The notes under the pieces: model-generated
What the model was told of the DNA's origin: nothing
Seen by the model: the letters and a program-made list of their open reading frames with translations, nothing else
Database searches by the model: none
Position numbers and translations under genes: made by a program
Part shown: piece by piece, positions 1 to 64,000 of the stretch
How positions within the stretch are numbered: position 1 is the first letter of the stretch
Layout of the letters: every line of letters starts with the position of its first letter
Origin: an uncultured Clostridia bacterium
Lineage (GTDB): Bacteria > Bacillota > Clostridia > UMGS1883
NCBI GenBank assembly: GCA_934454525.1
Contig: CAKSFM010000002.1
Span: 9,792-73,791 of the forward strand
DNA length: 64,000 bases
Direction: 5' to 3'

Positions 1-1
1 A

Positions 2-172
2 GACGGCATGACAATGGTTGTTGTAACGCATGAAATGGGTTTTGCGCGTGAGGTTGCCGACCGTGTTATATTTATGGATGACGGTGTGATTGTGGAGGAG
101 GGTTCGCCCGAACAAGTTTTCGGTCAGCCGAAAAATCCGCGCACAATTGATTTTCTCGGAAAAGTATTGTAA
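2..172 (+). CDS. C-terminal fragment of a polar amino-acid ABC transporter ATP-binding protein (5' end outside window)
   Basis: The frame is open from the window edge and translates [56 protein letters not shown]. This is the H-loop (VTHEM) and C-terminal tail typical of GlnQ/HisP-type ATPases. Stop TAA at 170-172. Confidence 0.85.
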
Positions 173-217
173 TTTCATTTTTTTCGGTATATAATATAGT
201 TTAAGGGGGTGTTTTTG

Positions 218-421
218 ATGGCAAAAGTAACAAAGGACATGATTATCATGGATGTTCTTTCAATAGATCCCGGCACAGCGCCTTTCTTTCTTGAAATAGG
301 AATGCACTGCCTGGGTTGCCCGTCGGCAAGCGGTGAATCCATTGAAGAAGCGTGTGCCGTTCACGGCGCAGATGCGGACGAGCTTGTAAAAAAGCTGAAC
401 GATTATCTTGAAAATAAGTAA
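218..421 (+). CDS. Small redox-disulfide domain protein (DUF1858 / hybrid-cluster-protein-associated type)
   Basis: The motif GMHCLGCPSASGESIEEACAVHGADADELVKKLN matches my recollection of the DUF1858/TIGR03980 family. ATG at 218 lies 8 nt after the RBS AAGGGGG (203-209); the tracked ORF begins at an upstream GTG at 209. Confidence 0.8.
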   Translation: MAKVTKDMIIMDVLSIDPGTAPFFLEIGMHCLGCPSASGESIEEACAVHGADADELVKKLNDYLENK

Positions 422-438
422 TTAACGGACAAGCACTG

Positions 439-489
439 AAACGGAAGTATGAGCATATTTTATTATGCTGCGGCTTCCGTTTTTATTTT
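439..489 (+). terminator. Rho-independent terminator after the redox protein
   Basis: Stem gaaacggaag (438-447) pairs with cttccgttt (474-482) and is followed by a T-rich run. Confidence 0.7.
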
Positions 490-533
490 GATAATATTAA
501 TGATAAAATTTTCCGATTTTATTAAAATTCTGC

Positions 534-562
534 TTGAAAAGCGTAGAAAAATAGTGTAAGAT
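534..562 (+). promoter_or_regulatory. Candidate sigma-A promoter for pfkA
   Basis: TTGAAA (534-539), 17-nt spacer, TAAGAT (557-562), about 45 nt upstream of the pfkA start. Confidence 0.45.
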
Positions 563-608
563 AGCAGAGATAGGGTTATACTATATTATTATCCATGGAG
601 GATTTGCT

Positions 609-1727
609 ATGAACAAAATAAAAAAAATCGCACTTCTCACAGGCGGCGGAGACTGCCCCGGACTTAACGCTGTTATCCGCGCCGTAACGACAACCGCCAT
701 CGTTAAGTATGGACTTGAGGTTGTCGGAATCAAAAAAGGTTATCATGGTCTTTACCATAAAGATTTTGTTAATCTTACGCTTGAAAGCGTTCAGGAAATT
801 CTTTCGGAGGGCGGCACAATTCTTAAAAGCTCGAATAAAGATAACTTATTTCAGTATCCTGTTCGCGATAAGGACGGAGAAATAGTAAAAAAAGACGGAA
901 AAATTGTCTATGAAGATGTTTCCGACATTGCCGTTAAAAACCTTAAAGATGCCGGAATAGACGCACTTTTCATTCTCGGCGGTGACGGAACGCTTACAAG
1001 CGGACGTGATTTTGCGCGCAAAGGTGTAAATGTAATCGGTATTCCGAAAACGATTGACAATGACTTAAACTGCACTGACTATACATTCGGATTTGACACA
1101 GCGGTGGGCATTGTTACAGAGTCGCTTGACAGACTGCGTACGACGGCAAAAAGCCACGGCAGAATTATGGTTGCCGAAATTATGGGGCGCGGAGCCGGCT
1201 GGCTGACGCTTCACGGCGGCATTGCTGGCTCCGCGGATGTTATACTTCTCCCTGAAATCCCGTTCGACATAAATAAAGTTGCCGACAAAATCAAGGCTGA
1301 TTTTGCAAACGGCAAGGATTTCTGCATCGTTGCATGTGCTGAGGGCGCCAAGCCTAAAGACGGTGAGGCTGTTGTTCTCAAGGTTCGTGAGGACAGTCCC
1401 GACCCGATTCGTCTGGGCGGAATCGGCGCGGTTGTTGCCGACAAGCTTGAAATGCTCTGCAAAAATGAGGCGCGCTCAACCGTTCTCGGTCATGTACAGC
1501 GCGGCGGCACAACCTCCAGTCACGACAGGATTCTTTCCTCGCGTTACGGATATGCTGCCGTTGAACTTGCAATGCAGGGTCTTTTCGGCAATATGGTTAT
1601 ACTCAAAGGCGACCAAATCGGATATGCTTCACTTGAAGAGGTTATCGGTCAGGAAAACAAAAAGGTTCAGACAGATAATGAGCTTGTCCAGATGTCAAAA
1701 GCACTCGGTGTTTGCTTCGGCGACTGA
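609..1727 (+). CDS. pfkA: ATP-dependent 6-phosphofructokinase
   Basis: N-terminus KIALLTGGGDCPGLNAVIRAV, then ILGGDGTLTSG and PKTIDNDL, the PFK family hallmarks. GGDG rather than GGDD favours the ATP-dependent type. Confidence 0.9.
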   Translation: MNKIKKIALLTGGGDCPGLNAVIRAVTTTAIVKYGLEVVGIKKGYHGLYHKDFVNLTLESVQEILSEGGTILKSSNKDNLFQYPVRDKDGEIVKKDGKIVYEDVSDIAVKNLKDAGIDALFILGGDGTLTSGRDFARKGVNVIGIPKTIDNDLNCTDYTFGFDTAVGIVTESLDRLRTTAKSHGRIMVAEIMGRGAGWLTLHGGIAGSADVILLPEIPFDINKVADKIKADFANGKDFCIVACAEGAKPKDGEAVVLKVREDSPDPIRLGGIGAVVADKLEMLCKNEARSTVLGHVQRGGTTSSHDRILSSRYGYAAVELAMQGLFGNMVILKGDQIGYASLEEVIGQENKKVQTDNELVQMSKALGVCFGD

Positions 1728-1759
1728 TATAAGTGTTTTTTTACATGGCGTTGCACAAT

Positions 1760-1790
1760 AAAAGGGTGTAATATTTTTGCACCCTTTTTA
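1760..1790 (+). terminator. Rho-independent terminator after pfkA
   Basis: Stem aaaagggtg (1760-1768) pairs with caccctttt (1780-1788); the 3' arm ends in a T-run. Confidence 0.7.
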
Positions 1791-1811
1791 TATTATACAT
1801 ATAAAAAACTG

Positions 1812-1840
1812 TTGAAATATCCTCCGGGATGATTTATAAT
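1812..1840 (+). promoter_or_regulatory. Candidate sigma-A promoter
   Basis: TTGAAA (1812-1817), 17-nt spacer, consensus TATAAT (1835-1840), upstream of the 1873 start. Confidence 0.55.
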
Positions 1841-1872
1841 AATATAAGATATTGTTATTTGGGGGATTTAAA

Positions 1873-2739
1873 ATGAAGAAAGAAAAACGTGCACCGTCCG
1901 GCTATTCAAGCACACGATTTATTCTTGATGATGACGCTGAAAGCATCTTTGATGATGACAGCGCACTTTCGCCTGCAGCAGACATACCCGAAATCAACCG
2001 TGCAAAGCGCGGCGGGTTCACGGCAAGCACAAAGGAAATGATGCTCTCCTCGCTTATGCATCTGACAAATCCTTTTACGATAATCGTTATACTGCTCCTG
2101 ACCGTGGCATATATCCTTTTAGGCGCTGCCGGCACTGTTAGTTTTACGTTTAATGCAGGGAGCGTTGCCCAGTACATAAGTACGAATCTTGATATAATAG
2201 TAAATGCGTTTCTCGGATTTTTCTACGGACCTGTAACATGTGCGCTCGGCGTTGGGGTGTGCTGCATTGCAAAAATCATTGCGAGCAAAAGCACATTCTT
2301 TGTCGGAAACCTTATCGGTGCACTTGCAGCCGGTTTTTGCCACGGTTGGATTCTCTACAGGCTTAAACCGCGATGGTTTCGTTCCAGATTTAAAAATCGC
2401 TATGCAAACCTGATTTTCAACATTGTTGAAACGCGCTTTGTAATTTCCGCATTTATAAACATATTGCTTATGTCGGTTATCTACAAGTTATTTGTCGGAT
2501 ATCCTATATCCGTCTTTATTCTGCGCTACTCAAAATCAGGCGTACCGATAAGGTCGGGTGTGCTGTTTTTAAAGGTATTTTTTGTAAGCATATTGTTTGA
2601 ATCAGCTGTTATTTTCGTGGCAATTACTGTTGCATCATATATTATGTCTAAGGCGTTTCCGCTTCAGTTTGCACAGACCGCTATGTTTATTAACAGAGAC
2701 GGCAGCATCGGGAACTTTGACGATGATTCTGAAAATTAA
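1873..2739 (+). CDS. Polytopic membrane protein of unknown function (possibly ECF-transporter S-component-like)
   Basis: ATG at 1873 (MKKEKR) follows the RBS GGGGGA. A ~60-aa hydrophilic N-terminus precedes about 6 hydrophobic helices (e.g. FTIIVILLLTVAYILLGAAG, FFYGPVTCALGVGVCCIAKII). The S-component idea is a weak resemblance only. Confidence 0.6.
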   Translation: MKKEKRAPSGYSSTRFILDDDAESIFDDDSALSPAADIPEINRAKRGGFTASTKEMMLSSLMHLTNPFTIIVILLLTVAYILLGAAGTVSFTFNAGSVAQYISTNLDIIVNAFLGFFYGPVTCALGVGVCCIAKIIASKSTFFVGNLIGALAAGFCHGWILYRLKPRWFRSRFKNRYANLIFNIVETRFVISAFINILLMSVIYKLFVGYPISVFILRYSKSGVPIRSGVLFLKVFFVSILFESAVIFVAITVASYIMSKAFPLQFAQTAMFINRDGSIGNFDDDSEN

Positions 2740-2759
2740 ACTGCTGCGGAGGGTTTGTT

Positions 2760-3287
2760 TTGGATTATGTTTTTGACAATAAAATTGATGTTAAGCTGAT
2801 TGCTCTTTTTATAACAGACGCATTTAAAACAGCGATTCCGGAAGCGTATATTGTGGACGTTATCATGCTTCAGCCCGTTGTCAACTATTTTGATTTGGCG
2901 GAACACATGGCAGAGCTTACCGAGGGAGGTTACCTTACATATTATGTGGAAGATAACATGCGTTACTACAGCATAACCGAAAAAGGAAAGGAAACACTCG
3001 GCTATTTTTCGCACAGGATTCCGAAAACTGTCCGCGAACGGCTTCTGCGCACAGTTAAAATGAAAATACGGGAATTCAAAAATTCAATCAGCATACGCGC
3101 TGACTACACAAAAGTGAGTGATATTGAATATTGCATCTCACTCGGAATAACAGAGGGTTCTTCCGATCTGTTCGGAGTAACCATATCAGTCGGAGATGAA
3201 ATCATGGCAAAAAAAATCTGCGCCGGTTTCCGCCGCGATCCGCAGGCGCTGTATTCGCAGATGCTGTCTGCTCTCCTTAATGACTGA
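2760..3287 (+). CDS. DUF4364-family protein (PadR-like putative regulator)
   Basis: 175-aa ORF with a TTG start. The N-terminal pattern KLIALFITDAF...YFDLAEHMAELTEGGYLTYY...YYSITEKGKETL matches my recollection of DUF4364 winged-helix proteins. Confidence 0.55.
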   Translation: MDYVFDNKIDVKLIALFITDAFKTAIPEAYIVDVIMLQPVVNYFDLAEHMAELTEGGYLTYYVEDNMRYYSITEKGKETLGYFSHRIPKTVRERLLRTVKMKIREFKNSISIRADYTKVSDIEYCISLGITEGSSDLFGVTISVGDEIMAKKICAGFRRDPQALYSQMLSALLND

Positions 3288-3400
3288 AGACTTTGTTTTT
3301 CATCAAACAATTAAACAAGGCATTTGCTTCCACGCTGTTTCGGGCACAAATGCCATTCATATTATTGCCGCACCATGGCGGCGGATAGGAGTTTTTTATT

Positions 3401-4381
3401 ATGGCAGAATTACGTTGGCATCCACTTACAAAAGATTGGGTTATGATTGCATCCAACAGGCAGAACCGTCCTCAGATGCCTAAGGACTGGTGTCCGTTTT
3501 GCCCGGGTCCTGACAATGACAAGGTTCCGAAATCATTTGATGTTTACGAATACGATAACGATTTTCCCGCTCTTTCACAGAATCCGCCCGTACCGGACGA
3601 TGTCAGCACCGAAATTTACAAAACCGCACCGTCATATGGAAAGTGCGAGGTTATTTTGTATTCTCCGGAACACACCGTCACACTTCCTGAGCTTAGCACG
3701 GAGCACGTCAGAAAACTTGTTGATCTTTGGACCGAGCGGTTTAAAGCGCTTTCATCCGATGAAAAAATCAAATATGTTTTCATTTTTGAAAACCGCGGAG
3801 CAGTTGTCGGGGTGACAATGCCCCACCCTCACGGTCAAATATACGGCTATAGCTTTATTCCGAAAAAGATTGAACTTGAGCTTGCCTCCTCAAAGGAGCA
3901 TCATGAGAAAACAGGGCATTGCCTGATCTGTGATATGCTCAGAGATGAAAAAAATGATGGCAGAAGAATCATTTTTGAAAACGAGGATTTCACCGTATTT
4001 CTCCCGTTTTTCACCGAATATCCCTATGGAATGTACATTGCTGCGAAATCTCACAAGCAGTATCTTACCGAATTTAATGACCGTGAGAAAGATAATCTTG
4101 CAAGCGCCATCCGTGAAACGGCAGGCACCTTGGATTCGCTTTTCGGCTACGCTTTCCCTTATATGATGTGCATGCATCAGGGTCCGGTCAACAGCGGCGA
4201 CACAAGCGGCTATTATCACTTCCATATTGAATTCTTCCCCCCGATGCGAAGCGCTGACAAGCAGAAATTTAATGCTTCAAGCGAAACCGGTGTGTGGGCG
4301 CACTGCAATCCCACTGCTCCCGAAGCAACGTCTGTTGAACTGCGTGAAGCACACAAGCGTTACCTTGATTCGCAGAAATAA
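3401..4381 (+). CDS. galT: Galactose-1-phosphate uridylyltransferase (class I)
   Basis: Zn-site CPFCPG, active-site HPHGQIY (HxH motif), 326 aa, immediately upstream of galK. Confidence 0.92.
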   Translation: MAELRWHPLTKDWVMIASNRQNRPQMPKDWCPFCPGPDNDKVPKSFDVYEYDNDFPALSQNPPVPDDVSTEIYKTAPSYGKCEVILYSPEHTVTLPELSTEHVRKLVDLWTERFKALSSDEKIKYVFIFENRGAVVGVTMPHPHGQIYGYSFIPKKIELELASSKEHHEKTGHCLICDMLRDEKNDGRRIIFENEDFTVFLPFFTEYPYGMYIAAKSHKQYLTEFNDREKDNLASAIRETAGTLDSLFGYAFPYMMCMHQGPVNSGDTSGYYHFHIEFFPPMRSADKQKFNASSETGVWAHCNPTAPEATSVELREAHKRYLDSQK

Positions 4382-4400
4382 TATTGAAAGGATTACGACA

Positions 4401-5585
4401 GTGAATATACAGGAATTAAAACAAGAGTTTATAAAGTATTACGGCGGAGATGAGTCCGAAATCCGTATTTTCCATTCCCCCGGCAGAGTTAATCTCATCG
4501 GCGAGCACACGGATTATAACGGCGGCTTTGTTTTTCCTGCCGCGCTCACAATGGGAACAACGATTGCTCTGCGCAAAAACAATGAAAATATAATACGTCT
4601 GCGCGCAACCGATCTTCCTGATTTTGTTGAAGCTGATATCTCAAAGCTTGACTCTTACAAGGAGCTTCACTGGGGGAATTATCAGCTCGGATCAGCGTTT
4701 GAGCTTTCGAAGCTCGGATATAAAATCCTCGGCTGCGACATGCTTTATCATGACACACTTCCGCACGGCGGCGGACTTTCCTCCTCTGCGGCAATAGAAG
4801 TGTCAACCGCACTTGCATTTGCAACTCTTTCAAAGGAAGCGGAAAACGACTTCTCCCCCGTTGACATGGTTCAAATGGCATTTTGCGGACAGAGTGCAGA
4901 GCATAATTACTGCGGCGTTAACTGCGGAATTATGGATCAGTTTGCCTCGGCAATGGGCAAGAAAAATCATGCAATATTTTTAAACTGCAAAACAATGGAA
5001 TATAAACATGTTCCGCTTGACCTTAACGGCTATAAAATAGTAATAACCAACACAAACAAGAAGCATAAGCTTGCTGACAGCAAATACAATGAGCGCCGCA
5101 GTGAATGTGAGAGAGGGTTTGAAATGCTCAGAAAGGCGCTGCCGAATGCAACTTGCCTCGGAGACATATCGCGCGCAGATTTTGAAGCAAACAAACACTG
5201 CATTGATGACCCGACAGTCCTTAAGCGCATAACTCATGTTATATATGAGGATGACAGGGTTCTCCGCAGCATTGACGCGCTTGAAAAGGGTGATATCGAA
5301 ACATTCGGGCAGCTGATGAACGAAAGCCACGATTCACTGCGCGACCTTTATGAGGTTACGGGGATTGAGCTTGACACACTTGCCGCAGAAGCGCGCAAGG
5401 TTGACGGAGTTCTCGGTTCAAGAATGACAGGCGCAGGCTTTGGCGGAAGTACGGTTTCAATCGTGCGCGGCGACTGCATTGATAAATTTAAAGAGCATGT
5501 TGAAAAAGCATATACCGATATAATCGGTTACGCTCCGTCGTTCTTTATTGATGATATTGGCGATGGCGGTACGGAAATCAAATAA
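4401..5585 (+). CDS. galK: Galactokinase
   Basis: GHMP kinase motifs: PGRVNLIGEHTDYNGG (galactokinase signature) and GGGLSSSAA. GTG at 4401 follows the RBS GAAAGGA. The longer tracked ORF (from 4227) overlaps galT and was trimmed. Confidence 0.92.
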   Translation: MNIQELKQEFIKYYGGDESEIRIFHSPGRVNLIGEHTDYNGGFVFPAALTMGTTIALRKNNENIIRLRATDLPDFVEADISKLDSYKELHWGNYQLGSAFELSKLGYKILGCDMLYHDTLPHGGGLSSSAAIEVSTALAFATLSKEAENDFSPVDMVQMAFCGQSAEHNYCGVNCGIMDQFASAMGKKNHAIFLNCKTMEYKHVPLDLNGYKIVITNTNKKHKLADSKYNERRSECERGFEMLRKALPNATCLGDISRADFEANKHCIDDPTVLKRITHVIYEDDRVLRSIDALEKGDIETFGQLMNESHDSLRDLYEVTGIELDTLAAEARKVDGVLGSRMTGAGFGGSTVSIVRGDCIDKFKEHVEKAYTDIIGYAPSFFIDDIGDGGTEIK

Positions 5586-5610
5586 TTTTTGAGTAAAATA
5601 TACAGTGAAA

Positions 5611-5653
5611 TCCAAAAGGAACTGCAGCAAAATTTGCTGCAGTTCCTTTTGGA
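5611..5653. terminator. Bidirectional terminator between convergent galK and the CE15-like gene
   Basis: Near-perfect 43-nt palindrome tccaaaaggaactgcagcaaa/tttgctgcagttccttttgga with A/T runs on both sides. Confidence 0.8.
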
Positions 5654-5654
5654 T

Positions 5655-6692
5655 TTAAACTGTTTTACCATGAAAAAAACTTATGAACCGATTCCAGTCC
5701 TCGCGGCTGAAATAGTGCTTGCCGCGCCTTATATGATAACCGATTCTGTCACCGTGAAGATTGCGGCTTTCTCCGATATTTTCGGCATTGCCCGGCTCCC
5801 CGAAATTATTTTTTATGAAATCCTTGCTTGCCGCCGCGCAGCAAAGCAGCTCGGAAACCGGATCTGCCCATAAATCGGCGGCTGCACTCGCAACATATGC
5901 ATAACGCGGCGCAGTTGCCGCAAGCAGAAAATGCTGATCAAACGGAAGCTCAGCTTCATTCCCGGCATATGCCTTATACTTTTCACAGAACCAAAACGGA
6001 AAACGCTTGCAGATGTCTGAAATCGTCTCCCCTGTTTTGCTGCGCGACAGGGCAGCTCCCGAACAGCCTGAATCATTTGAATATGAAAAGGCAAAACGTT
6101 CGTCAAAGGCTCCCGTCAGCAGCGCTGTTTTTCCGAGGCGCGAATGTCCGCAAACGACTGACTTTTTGCAGTCAAGCCGCGGATTGCTTTCCGCATAATC
6201 CATGCAACGCATTGCCGCCCATGCCCACAGCGCAATTTTCCCGGGATCGCTTTCCGCCCGCTTCCCGTCAGGAAAGATGATTCCGGCAAGTCCGCTTGAA
6301 AAATCTCCGTCATCGGACGTGACATCCTCATAATTGAACGAGAGCACGGCAAAGCCGTTGTCAATAAGCTCCTCCGTCGGCATATACCTGTCGGGAACGC
6401 AGTCACGGAAATTAATATGCACGAAAAACGGATATTTGCCGTCCTCCGCAGGAACTGCGGCATACATCGGAAAGTCAAATATTTTTCCGCAAATCTCCGA
6501 TGAAAGAGTTATTTTGCTCAGATTTGCTTTCCCGGCGCAAAAGTTCGGCACAATGTCCTTTTCTTCCGCAAACGAAAGTTTATCAGGTTTTGGAGGAATA
6601 AAACCGTATTCCTCCCCTTGCAGAATTTCAAGCATTTCCTTTCTTCCGGAAAGCTTGGGTAAGTTTCTTTCATTTATCTTTTTTTCAAGCAT
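5655..6692 (-). CDS. Glucuronoyl-esterase-like alpha/beta hydrolase (CE15-like), cytoplasmic
   Basis: VVCGHSRLGKTAL resembles the CE15 G-C/H-S-R-x-G-K nucleophile motif. The downstream APRYAYVASAAADLWADP resembles the conserved CE15 C-terminal block. No signal peptide is present. Confidence 0.6.
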   Translation of the reverse strand: MLEKKINERNLPKLSGRKEMLEILQGEEYGFIPPKPDKLSFAEEKDIVPNFCAGKANLSKITLSSEICGKIFDFPMYAAVPAEDGKYPFFVHINFRDCVPDRYMPTEELIDNGFAVLSFNYEDVTSDDGDFSSGLAGIIFPDGKRAESDPGKIALWAWAAMRCMDYAESNPRLDCKKSVVCGHSRLGKTALLTGAFDERFAFSYSNDSGCSGAALSRSKTGETISDICKRFPFWFCEKYKAYAGNEAELPFDQHFLLAATAPRYAYVASAAADLWADPVSELLCCAAASKDFIKNNFGEPGNAENIGESRNLHGDRIGYHIRRGKHYFSREDWNRFISFFHGKTV

Positions 6693-7626
6693 TGCAACTT
6701 CTCCGTTTCCTGTCCGCTGTTTTATAAATGTTCACGGTTTTTTCTATGAGTTCAGCGCGCAGCTGCTGCTCGTAGAGCGCTTCTTTTTTGTATTCTATCA
6801 TTGATTCCAGACTGAACGGATTATCGTTTTCCATATCAAATTCTGATATTTTGCGCTTAATAAGCTCATATTTTTCCAACACATCAAGCATTCTTTGAGG
6901 ATAAAGCTTACCGTAGTTCACATAAGCAAGCGTTCTGAGTTTTTGCTCGGTTTCATAGCGCGATTTATTTTCCGCTGAAAGCTCCGCACAAGCAGCTCCG
7001 TGCTCTATCCCGACCGTTTCCATGAAAACTTTTGCCATTAAATGATAACCGTTTTCGTTCGGATGAATCCTGTCCGGTCTGATTAGCGGCGGATTATTGC
7101 CGGCACGTTTAAAATGCAGGTTGAAATCTGCAAGTACACAGCCATATTCCTCCGCAAGCTTTTTTACAATTTCAGTGCATTTGTCAATGCCGCTTCCGCA
7201 TCTGCAGTTTGGCGCCGCAGCATCGGAAATATCATCGTACGGCGGCGGAGTGCATAATATTACCTTTGCTCCGCAGTCATTACACCCCGAAAGAATTTTT
7301 CTTATGCTTTTTTCATAAATATCAATCGCACTGCGCTGCGCAGCCTCATCATTTGCCGCATATGCATTTATATCAATATCGTTTATTCCGAACATCACGC
7401 AAACACAGTCGGGGTTATAAATAAGGCAGTCACCGTAAAGCCTGTCAATCGCATGGGAGGACTTATCCCCCGGCACACCGCAGTTATACAGCTTTATTCC
7501 CCTGTGCGGATAATTATCGATAAGATTCTGATATATTTCGGCAATCCACGCTCCGCCGGCCGTCATGCTGTCACCGAAAAAACATACGGCTGCATTATCT
7601 CTTAATTTATCAAATAAAGAAGCCAA
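6685..7626 (-). CDS. SGNH/GDSL-family hydrolase (esterase)
   Basis: Block I FFGDSMTAGG, block III GINDI and block V DRIHPNENGYH are present. TTG start with RBS AAAGGAG. The gene overlaps the downstream CE15-like gene by 8 nt. Confidence 0.8.
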   Translation of the reverse strand: MASLFDKLRDNAAVCFFGDSMTAGGAWIAEIYQNLIDNYPHRGIKLYNCGVPGDKSSHAIDRLYGDCLIYNPDCVCVMFGINDIDINAYAANDEAAQRSAIDIYEKSIRKILSGCNDCGAKVILCTPPPYDDISDAAAPNCRCGSGIDKCTEIVKKLAEEYGCVLADFNLHFKRAGNNPPLIRPDRIHPNENGYHLMAKVFMETVGIEHGAACAELSAENKSRYETEQKLRTLAYVNYGKLYPQRMLDVLEKYELIKRKISEFDMENDNPFSLESMIEYKKEALYEQQLRAELIEKTVNIYKTADRKRRSCNA

Positions 7627-7649
7627 AGGCTCCGCTCCTTTCTCAAAAC

Positions 7650-7689
7650 GGGACTGTTTAAAAAGTCAATTGACTTTTTAAACAGTCCC
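7650..7689. terminator. Perfect 40-nt palindrome (20-bp stem, hairpin or operator)
   Basis: gggactgtttaaaaagtcaa/ttgactttttaaacagtccc is followed on the minus strand by GTTTT. It lies 24 nt upstream of the SGNH start codon. Confidence 0.5.
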
Positions 7690-7737
7690 CGCTTTTTCAA
7701 GGGGATAGGAAAAAAGCTTTGTAATTAACAAACTGAG

Positions 7738-7965
7738 CCAAAGCGTTAGCTTTGGGTTGAGGCATAAGAAACCCGAAAGAACTGCTGAGCGGAAATTTAA
7801 CAAGCATTGGGCGCATGTGTTCGGATTCCTTATGCCTCTTCGACGGCGTACATCTCTCAGGGCTCCCAAAAACCAAAGGTTTTTGGGAAAAGGAGAAACA
7901 GCGTAATGAATGAGCAGTAAATTTTAATTTGCTGCGAATGATACAACGCTTGTTTCGACGCCCGA
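7738..7965 (+). repeat. Hairpin-rich intergenic segment; possible diverged relative of the 265-bp repeat family
   Basis: Four collinear anchors are shared with the 30.6/45.5 kb repeats: tgttcgg (7818-7824), cggcgtaca (7844-7852), gaaacagc (~7895) and gcttgtttcgac (7948-7959). It also has its own stems: gaggcataag 7759-7768 / cttatgcctc 7829-7838, and hairpins at 7738-7755 and 7865-7887. Confidence 0.3.
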
Positions 7966-8133
7966 GCGGCGAAGTTTGTTGATAGCAAGAAAAGAAGTGA
8001 TTCTTTGAAAAATCAAATTTTTGATTTTTCTACCTTTAATAAAAGCGAATTACAATAGCTATGCTGCCTGTAATATCTGCTTTTTCTCCTTTTCTTGCGT
8101 TCCGGAGTTTTTTAACATCCCCTTTTGTTCCTA

Positions 8134-9333
8134 TTACTTATTAATATGCTTTCTGTACTCCGAAACACTCATTCCGGATACTTCGGCAAAAATTTTCACA
8201 AAATACTTCGTGCTTTTATATCCCACCTGCTCGCAAACATCGTCAAGCTTAGCCGCTTTATCTCTCAAAAGCTCCATCGCCTTATGAACGCGCTTTCGTT
8301 TCAGACATTCCGTGAACGTTTCACCCGTTTTTTTCTTAAAAAGGCGGCTGAAGTAAAACTCGCTCAAATGAACATATCCGGCAACATCCGCAAGCTGAAT
8401 TTCCTTCATGTAATTTTTGTCGATATATTCCATCGTTTGCAGAATGACTTCATCATCTCCGGAATAATGCGGTTCTCCTGATTTACCCATACTGTCGGCA
8501 AATTCTAAAATGCTTTGATAACTTCCCGAAAGCTCTGCCGTGATTTCCGTGCCGAGCACACTTTTAATTTTTTTGCACACGGAATTGATATAAATATCGC
8601 ACTGTGCCGGGATGTCATCAATCTTTTCCTCCGCGCACGCAAGAAGAACAGTATTTCCGTTTTCCGTGTACGATGAAAAAGATATCCCAGGAAGCTTTTT
8701 ATTGAAAAATTTCTGCAAGGTTGAAACGATTCCGTCATTAGTATTTTCAGGATATTGTATATTATAAACGCAGCAAAAACCCGAAAGAAATGTTCCGTCA
8801 TTCAAAACGGAAATGCTTTTCTGAAGCTCTTCTCCTTTTCCTGCATATTCGCCCGAAAAGAGCTTGCTTAAAATTTCCTGTCTGAGGAACATATTCGTCC
8901 TTTCAAGGCGTTCGATTATCTGTCTGCTGCGCTTGCGCTCTTCCTCTTCCTCATCGATTTTCAGCTTGATTTTTGCAAAAATCTCCTCAACCTCGTTAAG
9001 ATTGGTGGGTTTAAGCAGATATGCTTCAACGCTGTACTCCATGGCGCTTTTCACATATTCAAACTGCTTATATCCGCTGAGAATAACAACCTTTATATCA
9101 GGCTTGGAGGCACGTATTCCGCGCGCAAGCGCAAGTCCTGAAACGGATGTCATATTAACATCCGTCAGAACTGCGTCAACCGGGTTGGACAAGACGTATT
9201 CAAGTGCCTTGTCCCCGTCCGAAAAAGCTGCCGCAACTCTGAAGCCGATGCTTTCCCAGTCAATCATATCTTTAAGTCCGTCTCTGATGTCGTCCTCATC
9301 GTCAACCAAAATCAAATTGTAAAGCTCCGGCAT
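8134..9333 (-). CDS. Two-component response regulator, receiver + AraC-type HTH (YesN-like)
   Basis: Receiver domain LILVDDEDDIRDGL...VLTDVNM. C-terminal AraC HTH FYFSRLFKKKTGETF...VGYKSTKYFVKIFAEVSGMSVSEYR. Start moved to ATG 9333, preceded by GGGGTG. Confidence 0.88.
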   Translation of the reverse strand: MPELYNLILVDDEDDIRDGLKDMIDWESIGFRVAAAFSDGDKALEYVLSNPVDAVLTDVNMTSVSGLALARGIRASKPDIKVVILSGYKQFEYVKSAMEYSVEAYLLKPTNLNEVEEIFAKIKLKIDEEEEERKRSRQIIERLERTNMFLRQEILSKLFSGEYAGKGEELQKSISVLNDGTFLSGFCCVYNIQYPENTNDGIVSTLQKFFNKKLPGISFSSYTENGNTVLLACAEEKIDDIPAQCDIYINSVCKKIKSVLGTEITAELSGSYQSILEFADSMGKSGEPHYSGDDEVILQTMEYIDKNYMKEIQLADVAGYVHLSEFYFSRLFKKKTGETFTECLKRKRVHKAMELLRDKAAKLDDVCEQVGYKSTKYFVKIFAEVSGMSVSEYRKHINK

Positions 9334-9359
9334 TTTTTCACCCCGATTAATTATTTTTA

Positions 9360-12300
9360 TCATTTTGCCTCACTCAAAGGCGTCATTGTCATTATGCTGT
9401 CCCAAAGCATGTATTTAAGCTCTGCGTCGTCATCGATATCACCGATTTCGAACTCACAGTAAGCGCTTCCGTCACGCGTGAGCGCCGAAAGAGCAACAGA
9501 TTTCTTATATATTTTTTCAAGCGTTCCGCCGCTGTAAACCGCACAGATGCAGTCAGCCTGCCTGTCAGCGTTTCTCATATTTGTGTAGTAAACCGTAACG
9601 CTTCCGCCCCTGCCTCCATCAATTCCGTCAATAATGGTTTCGGGATTTGCTCCGGCAGAGCTGACTATGCTCTGTGCTGCCGCAGGTATGCTTCCCTTTT
9701 CGAACACAGTGTTATCGGAAATAACCACATTTTCCGCACCATTGCTTTGAATTGCGGAGGTTACGAAGTTATTGCTGATTGTGATGTTGGAGGCAATCTG
9801 TTTATCGTATTTTTGAAGCGTAACAGGCTTATATGCCTCAATTACGTTGTAATAATCGTTTATATATTTTCCTTCACCGTCGTGATATATTCCGTTCGCA
9901 CCTTCGTATGGGGTTGAAATATAGTTGAACTCAATAACGTTATTATCGCCGCGGAGCGGATTCGGAACGTATATTCCGCCGCCGTCGTGCAGCTGCGTCA
10001 TGTAGTTTTCAACCCTGTTTCCGCTGATAACATAATTTTTTGCGTTATCAATCGTTTCTGACGCGGACCATCCCCAGTTTGCCGAAATGCCGGTATACGG
10101 AAGATTTTTAAGCGTGTTCTGTGAAATGTTAAGTCCGTTTACATAGAAAACGGTGATTCCGGGACCGCCCCAGTATTCGCTTGAAGCTCCGTCAATCGTG
10201 TTGTAGCTGATGTTAACATCTTTGTGAATATACTTATCCGATGCGGAATTTACAAAATCCTCGCCGATGCAGATTGCGCTTGCGGCGATATCCGAAAAGC
10301 TGTTATCGGAAATTTCAAGCGACGAAACGCTTCTCTGTGATACGATTCCGGCACCGCCGAGCTCCTCAAAGCTGCAATCCTTAAGCTTAATGTTTTTGTC
10401 GTACGAAACATTTACTGCGCCCGGAATGTAATCCTTTTCGTAACCGTATCTGAAATCACTGTTTTCTGTCCTTTCGGACGGAACAAGCAGGTTTGCCTGA
10501 ATATCAGCAAGTCCGCTGCTGTTCGGTTGCGCCCAGTTGGTATATTTAAATGTGAGATTTTCAATCGCCACATTTTGTGCAGGGGATTCTGCCGTTCCCT
10601 CAACGGAAACAATCGTATCAGTCATCGGAACAACAACCGAAAGGCTGTCGGCAGCTTCTCCGTCTTTGAGGAAGTAGTAGAGCTTGCCCTCTGATTTATT
10701 GTAATACCATTCGCCCGGATTGTCAACAAATGCGAGATTATTTTCAAGCCAGTAGCCTGCATTCGCCTTAACACCATTTTGCTTAAGCTGTTCGGAATTG
10801 AGCGATTTAAGCTCTTCATCCGCAATTGTTGCCGTGCTGCCGCTCAGACTTTTTATTCTCAGCCGTCTGTGCGCCCAGACGGACTTAACGGAAATTTCCG
10901 TTTCATTCGGGGTGATTCCCTCGGTCATAGCCGACGCGTCAATTGCAACCGTTCCGTCCGTCAGATTAAGGTCACTGCCGAGAATCAGCTGCTCGCCGAT
11001 GTTCGGATAGCGCGAACGGATTGCTTTTTCGCCGTTCACATACAGCTGGCGGAAGTCGTAACCCGTGCCTATATCGGCGCAAACTATTTTTCCGTCATAC
11101 TCTTCAAATGTCGGTGCAAGGCGCTTGCCGCCGCTTAAAACTGTGCTGCCGTTTCCGCTTACGGTGATATTTTTCTGAGCGAAAGAGCTTTGCTGCGCCG
11201 AAAGTTTAAGTGTGCTGCCGATTTCGTACTCTCCGCCGTCAATATATACGTTCACATTGAGTGCGGCAGACGTGTCAGCAGCGGCAAAAGCCTTGGCAAC
11301 TGTCTGATACGGATACTCCGCCGAGCCATCGTTTTCATCGCTGCCCGATTTTGAAACGTAAATATCTTCATTTTCCGTAACGTCCACGCGCGTCAGCTTT
11401 ATTGCGTCTGCACGGGCGGCTGAACCGGATGCCCATGCATTTAAAACAATTTTCGCCATACCGCCGTTAAACTTATATGTGCCTATCGGCATCCAGTCGC
11501 CGAGCGTTCCCTCGTTTGCGTGATAGTACTTATTAACATCGCCGTCTGCAGTGCTGATAACCGCTTTAACGGGGGTATCGCCTGCTGTGTACATGCACCA
11601 TGCATACACGGTGTAGTAACCCTCGGTTACCGCCGCCTTGTATGTTGCGGAAGCGCCGGCCTCACTTGTGTAATAATGGTGTGTTCCGTTGTACGGACTT
11701 GTTGCGGCTGAAGCAAAGCTTTTAACCCACGCACCCGTAAATTCGGCTTTATCAACATCAACAATAACCTCATTTGTTTGTGCAACGCGTTCAAACTTCA
11801 CAGAACCGAGCCGCCCCGTTGCCCCGTTATTCGGCGCAAGCGTGACCTCGGCTGCACCATCGAAATAGTATGTGCCGAGAAGATACCATGACCCTGACTC
11901 CACATCAACCGTGCTGCTTGAATAGGCAATTTCATCAGTTCCGCCGGAATAGGTAACCGCTGCTTTGTTATTCCAAACCACACGGTTGCTCTCATCACTG
12001 CCGAAAGGAATCCATGTGTAAACATTGTAAATGCCTGCCGTAAGCCCCTTGCTGTAACGGAGAACGCGATCCGCGCCGTTTGCCCCGGCATTATAGTAGA
12101 AATGAGCACCGCCCTCTCCCGAATTCGATGTGCTGCTGTTCAGCACAACACCGTTTCCGTCTTTGTCAGTGGTCGTGACATTACTGCCCGGACTGGCGAA
12201 TGCAAATGTGCAGGCATTTCCGTCAGCATCCAATACTTCGGCATGCTCGCACCATGATGCAAATGCATTCACAATAACCTCTGTAAAACCAGGCTTCGGA

Positions 12301-12791
12301 GTGAAGCGCACCGCGTCAATGCGGAGAGTGCCGCCGGCACCCTCTCCCGCCGTAACTCTTACCTCGGAATTTTCGTCAAGAAGAAATGTTCCGACGCTGT
12401 TCCAACCCTCGGTACAGGTGTTTTTGTCTATCATTTTTACTGCTTCTTTTGCCGTGCCGCTTACTTCAACACAAACATTGCATAAGCCTTGTTTTTTCGG
12501 AATATTGATTTCAACCTCATACATTCCTTTTGTTGTAATCATATTCTTATACAATCCGCCGGCTTCAAAATCCGTTTTGAATTGCGCAGGCGTCATCGTG
12601 CGGTAGCGGCCTTTGCTGATGTAACTGCCGTCCGAGCTCTCTCCGCAGGTAAGGTTGTTCGGATTATAGATAGAAAACATCGTTCCATCATCACACGAAA
12701 CAACAATTGAATTGTCTGCCGCTGCGCCGATAACCGGGCAGATTGACAGCAGCATAAAAATCGCCATGGCAAAGGATAATATTTTTTTCAT
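9360..12791 (-). CDS. Secreted 1143-aa protein: three CBM-like beta-sandwich modules + right-handed beta-helix catalytic-type domain
   Basis: Signal peptide MKKILSFAMAIFMLLSICPVIGAAA. Three modules end in RIDAVRF, LGSVKFERV and ADAIKLTRV. Then IYVSKSGSDENDGSAEYPYQTV...RQLYVNGEKAIRSRYPN...GEWYYNKSEGKLYYF...LHDGGGIYV, typical of parallel beta-helix carbohydrate-active enzymes. It is a paralog of 16593-19649. Confidence 0.75.
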   Translation of the reverse strand: MKKILSFAMAIFMLLSICPVIGAAADNSIVVSCDDGTMFSIYNPNNLTCGESSDGSYISKGRYRTMTPAQFKTDFEAGGLYKNMITTKGMYEVEINIPKKQGLCNVCVEVSGTAKEAVKMIDKNTCTEGWNSVGTFLLDENSEVRVTAGEGAGGTLRIDAVRFTPKPGFTEVIVNAFASWCEHAEVLDADGNACTFAFASPGSNVTTTDKDGNGVVLNSSTSNSGEGGAHFYYNAGANGADRVLRYSKGLTAGIYNVYTWIPFGSDESNRVVWNNKAAVTYSGGTDEIAYSSSTVDVESGSWYLLGTYYFDGAAEVTLAPNNGATGRLGSVKFERVAQTNEVIVDVDKAEFTGAWVKSFASAATSPYNGTHHYYTSEAGASATYKAAVTEGYYTVYAWCMYTAGDTPVKAVISTADGDVNKYYHANEGTLGDWMPIGTYKFNGGMAKIVLNAWASGSAARADAIKLTRVDVTENEDIYVSKSGSDENDGSAEYPYQTVAKAFAAADTSAALNVNVYIDGGEYEIGSTLKLSAQQSSFAQKNITVSGNGSTVLSGGKRLAPTFEEYDGKIVCADIGTGYDFRQLYVNGEKAIRSRYPNIGEQLILGSDLNLTDGTVAIDASAMTEGITPNETEISVKSVWAHRRLRIKSLSGSTATIADEELKSLNSEQLKQNGVKANAGYWLENNLAFVDNPGEWYYNKSEGKLYYFLKDGEAADSLSVVVPMTDTIVSVEGTAESPAQNVAIENLTFKYTNWAQPNSSGLADIQANLLVPSERTENSDFRYGYEKDYIPGAVNVSYDKNIKLKDCSFEELGGAGIVSQRSVSSLEISDNSFSDIAASAICIGEDFVNSASDKYIHKDVNISYNTIDGASSEYWGGPGITVFYVNGLNISQNTLKNLPYTGISANWGWSASETIDNAKNYVISGNRVENYMTQLHDGGGIYVPNPLRGDNNVIEFNYISTPYEGANGIYHDGEGKYINDYYNVIEAYKPVTLQKYDKQIASNITISNNFVTSAIQSNGAENVVISDNTVFEKGSIPAAAQSIVSSAGANPETIIDGIDGGRGGSVTVYYTNMRNADRQADCICAVYSGGTLEKIYKKSVALSALTRDGSAYCEFEIGDIDDDAELKYMLWDSIMTMTPLSEAK

Positions 12792-12815
12792 AATTCTTTT
12801 CCTTCCCTCTGTTAT

Positions 12816-14366
12816 TTATTGATTTTTCTTTATATAATCGTTCATTTCCTTAACATATTCATCGCCGCCTGCTTTGTACCAGCCTGCGAGCGCCTTGTCA
12901 TATTCCGAAACGTCAAGCTCGCCGACAATGATTTTTGAAATCGTCTGCGAAAGCGTTTTATTTGCTTCAACAAGCTTGCTTGCGCTCTTCGGAACATATC
13001 CGAGATCAAGGCTCGGTGTGAAATTCTCAATACATTTATTAACCCAATCGTTCCTCAGTTCAATATCCGGCTTCATTCCGTCGGGCATTTTCATGCCGAT
13101 AAACAAGTCGGGGTCATCGCTTCTTCTCATAAGCAGTGTGCCTGCCTGCATTTTAACCTTGCTTCCGGCAGAATCGAGAATCGGAACGCGCTTCCCGTTC
13201 TCCGTTTTATAGTTCATGCCCTCGTAGCCGTATTTAACAGTATCCCATGCATCATCCGAAAGCACGTAATCAAGAATATCAACAACTGTCTGCTTATGTT
13301 TTGACTGTTTCATCAGCGCCCAGCACCAGTAATATCCTGCGCCGATAAGGTTTCCCTTAACATCTCCGTTCGGCCCTTTAACACCGACAATATATGTAAG
13401 CTCGGCATCGGGAGTGTGCTGCGCAATTGCCTGATTATTGCTTTGCGCATTTCCGGCAAAGTTTGTCATTATGCCGACAGAACCCTTATTGAATCTGTCC
13501 TTTGCGGCGTCCTGCTTTATAACAAGCGAATCGGGGTCGATAAGACCTTTTTTGTAAAGCATTCTTGAATACTTAAGCGCTTCCTTATAATTTGAGTGCT
13601 CGGCGCAGTATTTTTCATCCATGTATGCATACTTGCCCTCATGCTCCTGCCAGCCGACAACTCCGAACGGCCACACAAACGGCGGTTCAAACGTTCCATC
13701 GGTTGCCTGGAAAGAAATCATTCCGTATGTGTCCTTTTTTCCGTTTCCGTCAGGGTCTTTTTCGCGGAATGCTGTGAGAATTTCCGTCAGCTGATCAAGC
13801 GTTACGATATTATCCTCAGGGATTGAAAGTCCGAGCTTATCAAGCCAGTCCTTGCGCACGGAATAACCGTCGGCGCGCATGATTGACGAACGCGGAATAG
13901 CATAAATATTGTCGTCACCTTTCATTTTCAAAGCTTTCCACGACACATCGGCTGTGTGTGCCATGATATTTTTTGCATTTTTGAGGTATTCATTCACAGG
14001 CTCAACAATTCCGCCGTTCACAGCGCTGATAAACGATTGGTCCGTATGGTCGGGAAATGCCACAACATCGGGATATTCTCCGCCTGCAAGCATAATCTGA
14101 AGCCTTTCGGTGTAATTCGCCGCCGGGGGAATTTCCGTTTCGATTTTAACATTGAACTTTTTTTCAAGTTCCTCATAAAATCTTTCGTTGCTTTTTTCGT
14201 CAGCCGTTCCGTTTCCTTCCCTGCCTGCCATGCTGGAACTGAAAAACTTGATAACGTCCCTGCCGCCCGCATCACCTCCCGTTTTTTTACTCTTACAGCC
14301 TGTGAGCGGCTGCACAGCCATTGCTGCCGCAAGCAGAAGTAAAAGTGTTTTTTTTGCTTTTTTCAT
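12816..14366 (-). CDS. Extracellular solute-binding lipoprotein of a carbohydrate ABC importer (LplA-like)
   Basis: Lipobox LTGC in MKKAKKTLLLLLAAAMAVQPLTGCKSKK. It is 516 aa, the size class of family-1 sugar SBPs found with LplB/LplC permeases. The start overlaps the upstream stop (ATGA). Confidence 0.85.
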   Translation of the reverse strand: MKKAKKTLLLLLAAAMAVQPLTGCKSKKTGGDAGGRDVIKFFSSSMAGREGNGTADEKSNERFYEELEKKFNVKIETEIPPAANYTERLQIMLAGGEYPDVVAFPDHTDQSFISAVNGGIVEPVNEYLKNAKNIMAHTADVSWKALKMKGDDNIYAIPRSSIMRADGYSVRKDWLDKLGLSIPEDNIVTLDQLTEILTAFREKDPDGNGKKDTYGMISFQATDGTFEPPFVWPFGVVGWQEHEGKYAYMDEKYCAEHSNYKEALKYSRMLYKKGLIDPDSLVIKQDAAKDRFNKGSVGIMTNFAGNAQSNNQAIAQHTPDAELTYIVGVKGPNGDVKGNLIGAGYYWCWALMKQSKHKQTVVDILDYVLSDDAWDTVKYGYEGMNYKTENGKRVPILDSAGSKVKMQAGTLLMRRSDDPDLFIGMKMPDGMKPDIELRNDWVNKCIENFTPSLDLGYVPKSASKLVEANKTLSQTISKIIVGELDVSEYDKALAGWYKAGGDEYVKEMNDYIKKNQ

Positions 14367-16579
14367 AACATTTGCTCCTCTCTTTTTTTATTATAAATTT
14401 TAATTCCAAGCAATTCAAAATGCGGACTTCCGCAGTTTTTAATGAAATCTATTCTCATGCGCCGAACTTTTTTTCCGACTGCATGGCGGACAACGCGTTT
14501 AAAATTTCCGCGTATCTTTTCAATATATTTTCCGTTTTCCGTTTCCGCGGTAAAATTGTAATCGGAAACCATTTCGGCAACCTCGAATCCCGGGAAATCG
14601 GCGCGGAGATCGTCGTTAAAAACAAATGCCGCTTCGTCAACATATTTAAACCCATCGAAAAGAATTTCAACATATTCGCCGTGCTTTCCATTGGAAATCC
14701 AGCAGTTAGCCGAGCTGCGCGGGCGGTTTATCCCGCTTAAAAGATTTTCCGCCGCAAACGCGTTTTGAACCGGGAGAACGTTTTTAAAGGCAATATAGCT
14801 TTGGCGGCGGTTTTTAAGTCCCCATCCCTCGGTGAATATGCCGCTTGTTTCATCATCGTTTTCTTCAAGCGAAACAACGCCCGTCAGCTCGTTTTTTGTG
14901 AATCCGAGACTGAGTCCGCTGTTCTTATGTATCTCAATAAACACGCGTTCGCCGTCAAATCCGGCATTTGCCTTAATCGGAATATATCCGCAGAAGCCTT
15001 TTTTTATCTCCGTTTTCACTTCTTTTAATTTTTTGCCCGGAATAAAATCACCGCTGCGTTTTTCCTTATAAAGGCTTATGCAAAGCTCCGTGTCGCCGCC
15101 GCTGTTTTCAACATAAAGCTCAAAGCTGTCAATTTTATTCCTTGCAGGGAGCACAAGCATCTGCATTTTATCAAGCTTTTCGCAGAACACATCACCGCAG
15201 CTTTCAAGCGGATGAACGCTTGACGCTCTGACTGCAATTTTTCCAAGCTCGCTGTCAAGCTGCTCCGGAAACCCGATTATATACTGATCGTCGCGCTGAA
15301 GCATTGTGCGGAGCATATTTATATATTTCTGCCCGACAGCGCGCGGTGTTATATGCTTTTTCACACAAAGCACAGCCGCAGTGCCTGCCGCCTGCGCCGC
15401 AGCCGCACCCGTTGCGATAACTCTTGTTGACCCGAAAGCAACGTGCGATGTTGAAATAATTCTTCCCCCGAAAAGCAGATTATCAATATTTTTTGAATAA
15501 AGGCATCTGTACGGAATGTTGTACATGCCGCCGATAGGAATCCATCCCGAAGCCTTTCTGTCGTCATATATTCCGAGCGGTGCATGAATATCAATCAGCC
15601 ATCCGCCGGTGCTCACCGCGTCGGGAAATTCTGTGCGATTCTGAACATCGTGCTGAGTTAAAACATAATCGCCCTTAAAACGCCTTGATTCACGCTTCCC
15701 GACAACGGGCGCAACCTTTGTCAGCCGATAATTTTCCGTTCCCTTGATTTTTCCGCTGTTTTTAACATAATCCCAAAAGCCGTAAACAAGCCGCCTGAGC
15801 TCATGCGTTATCGCTTCGTTATCGGAAATTGTGTTGCACTGTCCGCCGTATTCAAGCCACCAGACGGTCGAAAGACCGTTTCCGTAGAGCACACGGTGCA
15901 GCTCCTTTTTGCCGATATTTTTGCAAAAGCTCATCCTTTCAATGTCGTATGCAAATGACGGCGGCGTGTATTCAACGGGGTGTCCGCAGTCCGTGCTCTG
16001 CCACATAAGCGTACTGCCCTGCAAATAAGAGTCTGCTTTTTCCGGGGCAATATCTTCCCCATATTCCCCGCGCGACTCTCTGCCGAACATAAATTCTGCG
16101 CCTGCCATTGCGGAAATCTTTCCGTCACCGCTGCAATCAATGAATACTTCGCTTTCAAAGTCAAATTCACATTCCGATGCAAGCTGAAGCGCATGGACGG
16201 AGATTATTTTCCCGTTATCCGTTTTCACACTTTCGGCATGAGTGTTCAGGAAAAGTTCAATGTTTTTTTCCTTGTATATAAAATCGAAATAGACCATATC
16301 GAGAAGTGCTTCGCTTTTTCCATCGGGCGATTTAACGATATTTCGAATCATGCTCTGAATTTCATTCACAAGTCCTGCCTCGCGCGCAAAAACCGTGGGC
16401 GACTGGTCATTTGTTGCCGCTCCGTTTATCGAAACGCCGATTTCCGAGCTTGCGTTTCCGCCGAGTACCGGTCTGTCGTGAACAAGCAGCACATGTGCAC
16501 CGCTGCGCGCCGCGCTGACGGCGGCACACATTCCGGCAATGCCGCCGCCGATAACGGTTATGTCACCTTTTACAAGCAT
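14363..16579 (-). CDS. Cytoplasmic FAD-dependent oxidoreductase (PF12831-like) with C-terminal beta-sandwich/discoidin-like extension
   Basis: Start at ATG 16579, after a perfect RBS AAGGAGG. Dinucleotide fold ITVIGGGIAGMCAAVSAARSG...VLGGNASSE. No signal peptide. The C-terminal ~200 aa (NLLSGINRPRSSANCWIS...YVEILF...FELLGIKIYN) resemble an F5/8-type-C domain. Confidence 0.75.
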   Translation of the reverse strand: MLVKGDITVIGGGIAGMCAAVSAARSGAHVLLVHDRPVLGGNASSEIGVSINGAATNDQSPTVFAREAGLVNEIQSMIRNIVKSPDGKSEALLDMVYFDFIYKEKNIELFLNTHAESVKTDNGKIISVHALQLASECEFDFESEVFIDCSGDGKISAMAGAEFMFGRESRGEYGEDIAPEKADSYLQGSTLMWQSTDCGHPVEYTPPSFAYDIERMSFCKNIGKKELHRVLYGNGLSTVWWLEYGGQCNTISDNEAITHELRRLVYGFWDYVKNSGKIKGTENYRLTKVAPVVGKRESRRFKGDYVLTQHDVQNRTEFPDAVSTGGWLIDIHAPLGIYDDRKASGWIPIGGMYNIPYRCLYSKNIDNLLFGGRIISTSHVAFGSTRVIATGAAAAQAAGTAAVLCVKKHITPRAVGQKYINMLRTMLQRDDQYIIGFPEQLDSELGKIAVRASSVHPLESCGDVFCEKLDKMQMLVLPARNKIDSFELYVENSGGDTELCISLYKEKRSGDFIPGKKLKEVKTEIKKGFCGYIPIKANAGFDGERVFIEIHKNSGLSLGFTKNELTGVVSLEENDDETSGIFTEGWGLKNRRQSYIAFKNVLPVQNAFAAENLLSGINRPRSSANCWISNGKHGEYVEILFDGFKYVDEAAFVFNDDLRADFPGFEVAEMVSDYNFTAETENGKYIEKIRGNFKRVVRHAVGKKVRRMRIDFIKNCGSPHFELLGIKIYNKKREEQML

Positions 16580-16592
16580 AGCTTTTTCCTCC

Positions 16593-19500
16593 TTAATACA
16601 CAAATGCGCTCTTTGCCGCTTCCAGTTCATATTTATCGGCTTCCGGTGAAAATTTTCTGCCCTCCGAAGCTATAAACAAACCGCCGTCACCAAAAAATTC
16701 ATATCCGAAATATTCCGCCGCTGCGCGGAGCGATACAAGCAGGCTGCCGTCCGCCGTGTATCTGACAGCGTTGTTTTTTTCAATGCCGTTGAAAAATGCC
16801 GTTCCGCCGCCGAGCTTTATGCCCCTTGCACCCTTTACAATACATTCCTCCGCGCCGCCGATATATACCGCGCCGAGCGCTGCCGCAGCAGTTTTTGCCG
16901 GAACAAAAATGTCGCTTTCATCCGAAGCAAAAGCCTTGTCGGAGCTTTGTCTGATTCCGTTGTTAAACCAATATGATTTACCCTTGAGGAAAACTGCGGA
17001 ATTTCCGACCTGTTCTATTCCGCGCGATAACCTGTACGCTTCCTTTTCATCGTCCGCCGGAACATATGTGAACGACACGGCGCTTGTTCTTATAAATCCG
17101 CTGTCACCGCTTTCCGCCGAGCGCGTGTTTTTAACATATCCGCTGCCGTCAGCTTTGAACGGGAACACGCCGAGCGTTTCCCATTCTCCCGGCTCCTTTG
17201 TAAAATCAACCGTGAAAGTCTGCACTCCGCCGTCATATGCGACATCAATTTTCGCACTGCTGTCGCTCGCCGGGTGGGCAACACGGTATATCCTCACAAG
17301 ATAATTTCCGTCCGCCGGAACATCGGCGCGCCACACAGCGCTTGCGCCAACGGAATATCCGTAACGCGTACCGGTTGAAAAACCGCTGAGAGTGCTGCTT
17401 GTGAAGCTGCCGTTTTCGGAATATCCCTCATCCGTAACATTAACGTAAGTTGTTCCGCTTTCGGAAATATTAATTCCCATGCGAAGCGGCTCAGCTTCTC
17501 CTTTGCGATTTTTCGCATATATGTTAAACGCATAGTAACCCGGCTTTGCATCTTCCGAAACGCGGTATCGGAGAACAGTGTAACGGCTGCCGCCCTGCGT
17601 TTTCACGCTGTCAATATCCGTAAATTCAATCTCTTTTGGTGCGTCCGCGGAATATGTGAAAATCTCATCCGCTGCGCAGTCTGACAGAAGCGTAACTGCA
17701 CCCTCAGCGCCTGCCGAAATCTCCGCGTAAAAGCTTTTCAGTGAAACCTCCCTTTTCGGCTCGCGGTTTTTATCGGTCAACCCGGCATTTTGAACGATTT
17801 CGAGTGCTTCGCCGCTCCAGTCGGGTGATTTCAAAGTTTTGTTTGACGTTATTTTAAGATTGTATTTTTCCGAATTCTCCGCCGTGTCGCCGTAACGCAT
17901 CGGCGACGGGCAGGAATAGTTTGACCGAACCGTGATATTCGTTGCCGCCTGTGAAACCAGCGACTGAAGCGCAAGAGGGTCCTTGAACATTTCACAAACG
18001 TTCCCCGTTGTTGTCCAGTTGTCGGACGCTCCGTCATGATAAACCGCAATTGTTCCGCTTGTCGGCAAAAAACAGTTGGAGTTTCCGATTATATAATTAT
18101 TTTCAATAACATTATTTCCCTTTATCGGATTTGTGACGTAAATTCCGCCGCCGTCACGCAGCTGCGTCATAAAGTTCTCGATTTTGTTGCAGCGAATCGT
18201 GTAATCACTCGCTTCTGGAACGGCTTCGTCAGCCGCCCATCCCCACCCTGCGGAAATTCCGCTGTAAGGGAGGTCACGTATGTAATTATGCTCAATCGTA
18301 AGCTTTGTGACATAGTATGCTAAAATCCCCACGCCGCCGTAATAATCGGAAGCTGCTTTTTCTATAAAATTATCCGACACAAGAACATTTTTGTGATACA
18401 TGGAGGATTTTTTTGCGCGGTAGTAATCTCCGCCGATTTCAATTGCATTGCCGCCGATTTCCGAAAAATTATTTCCCGTTACGGTTATATCGCTTCCTCC
18501 GGCTTCGAACACTGCGCCGCCTGCCGCAAGGTTTTCAAAGGTGCATCCCCTTACGGTTAAATTATCTGCGTACAGCACATGGAGCGCTCCCGGCATTTTA
18601 TCCTTTTTCAGCGAATGACGGTACTGCGAATCCTTTGCAAGCTCCATATTTTTCGGAACAATGCTGTTGCCCTGAATATCGACAAATCCACATTCATCGG
18701 GGCGCGTCCAGCCGGTGTTTGTGAAGCTGATATTTTCTACCGTCACATTTTTCACGGGTGCCGCGTCCGTGCCATCTATTCTGATCAGCGTTTCAGCTCC
18801 GCCTGCCTCAGCGCGCACTTCGTTCATGTTTTCATAGCTGCGCGGCATATAGTAAACATATCCCTCCGCGCGGTCAAGGTACCATTCGCCCCCGCAGTCA
18901 AGCCACTCAAGCGAATTTTCGAGCCAGTAAGACCTGCCCTTGCTGATTTTTGCGCCCTGCGGAGCATCGCTGAGCGCCGTTTGCTCTTCATTGAACAGCT
19001 TCACGTCTGCAAAGGATTCCCCCTCGGAATATTCCGCAATCCGAAGCTTTTTTTCCATCCATTCGACAAGCACACAAAGCTCGGGAGGATTGGTCTTCTG
19101 AAAATCTTTCAGCTGCGCATTTTTTTCAATTGCTATTTCATCGCCGTCGGGGTCGCCGGGCAGCGTCAGAAAGCTTCCCTCATTCGGGAAACGAGCCCTT
19201 ATCGCCTTTTTTCCGTTAATATACAAATTGCGGAAATGCGTATCCGGCAAAACCTTTGCGCGCCAAATACCGCCGCTCTGTTCTTCCCAGCCGCCTATAT
19301 CCGTGCCGCCGTTCAGAACTGCCGTTTCTCCCGGATATGAAGCATAAGTAACGCTTGCTTTATCTGTGCCGCCGTTCGCCTGACTTAAGCTCACCGGTTC
19401 GGTTATTTTATATTCTCCTCCGCGGAGATATACCGTAATATCATGCTTTTTCTCCGTTTCGGCAACAGCTTTTGCGGCGCGGGCAAGGCTTTGAAACGGT

Positions 19501-19649
19501 TTTTTCTCTGTGCCGGCAGCGCTGTCGCTCCCATCGGGGGATACATAGAACACAATTTTGTTTTCACTTTCTGTTTCCGCCGCCGCTGCCGGAAATACGA
19601 ATGAAAATGTCATTGCAGCAGCCAAAACCGAGGCAAATATTCTTTTCAT
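16593..19649 (-). CDS. Secreted 1018-aa protein: N-terminal right-handed beta-helix domain + CBM-like module + copper-amine-oxidase-N-like C-terminal domain
   Basis: Signal peptide MKRIFASVLAAAMTFSFVFPAAAAE. FYVSPDGSDSAAGTEKKPFQSL...RNLYINGKKAIRARFPN...GEWYLDRAEGYVYYM...LRDGGGIYV. CBM-like module DGNYLVRIYRV...IRTSAVSFTYV. The C-terminus (AVFLKGKSYWFNNG...SLLVSLRAAAEYFGYEF) resembles the Cu-amine-oxidase N-terminal 'stalk' domain. Confidence 0.75.
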   Translation of the reverse strand: MKRIFASVLAAAMTFSFVFPAAAAETESENKIVFYVSPDGSDSAAGTEKKPFQSLARAAKAVAETEKKHDITVYLRGGEYKITEPVSLSQANGGTDKASVTYASYPGETAVLNGGTDIGGWEEQSGGIWRAKVLPDTHFRNLYINGKKAIRARFPNEGSFLTLPGDPDGDEIAIEKNAQLKDFQKTNPPELCVLVEWMEKKLRIAEYSEGESFADVKLFNEEQTALSDAPQGAKISKGRSYWLENSLEWLDCGGEWYLDRAEGYVYYMPRSYENMNEVRAEAGGAETLIRIDGTDAAPVKNVTVENISFTNTGWTRPDECGFVDIQGNSIVPKNMELAKDSQYRHSLKKDKMPGALHVLYADNLTVRGCTFENLAAGGAVFEAGGSDITVTGNNFSEIGGNAIEIGGDYYRAKKSSMYHKNVLVSDNFIEKAASDYYGGVGILAYYVTKLTIEHNYIRDLPYSGISAGWGWAADEAVPEASDYTIRCNKIENFMTQLRDGGGIYVTNPIKGNNVIENNYIIGNSNCFLPTSGTIAVYHDGASDNWTTTGNVCEMFKDPLALQSLVSQAATNITVRSNYSCPSPMRYGDTAENSEKYNLKITSNKTLKSPDWSGEALEIVQNAGLTDKNREPKREVSLKSFYAEISAGAEGAVTLLSDCAADEIFTYSADAPKEIEFTDIDSVKTQGGSRYTVLRYRVSEDAKPGYYAFNIYAKNRKGEAEPLRMGINISESGTTYVNVTDEGYSENGSFTSSTLSGFSTGTRYGYSVGASAVWRADVPADGNYLVRIYRVAHPASDSSAKIDVAYDGGVQTFTVDFTKEPGEWETLGVFPFKADGSGYVKNTRSAESGDSGFIRTSAVSFTYVPADDEKEAYRLSRGIEQVGNSAVFLKGKSYWFNNGIRQSSDKAFASDESDIFVPAKTAAAALGAVYIGGAEECIVKGARGIKLGGGTAFFNGIEKNNAVRYTADGSLLVSLRAAAEYFGYEFFGDGGLFIASEGRKFSPEADKYELEAAKSAFVY

Positions 19650-19654
19650 ACTCC

Positions 19655-22600
19655 CTACCCCCTGATTATATAAATTACGAGTGTGTCCTGATAACGTGTG
19701 CGCACAAAAACATTGTCACCGACAGATATATCACCCTTATCCGCAAGGCTCACATCGCCGTTTTCATAAATATAAACGGCAGCATTCGAAAACGGAACGC
19801 TTCTTATCCAGTTTTCGGCAGCATTTGTGCAGATGAGGAAGCGGCTGCCGAGCATTCTTGTAACATATCCGCGTCCTGTGTAAAGAACGGAATATGTGTT
19901 CGTTTTGCTCAGCGGCTCGCGCCCCGATTCAAGGTGCAGCTTCTCTGACTGCGGCTTATCGGCTTTTATGTCGAGCAGCATAACGATATTTTCTATTTCA
20001 CCGTAGATATTTGTTGAAAACAGAAAACCCTGCCCGGCTTTCACATCCTCCGTAAGCGAAAAGTCATCGTTTTCCGGAATACTGTCCGAATCGTAATGAA
20101 CATAAACAGAGCTTGTTTTGAGTTTTTTATCCTTAAGTTTATAGGAAACCTCTTTCCCTCTGTACCATCCGCACACGTACTTTGCCCATTCGCCGTCATT
20201 GTCAATCTTGTCGATAACGCGCGAAACCACAAGCATCTGACTTGATTTTTCAATTGTCGGAACGGAATCGGCAACTCTTGCCGATATTGCGCCGATTTCC
20301 ATTGCCGAATCAACATCGTACAGATTTATGTTATATTTTGTGTTATAATGCTCCAACAGCTCTTCACCGCCGACCTTATATTCCTCGTCCTTTGCGTCTT
20401 CATCGGATGGAAGAAGAAATACTTCTGTGTCTTTTCCGACAATATAGCGCCCTGAAAAGGACTTTTGCGGTGCACCGATAAATCTGATTGCTTTGTCGGA
20501 ATAATTTTTTGAAAATTCGTTTGCATCATCCGGTTCCGCACCCGTTTTATCCTGCGGCGTTTTAAGAGAGGATATTTCCCCCTTGGTGTTCAGACTTATG
20601 ATTATAAGTCCGTCTTCCTCAATGTTTTCGCTGATTTCCTCACCGTTTGCGGATTTTCCGTTCAGCTTTGCGCCGGAAGCGGTTTTCAGTGTTTTTATCG
20701 TTCCGTCACCGAGCAGCAGCTTAAGTTCAAGTCTGCCGGAGATTCCTTTAACGTTCCCTTTTTTCAGCACACAGGCAAGCTGTTCGCCGCCGCGCCGGAG
20801 CATGCCCTCCGCTGCGGCAATTTCTCCGAGGTCGTTTAAATAAAACACTCCGCTCGCGCCGACTTTTATATCCCCAGCCGTCATCCGCTGCGTCAGCCGA
20901 TACGGTTTTTCATCGATATATACGATTCTTTCGCCGTCATCGTATGATGTTACCGTACCCTCGGCAGTGCTGTCCGATATAAATATGATTTTAACCGCAC
21001 CGCCGTCCGCACAGGCATAACCCACGGTGTTATCCTTTTTAACATCCGAAATTGATGTGCGCCGCCCGTTTTTCACGAATAAAGATTTGGAATCCGACTT
21101 GTACTCAGAATCAATCACTGTTATCCCATCTGACAAGTCAAGTTTTCCCGATGAACGCTTAAGTGACATTACAGTGTCATAAACAACATCGAAAACCTTA
21201 ACGGTATTGCATTTCCCATCGTTGTCCGAGTCAATCAGAACTATAAATCCGTCTTTCGGATTGAGTGTTTCAACGGTAAAATCCGTTTTTGCAAGTCCGT
21301 TATATATAACGTCCGTGTTTCCGTCAAGTACGGCTGTGTGTGTTTTTCCGTTCTGAGTATATTTTATACTGTAAATACTGTCAGTTTGCACAAGGTCTGC
21401 AGCATGAACCACGGTTATGTCATTTCTGACGGAAAGTTCGAGATACACCGCCGTGTCTTTTCCGTTTTCTTCTCTTACATACGCCTTAACGCGGCAGCCG
21501 ATATAATCCCATGCCGTCCGCGTTTTGTCGAACAGCTCTATTCCTCCGAGCGTCATATAATTTTTTCCGAGCGGAGATTTCTGATCAAGCGCGGTAAATT
21601 CATTTCCGTCGACAATGCCCTCAAGCTGCGAAATGTCATGCAGTTTTTTCAGCACAGTCTCCGTTGCGCTATACTCGGTTTTCTCTCCGTAGGAAACAGC
21701 TTCAAGGTATGACGCGTGAAGAAGCTTGTATGAAATATATGCCAGTCCTTCGCGCGTGACTCCGCTGCCGGCATCTCCCGGAGCGGATAAACCCATGCTG
21801 AGCGCCGCTCTTGCATACCCCTCCTTATATCCTCCTGTTGCGGACGCTTTCGGTTTTCTTCCGGCAATATCAACAAAAACCTTGATTGCTTCATCATACG
21901 TTATTGTTTTTTCCGGTCGGAACGACCCATCGGAATATCCCGAAACAAGTCCCGTTTCATATGCTGCGTTTATATATGCCGAATACGGGTTTTCGGGATT
22001 AACATCACTGAAATATGTCAGTCCGTTCTTCCCGATATTCTCCGTTCCTGCAATTTTAAGCGCCGTTTTCACGAATTCTGCGCGTGTGACTGCCTTGCGG
22101 GGATTAAAAAGATTGCCTGCGTCGGGTTCCATAAACCCGAGCGCTGCCATAAATTTTATTTCCTTTGCATATGTACACTCCGAAATGTCCTCAAGCACAA
22201 CCTTATCGTCCGCTTCTGATGGATCGCTCCACTCAAATCTCATCGCATCGGCACGGACCATTGAATTTGCCGCACAATGCAGAATCACCTTGTTTTCGCC
22301 GCTGTTAAAATGGTATGTTCCAAGCTCCATCCAACCCTCGGGCGAATTTGCCATGTCCACAGGCACTTTATCAGTGCCGCCCGAATGAAATATCTCAACA
22401 TAAATTCCGGTTCCGTTGTTGCTGCCGGGATAAGGATTGTAGAGCGAAACCGCATAATATCCGTCCTCAAGCACCGGAGCATATATCGCGTTTCCTCTGC
22501 CGCTCCTATGGCTTCCGCCGTAACCGTTCGTACCCGGTCCGAAAGTTGAATTGCTTTCCGAATAGCCTGCCGAAAGATCGTCAATTATAATTTCATCAGC

Positions 22601-22669
22601 AGCATATGCCGCAACATTCAGCGACAATACTGCCGTAATCACAGCCATAAATATCAGTAATTTTTTCAT
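19655..22669 (-). CDS. SLH-anchored 1004-aa surface protein with N-terminal CBM-like module
   Basis: Signal peptide MKKLLIFMAVITAVLSLNVAAYA. Module DGYYAVSLYNPYP...GWMELGTYHF...VRADAMRFEW. SLH repeats FNPRKAVTRAEFVKTALKIAG and FSDVNPENPYSAYINAAYETGLVSGYSDGSFRPEKTITYDEAIKVF. The C-terminal ~650 aa have no function I recognise. ATGA overlap with the upstream gene. Confidence 0.75.
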   Translation of the reverse strand: MKKLLIFMAVITAVLSLNVAAYAADEIIIDDLSAGYSESNSTFGPGTNGYGGSHRSGRGNAIYAPVLEDGYYAVSLYNPYPGSNNGTGIYVEIFHSGGTDKVPVDMANSPEGWMELGTYHFNSGENKVILHCAANSMVRADAMRFEWSDPSEADDKVVLEDISECTYAKEIKFMAALGFMEPDAGNLFNPRKAVTRAEFVKTALKIAGTENIGKNGLTYFSDVNPENPYSAYINAAYETGLVSGYSDGSFRPEKTITYDEAIKVFVDIAGRKPKASATGGYKEGYARAALSMGLSAPGDAGSGVTREGLAYISYKLLHASYLEAVSYGEKTEYSATETVLKKLHDISQLEGIVDGNEFTALDQKSPLGKNYMTLGGIELFDKTRTAWDYIGCRVKAYVREENGKDTAVYLELSVRNDITVVHAADLVQTDSIYSIKYTQNGKTHTAVLDGNTDVIYNGLAKTDFTVETLNPKDGFIVLIDSDNDGKCNTVKVFDVVYDTVMSLKRSSGKLDLSDGITVIDSEYKSDSKSLFVKNGRRTSISDVKKDNTVGYACADGGAVKIIFISDSTAEGTVTSYDDGERIVYIDEKPYRLTQRMTAGDIKVGASGVFYLNDLGEIAAAEGMLRRGGEQLACVLKKGNVKGISGRLELKLLLGDGTIKTLKTASGAKLNGKSANGEEISENIEEDGLIIISLNTKGEISSLKTPQDKTGAEPDDANEFSKNYSDKAIRFIGAPQKSFSGRYIVGKDTEVFLLPSDEDAKDEEYKVGGEELLEHYNTKYNINLYDVDSAMEIGAISARVADSVPTIEKSSQMLVVSRVIDKIDNDGEWAKYVCGWYRGKEVSYKLKDKKLKTSSVYVHYDSDSIPENDDFSLTEDVKAGQGFLFSTNIYGEIENIVMLLDIKADKPQSEKLHLESGREPLSKTNTYSVLYTGRGYVTRMLGSRFLICTNAAENWIRSVPFSNAAVYIYENGDVSLADKGDISVGDNVFVRTRYQDTLVIYIIRG

Positions 22670-25600
22670 TTTACTTCCTCCGTCAGCATGAGCAGCTCAA
22701 AAATCATTTTTGCCGCCATGGCGCGCGTTGTGTAAGATGCGGGCATAAACGCATGCTCAGCCGTTCCCGACATTATTCCTGCCATCTGCAAACGCGAAAC
22801 CGCACCCTCCGCATACATTGCTATATCGGCAGCATCGTAAAAATCTGCCCGTGCATTTTTTTCATCAAGCGGAATATTGCACCTTTCAGCCGTGCGGTCA
22901 ATTATCACCGCTGCGTCCTGGCGCGTGATAAAGCATCCCGTGCCGAAGTTTTCCTGCGATATTCCTTTAATGATTCCGCTTGAATATGCGCGTTCGATAT
23001 ATGGCGAATACCATTCGTTCTTACTGACATCTGCAAACGTGAGCTGTGCCTCGCCTTTGATTGAAAATGCTTCAGTTATCATTTTCACAAATTCCTCGCG
23101 CGTAACATATCCGTTCGGGCGGAAGCTTTTATCTCCGTAACCGTTTACAATGCTTTTTTCATAGAGGGAAAGTATCGCTTTCTCTGCCCACGGCGTTTCG
23201 GAAAGGTCGCTGAAGCCGTAATATTTCTCTTTATCGGGTGTCTGCTCCGAAGCTCCTCCTTCGATTTTGGCACTTTCGGATTTCACTTTCGGCACACTCA
23301 CACTGCCGCCGCCTCCTCCGCCGCCGGAATTTGAACCTCCGCTCACAGCTGAGTTAAATGCTTTTTGAAATTCTTCCGTGGTTTTAAAGCCTTTTCCGGC
23401 AATTGCTCTAAGCACTTTTTGCTGATTGGATTTTGTCAGCTTTTTATATGCGTCCAGCTTTATTTCCAGAACCCCGTAATTTTCCTCCAGTATATTTTCA
23501 ATTGCACCGTAAGCGCTCTGGTTTATCAGCGCAAGCGGAATTGAAGCGTTATAAGCATTTTTCACCGCCTCCGCGTCGGCAAACGGGCGCTTTGAAGAAA
23601 ATATTTCATTCATGCTTGCCTTGCTGACGAGTGCGTTGTATTTCTCCGCATCAATTCCGAAGAAATCCGCCCAAAGATTAAAGTATCTCCCGAAATCATT
23701 CAGTCCGTTTGCTGCCGCAACGGCTGTGGCATCGGAAAAGAGCTTTGCAAGAATATCGCTGTTCTTTTCCGAATATTCCTTGTTATTAAGAATGACAGTG
23801 CATACATCGGTTTTATCGCGAAGCTCGGAAAATATTTCTTTGACGTTTTCATCGAGTCCTAATTCGCGGTAATATCTTTCTATTGCCGCACAAACGGCGT
23901 CTGTGTCCTCTGCATTATTGAGTGCCGCAAAGGCTTTTTCCACCTCGGCGGAGCTGATATGGTAAAAGTCTGTCTGCGCATATTCTTTTCCGCTTTCCGA
24001 ATTTGCCCGAACAATATATTCTCCTCCGGGAAAGCTTTCGGACGGAACAAAGGTATAATCATATTCGCCGCCTAATATAAAATAATCCGCTGCGGCAAGC
24101 TCGCCGCTGTTTCTGTTATAAATTGCCAGCACGGCATTTTCATTTTCACAGTCCGCACTGATTTTAAACAAAACCGACTTATCCGCATTTTCATTTTTTT
24201 CAAGTGAAACAGTATTTTTCTTTGTAAGATTTGTTAAAAGCGAAAGCTTTTCCGCGTTATCAAACATAAATGCACACACATCGTAAATATCGCTTTTATC
24301 GGCGTCAACCTGCGCTTCAAAATCGGCAAAGCCATCCGAATACGATTTATATTTACCGCTGCTTTTTGCAATGACCTCTTTATCGCTGTTAAGCGCGTAC
24401 ACCGATATTTCCGTGCCGGCAAGCTTTTCCTCGTCATCACGGACGCGGCAAAATGCAGCCGCCTTTCCGTTAACCGAAAATGCTTCGCACTCGTTTCCGT
24501 CCGCATCGGTGTAAACCGTGACAATCGGAGAAAATCCCGCACTGACGTTCAGCTGCGCCGATGCGCCGGCAGCGCTCTCCGTTCCGGGAGCAGTTACTTC
24601 ATCGGTTATTTTAACGTTATATGAATTTTTTCCTCCGATATATTTATCCGTGACAAGGATGAAGTTCTTAAAATCGGATGAAACAAATTTTGCGCTTTCA
24701 CCGTCTATATCGGCACTTAGCGCAGCTTGTGATACGCGTTTGTCGAATTCAAGCGTAAGAACTCCGCTGCGGTTTTCAATTTTTCCTTTCGGCGGAGCGG
24801 AATTTTCCTCTGCAGCTCTGAACATAACCGCGTCGGCACGGAGGTTGTTGTCCGAATACAGCTTCGTAAGCTTGACATAACCCTCGCTGCCGGCTTTAAA
24901 TTCATATTCTCCAAGGCTGTACCATCCGCTTTCATCAAAGCCTGTCAGCGGAATTATCTGCTTGCTTGCACCGTTAGCTCCTAAAATTTCAATCTCCGCT
25001 TCGGGTGTACTTGCCTCGTCATAAATTCTGTAAATCAAAACCTCATACATACCGCCCTTAAGCTCCGGCTGCCACACTGCATATGTTTCCGACGGGTTGT
25101 CAACCTTTCCTGCATAGCGCGTTTGTGAACCCTCATAGCCTGTGAGCGAGCTTGTGCCCCATCCGCCGTAATCCTTATAACCGCTTCCCTCGGTTTCCAT
25201 GTCCGATATAACGGTATCGGCGGCTTCGGTTTTAAAAATGAGATAATCTCCGCGGCTTATGCACTTTCCGTCAGCGCCGCGCACATTGTGCAGCTCAATC
25301 GCATAATCGCAGCCGCGCGCAAGCTCTCCTGCCGGCTTTACAAGGGCATACGAACCGTGATTTTCAACTGTGGCAGCAACATATTCATCTCCTGAAAGAA
25401 GCTTTAATGCTATATGGTCGGAATCAATCGTTGCCGCGTCCGTTTCTCCGTCGAATCTGACAGTAATCGGCTCGGTTGCGGAAACGCCATAATTACTGTC
25501 AAGCGACGCCGAAACGCCCTCCGTTCCGTCATCGGCAATCACGGAAAAGAATCTGCCCGAAGCAAGATTTCCGCCGCCGCGCGTTTTGATTTTCGGGGAA

Positions 25601-26655
25601 AGTCGCAGAATATATTCGCCGTTTTCCTTAAGAGGACAGAGCGCCGTCAGCATAACATCCGCAGATTTATAGCTTGTTTTTTCAGCGGAAAGCGGAACAA
25701 TATCCACGCCGTCGGAAAGCGAATAACAGTCTGAACGGTAAATAAAATCATTCATTTCCGAATCAAACTCAATATAAAATTTTGCATATTTCGGGAAAGG
25801 ATTTGCACTGTCAACAAGCTGTGCATTTGCCGGAGTGAGGTCAATATTCTGCGTTCTGAATGAATATTCAAGCTTTCCGCTGATTTTATTTCCGTCCTCA
25901 TCCTCAAGCGCTTCGGAAATAACAATGCGGTAAGCGCTCCTTATGTCAAGCGGTTGGTTCGGAATTATCCGAGCGCCTTTTCCGCCGTCCGTCGTCTCAA
26001 TATCTGTGGAAATTTTCTTTTCTCCGCAGAAAAGCGAAATATATTCATTTGTCAGAAAGCTTGCGGCAATCGGCTTTGAAAAGGTGATTTCCGGCTGAAC
26101 ATTTATGGAAACAACATCATTTTCCGCCGGACTAACCTTGGTTATAACGGGCGGGGTTTCATCAACCCGAACAAGCTTTACCGCATCCATTCGTGCAATG
26201 CCGCTTCCGCTGCCGCAAAGGCGGATAACTGCTTCTGTATTGTCATCAAAGGCAAAAACCCCTATTTTGTACCAGCCAACGCTGCCGCCCGAAAGGCTGT
26301 AGTTCACGTTTTCGCTGCCGCCTTTTGCATAAACAGTGGCAGTCATCGCACTGTTTCCGCTTCCGATATGGGGACGGTACACATAGACGGAGTATTTTCC
26401 CCCGGTTTCGATTTCTGCGGTAAACAAAGCGCCGATATTGCTTTCCTTGTCAATATATTCATGAGAACCGCGGAACGAATATTTATAAGTACTTTTTGTC
26501 CATTTTCTGTTTGTCGGCTCTTCGCGGCTGTAGCCGGAGTCTGCATTGTCAACAATAATTTCCGTTTCCGATTCGGCAAATGCCTTGAAAGCTCCGTTTC
26601 CGAATGTGCAGAGCATCACAGCCGCAGTCAATAAAATACTCAGAACTTTTTTCAC
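22666..26655 (-). CDS. SLH-anchored ~1329-aa surface protein with two CBM-like modules and Ig-like domains
   Basis: GTG start at 26655 after the RBS AGGAGG (VKKVLSILLTAAVMLCTF...). Modules GGKYSVYVYRP...ARMDAVKLVRV and GGMYEVLIYRIY...LRADAVMFRA. SbsA-type Ig-like segment PPVITKVSPAENDVV. A Gly-rich linker is followed by three C-terminal SLH repeats (FSDLSETPWAEKAILSLYE..., FADVSKNEWYSPYIERAY..., FYDAADIAMYAEGAVSRL...). Confidence 0.78.
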   Translation of the reverse strand: MKKVLSILLTAAVMLCTFGNGAFKAFAESETEIIVDNADSGYSREEPTNRKWTKSTYKYSFRGSHEYIDKESNIGALFTAEIETGGKYSVYVYRPHIGSGNSAMTATVYAKGGSENVNYSLSGGSVGWYKIGVFAFDDNTEAVIRLCGSGSGIARMDAVKLVRVDETPPVITKVSPAENDVVSINVQPEITFSKPIAASFLTNEYISLFCGEKKISTDIETTDGGKGARIIPNQPLDIRSAYRIVISEALEDEDGNKISGKLEYSFRTQNIDLTPANAQLVDSANPFPKYAKFYIEFDSEMNDFIYRSDCYSLSDGVDIVPLSAEKTSYKSADVMLTALCPLKENGEYILRLSPKIKTRGGGNLASGRFFSVIADDGTEGVSASLDSNYGVSATEPITVRFDGETDAATIDSDHIALKLLSGDEYVAATVENHGSYALVKPAGELARGCDYAIELHNVRGADGKCISRGDYLIFKTEAADTVISDMETEGSGYKDYGGWGTSSLTGYEGSQTRYAGKVDNPSETYAVWQPELKGGMYEVLIYRIYDEASTPEAEIEILGANGASKQIIPLTGFDESGWYSLGEYEFKAGSEGYVKLTKLYSDNNLRADAVMFRAAEENSAPPKGKIENRSGVLTLEFDKRVSQAALSADIDGESAKFVSSDFKNFILVTDKYIGGKNSYNVKITDEVTAPGTESAAGASAQLNVSAGFSPIVTVYTDADGNECEAFSVNGKAAAFCRVRDDEEKLAGTEISVYALNSDKEVIAKSSGKYKSYSDGFADFEAQVDADKSDIYDVCAFMFDNAEKLSLLTNLTKKNTVSLEKNENADKSVLFKISADCENENAVLAIYNRNSGELAAADYFILGGEYDYTFVPSESFPGGEYIVRANSESGKEYAQTDFYHISSAEVEKAFAALNNAEDTDAVCAAIERYYRELGLDENVKEIFSELRDKTDVCTVILNNKEYSEKNSDILAKLFSDATAVAAANGLNDFGRYFNLWADFFGIDAEKYNALVSKASMNEIFSSKRPFADAEAVKNAYNASIPLALINQSAYGAIENILEENYGVLEIKLDAYKKLTKSNQQKVLRAIAGKGFKTTEEFQKAFNSAVSGGSNSGGGGGGGSVSVPKVKSESAKIEGGASEQTPDKEKYYGFSDLSETPWAEKAILSLYEKSIVNGYGDKSFRPNGYVTREEFVKMITEAFSIKGEAQLTFADVSKNEWYSPYIERAYSSGIIKGISQENFGTGCFITRQDAAVIIDRTAERCNIPLDEKNARADFYDAADIAMYAEGAVSRLQMAGIMSGTAEHAFMPASYTTRAMAAKMIFELLMLTEEVK

Positions 26656-26701
26656 GATAACCTCCTGTCCGCCGCGCATCGGCAGCCTGTTATTTTCATT
26701 A

Positions 26702-27601
26702 TCAGCCTTTTATCGCACCAACCATAATTCCCTCGGCAAAATACTTCTGAAGGAACGGATAAACGCAGAGAATCGGTAAAATAGCCACTACCAGCGTTGC
26801 ATATTTAAGCGACTGCGTCGGAAGATTTCCGTACTCCGCCATATTCGAGCCGGCTGTCAGCGCCGTTGTTTCCGCCGATGAGATTATTTCACGCATTACA
26901 AGCTGAAGCGTCCATTTGCTTTGGCTTCTTATGTACAGAATCGCGCTGAAATAGCTGTTCCAGTATGATACTGCAATGAACAGTGCAATCGTTGCGATTA
27001 TCGGCTTTGAAATCGGCAGAATAACATCCGTAAGAATCTTTATTTCTCCGGCGCCGTCAATCCTTGCAGCTTCTTCAAGATTTGCGGGAAGTCCCTCAAA
27101 GAAATTTTTCATCAGAACAACATTAAAGCTTGCAAGCATTGTCGGCAGGATGAGCGCCCAAAGGCTGTCGATAAGTCCGATGCTTTTCATAAGATAAAAT
27201 CCCGGGATTATTCCGCCGCTGAAAAGTGATGTGAATATAACATATGTCATGAAAAATCCGCGCCCGGGCAAATCTTTTTTTGAAAGTGCGTATGACATCA
27301 TAACAGTGAGCAGAAGTCCGAGCAAAGTTCCCGTGACTGTGATAAACACTGTGTTTGCATATCCGTTTATAATCATCTTGTTCATAAACACATATCTGAA
27401 AGCCGTGAAGCTGACCTCGCGCGGGATAATCATCAGCGGATTGCTCAGATATGCGTTATAACTGCTGAGAGATACCGCAACAACGTTGATAAACGGGTAA
27501 ACCATTATGCACGCCACAAGTGTGACAAGGATAATGTTTATAACATCGAATGTCACAGAACCGGCGCTGTGCTTTTTTATTCTTCTTTTTTTCATTACCA
27601 A
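26702..27601 (-). CDS. Carbohydrate ABC transporter permease (LplC-like)
   Basis: Six predicted TM helices and the EAA loop LEEAARIDGAGEIKILTDVILP. Confidence 0.88.
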   Translation of the reverse strand: MVMKKRRIKKHSAGSVTFDVINIILVTLVACIMVYPFINVVAVSLSSYNAYLSNPLMIIPREVSFTAFRYVFMNKMIINGYANTVFITVTGTLLGLLLTVMMSYALSKKDLPGRGFFMTYVIFTSLFSGGIIPGFYLMKSIGLIDSLWALILPTMLASFNVVLMKNFFEGLPANLEEAARIDGAGEIKILTDVILPISKPIIATIALFIAVSYWNSYFSAILYIRSQSKWTLQLVMREIISSAETTALTAGSNMAEYGNLPTQSLKYATLVVAILPILCVYPFLQKYFAEGIMVGAIKG

Positions 27602-28542
27602 ACTCCCCCTCCTTCATTGAATCTCCGCGCAAGCGAGTTCGAGGTTATAACAAGAATGAACCCGACCACTGACTGCAAAAGTCCCACTGCGGACGCAATG
27701 TCATATGCTCCGTCAATAAGTCCGAGTCTGTATGTATATGTTTCAAAAACCTCTGATACATCAAGTACAAGAGAGTTCTGCAAAAGGAAAATCTGTTCAA
27801 ATCCGTTTTTCAGCACAACACCCATCCTCATGACGAAAACAACCACAACCGTGTTCATAATTCCGGGGATCGTTATATGGCGGATCATTTTCATTCTGCC
27901 GCAGCCGTCAATCATGGCAGCCTCGTAAAGCTCCGGATTTATTCCCGAAAGCGCCGCAAGATACATAATCGTACCCCACCCCGTTTCTTTCCACACATCG
28001 GTTGCAACAATGATTGTGCGGAAATATTCAGGCTTTTGCAGAAAAGCGATTGACGGTTTTCCCATGGCTTCAAGCACAACATTTATAAGTCCGCCGCTCG
28101 GTGAAAGAAACGTCTGCACAATGCCGACAAGCACAACCCACGAAATGAAATGCGGAAGATAAATCGCCGTTTGAGATATTTTGCGGAATTTCTTTGACGG
28201 CAGCTCGTTTAACATAAGCGCCAGCACAATCGGTGCCGGAAATCCCCACAAAAGCCTGTAAAAGCTTATGAGAAGCGAATTGCGAAGCACCTTTAAAAAC
28301 CCGGGACTTGCAAATATCTGCCTGAAATTCTCCAGACCCACCCACGGACTTCCGCTGATTCCGCTCACAATGTCAAAATCCTGGAATGCCATTAAAAGGC
28401 CGTACAGCGGCATATATGAGAATATAAAAAGGACAATTATTCCCGGAAGCAGCATCGGATACATCCATTTGTACCGGATGAGTCTTTTTTTCAAATCACT
28501 TTTCTTCGGTATCACCGCATTTTCATTTTTTTGCAACATCAT
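27595..28542 (-). CDS. Carbohydrate ABC transporter permease (LplB-like)
   Basis: EAA loop LYEAAMIDGCGRMKMIRHITIPGI. The N-terminal KRLIRYKWMYPMLLPGIIVLFIF is typical of LplB-type permeases. RBS GAGGTGA. Confidence 0.88.
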   Translation of the reverse strand: MMLQKNENAVIPKKSDLKKRLIRYKWMYPMLLPGIIVLFIFSYMPLYGLLMAFQDFDIVSGISGSPWVGLENFRQIFASPGFLKVLRNSLLISFYRLLWGFPAPIVLALMLNELPSKKFRKISQTAIYLPHFISWVVLVGIVQTFLSPSGGLINVVLEAMGKPSIAFLQKPEYFRTIIVATDVWKETGWGTIMYLAALSGINPELYEAAMIDGCGRMKMIRHITIPGIMNTVVVVFVMRMGVVLKNGFEQIFLLQNSLVLDVSEVFETYTYRLGLIDGAYDIASAVGLLQSVVGFILVITSNSLARRFNEGGGVW

Positions 28543-28586
28543 TGCCGCATCTCACCTCGCACGAAATTACACATATCTGTGTTATT

Positions 28587-28615
28587 ATTATATTTATATT
28601 ATAATTGAGTTTCAA
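28587..28615 (-). promoter_or_regulatory. Candidate sigma-A promoter of the ABC/secreted-enzyme operon
   Basis: On the minus strand: TTGAAA (28615-28610), 17-nt spacer, TATAAT (28592-28587), about 45 nt upstream of the permease ATG at 28542. Confidence 0.6.
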
Positions 28616-28676
28616 ATTTTAGTAAACACACCGTTATAACCACTTTTTAAACAAATTCATTCCGCGCGCAGCGAGC

Positions 28677-37000: not shown

Positions 37001-37542
37001 GCATCGATTTCATTTCCGAGCGCCGTGTCCAAAAGCAGGCGTACGCTCACGTTTTCATCCCTGCCGCTTTCGTTTTTAACCTCAAACGAAAGACCGACGT
37101 TTCCAGTTATATCGCTGTCGGCATCCTGCCCGAGAGCTGCCTTGAGAGTCACGGTTATTCCCTTTATTGTCCACGGAATCGTAAGCAGTCTGCCCTCCGC
37201 GCTGACGGCAGGCGTTCCGAGCTTGGAGTCAATTCCGAAAAAGCCGTAATCCTGACCGAAAATATAGTCCTTATCCCCGACACGCACTGTTATAAAAGAT
37301 GTTCCGTTACTGTGCGTTTTGTCCTCTGCATAAAGGAGGGGAATATCGTTATCAAGCACCTTTTTCGGATTGCCCTCGGCGGTTTCGATTGCGAAACCGC
37401 CCGTATCGGCATTAAAAGTATATGTTAAATACCCGTTTGTGATGCTGTATTGTGCCGCTTCGGAAGCAAATGCAGCCGGAGCAAGCGTCAGCAGCATTGC
37501 TGCCGCAAGTATATACGACAGTAATTTTTTGCAGATATTCAT
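31024..37542 (-). CDS. Giant (2172 aa) SLH-anchored secreted protein with unknown N-terminal and central regions, Big_2, FIVAR-like and Listeria/Bacteroides-type repeats
   Basis: Signal peptide MNICKKLLSYILAAAMLLTLAPAAFASEA; RBS AGGAGG. The C-terminal part has a Big_2-like segment (LTAWAVTDDGKRI...GTLTALAIGETAVKVKL), a FIVAR-like helix pair (KQALSDAINAAKELL...YTNGVTALDNAI) and a repeat AYAVNVLPSEHGKVSV...AVPDAGYAVEDILINGK. Three SLH repeats follow (FTDVLKTDWFGEYVKYVYD..., FEDVQADAYYAKAVAWAQ..., TSYADYSEASDYAIGALAY...). Confidence 0.8.
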   Translation of the reverse strand: MNICKKLLSYILAAAMLLTLAPAAFASEAAQYSITNGYLTYTFNADTGGFAIETAEGNPKKVLDNDIPLLYAEDKTHSNGTSFITVRVGDKDYIFGQDYGFFGIDSKLGTPAVSAEGRLLTIPWTIKGITVTLKAALGQDADSDITGNVGLSFEVKNESGRDENVSVRLLLDTALGNEIDAPYFVVDTDIKPTMTESEYAGDELPQQIRCVDSLSKPSKLSYILTKGWNGGVTADRAVIGHWANMANTRYDYKPDRYCDFTNYSNDHRMPDSAAALYWENKALANGESFCGELLYGVGNFSKNADGNVGINITAGRVELADDKKSYKNDGIIDVTVEIDNTVDGAVHLTNAMIRLTVDEKEFSVIEGDAAAVHKEIGSEIVTKQYKLKAVPQAELTAGTIYVSLTATQTLADGTEADFESAAERSVILRSTEGKLPDVQMNKINPKIVYTSGEKAVTVSGKMKAFKALKENQGWDLRLIHETTGESVLIKKSNISFLDDSYENMSFSTGEELTVGNYKLVFEFTNPQLVAELGKSITCPQKLQVSADPKYKLKMYGTMALIRTTDNNKTDYDFYAFENEGDYLSFYKGSTEKTGLLHGGKIKYNFGEEKAIGKHEILLTIRANLREMTRKSGENTETYWQASYSDGDIIINNMLSYEGEKPLELFEQNGEYTVKGDGLIKVVNSINVWRSKWSFSVNKGMVTSLDGERLEKKGEYTLGSKPLQLSLDGAATMIQSVGGFLVDLKFGEMSSKWHDGGDGIVTYGIGFGGSISIPISAKKKDNKATDLTADQEDMSEELNNLFDESLTADQEDMSLEMNDLFDETPKKTSSGAKLTKDTNLSEGQLSAEINNILFGEKGDVENGAVKVDSTGFIGIDAKTTLALPKDVLGSLVANSPGIYASVTINTIENIYQLDVGVNIKVIECEGTLAFKEVKVKGKDKILPDKIEFYVRNGLKIPLAPPVLYMTGLGGGINELADTIGGQFDSLPPITILLFTRLEAIETLIGDFNARVSLEGMSLTGDMKLKFSDKLLDLNAGIYAKWIEPWELNLYGNVSIIDGLIKGGITINIADHYFYGYIFASICIPDSIPFVGGKELAGVEAAVSHEFIGANIKIIGIRFGVIYYWGDGVSFGKNIDLSAPKKGDGTQNAMMSLESGDMIGCYGTNIHQLAATPVLTNGGISLLSAERSASINVSNAAGSDALLIEIPFTGTGTPAPGEITLKTPSGKTVQTVGDDGSGGGNMLVQEREDGNFIYVTVTEADKIENGIWTVTYTTENISIGTFMMNRVDDIAEITSCTAAHASETDYNIDASWSINGGAEQSGTIDVYLTEDKDILSKIKTSANKGDSLGTNILHKDYDKISSGSEKITLPKTMPSGTYYVVTTLSTSEGISLAMAASPVKFKNPELPKPVKGAHINYGGNGNLFVKVEDADSPDYTHYIAEIVANDGTVLQNNIGQFEQGKNFVFGKEAGLEVGKTYHVNIRTLNEKYEKLGEEYKTVYYYGDDTVSSDLFTLEEKHTVMPKLESVKASFDTSKEYISQNSVTVEYTFSEPVFVELSINGGQKAYSGGQFKKDWKFTLDGLEDGDYIIDFTAYTETKNHITGSDSELADAQLGFTVDTSAPVLSLGRKTADSVEQDGSGAVKAIFGANTVLTDENGNYTIEGLTEKSVSFTVDGAETGIARGANGSFVYTGKLADGESYKQHTLCAVDNAENKSETVVSVIRKGAFSLKEIEIRNGDNEIPQSNGEKKLSVRNGHTAALTAWAVTDDGKRIRLENDAVLWNVLYGKNNVSVSDGTLTALAIGETAVKVKLKTADIELSGGDVASGGLSDYAIVEIGQNSKNDLADKISEAENVLASNPSASEDKKQALSDAINAAKELLNNPSATEEDYTNGVTALDNAISVFNRTDSRRGSSGGRAAAYAVNVLPSEHGKVSVSSSRAYSGSSVTITAVPDAGYAVEDILINGKSVGRAEIYTVQSISEDLNIQVIFGEKSDLPFTDVLKTDWFGEYVKYVYDNGLFNGVSDALFAPNTEITRAMMVTVLHRADGTPEAAASSFEDVQADAYYAKAVAWAQKNNIVLGISNEQFAPDQNITREQIAAIIYRYARYKGQDVSAAEKTDITSYADYSEASDYAIGALAYMVGSGIMKGRTDSTLNPKDYATRAEISAVMQRFLSK
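35074..35187 (-). repeat. In-frame tandem duplication (2 x 57 nt) encoding a 19-aa acidic motif
   Basis: LTADQEDMSEELNNLFDES / LTADQEDMSLEMNDLFDET (15/19 identical), inside the 2172-aa ORF. Confidence 0.85.
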
Positions 37543-37557
37543 TCCTGCTGTTCCTCC

Positions 37558-40500
37558 TTAAATATAGATATAAACCTGAAGCACAAAGTAATCGCGCTTA
37601 TCCGTCTGAAGATAGAATGTGTGCCAGCCTTCTGAAAGTCCTGTCACTGTGAAGCTGCCGTTTTCATCGCGCGGAACAACAATTTCGCTCTTTTTCATCT
37701 GCCCCATTGTTTTAAGTCCGCTCATGCGGCGAACATATACAGCCGCGCTCGGAGAAATGTTCTTAAGGCTTACAGTCACCTTACCGCCCTCAACCTCGCA
37801 TCTGCCGGACGCATCGGGAAGATTTCCATTCACGAATGCAACCGTGTCGTGCATGCCGACAAGGCGCACCGTGCGCTTAACCTCAGTGATGTTATGCGCT
37901 TTATCGGAAACCGAATAGGTGATTGTATATGGCTTTCCGGAATCAAATTTATTCTTATTTATGTCGCTCGGATCAAAGCCGCCCCAATCAATCTTAACCG
38001 TTCCGTTTAAATCAGTGCCTTTTCCGAAAGCATCGAACGCATTGAATGCAACGCCCGGCTTTTCAAGCATGTCACGGTTATACGCCTCGCCGATGGAGCT
38101 GTTTTCATAGAACACAAGCTCATTCTTTCCGAAAAGGTCAATAACCGGCGGAATCCTGTCGATAATTTCAACGTCAACGCCGTACGAATCTGTGAGAAGA
38201 TTCGACTTTTCCATGTCAAATATGTAAAGTCCGTTATCGCTGTATACCTTTTCGTTTTCCTTTGCATATTCCCCGCTGCTGCCGGCAATTCTCGTTTCGT
38301 CATCGGTAACAACCGTGACCGTAACATCCCGGTTTGTCACGGGGTTCACATCAGACGCGATAACATAGCCTGCCTTTGACGGCGTTATTGAGCCGTCACG
38401 CGTTTTTGTCTGCCATTCGCCGTTTTCAAGTTCATCGTATTCATAGCTCCATCTCACCTGCGTGATTATGGGCGCCTTTGTGTCGATATCCTTAATTTCA
38501 ATGGTCAGGAAAGCTGACGTTCCCTCATCGTCATACGTTTTGAAGGTGTAGAAACCGTTTTCGCAGAACACAAACTCTGCCGTGTCGGCTTTCTGAACAA
38601 TTCCCCCGTATGTAACCGTAACATCGCTAAGCCCGCGCCGCTTGTCGATTGCTTCGCCGGTTTCTGAATTTTTCGCCTTGTCAAACCTCACGCTGACCTC
38701 GGTTTTGTTCGGATTAGGTGTCATAACGGCTTCAAGCGCCGGGGGCGTTGTGTCAATATTTGCAACTGTCACATCGCGCACACCCTCGTTTCCGAATTCG
38801 TCTGTGAAGTATACGTCTACCGTGCCCGGCTTTGTGAATGTTATAACCGATGTTGTGTAATTTACACTGTAATCCGATTCCCGAAGCGTTCCGGACGGAT
38901 TGTACTCAATTCTCGTTATGCGCACATTCGGCTTTGAAAAGGTGAGCGATGCGCTGACCGGGCGCGAGGTTACCTTTTCCGTGCTGTACTCAACCTCTGC
39001 TGTGGGAACGGTTTTATCGATATTGCCAATGCTGAAATTCTTCGAGGTTTTATTTCCCACGCCGTCCAGCATAACAATGCTGTATACTCCGTTTTCTGTT
39101 ATGTTATACTCATAAACTCCGCCGTTTTCATTAAGCTCAGTGCTGCTGTTTGCAGAAACAAGCATAACCTTGCCGACTCCGCTCTTTTCATCCGATGCAG
39201 TTACGGTAAGTCGGATATCCTTGTTTGTTTTTCCCGTTTCGGACAAAGTGTAGCTGATTTCACCGGGTTCGCAGTCGAAATTATCGAGTGCGTCCGCGCG
39301 GACGTCCTTTGTATATCCGAACTTATCCTTTATTTTAAAGGTAAATGAACGCTCGAACGAATCAAGCTCCTTTTCAAATGAACCGTTATTGTTCAGAACG
39401 CGGATTTCACGGTCGCCGATTTCCCATCTTGTCTGGTCATCGCCGTAATCCGTTATCGGTTCAAGCACAACCTTTGCCTTTTTATAGAACGATTTTTCAT
39501 CTGCCGGATCGGCAATTTCAACCCACTCGTCATTGCTGTCCTGATAATAATACTTAAGCTTGTAATCCTTATTTTCCTCAAGCTCAAGCTTGCAGATTGC
39601 GCCCATTGTTCCGAGACCTTCCATAAAGTTAAGCATTGCCCAGGATCTGTTTCCGGACTTGTTTTCAACTTCAACAGCACGGATTCTGTGATTATCACTG
39701 AAAGTATAGCGAATCATTTTCACGCTCTTGGGGTCGGTATCTCCGTAATAATCGATTTTTACGGGAATATTGTACTGTGCGCCGTTCCAGCTCCACGGTT
39801 CTTCGCTGTGGTCTTCGTCAATCGGAGCTTCAACGAGTATCTCCGATTGCGTTTCATCGTCATCTTCTCTGAGCAGCGTGATTTTTCTGATTCCGCTCTC
39901 CGCGTCCTGTGCAGTCACATAGAACATAACCTCTCCGGCAGTGGGAATAATTCTTTCGGGGTGACCGTAATCGTCATCGCCGAACACAAATATTTCCGGC
40001 GTTACTCTTACGCTCGTTTCGGGAGGCGTGTTATCGATTCCGTCAAGCACAAGGCTCTCAAGACTCCACGTTGACGGCTCGGTATTGGTTTCATCGAATA
40101 TGTAAACCTCAATCAGTCTTTCCGTTGATTTTGCCAATTGATAATAAAACTCCGAGCTTTCATCCTCAATGGGAACTATCTTATAGACAAGCTTGGTATA
40201 TGTACTGTCGCTTGCGCCATGCTCAGATTCCTCCTCCGAGAACACAAGACCGTTCTTCGGTTTATCGCCGGTCGGAATCGGGGCAAGATTCTTGCCTGCT
40301 TTTTCGGGCGTTATGACAAGCTTCGGATAATTATCGGGATTTACAAGGCTGTAATCCGTGATGAGCGTTTCGCCGTCATATATTTCCGCCTTAAGTCCGC
40401 CGGTGGAGTTAAACTCAATTCCCTCCGCTTTCAGCCGCACAAGCTTTGTTCTGCCGATATCATCAACGGTGTAAAGCATATATTCGCCGTTATTTTCAAT

Positions 40501-43500
40501 CGTGAACGAATAATCCTGCGAATAAAATCCGCCGAGCGATTTTGCAAGAGCAAAATTTGTTTCGGTGATTTTTTCCGCTGCCGTCAGTCCGTCTGGATCA
40601 ATCAGCGTGTTGTCAGCCTGTGTTCTTATCTTATCCTGCGGAAGAACATAGACAGGCATATTGAATTTCACTTTCACAATCGACTTTTTGCCTGCTTTCA
40701 TGGGATTGAGCGTAAATTCACGCGAAAGCTCCGCGTCTTTCGGCGAAAGCGGCTCGGAGGATATTATATCAGCCGTGTTGCCGACGCTGTCCTCCGCGCG
40801 GATGCAGATAAAGTAATTTCCCGTCAGTCCGGCTGCGCGAACGCTGTAGGTCAGATTTTTTTCACCGTCCCACAATCCTTCTTCCTCGCGCGTCTGCATT
40901 ATTGTGATATTTTCATCCGCTGATTTTTCAAACAGTTTATCGTTAATTTTTCCGTTTGATATATATGTTTTGTAATCTTCCTCGCTGACAGCCGTTACCA
41001 GAACACCATCGCCCTTAACTCCGTTTACGGTGACTGTTGCCTGCGCGTCCGTTCTTGCGCCCGAAGCCGTGTGTGATATGCGAATATCCGCTGCCGGCAC
41101 TTCCCTGTCAATTCCCCTTATCGTTACGGGAATTTCTGAAGAGTTGCCTGCTGCGTCCTTTGCGCGGAGCTTTGCATTATCAACATTTTCCGTTACCGTT
41201 ATATTGAACACATTCCGTTCATTCTCAGCTTTTTCAATCTTTATTGCCGCGCTGTCAGATGTCAGCGTCAGCTCGCTGTCAAGATTATCACTGAGATAAA
41301 CTTTTCCGCTTATACTCTCGGCAGTGTGCTTATCCTCAATCACAAGTCTGGACTGCGGCGCCGTTTCATCGTGATAAAACTCAATCTCTCCCGACCAAAC
41401 CGTTTCAGCATTTATTTTGGAAGTGTTGCCGTCAGCGTCAAACACAGCCGCCTGAATATAAAGAATATTTTTCCCGTCCGAAAGGCTTGCCACGGGCGCC
41501 TTTGTGTTAATATCTGCGGTTATAACATCTCCGTTTACCGCCGCGTCACCTATCTTTACCCAGTCACCGAGCATTGAGAGGCTTTCACCGATTCGGCAGT
41601 AAATTGCCTGATTTTTCATCTTCGCTGCATTTCTGAAGTTTTCCGAAACTTTAACGGAAACCGTGATATCGGATGAAGCCGTCAGCGCTTTTTCGTTATA
41701 CTGCTTATCGGTCACGATTGAAGCCGTGATTTCGGGTTTTTCGCTCCTTATCCCGAAGCTTTCCGAAACGGCGGAGCTTTCAATTCCGTTTTTGTCGGTT
41801 GCGCGAACCTTGAGTGCATAAGCGCCGTTCGGAATACTTCCTATATTAATATTCTGCGAAATTGCTCCGTCCGCTGTTGTCAGTGCAAATTCCTCAAGTC
41901 CTTCAACAGGTGTTCCGTCAGGATTCACAACCGACGCAACCCCCTCGGTCACTCCCGAAGCGTCCGTCACAAAGACGGAAACTGTCTGAAGCGCCTTGCA
42001 GGTATCGGGCGCCAGACTGCGCGCACTTATTGCCGGCCCTTCATTGTCAAACGAGAACGGTTTTTCCGTGTAGGAAGCGCTTTTTTCACCCGACGGCGGA
42101 ATTATTTTGCATACAAGCGTGTACGCTCCGTTGAGCGCGCTTGTCGCAGCATTGTCTGCGGTGTTAATTCCGTCCGTGTATTTTACATATTTCGTTATGG
42201 GATTATTCTTCGAGTCTTTCCAGAGATACTCCACCTTATTATTGCTGTTCGTGCTTACCGTTATTTTGTAGTTACGGTGCGGAACGGATGAATCGCTTTC
42301 CGTTTCGATTCGGCAGGCAGTATCTTCATTATTAATATTTATATCGCGGACAGATTGGTCTGTTGCATTGCCGAAGCCGTCCTTTGCGAAATATATCAGC
42401 CGCCCCTTAAAGTTTTCTCCCTTTTCAACGCGGATGATTGCCGAAGCCGTGTTTCCGTTCTCCGTATCCGCCTGGTCGATAAACGCCCATCTGTTAAGCG
42501 TACTGTCAATCTCTCCGCTTGTCTGCTTCTGCGCGGTGTTTTCGTCAAATTCCGGAACATTTACAAGACTGTCCGTGAAGCAGTAGTAGAGCCGCCCTGT
42601 TTTCGAAGCGTCCGTTATCTTCACAGAATAGCTGTTGCTGCGGCTGCCGTCCTGTTTCCGCAGTCCGCACTGTTCGTCCACCGTAACATCCGGCGCTTTG
42701 TTATCAAGAAGAACGTTTTCAATCTTTTTCGAGAGCGGATTTCCTGCCGCGTCCTTGCCTGAAAATACAAGTGTGAAGCTGCCCTCAACCGCGTCGCGCA
42801 GGCGAAGCGTGATTCCGGTATCGCTGCCCTTTGTTGCGGGCACTTTCTGCGTTGCGGACGGCGAATTTTTGCCTTTATAATCATAGATTGCAACGTTTGA
42901 GCTGCCGTTTTTCAGTTCCATAACGGCGTAACCCTCCGTAGTGGTTTCTCCGCTGCCGAGCGCGGAATAGATCGTTTCGGCCGGAGTCACGGTAAGGTCT
43001 GCCGTTTTGTGCCATTTTGACAGATATTCCTCGGCGCCGCCCTCTGCCGCCGTCAGGCGAAGGTCGGGGCAAACAGCGTCAACCTTGTTGACTGAGGAAA
43101 TGCAGGAATATCCCACTTTAGCTCCGTCGCGAAGCGTTGCCGTGTTTCCGCCGAACAGCACCGGCGAAAGCGTACCTTTCAGCACAAGCTCAATGCTCTT
43201 ATTCTGCGAATCCGCTTTTTCGTCATACGGGAACGTCAGCTTAAATGTGTTTCCGTATATTGTCAGTCTTTTATCCCGCGCTTCAAGCCTTTTTGAAGCG
43301 TCACCCAGTGCAATATATGCCTCCGAAAAAATCAGCTTCGCTCCGTAAAGATTATCCTCTGCGGAAAGATGATCGTTGTTTCCGCCCGTCTTTATCGTTC
43401 CCGTAACTGTAATGCTTCTTGTTCCATCGGCATTTTTGATTGTATTGTTATAGAAATTGTTGTCATCATTATATTTTTTGTCTGTTGTTGACGGAACATA

Positions 43501-44469
43501 TTTGTTCGTGCTGAACGACACGCTTTCAATCTCGAACGCCTTGCGGACAAATGTTATCTCCTTCGTATACTTATCGGGAGATTTTTTTGTTCTGACCGTT
43601 CCATCGGGAAAGCCGAGCGTTGCGCTCACGGTTATTCTGTTAACGCCGTTTTTGTTCATATATGCCGCAAGAGCGTTTTTCTCCGCCTTGAGGCCCGTAT
43701 CCCCGAAAGTGAAGCCGGCGTTTGTCTGAAGATCCTTCTGATTAACCGTTCCGCCGTCCTTTTTCTGCCCCGAAAATGCATATGTAATTGTCGGCGGCGC
43801 GCTCAGATCCAGACAGTAATATTTCTCTCCGATAGGGCTGTCTGTTACCACACGCACATACTGGTCTCTCACATAACCGTCGTATTTCAGCTCATATGTG
43901 CCGGAATCGCTTCCCGAATCGCTCACATAAACCGTAGCCGGGTCGGTAGTAAAGTTACCGGTTTTCTCTATCACGCGCTCGGGCCAGAAAACATATATGA
44001 GCCTTGTCTGCTTATGGTCGTCTGTGTCGAGCCATTTTCCGTCATTCTTGCCCATTCCGTTCGGATAGTTTCTATCAAAGAGGGCTTCATTATAGCCATA
44101 CTCGGGAGCGCTTTTTTTCGAGCGGCGCACCCACATGTAATATGACCTTATCTTAACCGCGTCCTTATGGTTATTCTCAAAGGTGATTGTATCAAGCGTC
44201 CACGGTGCACGCGTTGACTGATACTCGGTTCTCGTTTCCGTTCCTTTTTTGTTTACGCCCTGAACGTTGAAAACCTCGTAATCCTTCCCGAAGCGCATGT
44301 GACACTGCACATTGTTTTTTCCCGTTGCAGAATCCTTTGCATTGCTGACTTCGAATCCGAGAGTGTACACCCACACATACTCTTCCGCCGCAGCGGCAGG
44401 TATGCCGGCGAGCATTGACGCAAGCATGCAAAGCGCCATCGCCATGCTCATAATTCTTCTTCGCCTCAT
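37558..44469 (-). CDS. Giant (2303 aa) secreted protein: PLAT/LH2-like N-terminal domain followed by many Ig-like domains; no recognisable wall anchor
   Basis: Signal-like N-terminus MRRRRIMSMAMALCMLASMLAGIPAAAAEE. At least 9 domain boundaries have the form (I/L)D-x-x-(A/P)P (DNKAPDV, DNEGPAI, DETAPQS, DREVPAA, DNTPPET, DKTVPTA, DTTPPAL, DTKAPII, DRIPPVI). A DUF5011-like segment lies near the C-terminus. No LPXTG or SLH. The ATG overlaps the TetR stop (ATGA). Confidence 0.8.
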   Translation of the reverse strand: MRRRRIMSMAMALCMLASMLAGIPAAAAEEYVWVYTLGFEVSNAKDSATGKNNVQCHMRFGKDYEVFNVQGVNKKGTETRTEYQSTRAPWTLDTITFENNHKDAVKIRSYYMWVRRSKKSAPEYGYNEALFDRNYPNGMGKNDGKWLDTDDHKQTRLIYVFWPERVIEKTGNFTTDPATVYVSDSGSDSGTYELKYDGYVRDQYVRVVTDSPIGEKYYCLDLSAPPTITYAFSGQKKDGGTVNQKDLQTNAGFTFGDTGLKAEKNALAAYMNKNGVNRITVSATLGFPDGTVRTKKSPDKYTKEITFVRKAFEIESVSFSTNKYVPSTTDKKYNDDNNFYNNTIKNADGTRSITVTGTIKTGGNNDHLSAEDNLYGAKLIFSEAYIALGDASKRLEARDKRLTIYGNTFKLTFPYDEKADSQNKSIELVLKGTLSPVLFGGNTATLRDGAKVGYSCISSVNKVDAVCPDLRLTAAEGGAEEYLSKWHKTADLTVTPAETIYSALGSGETTTEGYAVMELKNGSSNVAIYDYKGKNSPSATQKVPATKGSDTGITLRLRDAVEGSFTLVFSGKDAAGNPLSKKIENVLLDNKAPDVTVDEQCGLRKQDGSRSNSYSVKITDASKTGRLYYCFTDSLVNVPEFDENTAQKQTSGEIDSTLNRWAFIDQADTENGNTASAIIRVEKGENFKGRLIYFAKDGFGNATDQSVRDININNEDTACRIETESDSSVPHRNYKITVSTNSNNKVEYLWKDSKNNPITKYVKYTDGINTADNAATSALNGAYTLVCKIIPPSGEKSASYTEKPFSFDNEGPAISARSLAPDTCKALQTVSVFVTDASGVTEGVASVVNPDGTPVEGLEEFALTTADGAISQNINIGSIPNGAYALKVRATDKNGIESSAVSESFGIRSEKPEITASIVTDKQYNEKALTASSDITVSVKVSENFRNAAKMKNQAIYCRIGESLSMLGDWVKIGDAAVNGDVITADINTKAPVASLSDGKNILYIQAAVFDADGNTSKINAETVWSGEIEFYHDETAPQSRLVIEDKHTAESISGKVYLSDNLDSELTLTSDSAAIKIEKAENERNVFNITVTENVDNAKLRAKDAAGNSSEIPVTIRGIDREVPAADIRISHTASGARTDAQATVTVNGVKGDGVLVTAVSEEDYKTYISNGKINDKLFEKSADENITIMQTREEEGLWDGEKNLTYSVRAAGLTGNYFICIRAEDSVGNTADIISSEPLSPKDAELSREFTLNPMKAGKKSIVKVKFNMPVYVLPQDKIRTQADNTLIDPDGLTAAEKITETNFALAKSLGGFYSQDYSFTIENNGEYMLYTVDDIGRTKLVRLKAEGIEFNSTGGLKAEIYDGETLITDYSLVNPDNYPKLVITPEKAGKNLAPIPTGDKPKNGLVFSEEESEHGASDSTYTKLVYKIVPIEDESSEFYYQLAKSTERLIEVYIFDETNTEPSTWSLESLVLDGIDNTPPETSVRVTPEIFVFGDDDYGHPERIIPTAGEVMFYVTAQDAESGIRKITLLREDDDETQSEILVEAPIDEDHSEEPWSWNGAQYNIPVKIDYYGDTDPKSVKMIRYTFSDNHRIRAVEVENKSGNRSWAMLNFMEGLGTMGAICKLELEENKDYKLKYYYQDSNDEWVEIADPADEKSFYKKAKVVLEPITDYGDDQTRWEIGDREIRVLNNNGSFEKELDSFERSFTFKIKDKFGYTKDVRADALDNFDCEPGEISYTLSETGKTNKDIRLTVTASDEKSGVGKVMLVSANSSTELNENGGVYEYNITENGVYSIVMLDGVGNKTSKNFSIGNIDKTVPTAEVEYSTEKVTSRPVSASLTFSKPNVRITRIEYNPSGTLRESDYSVNYTTSVITFTKPGTVDVYFTDEFGNEGVRDVTVANIDTTPPALEAVMTPNPNKTEVSVRFDKAKNSETGEAIDKRRGLSDVTVTYGGIVQKADTAEFVFCENGFYTFKTYDDEGTSAFLTIEIKDIDTKAPIITQVRWSYEYDELENGEWQTKTRDGSITPSKAGYVIASDVNPVTNRDVTVTVVTDDETRIAGSSGEYAKENEKVYSDNGLYIFDMEKSNLLTDSYGVDVEIIDRIPPVIDLFGKNELVFYENSSIGEAYNRDMLEKPGVAFNAFDAFGKGTDLNGTVKIDWGGFDPSDINKNKFDSGKPYTITYSVSDKAHNITEVKRTVRLVGMHDTVAFVNGNLPDASGRCEVEGGKVTVSLKNISPSAAVYVRRMSGLKTMGQMKKSEIVVPRDENGSFTVTGLSEGWHTFYLQTDKRDYFVLQVYIYI

Positions 44470-45068
44470 AACATTGCCTCCAATTCTTCCATATTATTAT
44501 TTTTATTCTCTTTAAGAACTGCAAATACCGAAAGCTTAAGCGCTTTCATTTCCGATTCAAGATAATACTTGTCTTCAAACAATGCATAATGCACCGCCGC
44601 ACGCACAAACAAAAATATAAAACCTGTAAGAATATCCTCCGGAATCCCCAGAATCGGCGAAAGTCTTTGTGCATACTCTGTGTATCTCCGGCTCACACCC
44701 TCAACAAATTTCTTTCCATGCTCAATGTATTTCGGATGCGTGTAAACCTGGTACATAAGCCTGTATTTTTTCCCGTGCTTCTGCGCCGTCCAGTAAGGAA
44801 TTTCTTCGATAAACCTAAGAATATCCATTGGGTTTTTCGGCGCAAGCTCCATAAAGTCGTCCTCAACCTTTGCCATGCAATATTCGGTTGACTGCGTTAT
44901 AAGATCGTCAACATTGTCAAAATACCCGTACAGATTTGCCGATGTCATGCCGCAATATTTTCCAAGCTCCTTTATCCCCGTATCGCGCAGTCCGTTATCG
45001 CAGTAACATTCAAAGCATTTCATCATTATCTCTTTCTTTTTTTCCTCGCGGTATTTGGGACTTCGCAT
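44466..45068 (-). CDS. TetR/AcrR-family transcriptional regulator
   Basis: N-terminal HTH FECYCDNGLRDTGIKELGKYCGMTSANLYGYF with an all-helical C-terminal domain, 200 aa, RBS AGAGGTGA. Confidence 0.8.
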   Translation of the reverse strand: MRSPKYREEKKKEIMMKCFECYCDNGLRDTGIKELGKYCGMTSANLYGYFDNVDDLITQSTEYCMAKVEDDFMELAPKNPMDILRFIEEIPYWTAQKHGKKYRLMYQVYTHPKYIEHGKKFVEGVSRRYTEYAQRLSPILGIPEDILTGFIFLFVRAAVHYALFEDKYYLESEMKALKLSVFAVLKENKNNNMEELEAML

Positions 45069-45084
45069 TAAATCACCTCTTTAA

Positions 45085-45102
45085 TTACTGATTGATAAGT
45101 AA
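45085..45102. promoter_or_regulatory. Candidate TetR operator (imperfect 18-bp palindrome between -10 and RBS)
   Basis: ttactgat-tg-ataagtaa: 8-bp half-sites matching 7/8, placed between the -10 (45103-45108) and the RBS. Confidence 0.35.
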
Positions 45103-45131
45103 ATTATAACACGCACTTTCCGAATAAGCAA
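45103..45131 (-). promoter_or_regulatory. Strong candidate sigma-A promoter of the TetR/giant-protein operon
   Basis: Minus strand TTGCTT (45131-45126), 17-nt spacer, TGT-TATAAT extended -10 (45111-45103). Confidence 0.65.
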
Positions 45132-45264
45132 TAGAAAAAAGAAAAAATTTTTAGTTTTTTTGACAAAATCAAAAGTCGCCGATGAGGCTCTGTTCAGTGA
45201 ATCCAAAGTGCAAAAATGCAACAGGCATATTGCCGATGTTCTGAACGGACAAAATTTCACAAGG

Positions 45265-45485
45265 TAAAGCCACAACCCGATAAGGAAGTATTGGTTTTGA
45301 AAGCCGTTCTTTAAATCTTAAATTCCGACCTTCAAAACTGCTTTGCACCCTGTAAACAATATTTTTTGATGAAGTTCAAGGCAAAAAAGCGAGTAATCCT
45401 GTCGGATTCCGAGCCTTTTTTAACGCAGAAATTCGCAAAAAAGATGTTTAGCAGGGCAATACTTCCTTATCGGGCTGTGGCTAAA
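45265..45485. mobile_element. 213-bp segment bounded by 25-bp inverted repeats and flanked by TAAA/TAAA (MITE-like; an invertible segment is the alternative)
   Basis: IR-L gccacaacccgataaggaagtattg (45269-45293). IR-R caatacttccttatcgggctgtggc (45457-45481). The two are complementary at 24/25 positions. TAAA sits at 45265-45268 and 45482-45485. Confidence 0.6.
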
Positions 45486-45504
45486 TATGCCGCACAACAG
45501 CAAA

Positions 45505-45833
45505 AGGGATTCCGTAATTTTTTTGCGGAATCCCTCAGCGTGTCGATAAACCTATCGACACGCTGGCAGACGTTGAAAAAGGAAGGTAAATCTGTTCGGC
45601 ACGCACTCGTCGGCGTACAAAGGTACGTTAGAGGGTGTGCCGGACGGAAACAAGCAAAAACCCCCTAAATTTCGGGGATTGACAGTTGATACAAACCAAT
45701 ATCAGATTTGATTGCAGTTTGATTTTGAATCAAAAATTCTTTAAAATTAATGTGATAAAACTTATAGCTTGCTTGTGGTTGACCGACTTTTTCGACAGTC
45801 TGAGGGATTCCGCAATTTTTTTGCGGAATCCCT
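45505..45833 (+). repeat. 265-bp repeat family, copy 2: 267-bp core (45536-45802) flanked by a 31-bp direct duplication of a hairpin
   Basis: Flanks agggattccgTaatttttttgcggaatccct (45505-45535) and agggattccgCaatttttttgcggaatccct (45803-45833), 30/31 identical. The core has the same termini as copy 1 (cagcgtgtcgata...tcgacagtctg). Confidence 0.85.
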
Positions 45834-45843
45834 TATATATATG

Positions 45844-45879
45844 AAAACGGCGTCCACAGTTTTTGCGGACGCCGTTTTT
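45844..45879 (-). terminator. Rho-independent terminator after gap
   Basis: aaaacggcgtcc (45844-45855) pairs with ggacgccgtttt (45867-45878), with A/T runs on both sides. It lies 13 nt after the gap stop. Confidence 0.8.
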
Positions 45880-45891
45880 ATATGCCTGAGC

Positions 45892-46905
45892 TTATGCAAG
45901 CTCTGCAAAATATTTGATTGTACGAACCATCTGGCTTGTGTAAGAATTTTCGTTATCGTACCAGGAAACAACCTGAACCTCGTAAAGGTCGTCTGCGATC
46001 TTTGTTACGAGAGTCTGAGTTGCATCAAAGAGAGAACCGTAACGAATACCAACGATATCGGAAGAAACGATGAGATCCTCATTGTAACCGAAAGACTCGT
46101 TGGAAGCTGCTTTCATAGCTGCATTGATCTTTTCGGGAGTGATATCCGTACCCTTAACAACAGCTGTGAGGATTGTTGTTGAACCTGTGGGAACGGGAAC
46201 ACGCTGAGCAGCGCCGATAAGCTTGCCGTTAAGCTCGGGAATAACAAGACCGATTGCCTTTGCGGCACCTGTTGAGTTGGGAACGATGTTTACAGCGCCT
46301 GCACGTGCACGGCGAAGGTCGCCTTTGCGGTGCGGACCGTCAAGAATCATCTGATCGCCTGTGTATGCATGGATTGTTGCCATGATACCGGACTGGATGG
46401 GTGCAAAATCATTGAGAGCCTTAGCCATGGGAGCAAGGCAGTTTGTTGTGCAGGAAGCGGCAGAAATAATCTGATCATCCTTTGTAAGAGTCTTTTCGTT
46501 TACGCTGTAAACGATAGTCTTAAGGTCTTTTCCTGCGGGAGCGGAAATAACAACCTTTTTAGCGCCTGCATCGATATGAGCCTGAGATTTTTCTTTCGAT
46601 GTGTAGAAACCTGTGCACTCAAGAACAACGTCAACACCGATTTCACCCCAGGGAAGGTCTGCTGCCTTGGGTTCGCTGTAAATTGTGATTTTCTTTCCGT
46701 CTACAACTATATAATTTTCGCCTGCTTCAACAGTGTGACCGTCGTATCTGCCCTGAGATGAGTCATACTTGAGAAGGTGAGCAAGCATTTTGGGATCTGT
46801 AAGATCATTGATAGCCACTACCTCGTAGCCTTCTGCACCGAACATCTGACGGAATGCCAGACGACCGATACGTCCAAAACCGTTAATTGCAACTTTTACT
46901 GCCAT
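45892..46905 (-). CDS. gap: Type I glyceraldehyde-3-phosphate dehydrogenase
   Basis: [19 protein letters not shown] (NAD fold) and the active site SCTTNCLAP. Start moved to ATG 46905. Confidence 0.95.
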
Positions 46906-46970
46906 TTTAAAACATCCTTTCATGTTTAAAAAATATAAAAAATAATTAAAAAATTATTTAATACACAAGC

Positions 46971-47459
46971 TTATAAAACCGTTATTGATTTAATTACGGG
47001 AGGCTCAGCCGGCGTCTGCCCGTCAAAGCCGACGCGCGCGGATGCAATTTCATCAACAACATCCATTCCCTTTGTCACTTTGCCGAAAGCCGCATAGCTG
47101 CCGTCAAGATGCGGCGCGTCCTCATGCATAATGAAAAACTGACTTGACGCGCTGTTCGGATTCTGACTTCTTGCCATCGAAATGACTCCGCGCGTATGCT
47201 TAAGGTCATTTTTAAAGCCGTTCATCAGAAATTCGCCCTTAATTGTTTTATCGCTGCCGCCCATTCCGTTTCCGAGAGGGTCGCCGCCCTGAATCATAAA
47301 GCCTTTTATAATTCTGTGGAACGTAAGTCCGTCATAAAACGAATTTTCAGCAAGCGTTTTGAAATTTGCAACCGTTTCGGGTGCGATATCGGGATAAAGC
47401 TCCAGTTCGATTTCGCCGCCGTTTTCCATTGTGATTTTAACGTTGACATTTTCAGCCAT
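46971..47459 (-). CDS. Peptidyl-prolyl cis-trans isomerase, cyclophilin type
   Basis: FHRIIKGFMIQGGDP and SMARSQNPNSASSQFFI cyclophilin signatures. Start moved to ATG 47459 (MAENVNVKI). Confidence 0.9.
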   Translation of the reverse strand: MAENVNVKITMENGGEIELELYPDIAPETVANFKTLAENSFYDGLTFHRIIKGFMIQGGDPLGNGMGGSDKTIKGEFLMNGFKNDLKHTRGVISMARSQNPNSASSQFFIMHEDAPHLDGSYAAFGKVTKGMDVVDEIASARVGFDGQTPAEPPVIKSITVL

Positions 47460-47551
47460 CAAATCATTCCTTTCATTACCCCATATCAATCTTATTATAT
47501 CGTTATCGCGGTATCAATGCAAGCACTTTTTTTGCTTTTTTTTAATTTTTC

Positions 47552-48562
47552 TTACTGTTCTGCACCCTGTGCGCCGTTTTGGATACCGTCTTCCGCAGTG
47601 TCATCCCCTACCGTGACCTCCGGAATTATATCGTTTCCGTTCTCATCATAACAGAACATTGTTTCGCGAACCTTGGCGATTGCAGCCGTGTCCGGAATTA
47701 CGTATGAAATATTATCAATATACTGAGGTGTGCACGGAAGCATTTCCGTCTGAATATTTTCTTTACCGATGGAAAGAACCTGTTTTGCCACCTGAACAAA
47801 GTTATCCGGCGTCATTGAGGTTTCCATATTTTTCGCCACAATCTTATAAATCTTGTTGATTTTGCCGATATACTTCATCTGAAGCTTCTGCTCCGCAATT
47901 GCATGCAGGAACTGCTGCTGAACCTTGATTCTGTCAAGGTCACCGTTTTTATAGCGGCGGAAGCGCACAAGCTGCTCCGACTTATCCCCGTCCAGATGCT
48001 GAAATCCCGGCTGAAGGTCAATATACAAATCCTGATACTTGTCCGTGTATTTCATGCGCTGCGGAACATCAAAATCAACACCGCCAAGCTCGTCAATCGT
48101 GTCCTTAAATGCGTCAAAATTCACCTTGACAAAGTGGTTTATCGGAATCCCCGTAAGCTCCTTGACGGCAATTATTGAATTTTCAACAGCCTTTTTCGTC
48201 TTTTTTCCCATCGCATGCGCCGCATTGATTTTAATCCACTGATTATTAAATTTAATGCGCGTGTCACGCGGAATACTGAGCACCGAAACCTTATCCTGCT
48301 GAGGGTCAATCTGCGCAAGCATCATAACATCCGTCAGACCGCCGCTTTTATCTGTTCCGAGAATAAGAATATTGCACTTTTCCTTGGATATAACAACCGA
48401 ATCAAGCGTATTTTCGTCAAATTCATCAATAACATCGTTACTGTAGGGCGTTGTAAACAGCTTTGCGCAGTATATACCGCCGCCTGCCGCAGCAAACATC
48501 ATTAACACCACGAGCAGCACATATACAACCTTAAAGGATCTGCCCTCCGCATTTTTTGCCAT
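47552..48562 (-). CDS. LytR-CpsA-Psr (LCP) family cell-envelope phosphotransferase
   Basis: N-terminal TM anchor, then NILILGTDKSGGLTDVMMLAQIDPQQDKVSVLSIPRDT, the LCP core motif. Confidence 0.88.
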   Translation of the reverse strand: MAKNAEGRSFKVVYVLLVVLMMFAAAGGGIYCAKLFTTPYSNDVIDEFDENTLDSVVISKEKCNILILGTDKSGGLTDVMMLAQIDPQQDKVSVLSIPRDTRIKFNNQWIKINAAHAMGKKTKKAVENSIIAVKELTGIPINHFVKVNFDAFKDTIDELGGVDFDVPQRMKYTDKYQDLYIDLQPGFQHLDGDKSEQLVRFRRYKNGDLDRIKVQQQFLHAIAEQKLQMKYIGKINKIYKIVAKNMETSMTPDNFVQVAKQVLSIGKENIQTEMLPCTPQYIDNISYVIPDTAAIAKVRETMFCYDENGNDIIPEVTVGDDTAEDGIQNGAQGAEQ

Positions 48563-48764
48563 ATATTAACAACCTCACTGTCATTATTTTTTCCATACTG
48601 ATTTATTTTATCACATTGTGTCCGTTCAGTCAATAAAATAAGTTATTTTAATCTGTATTTTATACCAAAATTTATTATTTTACAATTAAATATTTGTAAA
48701 TTTTGTGAATTTTTCATTAATATTTGCAGACAATAGCTTTAAATACATTCTTAGGAGCGATAAC

Positions 48765-49211
48765 ATGAAAAAAATCACGGCATACTTTAACGACAGTGCA
48801 AAAGCGCGTTCGGCAGCGTTTGACCTTTCGGAATCCGGAGGAGGCAGCGGCGATATACTGGTCGGCAGCGTCACATCTGAAAATGCACAGCTTTCAAACT
48901 ATGTTTTTACGGGTCTGTTCTGCGGTGCAGCGCTCGGAATTGTGCTCGGTGCAGCGGCAGCGCTGATCCCCGGCATTGGCATATATGCAAAAACAGGCAT
49001 CGTTACGGGACTTATTGCAGGGGCGGTTATCGGAGCAGTCAGCGGAGCGCTGCTTGATATTCTGAATATGGACAGCACTCCGAACTACTCGCTTGTATCG
49101 ATTTGTGTTCCGAATAAAAACGGCGGGCGCGTCTCCAGAAACCTGAAGAAGCGCGGCGCCGCTTACGTTGTGATTGAAAAAGACGTCAGTCAAGATGAAA
49201 AACATCGGTGA
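48765..49211 (+). CDS. Small membrane protein with glycine-zipper helices, function unknown
   Basis: ATG at 48765 after the RBS AGGAG. The central segment GLFCGAALGIVLGAAAALIPGIGIY...GLIAGAVIGAVSGALL is Gly/Ala-rich TM sequence. Confidence 0.6.
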   Translation: MKKITAYFNDSAKARSAAFDLSESGGGSGDILVGSVTSENAQLSNYVFTGLFCGAALGIVLGAAAALIPGIGIYAKTGIVTGLIAGAVIGAVSGALLDILNMDSTPNYSLVSICVPNKNGGRVSRNLKKRGAAYVVIEKDVSQDEKHR

Positions 49212-49500
49212 GGTCGATTGAAACGGGACTGTTGTCCGGATTTGTTTCCATTATGTCCGCCATAAAGTCCCACCATTTGCGGCATATTGCCGTATCTGCG
49301 CTTTTTGCCCAAAGTTCCTCATCCTCAAGCTCGATATACCCGAACAGAGTGTTTGTTTCTTCGTCAAGATAAATCGAATAATTGCTTCCGCCGTATTCAT
49401 GAATCATGTCCTTCATCTCCTGCCAAAGGGCATTGTGCCGGCGGGCATACTCCTCTTTCATTCCGTCATAAAGTTTCATTTTAAAGCCTTTTCTTATCAT
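49186..49500 (-). CDS. rhaM: L-rhamnose mutarotase
   Basis: At 104 aa it aligns by eye along its whole length with E. coli YiiL/RhaM (MIRKGF.M...EEY.RRHN.LW.E......G..NYSIYLD...N.LF.Y.E......W.......C.KWW..M.D.M..NPDNSPV...L..VF.L). Confidence 0.93.
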
Positions 49501-50351
49501 TGTGCTTCCTCCTCATTATAATTATCTTTTAAAAATTTTATTTCTTTTTCATATCCGTCAAGCTCGTTCGGCGTTTCAAGAAGAAACGGCAGATTTTTAA
49601 GCCGCGGATTATTTATAATACGCACAAGCGCGTCACTTCCGAGATATCCCTCTCCGATTTTTTCGTGACGGTCTTTATGACTTGCAAAAGGATTTTTCGT
49701 GTCATTAAGATGAATTGCATAAAGTCTGTTTATACCTATTATACTGTCAAACTCATCAAGCACGGCGTCAAGGTTTCCCGAAATATCATATCCTCCGTCA
49801 AAAACATGGCAGGTGTCAAGGCACACTCCAAGCTTGTCCTTAAGTTCCACGCGGTCGATAATTGCGCGGAGCTGTTCAAATGTTGCGCCGATTTCGCTTC
49901 CCTTGCCCGACATTGTTTCAAGCAGCACGGTTGTCGTCTGATTTTCCGTCAGCACACTGTTAAGCAAATCTGCGGTAAGCTCTATTCCCTTTTCCGTTCC
50001 CTGTCCGACATGGCTGCCCGGGTGAAAATTATAAAGATTTCCCGGAACATTTTCCATGCGCTCAAGATCATCTTTCATAATTCGCAGAGCAAGGTCACGC
50101 ACACGTTCATCCGCCGAGGACGGATTAAGAGTGTACGGTGCATGCGCCAGAATTTTTCCGAAGCCGTTTTCCGCGGCAACAGCCTTATACTGTGCAACAT
50201 CGCTTTCACTGACATCTTTTGCCGCAAAACCTCGCGGATTGCGCGTGAAAAACTGAAACGTGTTTGCACCGATTGAAACGGCTTCCTTTGCCATGTGCGC
50301 AAAGCCTTTTGAAGCCGAAAGGTGGCATCCGACATAAAACATAAACATCAA
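49497..50351 (-). CDS. nfo: Deoxyribonuclease IV (endonuclease IV)
   Basis: [10 protein letters not shown]...[14 protein letters not shown]...[12 protein letters not shown]...[13 protein letters not shown]...IHLNDTK, the Nfo metal-binding blocks. Confidence 0.92.
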
Positions 50352-50449
50352 TTCCTTTCCGATAAAAATTTTATTTGCAATCTGAACCGATTTGTTATAT
50401 AATAAAATTTAGTATATATATTAAATAAAGCAACGAATCGGAGAATAAT

Positions 50450-51301
50450 ATGAAAAAAGTAGCTAACAGATCATATGCAAAGGTAAATCTAACACTTGAC
50501 CTGCTCGGAAAAGCAGAGAACGGTTATCATGAAATAAGAACCGTTATGCAGTCAATATCGCTTTTTGACATTATTACGGTTTATAAAAAAACCTCCGGGA
50601 TTGAGCTTTCCTCAAACATCCCCTATCTTCCGCTTGATTCCGAAAACATCGCCTATAAAGCAGCACAGGCATTCTTTAATTATACCGGGATAAAAAGCGG
50701 AATAAACATAGATATTGCCAAAAGAATACCCGTCGGAGCGGGACTTGCCGGCGGCAGCAGCAACGCCTCTGCCGTGCTTAAATCCATGAATGAGCTTTTT
50801 GAAGCCGGTTTGTCATTAAAGGAACTGTGCTCTATAGGCGAGAAGCTCGGCGCCGATGTTCCGTTCTGCATTCTGGGGGGAACGCGCCTTGCAGAGGGAA
50901 TCGGCGAAAAGCTTTCTTCACTTCCGAAAATTCCGAAATGCAGTATTCTTATAGCCAAACCTCCGTTTTCGGTCAGCACACGCGACGCTTATGCAAAAGC
51001 AGATACATACGGTGAGCTGCAGCACCCGAATACCGAGCTTGTTATAGACGGACTCCGTGACAGAAATCTTCGCACAATAGCGCAGGGAATGGGAAATGCC
51101 TTTGAAAGCGTTATTGCCGCGGAACATCCGGTGATAGAAACAATTAAGGAAGAAATGCTTGAGCGCGGCGCTCTTGCCGCACAGATGAGCGGCAGCGGAC
51201 CGACCGTTTTCGGTATTTTTGTAAATAATACCAAAGCGCGCATTGCCAAACAAGAGCTGTGGGAAAAATACAAAACCGTATATTTGTGCACAACAGTATA
51301 A
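50450..51301 (+). CDS. ispE: 4-(cytidine 5'-diphospho)-2-C-methyl-D-erythritol kinase
   Basis: SYAKVNLTLDLLGK..GYHEI.TVMQSI and the GHMP motif PVGAGLAGGSSNASAVL. Confidence 0.92.
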   Translation: MKKVANRSYAKVNLTLDLLGKAENGYHEIRTVMQSISLFDIITVYKKTSGIELSSNIPYLPLDSENIAYKAAQAFFNYTGIKSGINIDIAKRIPVGAGLAGGSSNASAVLKSMNELFEAGLSLKELCSIGEKLGADVPFCILGGTRLAEGIGEKLSSLPKIPKCSILIAKPPFSVSTRDAYAKADTYGELQHPNTELVIDGLRDRNLRTIAQGMGNAFESVIAAEHPVIETIKEEMLERGALAAQMSGSGPTVFGIFVNNTKARIAKQELWEKYKTVYLCTTV

Positions 51302-51351
51302 AAATATCACTTTCCGTCAATACTTAACTTTGAAAAGCGAGGTATTGGCAT

Positions 51352-52047
51352 ATGAAAAAAATATTGGCGGTTACAGTTCCCGTACTCCTTATTATTATCA
51401 TTTTACTTGGTTATACTCAAAGCGTCAGCTCTTCACTTTCGCAGAACATCGTTCGGCTTCACGTGATTGCTAACAGCGACAGTGACGAGGATCAGGCATT
51501 AAAGCTTAAGGTTCGTGACGAAATACTGAAACATTCCGAAGCAAATTTCACAGTGAAGGACGATGTTAAAGGCAATCTTGATATCTATCGCGACATTGCG
51601 CTTCGTGTTATCGCCGAAAACGGCTTTGATTACGATGTTGACGTGCAGTACGGCAGCTTCAGCTTTCCCACAAAATATTACGAAAACCTTGCCCTTCCGG
51701 CAGGCAGATATGACGCAGTGCGTGTGGTCATCGGCAGCGGCAGCGGCAAAAACTGGTGGTGTGTGCTCTTTCCTCCGCTGTGCTATGTGAACGGAACGAC
51801 AGACTCCTCCGGCGCTGAAGCAAAGCTCCGCAAACTTCTCAGCCGCGGCGATTACGATATGATAACAGCAAAAAGCAGCGGCGGAAGCGTTCCTGTTGAA
51901 ATTAAATTCAAGCTTGTTGAATTTTACGGAAAGATGAAAACCGGCAGCAAGGTATATGCAAAAGCAAGAAAGGACAAAACGAATGAGAATGAGAGCAAGA
52001 GCGCATCTCGCAGACAGACTGGCAGTGTGCGCAAATCTGACACTTGA
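51352..52047 (+). CDS. spoIIR: Stage II sporulation protein R
   Basis: N-terminal TM segment, then RLHVIANSDSDEDQALKLKVRDEIL and NWWCVLFPPLC, hallmark SpoIIR motifs. Confidence 0.9.
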   Translation: MKKILAVTVPVLLIIIILLGYTQSVSSSLSQNIVRLHVIANSDSDEDQALKLKVRDEILKHSEANFTVKDDVKGNLDIYRDIALRVIAENGFDYDVDVQYGSFSFPTKYYENLALPAGRYDAVRVVIGSGSGKNWWCVLFPPLCYVNGTTDSSGAEAKLRKLLSRGDYDMITAKSSGGSVPVEIKFKLVEFYGKMKTGSKVYAKARKDKTNENESKSASRRQTGSVRKSDT

Positions 52048-52612
52048 TAAATTCGGCGCGGAAGAGGATTTTTTCTCCTCCGGTGCGCCGCTCTACATAG
52101 AAATCGGCTGCGGAAAAGGCGGATTTATTCTGCAAAACGCAGTTCTTCACCCTGAAATTAATTATATTGCTATTGAAAAGGTTGCAAACGTCTGCGTTCT
52201 TGCAATGGAAAAGGCAGCTGCTGCCGGGGTCGGCAATCTTCGCTTTATGGTAGGCAATTTTGCCGACTTAAGCCTTGATTTCCCCGACAAAAGCGTTGAC
52301 TGCATATTTCTTAATTTCAGTGACCCATGGCCGAAAAAGGGATATGCGCGCCGCAGACTCACACATGGCGGCTTCCTTTTAATATATAAAAGGATATTGA
52401 AACCCGGCGGCCGCATATTCTTCAAAACCGATAACCGCGCACTCTTCGATTTTTCGCTCGAATCGTTTCCCGAAAACGGATTCTCCGTTTCCGATGTTAC
52501 ATACGATTTGCACAAAAGCGGATTTGAGGGCAATATAATGACGGAATATGAACAGAAGTTTTCCGCCGAGGGTGTTCCGATATGCCGCCTGTGCGCACAG
52601 CTGACCGAATGA
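51983..52612 (+). CDS. trmB: tRNA (guanine46-N7)-methyltransferase
   Basis: IEIGCGKGGFI (SAM motif), NFSDPWPKK and KTDN are TrmB motifs. The start is uncertain (MRMRARAHL at 51983/51989) and overlaps the spoIIR 3' end. Confidence 0.85.
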   Translation: MRMRARAHLADRLAVCANLTLDKFGAEEDFFSSGAPLYIEIGCGKGGFILQNAVLHPEINYIAIEKVANVCVLAMEKAAAAGVGNLRFMVGNFADLSLDFPDKSVDCIFLNFSDPWPKKGYARRRLTHGGFLLIYKRILKPGGRIFFKTDNRALFDFSLESFPENGFSVSDVTYDLHKSGFEGNIMTEYEQKFSAEGVPICRLCAQLTE

Positions 52613-52719
52613 TATATAAAAGCGGTGCGGCGCTTTCCGCAAAGCTTCCGCAGCCTCTGCAGATTTAAGTATAACACATCAATAATGTTTTTTCAATTAT
52701 TTTATACGAGGTTTTTCAA

Positions 52720-53793
52720 ATGTTTAAAATAGTTCACTGCGCCGATTTGCACATAGGCGCAAAATGCAGTATTCTTCCTCCGGACAAGGCGCTGCTGCGC
52801 CGCGAGGAAATAAAGAAATCGCTTACATATATTGTTGACTTCTGCATTGAACGCCATGCCGGCGCTCTCCTGATTTGCGGAGATTTGTTTGACACCCCTG
52901 TTCCGCCTGCTCCGGATGTTTATTTTGTTAAATCAGAGCTTGAAAGGCTTGAAAACACACCGGTATTTATAGCAGCCGGAAATCATGATTATATCAGCCG
53001 CGGCAGTCCGTACAACGGAGATATGCTCGGGAAAAACGTTACCGTGTTTCCCGGCGAACTCACCGCATTTACACTGCCGGATTCAGATCTGCGGATTTAC
53101 GGCCGCTCTTTCACCTCAGCTTCAATTGATCCTATTGAAACATTTCCCGAAGCTGACAACAGATATGTGAACATTCTTTGTCTGCACGGCGAGATTGACA
53201 AAAACGGCGAATACAGCGCTGCCGATCTCTCCGCCGTTTCAAAGTTTGGCGCAGACTACTGCGCGCTCGGCCATGTACATTCTCTGCGCAGTTTTAAAGC
53301 CGGGAATGTACCCTGTATAAACCCCGGCACACCCGAGGGGCATGGATTTGACGAAAGCGGCGATACGGGTTTTATATATGCCGAGATATCACACACCGAT
53401 TGCAGGATTGAACGCATTTGCAAAACTATCCGCAAATATATAACAGTCACGCTTGATATAACGCCGCTGCAAACAAACAAAAATATTATTTCGGAGCTTG
53501 AAAGCTCTGTTTCCGAGGATAATATATACCGTTTTATAATAATCGGAGCGCTTGATGAAACAAGCGATTTTTCACGCGCTTACATAGAAAATTATCTTTC
53601 CTCGTGCGCTTTTTCGGTAAAGGTGATTGACAAAACCACGCAGGACGCACCGCTCAATGCGATACTTGAAGAAAAATCTCCGCGGGGTCTGTTTTTAAGA
53701 GAACTCCGCGCACTGTGCCGCTCGGAGGACGAATTTACCGAAGCCGCGCGGATTGGGCTGAATGCTCTTTCAGGGCGTGAAACCGATATTTAG
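52720..53793 (+). CDS. Metallophosphoesterase / SbcD-like DNA repair exonuclease (YhaO-like)
   Basis: MFKIVHCADLHIG, GDLFD, AGNHD and GHVH are calcineurin-like nuclease motifs. Confidence 0.85.
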   Translation: MFKIVHCADLHIGAKCSILPPDKALLRREEIKKSLTYIVDFCIERHAGALLICGDLFDTPVPPAPDVYFVKSELERLENTPVFIAAGNHDYISRGSPYNGDMLGKNVTVFPGELTAFTLPDSDLRIYGRSFTSASIDPIETFPEADNRYVNILCLHGEIDKNGEYSAADLSAVSKFGADYCALGHVHSLRSFKAGNVPCINPGTPEGHGFDESGDTGFIYAEISHTDCRIERICKTIRKYITVTLDITPLQTNKNIISELESSVSEDNIYRFIIIGALDETSDFSRAYIENYLSSCAFSVKVIDKTTQDAPLNAILEEKSPRGLFLRELRALCRSEDEFTEAARIGLNALSGRETDI

Positions 53794-53820
53794 TTATGAG
53801 GAGGATTACTGAGTACCACG

Positions 53821-55659
53821 ATGATTATAAAAAAGCTTAATTTAATTTCTTTCGGAAAGTTTAAAGATAAAACGATTGAGCTTAACGATGGCTTCAACGC
53901 TTTTGCCGGGGATAATGAAGCCGGAAAAAGCACGGTTGCCGGATTTATCTTTGCCATGCTTTACGGCTTTGGCAGCAGCCGCAAAAAAGGAATCAATTTC
54001 CGCGACCGATATTCCCCGTGGGATGGCTCTGCGGCCGAAGGCAGCATGGAAATTGAATCCGGCGGCAGAACGTACACCGTTTACAGAAAATGCGGAAGCA
54101 GCAAAAGGAACGATGTACTTAAAATATTCGATTCGGAAAGCGGAACAGAGTTAAATAAATTGCCTGCCGAACTGTCATCTGTCAGTGAAGATACCTATGA
54201 GAAAACGCTTTACATAAGGCAGGCTTCAAGCTCTTTTGAAGGTACAACAGAGGAAATTACAGCAAAACTTTCAAATTTGTCCGACACCGGAAATGAAAAT
54301 GTCAGTTTTGAAAAGGCGCTTAAAATTCTTGATGCAATGCGCAGGAGAATTCAGCTTTCACGCGGCAGCGGCGGCGAGCTTGCGGTTATAAATCAAAGGC
54401 TTTGCTCACTTGCTGACGAAAAGCATATTTCGGAAAAGGAGCAGGCTGAGCTTGACAGACTGCGCAGGCGGCTTTTTGATGCGCAAAAGGAACTGGCAGA
54501 AGCAAAAAAGCGCTACAACGACTGCTGTCTCGGCGATAATTCGGAAGAGCTGCAAAATGCCGCTGTAATCCTTGAAAAGAAAAAACAAGCCGAGGATTTG
54601 CATGAGAAAAATCATATTCTGCTTTTAAATTACAGAAAGACGCTTCTCATTTACAACAGGCTGAAAAAGTTTGAGAAAATTCCCGATCGCCGTTTCACTG
54701 CAAGGCACACTGCACTATGCCTGATTCTGGTATTTTTCGGAATTACCCTTGCCTCCGCAATTAACAAATGGCTGTGCTTTCCCTCATTCATAGGGGCATT
54801 GGGTCTTATATTCGGCGGAGTGCAGCACGTTATCTATCTGAAGAATCTTAAGTCCGTGTACGGAACATTTCATACTAAGGAGCTTAAGAGAAAACAGACA
54901 GAAGCCATTGTGGCTTCAGCCGAGTGCAATTCCGCGCATCTGCTTTATTCGGATACGCATAACTCATATGAATCAGTGCGCACAGACCTCAATGAACGTA
55001 TTGAGGAATTCATGACAAAATACGGTTACGCCCCTGAGGACAGAGATAATGTGCGTGAAAAGCTTTCCTTTGAAAAGAAACAGGCGCACATAAATCTTAT
55101 TGCACTGAGCGAGGAGGTCAGCGCAATCGAAACAAAGCTTTCATGTGCCGGAGAGCCTCAGCTTGAAGCGAACGCCGCGGAATTTTCCGCGTTGACTCAA
55201 AGGCGAACCGAGCTGACGCATTTCTATGATTCCATCGGACTTGCTGCGAAAGCGCTTGCGGAAGCGCGCCGCAAATTGCAGCAGAATTTCGCACCTACTC
55301 TTAACGATGCTGCGTCAGAATATTTTTCTGAAATCACCGGCGGAAAATACAGCCGCCTGTTCACCGATGATAATCTTAAAATCAATGTTGATTCCGGTAT
55401 TCCTCGCAGCAGCGAGCTGTTTTCGGGCGGAACGATTGACCAGATGTATCTTGCGCTGCGGCTCGCCCTGACAGATATGCTGTTCGGCGAATCAAAAGTT
55501 CCTGTTATCCTTGATCAGCCGTTCACGCAGTACGACAAAAAACGCCGCAAAAATGCAGAAAAACTTCTTCATCGTCTTTCCGGCAAACGGCAGATTATTC
55601 TTTTTACCGAAAACGACAATTTATTTTCTGATATAAAGCCAACTGAAATATTGACATAA
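53821..55659 (+). CDS. AAA/SMC-like ATPase partner of the SbcD-like nuclease (YhaN-like), with central hydrophobic hairpin
   Basis: Walker A GDNEAGKST. C-terminal signature LFSGGTIDQMYLALRLAL and Walker B VPVILDQPF. Coiled-coil-type middle. Two hydrophobic helices ALCLILVFFGITLASAI / FPSFIGALGLIFGGV. Confidence 0.8.
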   Translation: MIIKKLNLISFGKFKDKTIELNDGFNAFAGDNEAGKSTVAGFIFAMLYGFGSSRKKGINFRDRYSPWDGSAAEGSMEIESGGRTYTVYRKCGSSKRNDVLKIFDSESGTELNKLPAELSSVSEDTYEKTLYIRQASSSFEGTTEEITAKLSNLSDTGNENVSFEKALKILDAMRRRIQLSRGSGGELAVINQRLCSLADEKHISEKEQAELDRLRRRLFDAQKELAEAKKRYNDCCLGDNSEELQNAAVILEKKKQAEDLHEKNHILLLNYRKTLLIYNRLKKFEKIPDRRFTARHTALCLILVFFGITLASAINKWLCFPSFIGALGLIFGGVQHVIYLKNLKSVYGTFHTKELKRKQTEAIVASAECNSAHLLYSDTHNSYESVRTDLNERIEEFMTKYGYAPEDRDNVREKLSFEKKQAHINLIALSEEVSAIETKLSCAGEPQLEANAAEFSALTQRRTELTHFYDSIGLAAKALAEARRKLQQNFAPTLNDAASEYFSEITGGKYSRLFTDDNLKINVDSGIPRSSELFSGGTIDQMYLALRLALTDMLFGESKVPVILDQPFTQYDKKRRKNAEKLLHRLSGKRQIILFTENDNLFSDIKPTEILT

Positions 55660-55711
55660 GCATATCTTTTGGGGTATACTGTAATATATGATATTCGGAG
55701 GAGGATTTTAT

Positions 55712-56071
55712 ATGGCAGCAAAAACAGATAATCAATACGGCAGCATAATTATATCCAACAACGTGATAGCAAAAGCGGCCGGCTTAATCGCCACAAGCTG
55801 CTACGGTGTTGTCGGAATGGCTGTCCGCAGCACAACTGACGGCATTGTGAGCCTTCTTAAGCCTTCCAATCTTGCAAAAGGTATCAAGGTTTCCGTTGAT
55901 AATAACGAAGTAACGGTAGATATGTATATTGTTGTTCAATACGGCGTGAATATCAACGCTACATGCGAAAACATAATGCATAACGTAAAATACAGACTTT
56001 CCGAAATTATTTGCATGGATGTAAAAAAGGTAAATATTTTCGTTGAAAGCATCCGTGTAACGAATGCATAA
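55712..56071 (+). CDS. Asp23/Gls24 family envelope stress protein (YloU-like)
   Basis: YGSIIISNNVIAKAAGLIATSCYGVVGM...VNIFVESIRV. ATG 55712 follows GGAGGAGG. It sits upstream of a DAK2 protein, as in the conserved yloU-yloV pair. Confidence 0.88.
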   Translation: MAAKTDNQYGSIIISNNVIAKAAGLIATSCYGVVGMAVRSTTDGIVSLLKPSNLAKGIKVSVDNNEVTVDMYIVVQYGVNINATCENIMHNVKYRLSEIICMDVKKVNIFVESIRVTNA

Positions 56072-56095
56072 CAAGGATTCGGAGGCTATATTAAA

Positions 56096-57721
56096 ATGAT
56101 AAAAACAATTGATGCGGCGCTTTTCTCAAGAATGATTATATCCGGCGCCAACAATTTAAGCAATAACAGGGAAACGGTGGATTCCCTTAATGTGTTCCCC
56201 GTACCCGACGGAGATACAGGAACAAATATGTCACTGACGTTTATCAACGCGGCACGGGCGGTTGAGAACGGAGATTTTGCAACTGTTTCCGATGTTGCGT
56301 CCGCGGTTGCAAAAGCAACGCTGCGCGGTGCGCGCGGCAATTCCGGCGTTATCCTCTCGCAGATATTCCGCGGAATATCAAAGTGCGTTCAGGGCGCTGC
56401 CGAAGCGGACGCAACTCTTTTGGCAGCAGCATTTGACAGTGCGCGCGAAACAGCATACCGCGCTGTTATGAAGCCGACCGAGGGTACTATTCTTACGGTT
56501 ATCAGAATGGTTGCCCAAGCTGCCGGAGAGTATGAGGGCGCGGACTGCACCGGACTTTTTCAAACGATATCTGAAAAAGGCAATGAGGCGCTCAGCCGCA
56601 CAACAGAAATGCTTCCGCAGCTGGCGCAGGCAGGTGTTGTTGATGCAGGCGGTCAGGGTCTGATGTTTATTTTGGAGGGTTTTTTAAGCGAACTGTGCGG
56701 AAATCCAGTGCAGCTTGAAAGCAATGCCGCAACGGCGGCAGGCGATAAACCCGCGCAGCAGTCCGTCCGCACGGAGGATATTCGTTTCGCATACTGCACA
56801 GAATTTATTATAAACAAGTCCGACGCCTCGCTTTCGGCAGCAAAGCTGAAAAGCGCCATCCGCCCGCGCGGAGACTGCATGCTGGTCATTGACGAGGATG
56901 ATATTGTCAAGGTGCATATTCACACAAATCACCCCGGATTTGTTCTTGAACAGGCTGTTAAGCTTGGTGAGCTTGTGAATATTAAGATTGAAAACATGCG
57001 CCAGCAGCACACCAGTATTCTTGAGGGCATACAAAAACCGGAGGAACCTAAGGCTCAGCCGCATAAGGAATCGGCAATTGTCGCTGTTGCTTCCGGAGAA
57101 GGTCTTGAAAAGGTATTCCGCGAACTTGGCGCCGATGAAATCATTCGCGGCGGACAGACGATGAACCCCAGCACCGAGGACATTGTGAACGCAATAAAAA
57201 AGGTTAATGCCGATAACGTGATTATACTTCCGAATAACAAGAATATCATCCTTGCGGCGCAGCAGGCACAATACCTGTGTGACTGCCGGATTATCGTTAT
57301 TGAATCAAAATCAATTCCGCAGGGAATATCCGCAATGATGTCTTATTCTAAAACGGCTTCTTTTGATGATAATGCGGTGCGCATGGCAAAGGCGCTTTCA
57401 AAGGTTAAAAGCGGCAGCGTGACTCACGCCGTTAAAGATACGAACATTGACGGAAAGGAAATTGTATCGGGAAATATTATCGGCGTGTCGGACGGACACA
57501 TTCTTTCCGTTTCCGAAAACAGAGAGGACGCTGCGTTTGATCTGATTTCTGCCATTGCCGATGAGGACAGCGAGCTTATAACGCTTTACCGCGGCGACGG
57601 TGTTTCCGAGGACGATATGTCATCTCTTGCCGCGCGCGTTGAGGACGCTTTCCCCGACGCGGACGTTGTTACCGCGGACGGCGGACAGCCTGTGTACTTT
57701 TATATAATATCAGTGGAATAA
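56096..57721 (+). CDS. DAK2 domain-containing protein (YloV-like)
   Basis: LNVFPVPDGDTGTNM and GARGNSGVILSQ are Dak phosphatase-domain motifs. 541 aa. Confidence 0.9.
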   Translation: MIKTIDAALFSRMIISGANNLSNNRETVDSLNVFPVPDGDTGTNMSLTFINAARAVENGDFATVSDVASAVAKATLRGARGNSGVILSQIFRGISKCVQGAAEADATLLAAAFDSARETAYRAVMKPTEGTILTVIRMVAQAAGEYEGADCTGLFQTISEKGNEALSRTTEMLPQLAQAGVVDAGGQGLMFILEGFLSELCGNPVQLESNAATAAGDKPAQQSVRTEDIRFAYCTEFIINKSDASLSAAKLKSAIRPRGDCMLVIDEDDIVKVHIHTNHPGFVLEQAVKLGELVNIKIENMRQQHTSILEGIQKPEEPKAQPHKESAIVAVASGEGLEKVFRELGADEIIRGGQTMNPSTEDIVNAIKKVNADNVIILPNNKNIILAAQQAQYLCDCRIIVIESKSIPQGISAMMSYSKTASFDDNAVRMAKALSKVKSGSVTHAVKDTNIDGKEIVSGNIIGVSDGHILSVSENREDAAFDLISAIADEDSELITLYRGDGVSEDDMSSLAARVEDAFPDADVVTADGGQPVYFYIISVE

Positions 57722-57745
57722 ATTTTTTCGAAAGAGGAATTTATT

Positions 57746-59785
57746 ATGAATCCTTATGAATCCGATGTTCGCGTTCTAAAAGGAATAGGCGACGCCAAGG
57801 CAAAGCTTCTGCTGCGCCTTGGCATTTCTTCTGTGGGCGACCTGCTTGAGCATTATCCCGTGCGCTTTGAAGACCGCCGCACCGTCACACCCGTGTTCAG
57901 CTGTGAGGACGGTGCTGCCGTATGCGTAACGGCGCGCGTTGTAACGCCCGTTTCCGAAAATCATGTGCGAAAAGGAATGTGCTATTATAAATTTTCTGTA
58001 TGTGATGACAGCGGAACAATGAGCTGCACATTTTTCAATAACAAATACATAAAGGATATCATTAAAGTCGGTATGACATATACATTTTACGGAAAAATAA
58101 GCCGCCGCGGAAGAAGCGTTTCGATGCTTCCGTCAGAATTCGAACCCGCTGCGGCATCCTCATGCACAAAGGCAATTATACCGATATATCCGTTAACGGC
58201 CGGAATTAATCAGCGGCTTCTCCGCAATGCGATTCTTTCGGCGCTTTCGCTTTGCGCCGATTATCCTGACGAATCACTGCCGGCGGAGATAACTCAGCGG
58301 CACTGTCTTTGCAGCCGCCTGTATGCGCTGCGCAGCATTCATTTCCCCGAGGATGAAAAAAGCCTTGAGATTGCCCGGCGGCGGCTTGTGTTTGAGGAAT
58401 TTTTTCTGCTTCAGATGTCGCTGCGCCGCGTTAAAGACAACACAGCAAAATCTGTCGGAACGCGTTTTTCAGACTGCGCAATCGAACCGTTTCTCGAAAA
58501 ACTGCCGTTTTCTCTTACAGATGCACAGCAGCGCGTACTATGCGATATTATGAACGATGTGTCGGGTGGTTTTTGCATGAACAGGCTTGTGCAGGGTGAC
58601 GTTGGCAGCGGAAAAACCGTTATTGCTGCCGCCGCAATGTATCTTGCAGCAAAAAACGGCTGTCAGGCTGCCATGATGGCGCCGACCGAGGTTCTCGCGT
58701 CACAGCATTTCAACGATCTCTCCCCCATTCTTACCGGACTTGGCTTTAAAACGGCTCTTCTCACAGGCAGCACAAAAAAGAAAGAAAAGGAAGAAATATA
58801 TGAGCAGCTGCAATCCGGAAAAATCAGTGTTATTTTCGGAACTCACGCACTCATCACCGACAAAGTGCATTTTCATCATCTTGCACTCGCCGTAACTGAT
58901 GAACAGCACCGATTCGGCGTACGTCAGCGCGCACTTCTGTCGGAAAAAAGTTTCTCGGTGCACACACTTGTTATGACAGCAACGCCTATTCCGCGGACAC
59001 TTGCTCTCATTATGTACGGAGATATGGATATCTCGTTCATTGATTCCCTGCCCCCGGGGCGGCAGAAGATTGACACTTTCTGCATTGACAAAGGCAAGCT
59101 CGGGAGGATGTACGGCTTTATCCGCCGCGAAACCGCTGCCGGTAACCGGGCATATATCGTTTGCCCGTCAGTGGAGGAAAATGAAGATATCCCGATGACT
59201 GCCGTTACCTCACTTTTTAAAGAACTCAGTGAAAAAGTTTTTCCCGATATCCCCATGGGACTGGTTCACGGGAAAATGAAGCCTTCCGAAAAAGAAAAGG
59301 CGATGCGCGATTTTTCGGACGGAACAACGAAAATTCTTGTTGCAACAACTGTTATTGAAGTCGGGGTAAATGTGCCGGAAGCAACTATCATGGCTGTGCT
59401 GGATGCGGAACGCTTCGGACTCAGTCAGCTGCATCAGCTGCGCGGACGCGTCGGCAGAGGAAAAACGAAAAGCTATTGTATTCTTGTGTGCAATTCCGGT
59501 TCGGATACCGTTATGCAGCGAATGAAGATAATGACCAAAAGCAGCGACGGGTTTAAAATTTCGGAAACCGACCTTTCACTGCGCGGCCCCGGTGACTTTT
59601 TCGGAACGCGGCAGCACGGTATTCTCAATCTTAAAATTGCAAGTCTTGCCAACGATATGGAGGTTCTTAAAGAAAGCGGAGCTGCTGCGGAGGAGCTTCT
59701 GCGCTCAGACCCCGGACTCACGCACGAAAATCATATAAGACTCAGAAGCCGAACCGACAGTCTGATAAGCAAGCTTAATCTGTGA
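57746..59785 (+). CDS. recG: ATP-dependent DNA helicase RecG
   Basis: Helicase motifs GDVGSGKT (I), VTDEQHRFG (II, DEQH), MTATPIPRT and QLHQLRGRVGRG (VI), with an N-terminal wedge domain. Confidence 0.95.
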   Translation: MNPYESDVRVLKGIGDAKAKLLLRLGISSVGDLLEHYPVRFEDRRTVTPVFSCEDGAAVCVTARVVTPVSENHVRKGMCYYKFSVCDDSGTMSCTFFNNKYIKDIIKVGMTYTFYGKISRRGRSVSMLPSEFEPAAASSCTKAIIPIYPLTAGINQRLLRNAILSALSLCADYPDESLPAEITQRHCLCSRLYALRSIHFPEDEKSLEIARRRLVFEEFFLLQMSLRRVKDNTAKSVGTRFSDCAIEPFLEKLPFSLTDAQQRVLCDIMNDVSGGFCMNRLVQGDVGSGKTVIAAAAMYLAAKNGCQAAMMAPTEVLASQHFNDLSPILTGLGFKTALLTGSTKKKEKEEIYEQLQSGKISVIFGTHALITDKVHFHHLALAVTDEQHRFGVRQRALLSEKSFSVHTLVMTATPIPRTLALIMYGDMDISFIDSLPPGRQKIDTFCIDKGKLGRMYGFIRRETAAGNRAYIVCPSVEENEDIPMTAVTSLFKELSEKVFPDIPMGLVHGKMKPSEKEKAMRDFSDGTTKILVATTVIEVGVNVPEATIMAVLDAERFGLSQLHQLRGRVGRGKTKSYCILVCNSGSDTVMQRMKIMTKSSDGFKISETDLSLRGPGDFFGTRQHGILNLKIASLANDMEVLKESGAAAEELLRSDPGLTHENHIRLRSRTDSLISKLNL

Positions 59786-59914
59786 AAAACATAAGCTCAG
59801 CGAACCCCATGCAGCTCAAAAAGGCAAAAAAGTTTTTCATTAATACTGGATTTTTTAATTTGACTGTGATATAATAATAAAATGAATCTCTAAATACATA
59901 TTGGGGGAATTAAA

Positions 59915-60748
59915 TTGACATTATTTAAAGCATTTATACTCGGACTTGTTCAGGGTTTGAGTGAATTTCTTCCCATATCAAGCTCCGGTCATCTGGCAAT
60001 AGTCGGCGCACTTATGGGTATGGACGCGGAAGCGGCAAATTTGCTTTCTTTTAATATTTTGCTCCATGTTGCAACGCTTGCAGCCGTTTTTGCCGCGTTT
60101 TACAGCGATATTATCGAAATGATAAAGGCATTTTTTTCAATGCTCGGCGACCTTTTCCGCGGAAAGGGTTTGCGCCTTAAGGAGTTCGAGTATCGCCGCC
60201 TTATAGCAATGCTGATTGTCGGAACAATTCCGGCGGTTATTGCCGCCCTCCTGTTCGGCGATTTGATTTCAAATCCGCAACTTTGGCAAATCGGTGTTTT
60301 TCTGCTTATCACGGCTGCTCTGCTGTTTCTCAGCGAAAAGCTCGGCGGCGGAAAAACAGAGCTTAAGGATATGACATATAAGCAGGCGGTCTGCGTCGGA
60401 ATATTCCAGGGGTTCGGAACGCTCCCGGGAATAAGCCGCAGCGGAAGCACGATTGTAGGGGGTCTTTTCAGCCGCTTAAACCGCGAAACGGCAGTGCGCT
60501 TTTCATTTCTGCTTTCCATCCCGGCAATTCTCGGCGCGCTTGTGCTTGACCTTAAGGACATTGCGTCAAGCGGCAAGCAGCTTTTTTCGTTCGGCACGGT
60601 CGCCGTCGGAATGATAACCGCCGCTGTAAGCGGTTACTTTGCAATCCGCTTTCTTCTTAATCTTGTTAAAAAAAGTAAGCTCAGCTATTTCGCATATTAT
60701 TGTATTTTTGCAGGCTTTGCTGCTATCATACTTAACTTTATACTCTGA
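59915..60748 (+). CDS. uppP: Undecaprenyl-diphosphate phosphatase
   Basis: GLVQGLSEFLPISSSGHL and the PGISRSGSTI BacA motifs. TTG start after GGGGGAA. Confidence 0.92.
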   Translation: MTLFKAFILGLVQGLSEFLPISSSGHLAIVGALMGMDAEAANLLSFNILLHVATLAAVFAAFYSDIIEMIKAFFSMLGDLFRGKGLRLKEFEYRRLIAMLIVGTIPAVIAALLFGDLISNPQLWQIGVFLLITAALLFLSEKLGGGKTELKDMTYKQAVCVGIFQGFGTLPGISRSGSTIVGGLFSRLNRETAVRFSFLLSIPAILGALVLDLKDIASSGKQLFSFGTVAVGMITAAVSGYFAIRFLLNLVKKSKLSYFAYYCIFAGFAAIILNFIL

Positions 60749-60767
60749 TTTTCCGGAGGTTTAACAT

Positions 60768-63344
60768 ATGGCAAAGGGTAAGACCGAAAAAAAGACCCCG
60801 TCAGCACAAACAAAGAAAAATGTAAAAAATGAAGCGCTCTCCCCGTCGGGGAAAGCGCTTTCACAGCGTACGACGCAGAAAAAGGTGCAAAAACGTTCAG
60901 CAGCGCCGCAGCGTGCAACAAAAAAATCCTCTGCCGCGCGTTATCCGAGAAAGGAAATCACGGCAATTGTCATGATTTTCGTGAGCATAATGTTTGTGCT
61001 CTCCTATTATTTCAAATCATTCGGAATTGTCGGTGAGCTTGTGAAAAATCTCGGGTGTATTCTGCTGGGAGCTTCATCATATGTCATCCCGGTCATTCTC
61101 TGCATTGCAACGGTTCATCTGTTTGCAAAGGGAACGCTTGCTCCTCATGTTCACCGCTATGTATTCGCGTCTCTGATGCTGATATTTGTGTCAGCGCTTC
61201 ACACGCTTTATTTCACAACGCTTGAACCTGAGCTTTTCTCTTCCGGGAATGCAACCTTTGCTTCTCTGATTGAAACATCGGTAACAAGCGGCAAAAGCTG
61301 TCATTCCGGCGGAATAATCGGGGCGCTGTTGGCGCTTCCGCTGCGCGGACTTGTTTCCTCAACCGGAGCAGCCGTTATTCTGGTCTGTCTGTCGCTCCTG
61401 TGCATTGTAACGGCAACCGGTCTTGAACCGCTCACAAACTTTGCCGGGTTTATATCAGACTCTGTATCGTCACTTATTGACAGAATGTACGAAGAAAAGG
61501 AATCTGCCTCCGAAAACCCGGAAAAAGAGCATGCCGGCAACGGCACTGAATCCGGCAGCAAAAAAACCGCTGAAAAAACTCCTGAGAAAAAAAAGAAGAA
61601 GAAAATTGCCTTATCGGAAGAAAAAGAGCCGGACAAGCCGGGCAATGAACCCGAAGTGCATGACGAAAAACCCGGGGGCAGCACAGAGCAGTCCGACTCT
61701 GATTTTGAAATTCATGTTTTCGAGCCTAAGCCGACTGACGAGCTTCCGAACCTTTCAGATCCGGTCAAAAAAACCGAAATCCCCAAGGATATTGAAAACA
61801 TGGCAATGGAGGCATCCGGCGGAGTTAAAGAAGAAAAAGAGGACAATTCACCGATTGAGCTTACCGACAGCGATATTGATACTGACCACATAGACTATGA
61901 GTTTCCTCCCGTTGATTTGCTTTCGCGCGATAAGGTTCCGGTTTCCGGCGGTGATAAAAAGGAAGACTTGCGGACGCAGGCAAATAAGCTTATCGAAACT
62001 TTGAAAAGCTTCGGTGTTGAAGCAAGAGTACTTGAAGTAAGCAAAGGACCGAGCGTCACGCGGTTTGAAATCCAGCCGTCAGCCGGCGTGAAGGTCAGCA
62101 AAATTGTTAATCTTGCCGATGATATTGCTCTGAACCTTGCAGCGATGGGAGTGAGAATTGAAGCTCCGATTCCCGGCAAGGCGGCTGTCGGAATTGAGAT
62201 TCCGAACAAAAACACTTCAATGGTTCGTCTGCGTGATGTTATTGATTCGGACGAATTTCGGAATTACAAGTCAAAAACAGCATTTGCAATGGGCAAAAAC
62301 ATTGAAGGATTGCCCGTTGTATCGGATATTTCAAAAATGCCGCACATGCTTATCGCCGGTGCAACAGGCAGCGGTAAAAGTGTTTGCATAAATTCGCTTA
62401 TTACAAGTATTCTCTATAAAGCCGACCCCAATCAGGTCAAACTGATACTCATTGACCCAAAGGTGGTTGAGCTTGGGGTTTATAACGGCATCCCCCACCT
62501 TCTTATTCCTGTTGTTACCGATCCGCGGCGCGCGGCAGGTGCGCTGAACTGGGCGGTGCAGGAGATGGTTAAGCGCTACCGAATGTTTGCCGACACAAAT
62601 GTGCGTGATATTAAGGGTTACAACGAATATGCAGCAATAAACGGCGAGCGTGAGTTAGAGCAGATTATAATCATCATCGATGAGCTTGCCGATCTTATGA
62701 TGGTAAGTCCGCGCGATGTTGAAGATTCCATATGCCGACTTGCACAGATGGCACGTGCCGCCGGCATGCATCTTGTTATTGCAACGCAGCGCCCGTCCGT
62801 TGATGTTATCACCGGTCTTATCAAGGCAAACGTTCCGAGCAGAATAGCATTCTCAGTTTCAAGCCAAATTGACAGCCGCACGATTCTCGATATGGGCGGC
62901 GCGGAAAAACTGCTCGGCAAAGGCGATATGCTGTTTCTCCCGATGGGAGCAAGCAAGCCGACAAGAATTCAGGGCGCGTTTGTTTCCGATAAGGAAGTTG
63001 AGAACATTGTCAGCTTCGTCAAAACCGACTTTTCGGCAAAATACGATGAGGATGTTATGGAACATATCGAAAACGGAGTTGAGGACACTTCCGAAGCTGA
63101 GGACAAATCCTCAGATTGGGATGAGCTTCTTCCGCAGGCAATCGAAATTGTTGTTGACATCGGTCAGGCAAGCGCATCTCTTTTGCAGCGCAAGCTTAAG
63201 GTCGGGTATTCGCGCGCCGGCAGACTGGTTGACCAGCTTGAGGAACGGGGAATCATCGGTCCGCACGAGGGCAGCAAGCCGCGCCGCGTTCTTATGACAA
63301 AAACCGAGCTTATGGAGCTGAATGCAAGCGGCAATAATATTTAG
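60768..63344 (+). CDS. ftsK: DNA translocase FtsK/SpoIIIE
   Basis: N-terminal TM domain and a Lys/Glu/Pro-rich linker. Motor domain with Walker A AGATGSGKSV and IIIIDELADLMM. C-terminal gamma winged-helix ASLLQRKLKVGYSRAGRLVDQLEERGIIG. Confidence 0.95.
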   Translation: MAKGKTEKKTPSAQTKKNVKNEALSPSGKALSQRTTQKKVQKRSAAPQRATKKSSAARYPRKEITAIVMIFVSIMFVLSYYFKSFGIVGELVKNLGCILLGASSYVIPVILCIATVHLFAKGTLAPHVHRYVFASLMLIFVSALHTLYFTTLEPELFSSGNATFASLIETSVTSGKSCHSGGIIGALLALPLRGLVSSTGAAVILVCLSLLCIVTATGLEPLTNFAGFISDSVSSLIDRMYEEKESASENPEKEHAGNGTESGSKKTAEKTPEKKKKKKIALSEEKEPDKPGNEPEVHDEKPGGSTEQSDSDFEIHVFEPKPTDELPNLSDPVKKTEIPKDIENMAMEASGGVKEEKEDNSPIELTDSDIDTDHIDYEFPPVDLLSRDKVPVSGGDKKEDLRTQANKLIETLKSFGVEARVLEVSKGPSVTRFEIQPSAGVKVSKIVNLADDIALNLAAMGVRIEAPIPGKAAVGIEIPNKNTSMVRLRDVIDSDEFRNYKSKTAFAMGKNIEGLPVVSDISKMPHMLIAGATGSGKSVCINSLITSILYKADPNQVKLILIDPKVVELGVYNGIPHLLIPVVTDPRRAAGALNWAVQEMVKRYRMFADTNVRDIKGYNEYAAINGERELEQIIIIIDELADLMMVSPRDVEDSICRLAQMARAAGMHLVIATQRPSVDVITGLIKANVPSRIAFSVSSQIDSRTILDMGGAEKLLGKGDMLFLPMGASKPTRIQGAFVSDKEVENIVSFVKTDFSAKYDEDVMEHIENGVEDTSEAEDKSSDWDELLPQAIEIVVDIGQASASLLQRKLKVGYSRAGRLVDQLEERGIIGPHEGSKPRRVLMTKTELMELNASGNNI

Positions 63345-63428
63345 TCAAAAGGCGCTTTTTACTTGACACAAACAGAAAAATGCGCTATACTATAGATTAA
63401 AGAGATTACATAAAGGAGATTCTGTACA

Positions 63429-63575
63429 ATGAAAAGAATAGTTACATTAAAGACACGCGATCTTAATAAGTCTGTTAAAACCGGCGGCTGCGGCGAGTGT
63501 CAGACATCTTGTCAGTCAGCCTGCAAGACCTCTTGCGGCGTAGCAAATCAGGCTTGCGAAAACAGCAATCGCTAA
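63429..63575 (+). CDS. scfA: SCIFF (six-cysteines-in-forty-five) ranthipeptide precursor
   Basis: 48-aa ORF absent from the track (under 60 aa): MKRIVTLKTRDLNKSVKTGGCGECQTSCQSACKTSCGVANQACENSNR. Six Cys fall in the canonical GGCGECQTSCQSACKTSC pattern. RBS AAAGGAGA. Confidence 0.9.
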   Translation: MKRIVTLKTRDLNKSVKTGGCGECQTSCQSACKTSCGVANQACENSNR

Positions 63576-63588
63576 ATTGAACTATAAG

Positions 63589-63628
63589 AGGGGTTGTAAG
63601 GTTTGTGGAAGCATTTCTTACAACCCCT
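63589..63628 (+). terminator. Hairpin between precursor and maturase (attenuator/partial terminator)
   Basis: aggggttgtaag (63589-63600) pairs with cttacaacccct (63617-63628), followed by GCTTTATT. Confidence 0.6.
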
Positions 63629-63662
63629 GCTTTATTATCATCTGTAAAAAAGGGGTTACAAA

Positions 63663-64000
63663 ATGATACATCAGTATAAAATGTGCGGATATAATATTGT
63701 GCTCGATGTTTTCAGCGGTTCTGTTCATGTGGTGGACGATGTTGCTTACGATATAATTTCAATGATAAAAACCGCGTCCGAGGATGAAATTGTGCGCACC
63801 ATGACGGAAAAGTATGGTATGCGCGAGGATGTGACGGAGGACGAAATCCGCGAATGTATCGGAGATATTCATGAGCTTGAGAAAAGCGGTCAGCTCTTCA
63901 CCGAGGACGCTTATGAGGAGATAGCAAGAAACTACAGGCGCAATAATTTTAATGTTAAAGCAATCTGTCTGCACGTTGCTCACACCTGCAATTTAAACTG
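63663..64000 (+). CDS. scfB: SCIFF radical SAM maturase (thioether-forming), N-terminal fragment running off the window
   Basis: MIHQYKMCGYNIVLDVFSGSVHVVDDVAYDII...ICLHVAHTCNLNC. This is the typical N-terminus, with the start of the CxxxCxxC radical-SAM motif at the window edge, directly after the SCIFF precursor. Confidence 0.85.
   Translation, partial: MIHQYKMCGYNIVLDVFSGSVHVVDDVAYDIISMIKTASEDEIVRTMTEKYGMREDVTEDEIRECIGDIHELEKSGQLFTEDAYEEIARNYRRNNFNVKAICLHVAHTCNLN

Follow-up and report, generated by a model that had tools for sequence, protein, structure and literature searches.

What kind of genetic unit is a repeat of 262-267 bp that stands between two copies of one hairpin at one place in a stretch of DNA, and between two copies of another hairpin at a second place? 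The stretch in question (64,000 nucleotides of a contig from an uncultured Clostridia bacterium, hereafter the window) had been read once before from its letters alone, and that earlier note found the pattern as compatible with a structured plus-strand RNA as with a non-autonomous transposon. Our analysis indicates that the 267-bp repeat is very probably a MITE of the IS1182 family, which lands in terminator hairpins and is left with the hairpin duplicated on both sides.

The two window copies have common termini (CAGCGTGTCGATAA to TTTTTCGACAGTCTG), and each is bracketed by a direct duplication of its own. At copy 2 this is the 31-bp AGGGATTCCG(T/C)AATTTTTTTGCGGAATCCCT, a perfect palindrome with an 11-bp stem that makes a strong hairpin, and at copy 1 it is a 21-bp palindrome unrelated to the flank of copy 2. 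The extent of the copy-2 core and of its bracket was as recorded earlier. The features of the window, named after the reading that we consider very probable, are as follows.

30592..30612, no strand: left target-site duplication of MITE copy 1, ACAAAAGCCGTTAGGCTTTTG
30613..30874, plus strand: MITE copy 1 (262 bp), oriented like copy 2
30875..30895, no strand: right target-site duplication of MITE copy 1, repeat of the 21-bp palindrome
45505..45535, no strand: left target-site duplication of copy 2, a 31-bp palindromic terminator-like hairpin (AGGGATTCCGT AATTTTTTT GCGGAATCCCT); direct repeat D8, 30/31 identical
45536..45802, plus strand: MITE copy 2, 267 bp, non-autonomous, IS1182-family, without a conserved ORF; ends CAGCGTGTCGATAA / TTTTCGACAGTCTG
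45803..45833, no strand: right target-site duplication of copy 2, AGGGATTCCGC AATTTTTTT GCGGAATCCCT; direct repeat D8

Conservation between the copies is mosaic, as had been claimed. Identity is 86.1% over the whole core, 96.0% over the first 125 nt and 100% over the last 34 nt, but the middle (108 columns) reaches 70.4%, above the 60-65% given before. The 5' hairpins of copies 1 and 2 differ solely in the loop (AGC versus AACC). In the nested stem at 45597-45608 / 45631-45642, the three substitutions read as previously described: an A·C becomes A-T, an A-T becomes G·T and one change falls at an unpaired position. The terminal inverted repeats are imperfect, with 11/14 positions matching between CAGCGTGTCGATAA and the reverse complement of the right end, CAGACTGTCGAAAA. 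The two copies enclose a 14.6-kb block of giant surface-protein genes.

Copies across Clostridia and their flanking terminators

Further copies were sought in one genome per species with the 11-nt termini alone as anchors, separated by a gap of 225-255 nt. The mobile reading, which by the earlier note would fall if there were neither polymorphism nor additional copies, gains from this search: at least 112 loci carry both termini, nearly all of them in Clostridia MAGs and with several copies per genome (among the matches listed, at least six in MAG SVJW01 and at least five in MAG JAZPZD01). The carriers are gut and rumen Clostridia, comprising Oscillospiraceae, Acutalibacteraceae, Eubacteriales and one Flavonifractor isolate; about six scan matches, in GC-rich non-Clostridia, are due to chance. 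We collected 109 distinct elements of 247-277 bp, which form 36 clusters at 80% identity.

No protein is encoded by the element. The longest ORFs have a median length of 43 aa and lie in inconsistent frames, and no consistent ORF was found among family elements; a small protein gene was rejected on these inconsistent frames and on indels that are not multiples of three. The DDE transposase domains DUF772, DDE_Tnp_1 and DDE_Tnp_1_6 (Pfam) are absent, as expected of a MITE, though they occur in the autonomous relatives compared below, and tblastn with an IS1182 transposase gave no match in the window or the collected loci. BLAST of the element against plasmids and phages returned nothing relevant, and no Rfam family matched the window or ten other loci at gathering or permissive thresholds.

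Among copies with enough flank, 72/110 are bordered by a gapless duplication of 21-37 bp whose sequence is unique to the site, further copies have a duplication with an indel or an inverted loop, and in about 14/110 the two sides carry different hairpins. The 71 duplications of at least 15 bp have a mean length of 26.7 bp and a mean hairpin energy of -15.8 kcal/mol; their first base is A in 61/71 and their last base T in 60/71, and 67/71 possess an A-tract upstream and/or a T-tract downstream. When the single site is rebuilt through one copy of the duplication, the result resembles an intrinsic terminator, with an A-tract, a GC-rich stem-loop and a T-tract. Compared across duplications, the targets have no sequence in common. 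The copies sit at gene 3' ends, with stop codons about 25-45 nt away, between neighbours that are convergent in 35 cases, co-directional in 17 + 17 and divergent in 4. Because the rebuilt sites are terminator-like and lie at gene 3' ends, we conclude that the flanking hairpins are pre-existing terminators that were duplicated at insertion, and the different hairpin around copy 2 is a different landing site. The duplicated flank hairpin accordingly lies outside the structured unit and is a duplicated target terminator. A CRISPR-like or integron attC array was also rejected, as the flanks are pairwise and site-specific and form no array.

Orientation is unbiased, both relative to transcription (17 versus 17) and relative to flanking GC skew (49 versus 50); the target is read symmetrically. 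The mismatched flanks at about 14/110 copies count against the duplication model and require a secondary explanation. The best explanation is that copies recombined with each other or that the assembly crossed repeats and produced chimeras; autonomous ISs (L141 and L160) show such mismatches too. Both 31-bp hairpin copies of window copy 2 are present at loci L002 and L003; at L001 the right 31-bp hairpin is kept, the other side has a different hairpin, and the far flank and downstream genes differ from those of the window.

Relatives in the IS1182 family

Insertion into terminator hairpins has a precedent in IS1272, a member of the IS1182 family. The targets of IS1272 / TnSha1 of staphylococci are hairpins of any primary sequence, which in many cases are confirmed terminators and are broken at or in the stem (PMC4923244, PMC5678879), and the part of PMC4923244 that cites Siguier 2015 describes some IS1182 members as targeting palindromes. 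IS1272 would break its targets at the same places as the MITE, but the hairpin is deleted or replaced and no target duplication results, whereas a MITE insertion yields two intact hairpins. In sequence, the MITE ends have no relation to AGAGTCCGGGACATAAAG, the terminal repeat of IS1272 as read on the right in L135.

Using the IS1272 transposase from a staphylococcal plasmid as a tblastn probe, we arrived at an IS1182-family element on a Clostridium sporogenes plasmid. Its left end, CAGGCTGTTGATAAACATATTTTGTCAACAGCCT, is a terminal hairpin (CAGGCTGTTGATAAA...TTTGTCAACAGCCT), its right end reads ...TTGAACAATCTG, and it is flanked by a 29-bp hairpin duplication, GAGCATGTGTTTTAAATTAACACTTGCTC, with an A-run before and a T-run after. 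Further autonomous elements show comparable insertions.

P0120 IS, with a transposase containing DUF772, DDE_Tnp_1 and DDE_Tnp_1_6: four sites, with hairpin duplications of 17, 13, 20 and 21 bp
Bacillus subtilis plasmid IS: duplication of 19 bp; left end CAGGCTGTCGAGAAAATCTCGACAGCCT
ISBma2 in Burkholderia: duplication of 22 bp
Providencia IS: duplication of 28 bp; right end ...TTCGTCAGCAGTCTG
L158 IS: duplication of 17 bp

Autonomous IS1182 elements therefore display whole-hairpin duplications of 13-29 bp at nine insertion sites of six elements. Direct repeats of 0-60 bp are listed for IS1182 in the ISfinder family table, in agreement with the duplications observed. Insertion into palindromes or terminators with palindrome-spanning duplications is seen for the MITE as well as for the autonomous elements, and the termini also correspond. 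The MITE and the autonomous clade have a common left-end consensus, CAGnnTGnnGAnAA, and a common right-end consensus, ...CAGTCTG or ...AATCTG, the autonomous right ends being ...CAGCAGTCTG, ...CAACAGTCTG or ...ACAATCTG. Set beside L136, L137-140, L149, L150, L151 and L158, the MITE possesses ends of the family type (CAG...CTG, core TGnnGA) together with a terminal hairpin on the left; a left-end hairpin homologous to its 5' terminal helix, P1, occurs in the autonomous IS1182 elements L136, L137-140, L149 and L158.

The shared end consensus and anatomy are our grounds for assigning the window element to the IS1182 clade as a MITE. The non-autonomous transposon of the earlier note is upheld by many copies within and across genomes, imperfect inverted-repeat termini, site-specific duplications and this IS1182-like anatomy. 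Since autonomous IS1182 elements share this anatomy, the flanking hairpins are target-site duplications and lie outside any RNA.

An autonomous element with the exact ends CAGCGTGTCGA/TCGACAGTCTG was not found among 115 loci, viral contigs, plasmids, phages and one metagenome scan, and the family assignment accordingly rests on the end consensus and identical target behaviour. Within the 115 loci no paired ends lay 0.4-4 kb apart, and no neighbour proteins recurred around the copies. Scanning viral contigs for the left hairpin yielded chance matches and one solo hairpin, and the metagenome scan, in which a T-run had to follow the left hairpin, yielded two solo hairpins and no IS. Three more IS1182 transposases that we looked up belong to elements of like anatomy, with ends that are not those of the MITE, and nhmmer with the MITE profile detected no significant interior similarity in the collected IS copies.

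A literature search found no published description of an IS1182-derived MITE. The MITE family is new, while the IS family and its hairpin targeting are already known, and the repeat does not constitute a new element class. A widespread unannotated repeat of gut and rumen Clostridia is nevertheless explained, its odd duplicated hairpins being the signature of IS1182-type insertion into terminators.

Among known systems, the ISBma2 / ISCno1-like clade of IS1182 (DUF772 + DDE_Tnp_1 + DDE_Tnp_1_6) resembles the MITE in its end consensus, in its A-tract/stem-loop/T-tract targets, in duplication of the whole stem-loop and, in Bacillota members, in a left-end terminal hairpin. The window element differs from this clade in its length of 262-267 bp and lack of a transposase, in an interior that is covarying and strand-specific, and in a third inverted-repeat-like unit (nt 32-46) paired with the right end. 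Classical MITEs (Correia/NEMIS, RUP, ERIC, MITEAba12) are short, non-coding, multi-copy and intergenic, have terminal inverted repeats, are moved in trans and are able to fold as single strands (PMC3184786, PMC6382973). In contrast to the structure-defined, variable duplications of 21-37 bp in this family, theirs are fixed at 2-9 bp, and their structure is essentially inverted-repeat pairing rather than a multi-helix junction with compensatory changes.

It is highly improbable that the repeat represents another mobile type, such as an IS200/IS605-derived palindrome-associated element, a REPIN, a group IIC intron remnant or an IS110/IS1111-type element. Terminal or subterminal hairpins and a preference for hairpin targets belong to these types too, (PMC7290912, PMC3337134, PMC7923331, PMC11187229), and terminator-like stem-loops are the preferred landing sites of group IIC introns (PMC7923331). 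However, these types make no long target duplication, whereas a duplication of 21-37 bp is the rule here. A guide RNA would have no common sequence to read in the targets, neither ribozyme nor intron models matched, and no HUH or DEDD gene recurs nearby. For palindrome-associated IS200/IS605 elements and REPINs, which are marked by insertion beside a short fixed sequence and by no duplication, the long duplications and the lack of a shared target sequence led to rejection; group I and II introns were dismissed on the duplication and the missing ribozyme match. Group IIC introns, which are ribozyme retroelements, insert behind the hairpin and leave it unduplicated; they also lack the MITE ends. 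IS231 reportedly (work of Hallet et al. in 1994) prefers terminator-like stem-loops as well, but IS231/MIC231 makes a fixed duplication of 10-12 bp and likewise lacks the MITE ends. A retron or DGR was rejected, with no reverse transcriptase nearby and with differences between copies that are not adenine-specific.

A conserved plus-strand fold

Folded as RNA, the plus strand of the copy-2 core reaches -104.8 kcal/mol (z = -9.1 versus dinucleotide shuffles) and the minus strand -83.5 kcal/mol. This z score and the recurrence in more than 100 loci confirm that the duplicated-hairpin feature is real and not a product of chance. An RNAalifold consensus of 28 diverse members of the main type contains 58 pairs, with 96.8% of cells paired compared with 88.2% in shuffles, and a covariation score of 0.314 versus 0.153 for shuffled alignments and at most 0.082 with slid partners. 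Compensatory changes, on both sides of a pair, affect 24 pairs, a number reached by 0/500 shuffles; covariation in more homologues, which the earlier note had wanted to see tested, thus favours the fold. Its parts in copy 2 are listed below.

45536..45565, plus strand: helix P1, the 5' terminal hairpin, formed by the left inverted repeat and an inverted copy; 45536-45547 pairs with 45554-45565
45567..45590, plus strand: 5' arms of P2 (45567-45581) and P2b (45585-45590), long-range helices formed with the 3' end of the element; conserved AAAGGAAGG motif
45591..45648, plus strand: helix P3, a long hairpin (45591-45608 / 45631-45648) that holds the nested stem described above
45650..45657, plus strand: 5' strand of the long-range helix P4, ACAAGCAA, which pairs with 45769-45776, TTGCTTGT
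45658..45768, plus strand: variable middle with subfamily-specific local hairpins; 70% identity between the window copies
45769..45802, plus strand: 3' strands of P4 (45769-45776), P2b (45779-45784) and P2 (45787-45802); 100% identical to copy 1

All cells of P1 are paired (100%), and its non-Watson-Crick cells are exclusively G·U. Helices 2-4 are 97-99% paired, with compensatory changes in P2b among AU, GC and UA. Through P2 and P2b, nt 32-55 pair with the 3' end, where the right inverted repeat forms the last 14-16 nt of the element (...TTTTTCGACAGTCTG). P2b and P4, both long-range, count among the helices with the strongest support, and in P4 (helix 7) 7/8 pairs have changed on both sides, for example GC:16 / AU:11. 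Within P3, both-side changes occur in 10/15 pairs of helix 5 and 3/5 of helix 6, and the conserved apical stem GTAC-N4-GTAC (45614-45618 / 45623-45627) appears as GTAC/GTAC, GTAT/ATAC and GCAC/GTGC. One local hairpin of the variable middle (A3 columns 173-206) also shows many compensatory changes.

The fold is specific to the plus strand, since G·T outnumbers A·C by 93 to 13 among non-Watson-Crick cells. RNAalifold assigns the plus strand -65.4 kcal/mol and 58 pairs and the minus strand -39.1 kcal/mol and 43 pairs, the latter a subset of the plus-strand pairs, and in 102/109 elements it is the plus strand that has the more stable fold. The elements also have an intrinsic G>C skew that is independent of genomic orientation, and folding with DNA parameters leaves the architecture unchanged (z = -7.7). 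A covarying, strand-specific interior is unexpected for a passive DDE-type MITE and counts against a plain MITE reading. Selection on a plus-strand RNA fold, as put forward in the earlier note, is hence sustained in part: covariation exceeds the shuffled and slid controls and is plus-strand-specific, but the data do not distinguish RNA from single-stranded DNA. The fold is probably of importance to the element in a single-stranded state, be it RNA or single-stranded DNA, and this gives reason to ask if an RNA or other single-stranded component takes part in IS1182 transposition.

That the MITE doubles as a structured-RNA gene appears unlikely. The plus strand would then be transcribed, with the duplicated downstream hairpin as terminator, and its fold would work as RNA, for instance as a small RNA directed at the host or, in IS1182 transposition, as a cofactor or regulator, a proposal that the paired and compensatory positions, the excess of G·U over A·C, the greater stability of the plus strand and the intrinsic skew all favour, as does the identity of the plus strand with the sense strand of the transposase gene in autonomous relatives. 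However, the fold runs from the first nucleotide to the last, so no internal promoter could make the whole folded molecule, and the upstream flank is different at every site. A promoter scan of the two window copies gave weak consensus matches, near shuffle expectation and at positions that differ between the copies, which together with the impossibility of an internal promoter argues against a self-contained RNA gene. The position of the element between two terminators, the absence of orientation bias relative to neighbouring genes and the lack of an Rfam family point the same way.

A tentative alternative is that the fold belongs to a single-stranded DNA form, either the top strand after excision or replication or a multi-branched cruciform that is extruded. 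The two ends would thereby be held close, so that so short a transposon could be synapsed by the transposase. The DNA-parameter fold of the same architecture is consistent with this proposal, the 3' end comes to lie next to the 5' terminal hairpin through helix P2, and the transposase of the clade evidently acts on hairpin-forming target DNA, with an IS left end that is also a hairpin. Against it, single-stranded intermediates are not known for this type of DDE transposase, G·T would not exceed A·C by 7:1 in a double-stranded cruciform, and the orientation of the elements, random relative to replication-linked skew, speaks against exposure of one strand at forks.

A proposed insertion mechanism and traces in carrier genomes

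The MITE anatomy and its parallel in autonomous elements suggest how insertion might proceed. An IS1182-type DDE transposase encoded elsewhere would recognise the imperfect inverted repeats (CAGCGTGTCGATAA ... TTTTCGACAGTCTG) and move the element in trans. Integration would be aimed at the structure or symmetry of the target rather than its sequence, namely at the palindromic stem-loops of intrinsic terminators. Strand transfer would join one element end to each foot of the palindrome, each on its own strand and mostly directly 5' of an A, with 21-37 bp between the two positions, and gap repair would then duplicate the whole stem-loop and leave a complete terminator hairpin on each side. The stagger tracks stem length and is ill-suited to a fixed B-DNA geometry, which makes a target extruded as a hairpin or cruciform, with its two feet adjacent, a natural candidate. 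The upstream gene would still be terminated and the element shielded from read-through; with the neighbours keeping their terminator and the element insulated, the accumulation of copies at gene 3' ends, and their abundance at convergent ones, would be explained. A compact plus-strand fold is kept by the element as well, in which the 5' terminal hairpin, a long-range helix between the 3' end and nt 32-46, P3 and P4 come together.

The element illustrates insertion without disturbance of neighbouring-gene termination, and its roughly 100 natural insertion sites provide a data set on how a transposase finds DNA structure rather than sequence. Two points are of moderate interest: the structure-defined, variable-length terminator duplication and the strong strand-specific covariation inside a MITE. 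It is conceivable, if doubtful, that IS1182-type elements choose their sites by DNA shape, recognising the foot of an extruded terminator hairpin or cruciform of any sequence and length, and that the MITE also depends on its own folded single-stranded form, be it plus-strand RNA or single-stranded DNA, with the conserved GTAC-N4-GTAC hairpin and the long-range helices. To our knowledge, a structure-guided 'safe-harbour' transposon with a functional nucleic-acid fold is undescribed for DDE transposons.

Natural empty sites were looked for by comparison of related contigs. Conspecific contigs with the GAPDH, histidine kinase and 200-aa protein of the window were all filled or rearranged, with both copies present, and the check for presence/absence polymorphism proposed in the earlier note revealed no empty allele among them. 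In a sister species whose kinase is 89% identical, copy 1 is absent; absent as well are the hairpin and about another 100 nt, which gives the window a surplus of 382 nt there, so this locus is not a clean empty site. For the orthologue of the LytR-like gene, the contig ends inside GAPDH, and in-silico empty sites had no BLAST match in the collected loci. The lack of polymorphism among conspecific contigs, along with strong structure and covariation, would suit a stationary non-coding RNA gene or regulatory element that the host keeps between terminators. Such a reading has very little probability, given more than 100 copies at unrelated intergenic sites in many genera, several per genome, each with a flanking duplication of its own and with inverted repeats common to IS1182 elements, and given the sister species without copy 1. 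Contigs also break or rearrange at the copies, and the MITE thus marks recombination and assembly break points in the genomes that carry it.

Copy 1 site and the block between the copies

Compared with the sister-species loci L152, L153 and L156, the window at 30514-30953 carries a surplus of 382 nt, located between the promoter and the start codon of the histidine kinase gene. This surplus comprises hairpin, MITE and hairpin plus ~100 nt, with a near-duplicate, ATGATA(A/T)AATAAATA, at its boundaries and an outer inverted repeat, AATAAATACAA/TTGTATTTATT, enclosing the target hairpin.

MITE copies 1 and 2 lie in direct orientation (window 30613-45802) and enclose 14.6 kb, in which a 200-aa gene accompanies genes for surface (SLH-type) proteins of 2172 and 2303 aa. 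The neighbour of the sister-species kinase gene is an NMN-transporter gene, in place of this block, and a GH28 gene comes after copy 2 at L001, a MITE locus from another contig. These differences in gene content suggest recombination between the MITE copies or mobilisation of the block.

A further MITE-like repeat directly adjoins copy 2.

MITE-like repeat adjoining copy 2
Window 45268-45482: inverted repeats of 26 nt (AGCCACAACCCGATAAGGAAGTATTG) at the termini, with 163 nt between them and a complementarity of 96%

The outer edge of this repeat is the exact point at which the upstream context switches in locus L122, and it is also the end point of several metagenome contigs.

Flanking and solitary hairpins

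At three MITE loci (L049, L064 and L031) the two copies of the duplicated flanking hairpin are distinguished solely by an inverted loop, which at L049 reads GAAT in one copy and ATTC in the other. One hairpin copy appears to have flipped, during or after insertion. At ~14 of 110 MITEs there is no duplication, and the element sits between two unlike hairpins.

MITE loci with unlike flanking hairpins
L001, L006, L009, L011, L029, L034, L042, L055, L063, L065, L071, L084, L092, L108

Some autonomous ISs, at loci L141 and L160, are likewise placed between unlike hairpins. Possible origins of such arrangements, in MITEs and ISs, are inter-copy recombination, insertion between neighbouring terminators, or assembly chimeras.

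The left-end hairpin of the MITE, CAGCGTGTCGA-loop-TCGACACGCTG, was also found solo, with the rest of the element missing, at three loci.

Solo left-end hairpins
L132:5798-5827: hairpin
L147:3047-3079: hairpin, then a T-run
L148:1715-1746: hairpin, then a T-run; immediately following another hairpin

Each solo hairpin could be a chance terminator, a footprint or a minimal element.

Internal motif and a related transposase

Conserved across the main MITE subfamilies is a ribosome-binding-site-like motif, AAAGGAAGG, at window 45578-45586 (MITE nt 43-51), part of which is buried within P2, the predicted long-range helix with the MITE 3' end. Neither a conserved start codon nor a conserved ORF was found 3' of the motif.

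The IS1182-family transposase of C. sporogenes (L136:1381-2774) is annotated as a single CDS. Its sequence reads as one ORF of 198 aa and another of 248 aa that do not share a frame, so that the gene is either a frameshifted pseudogene or an instance of programmed frameshifting.
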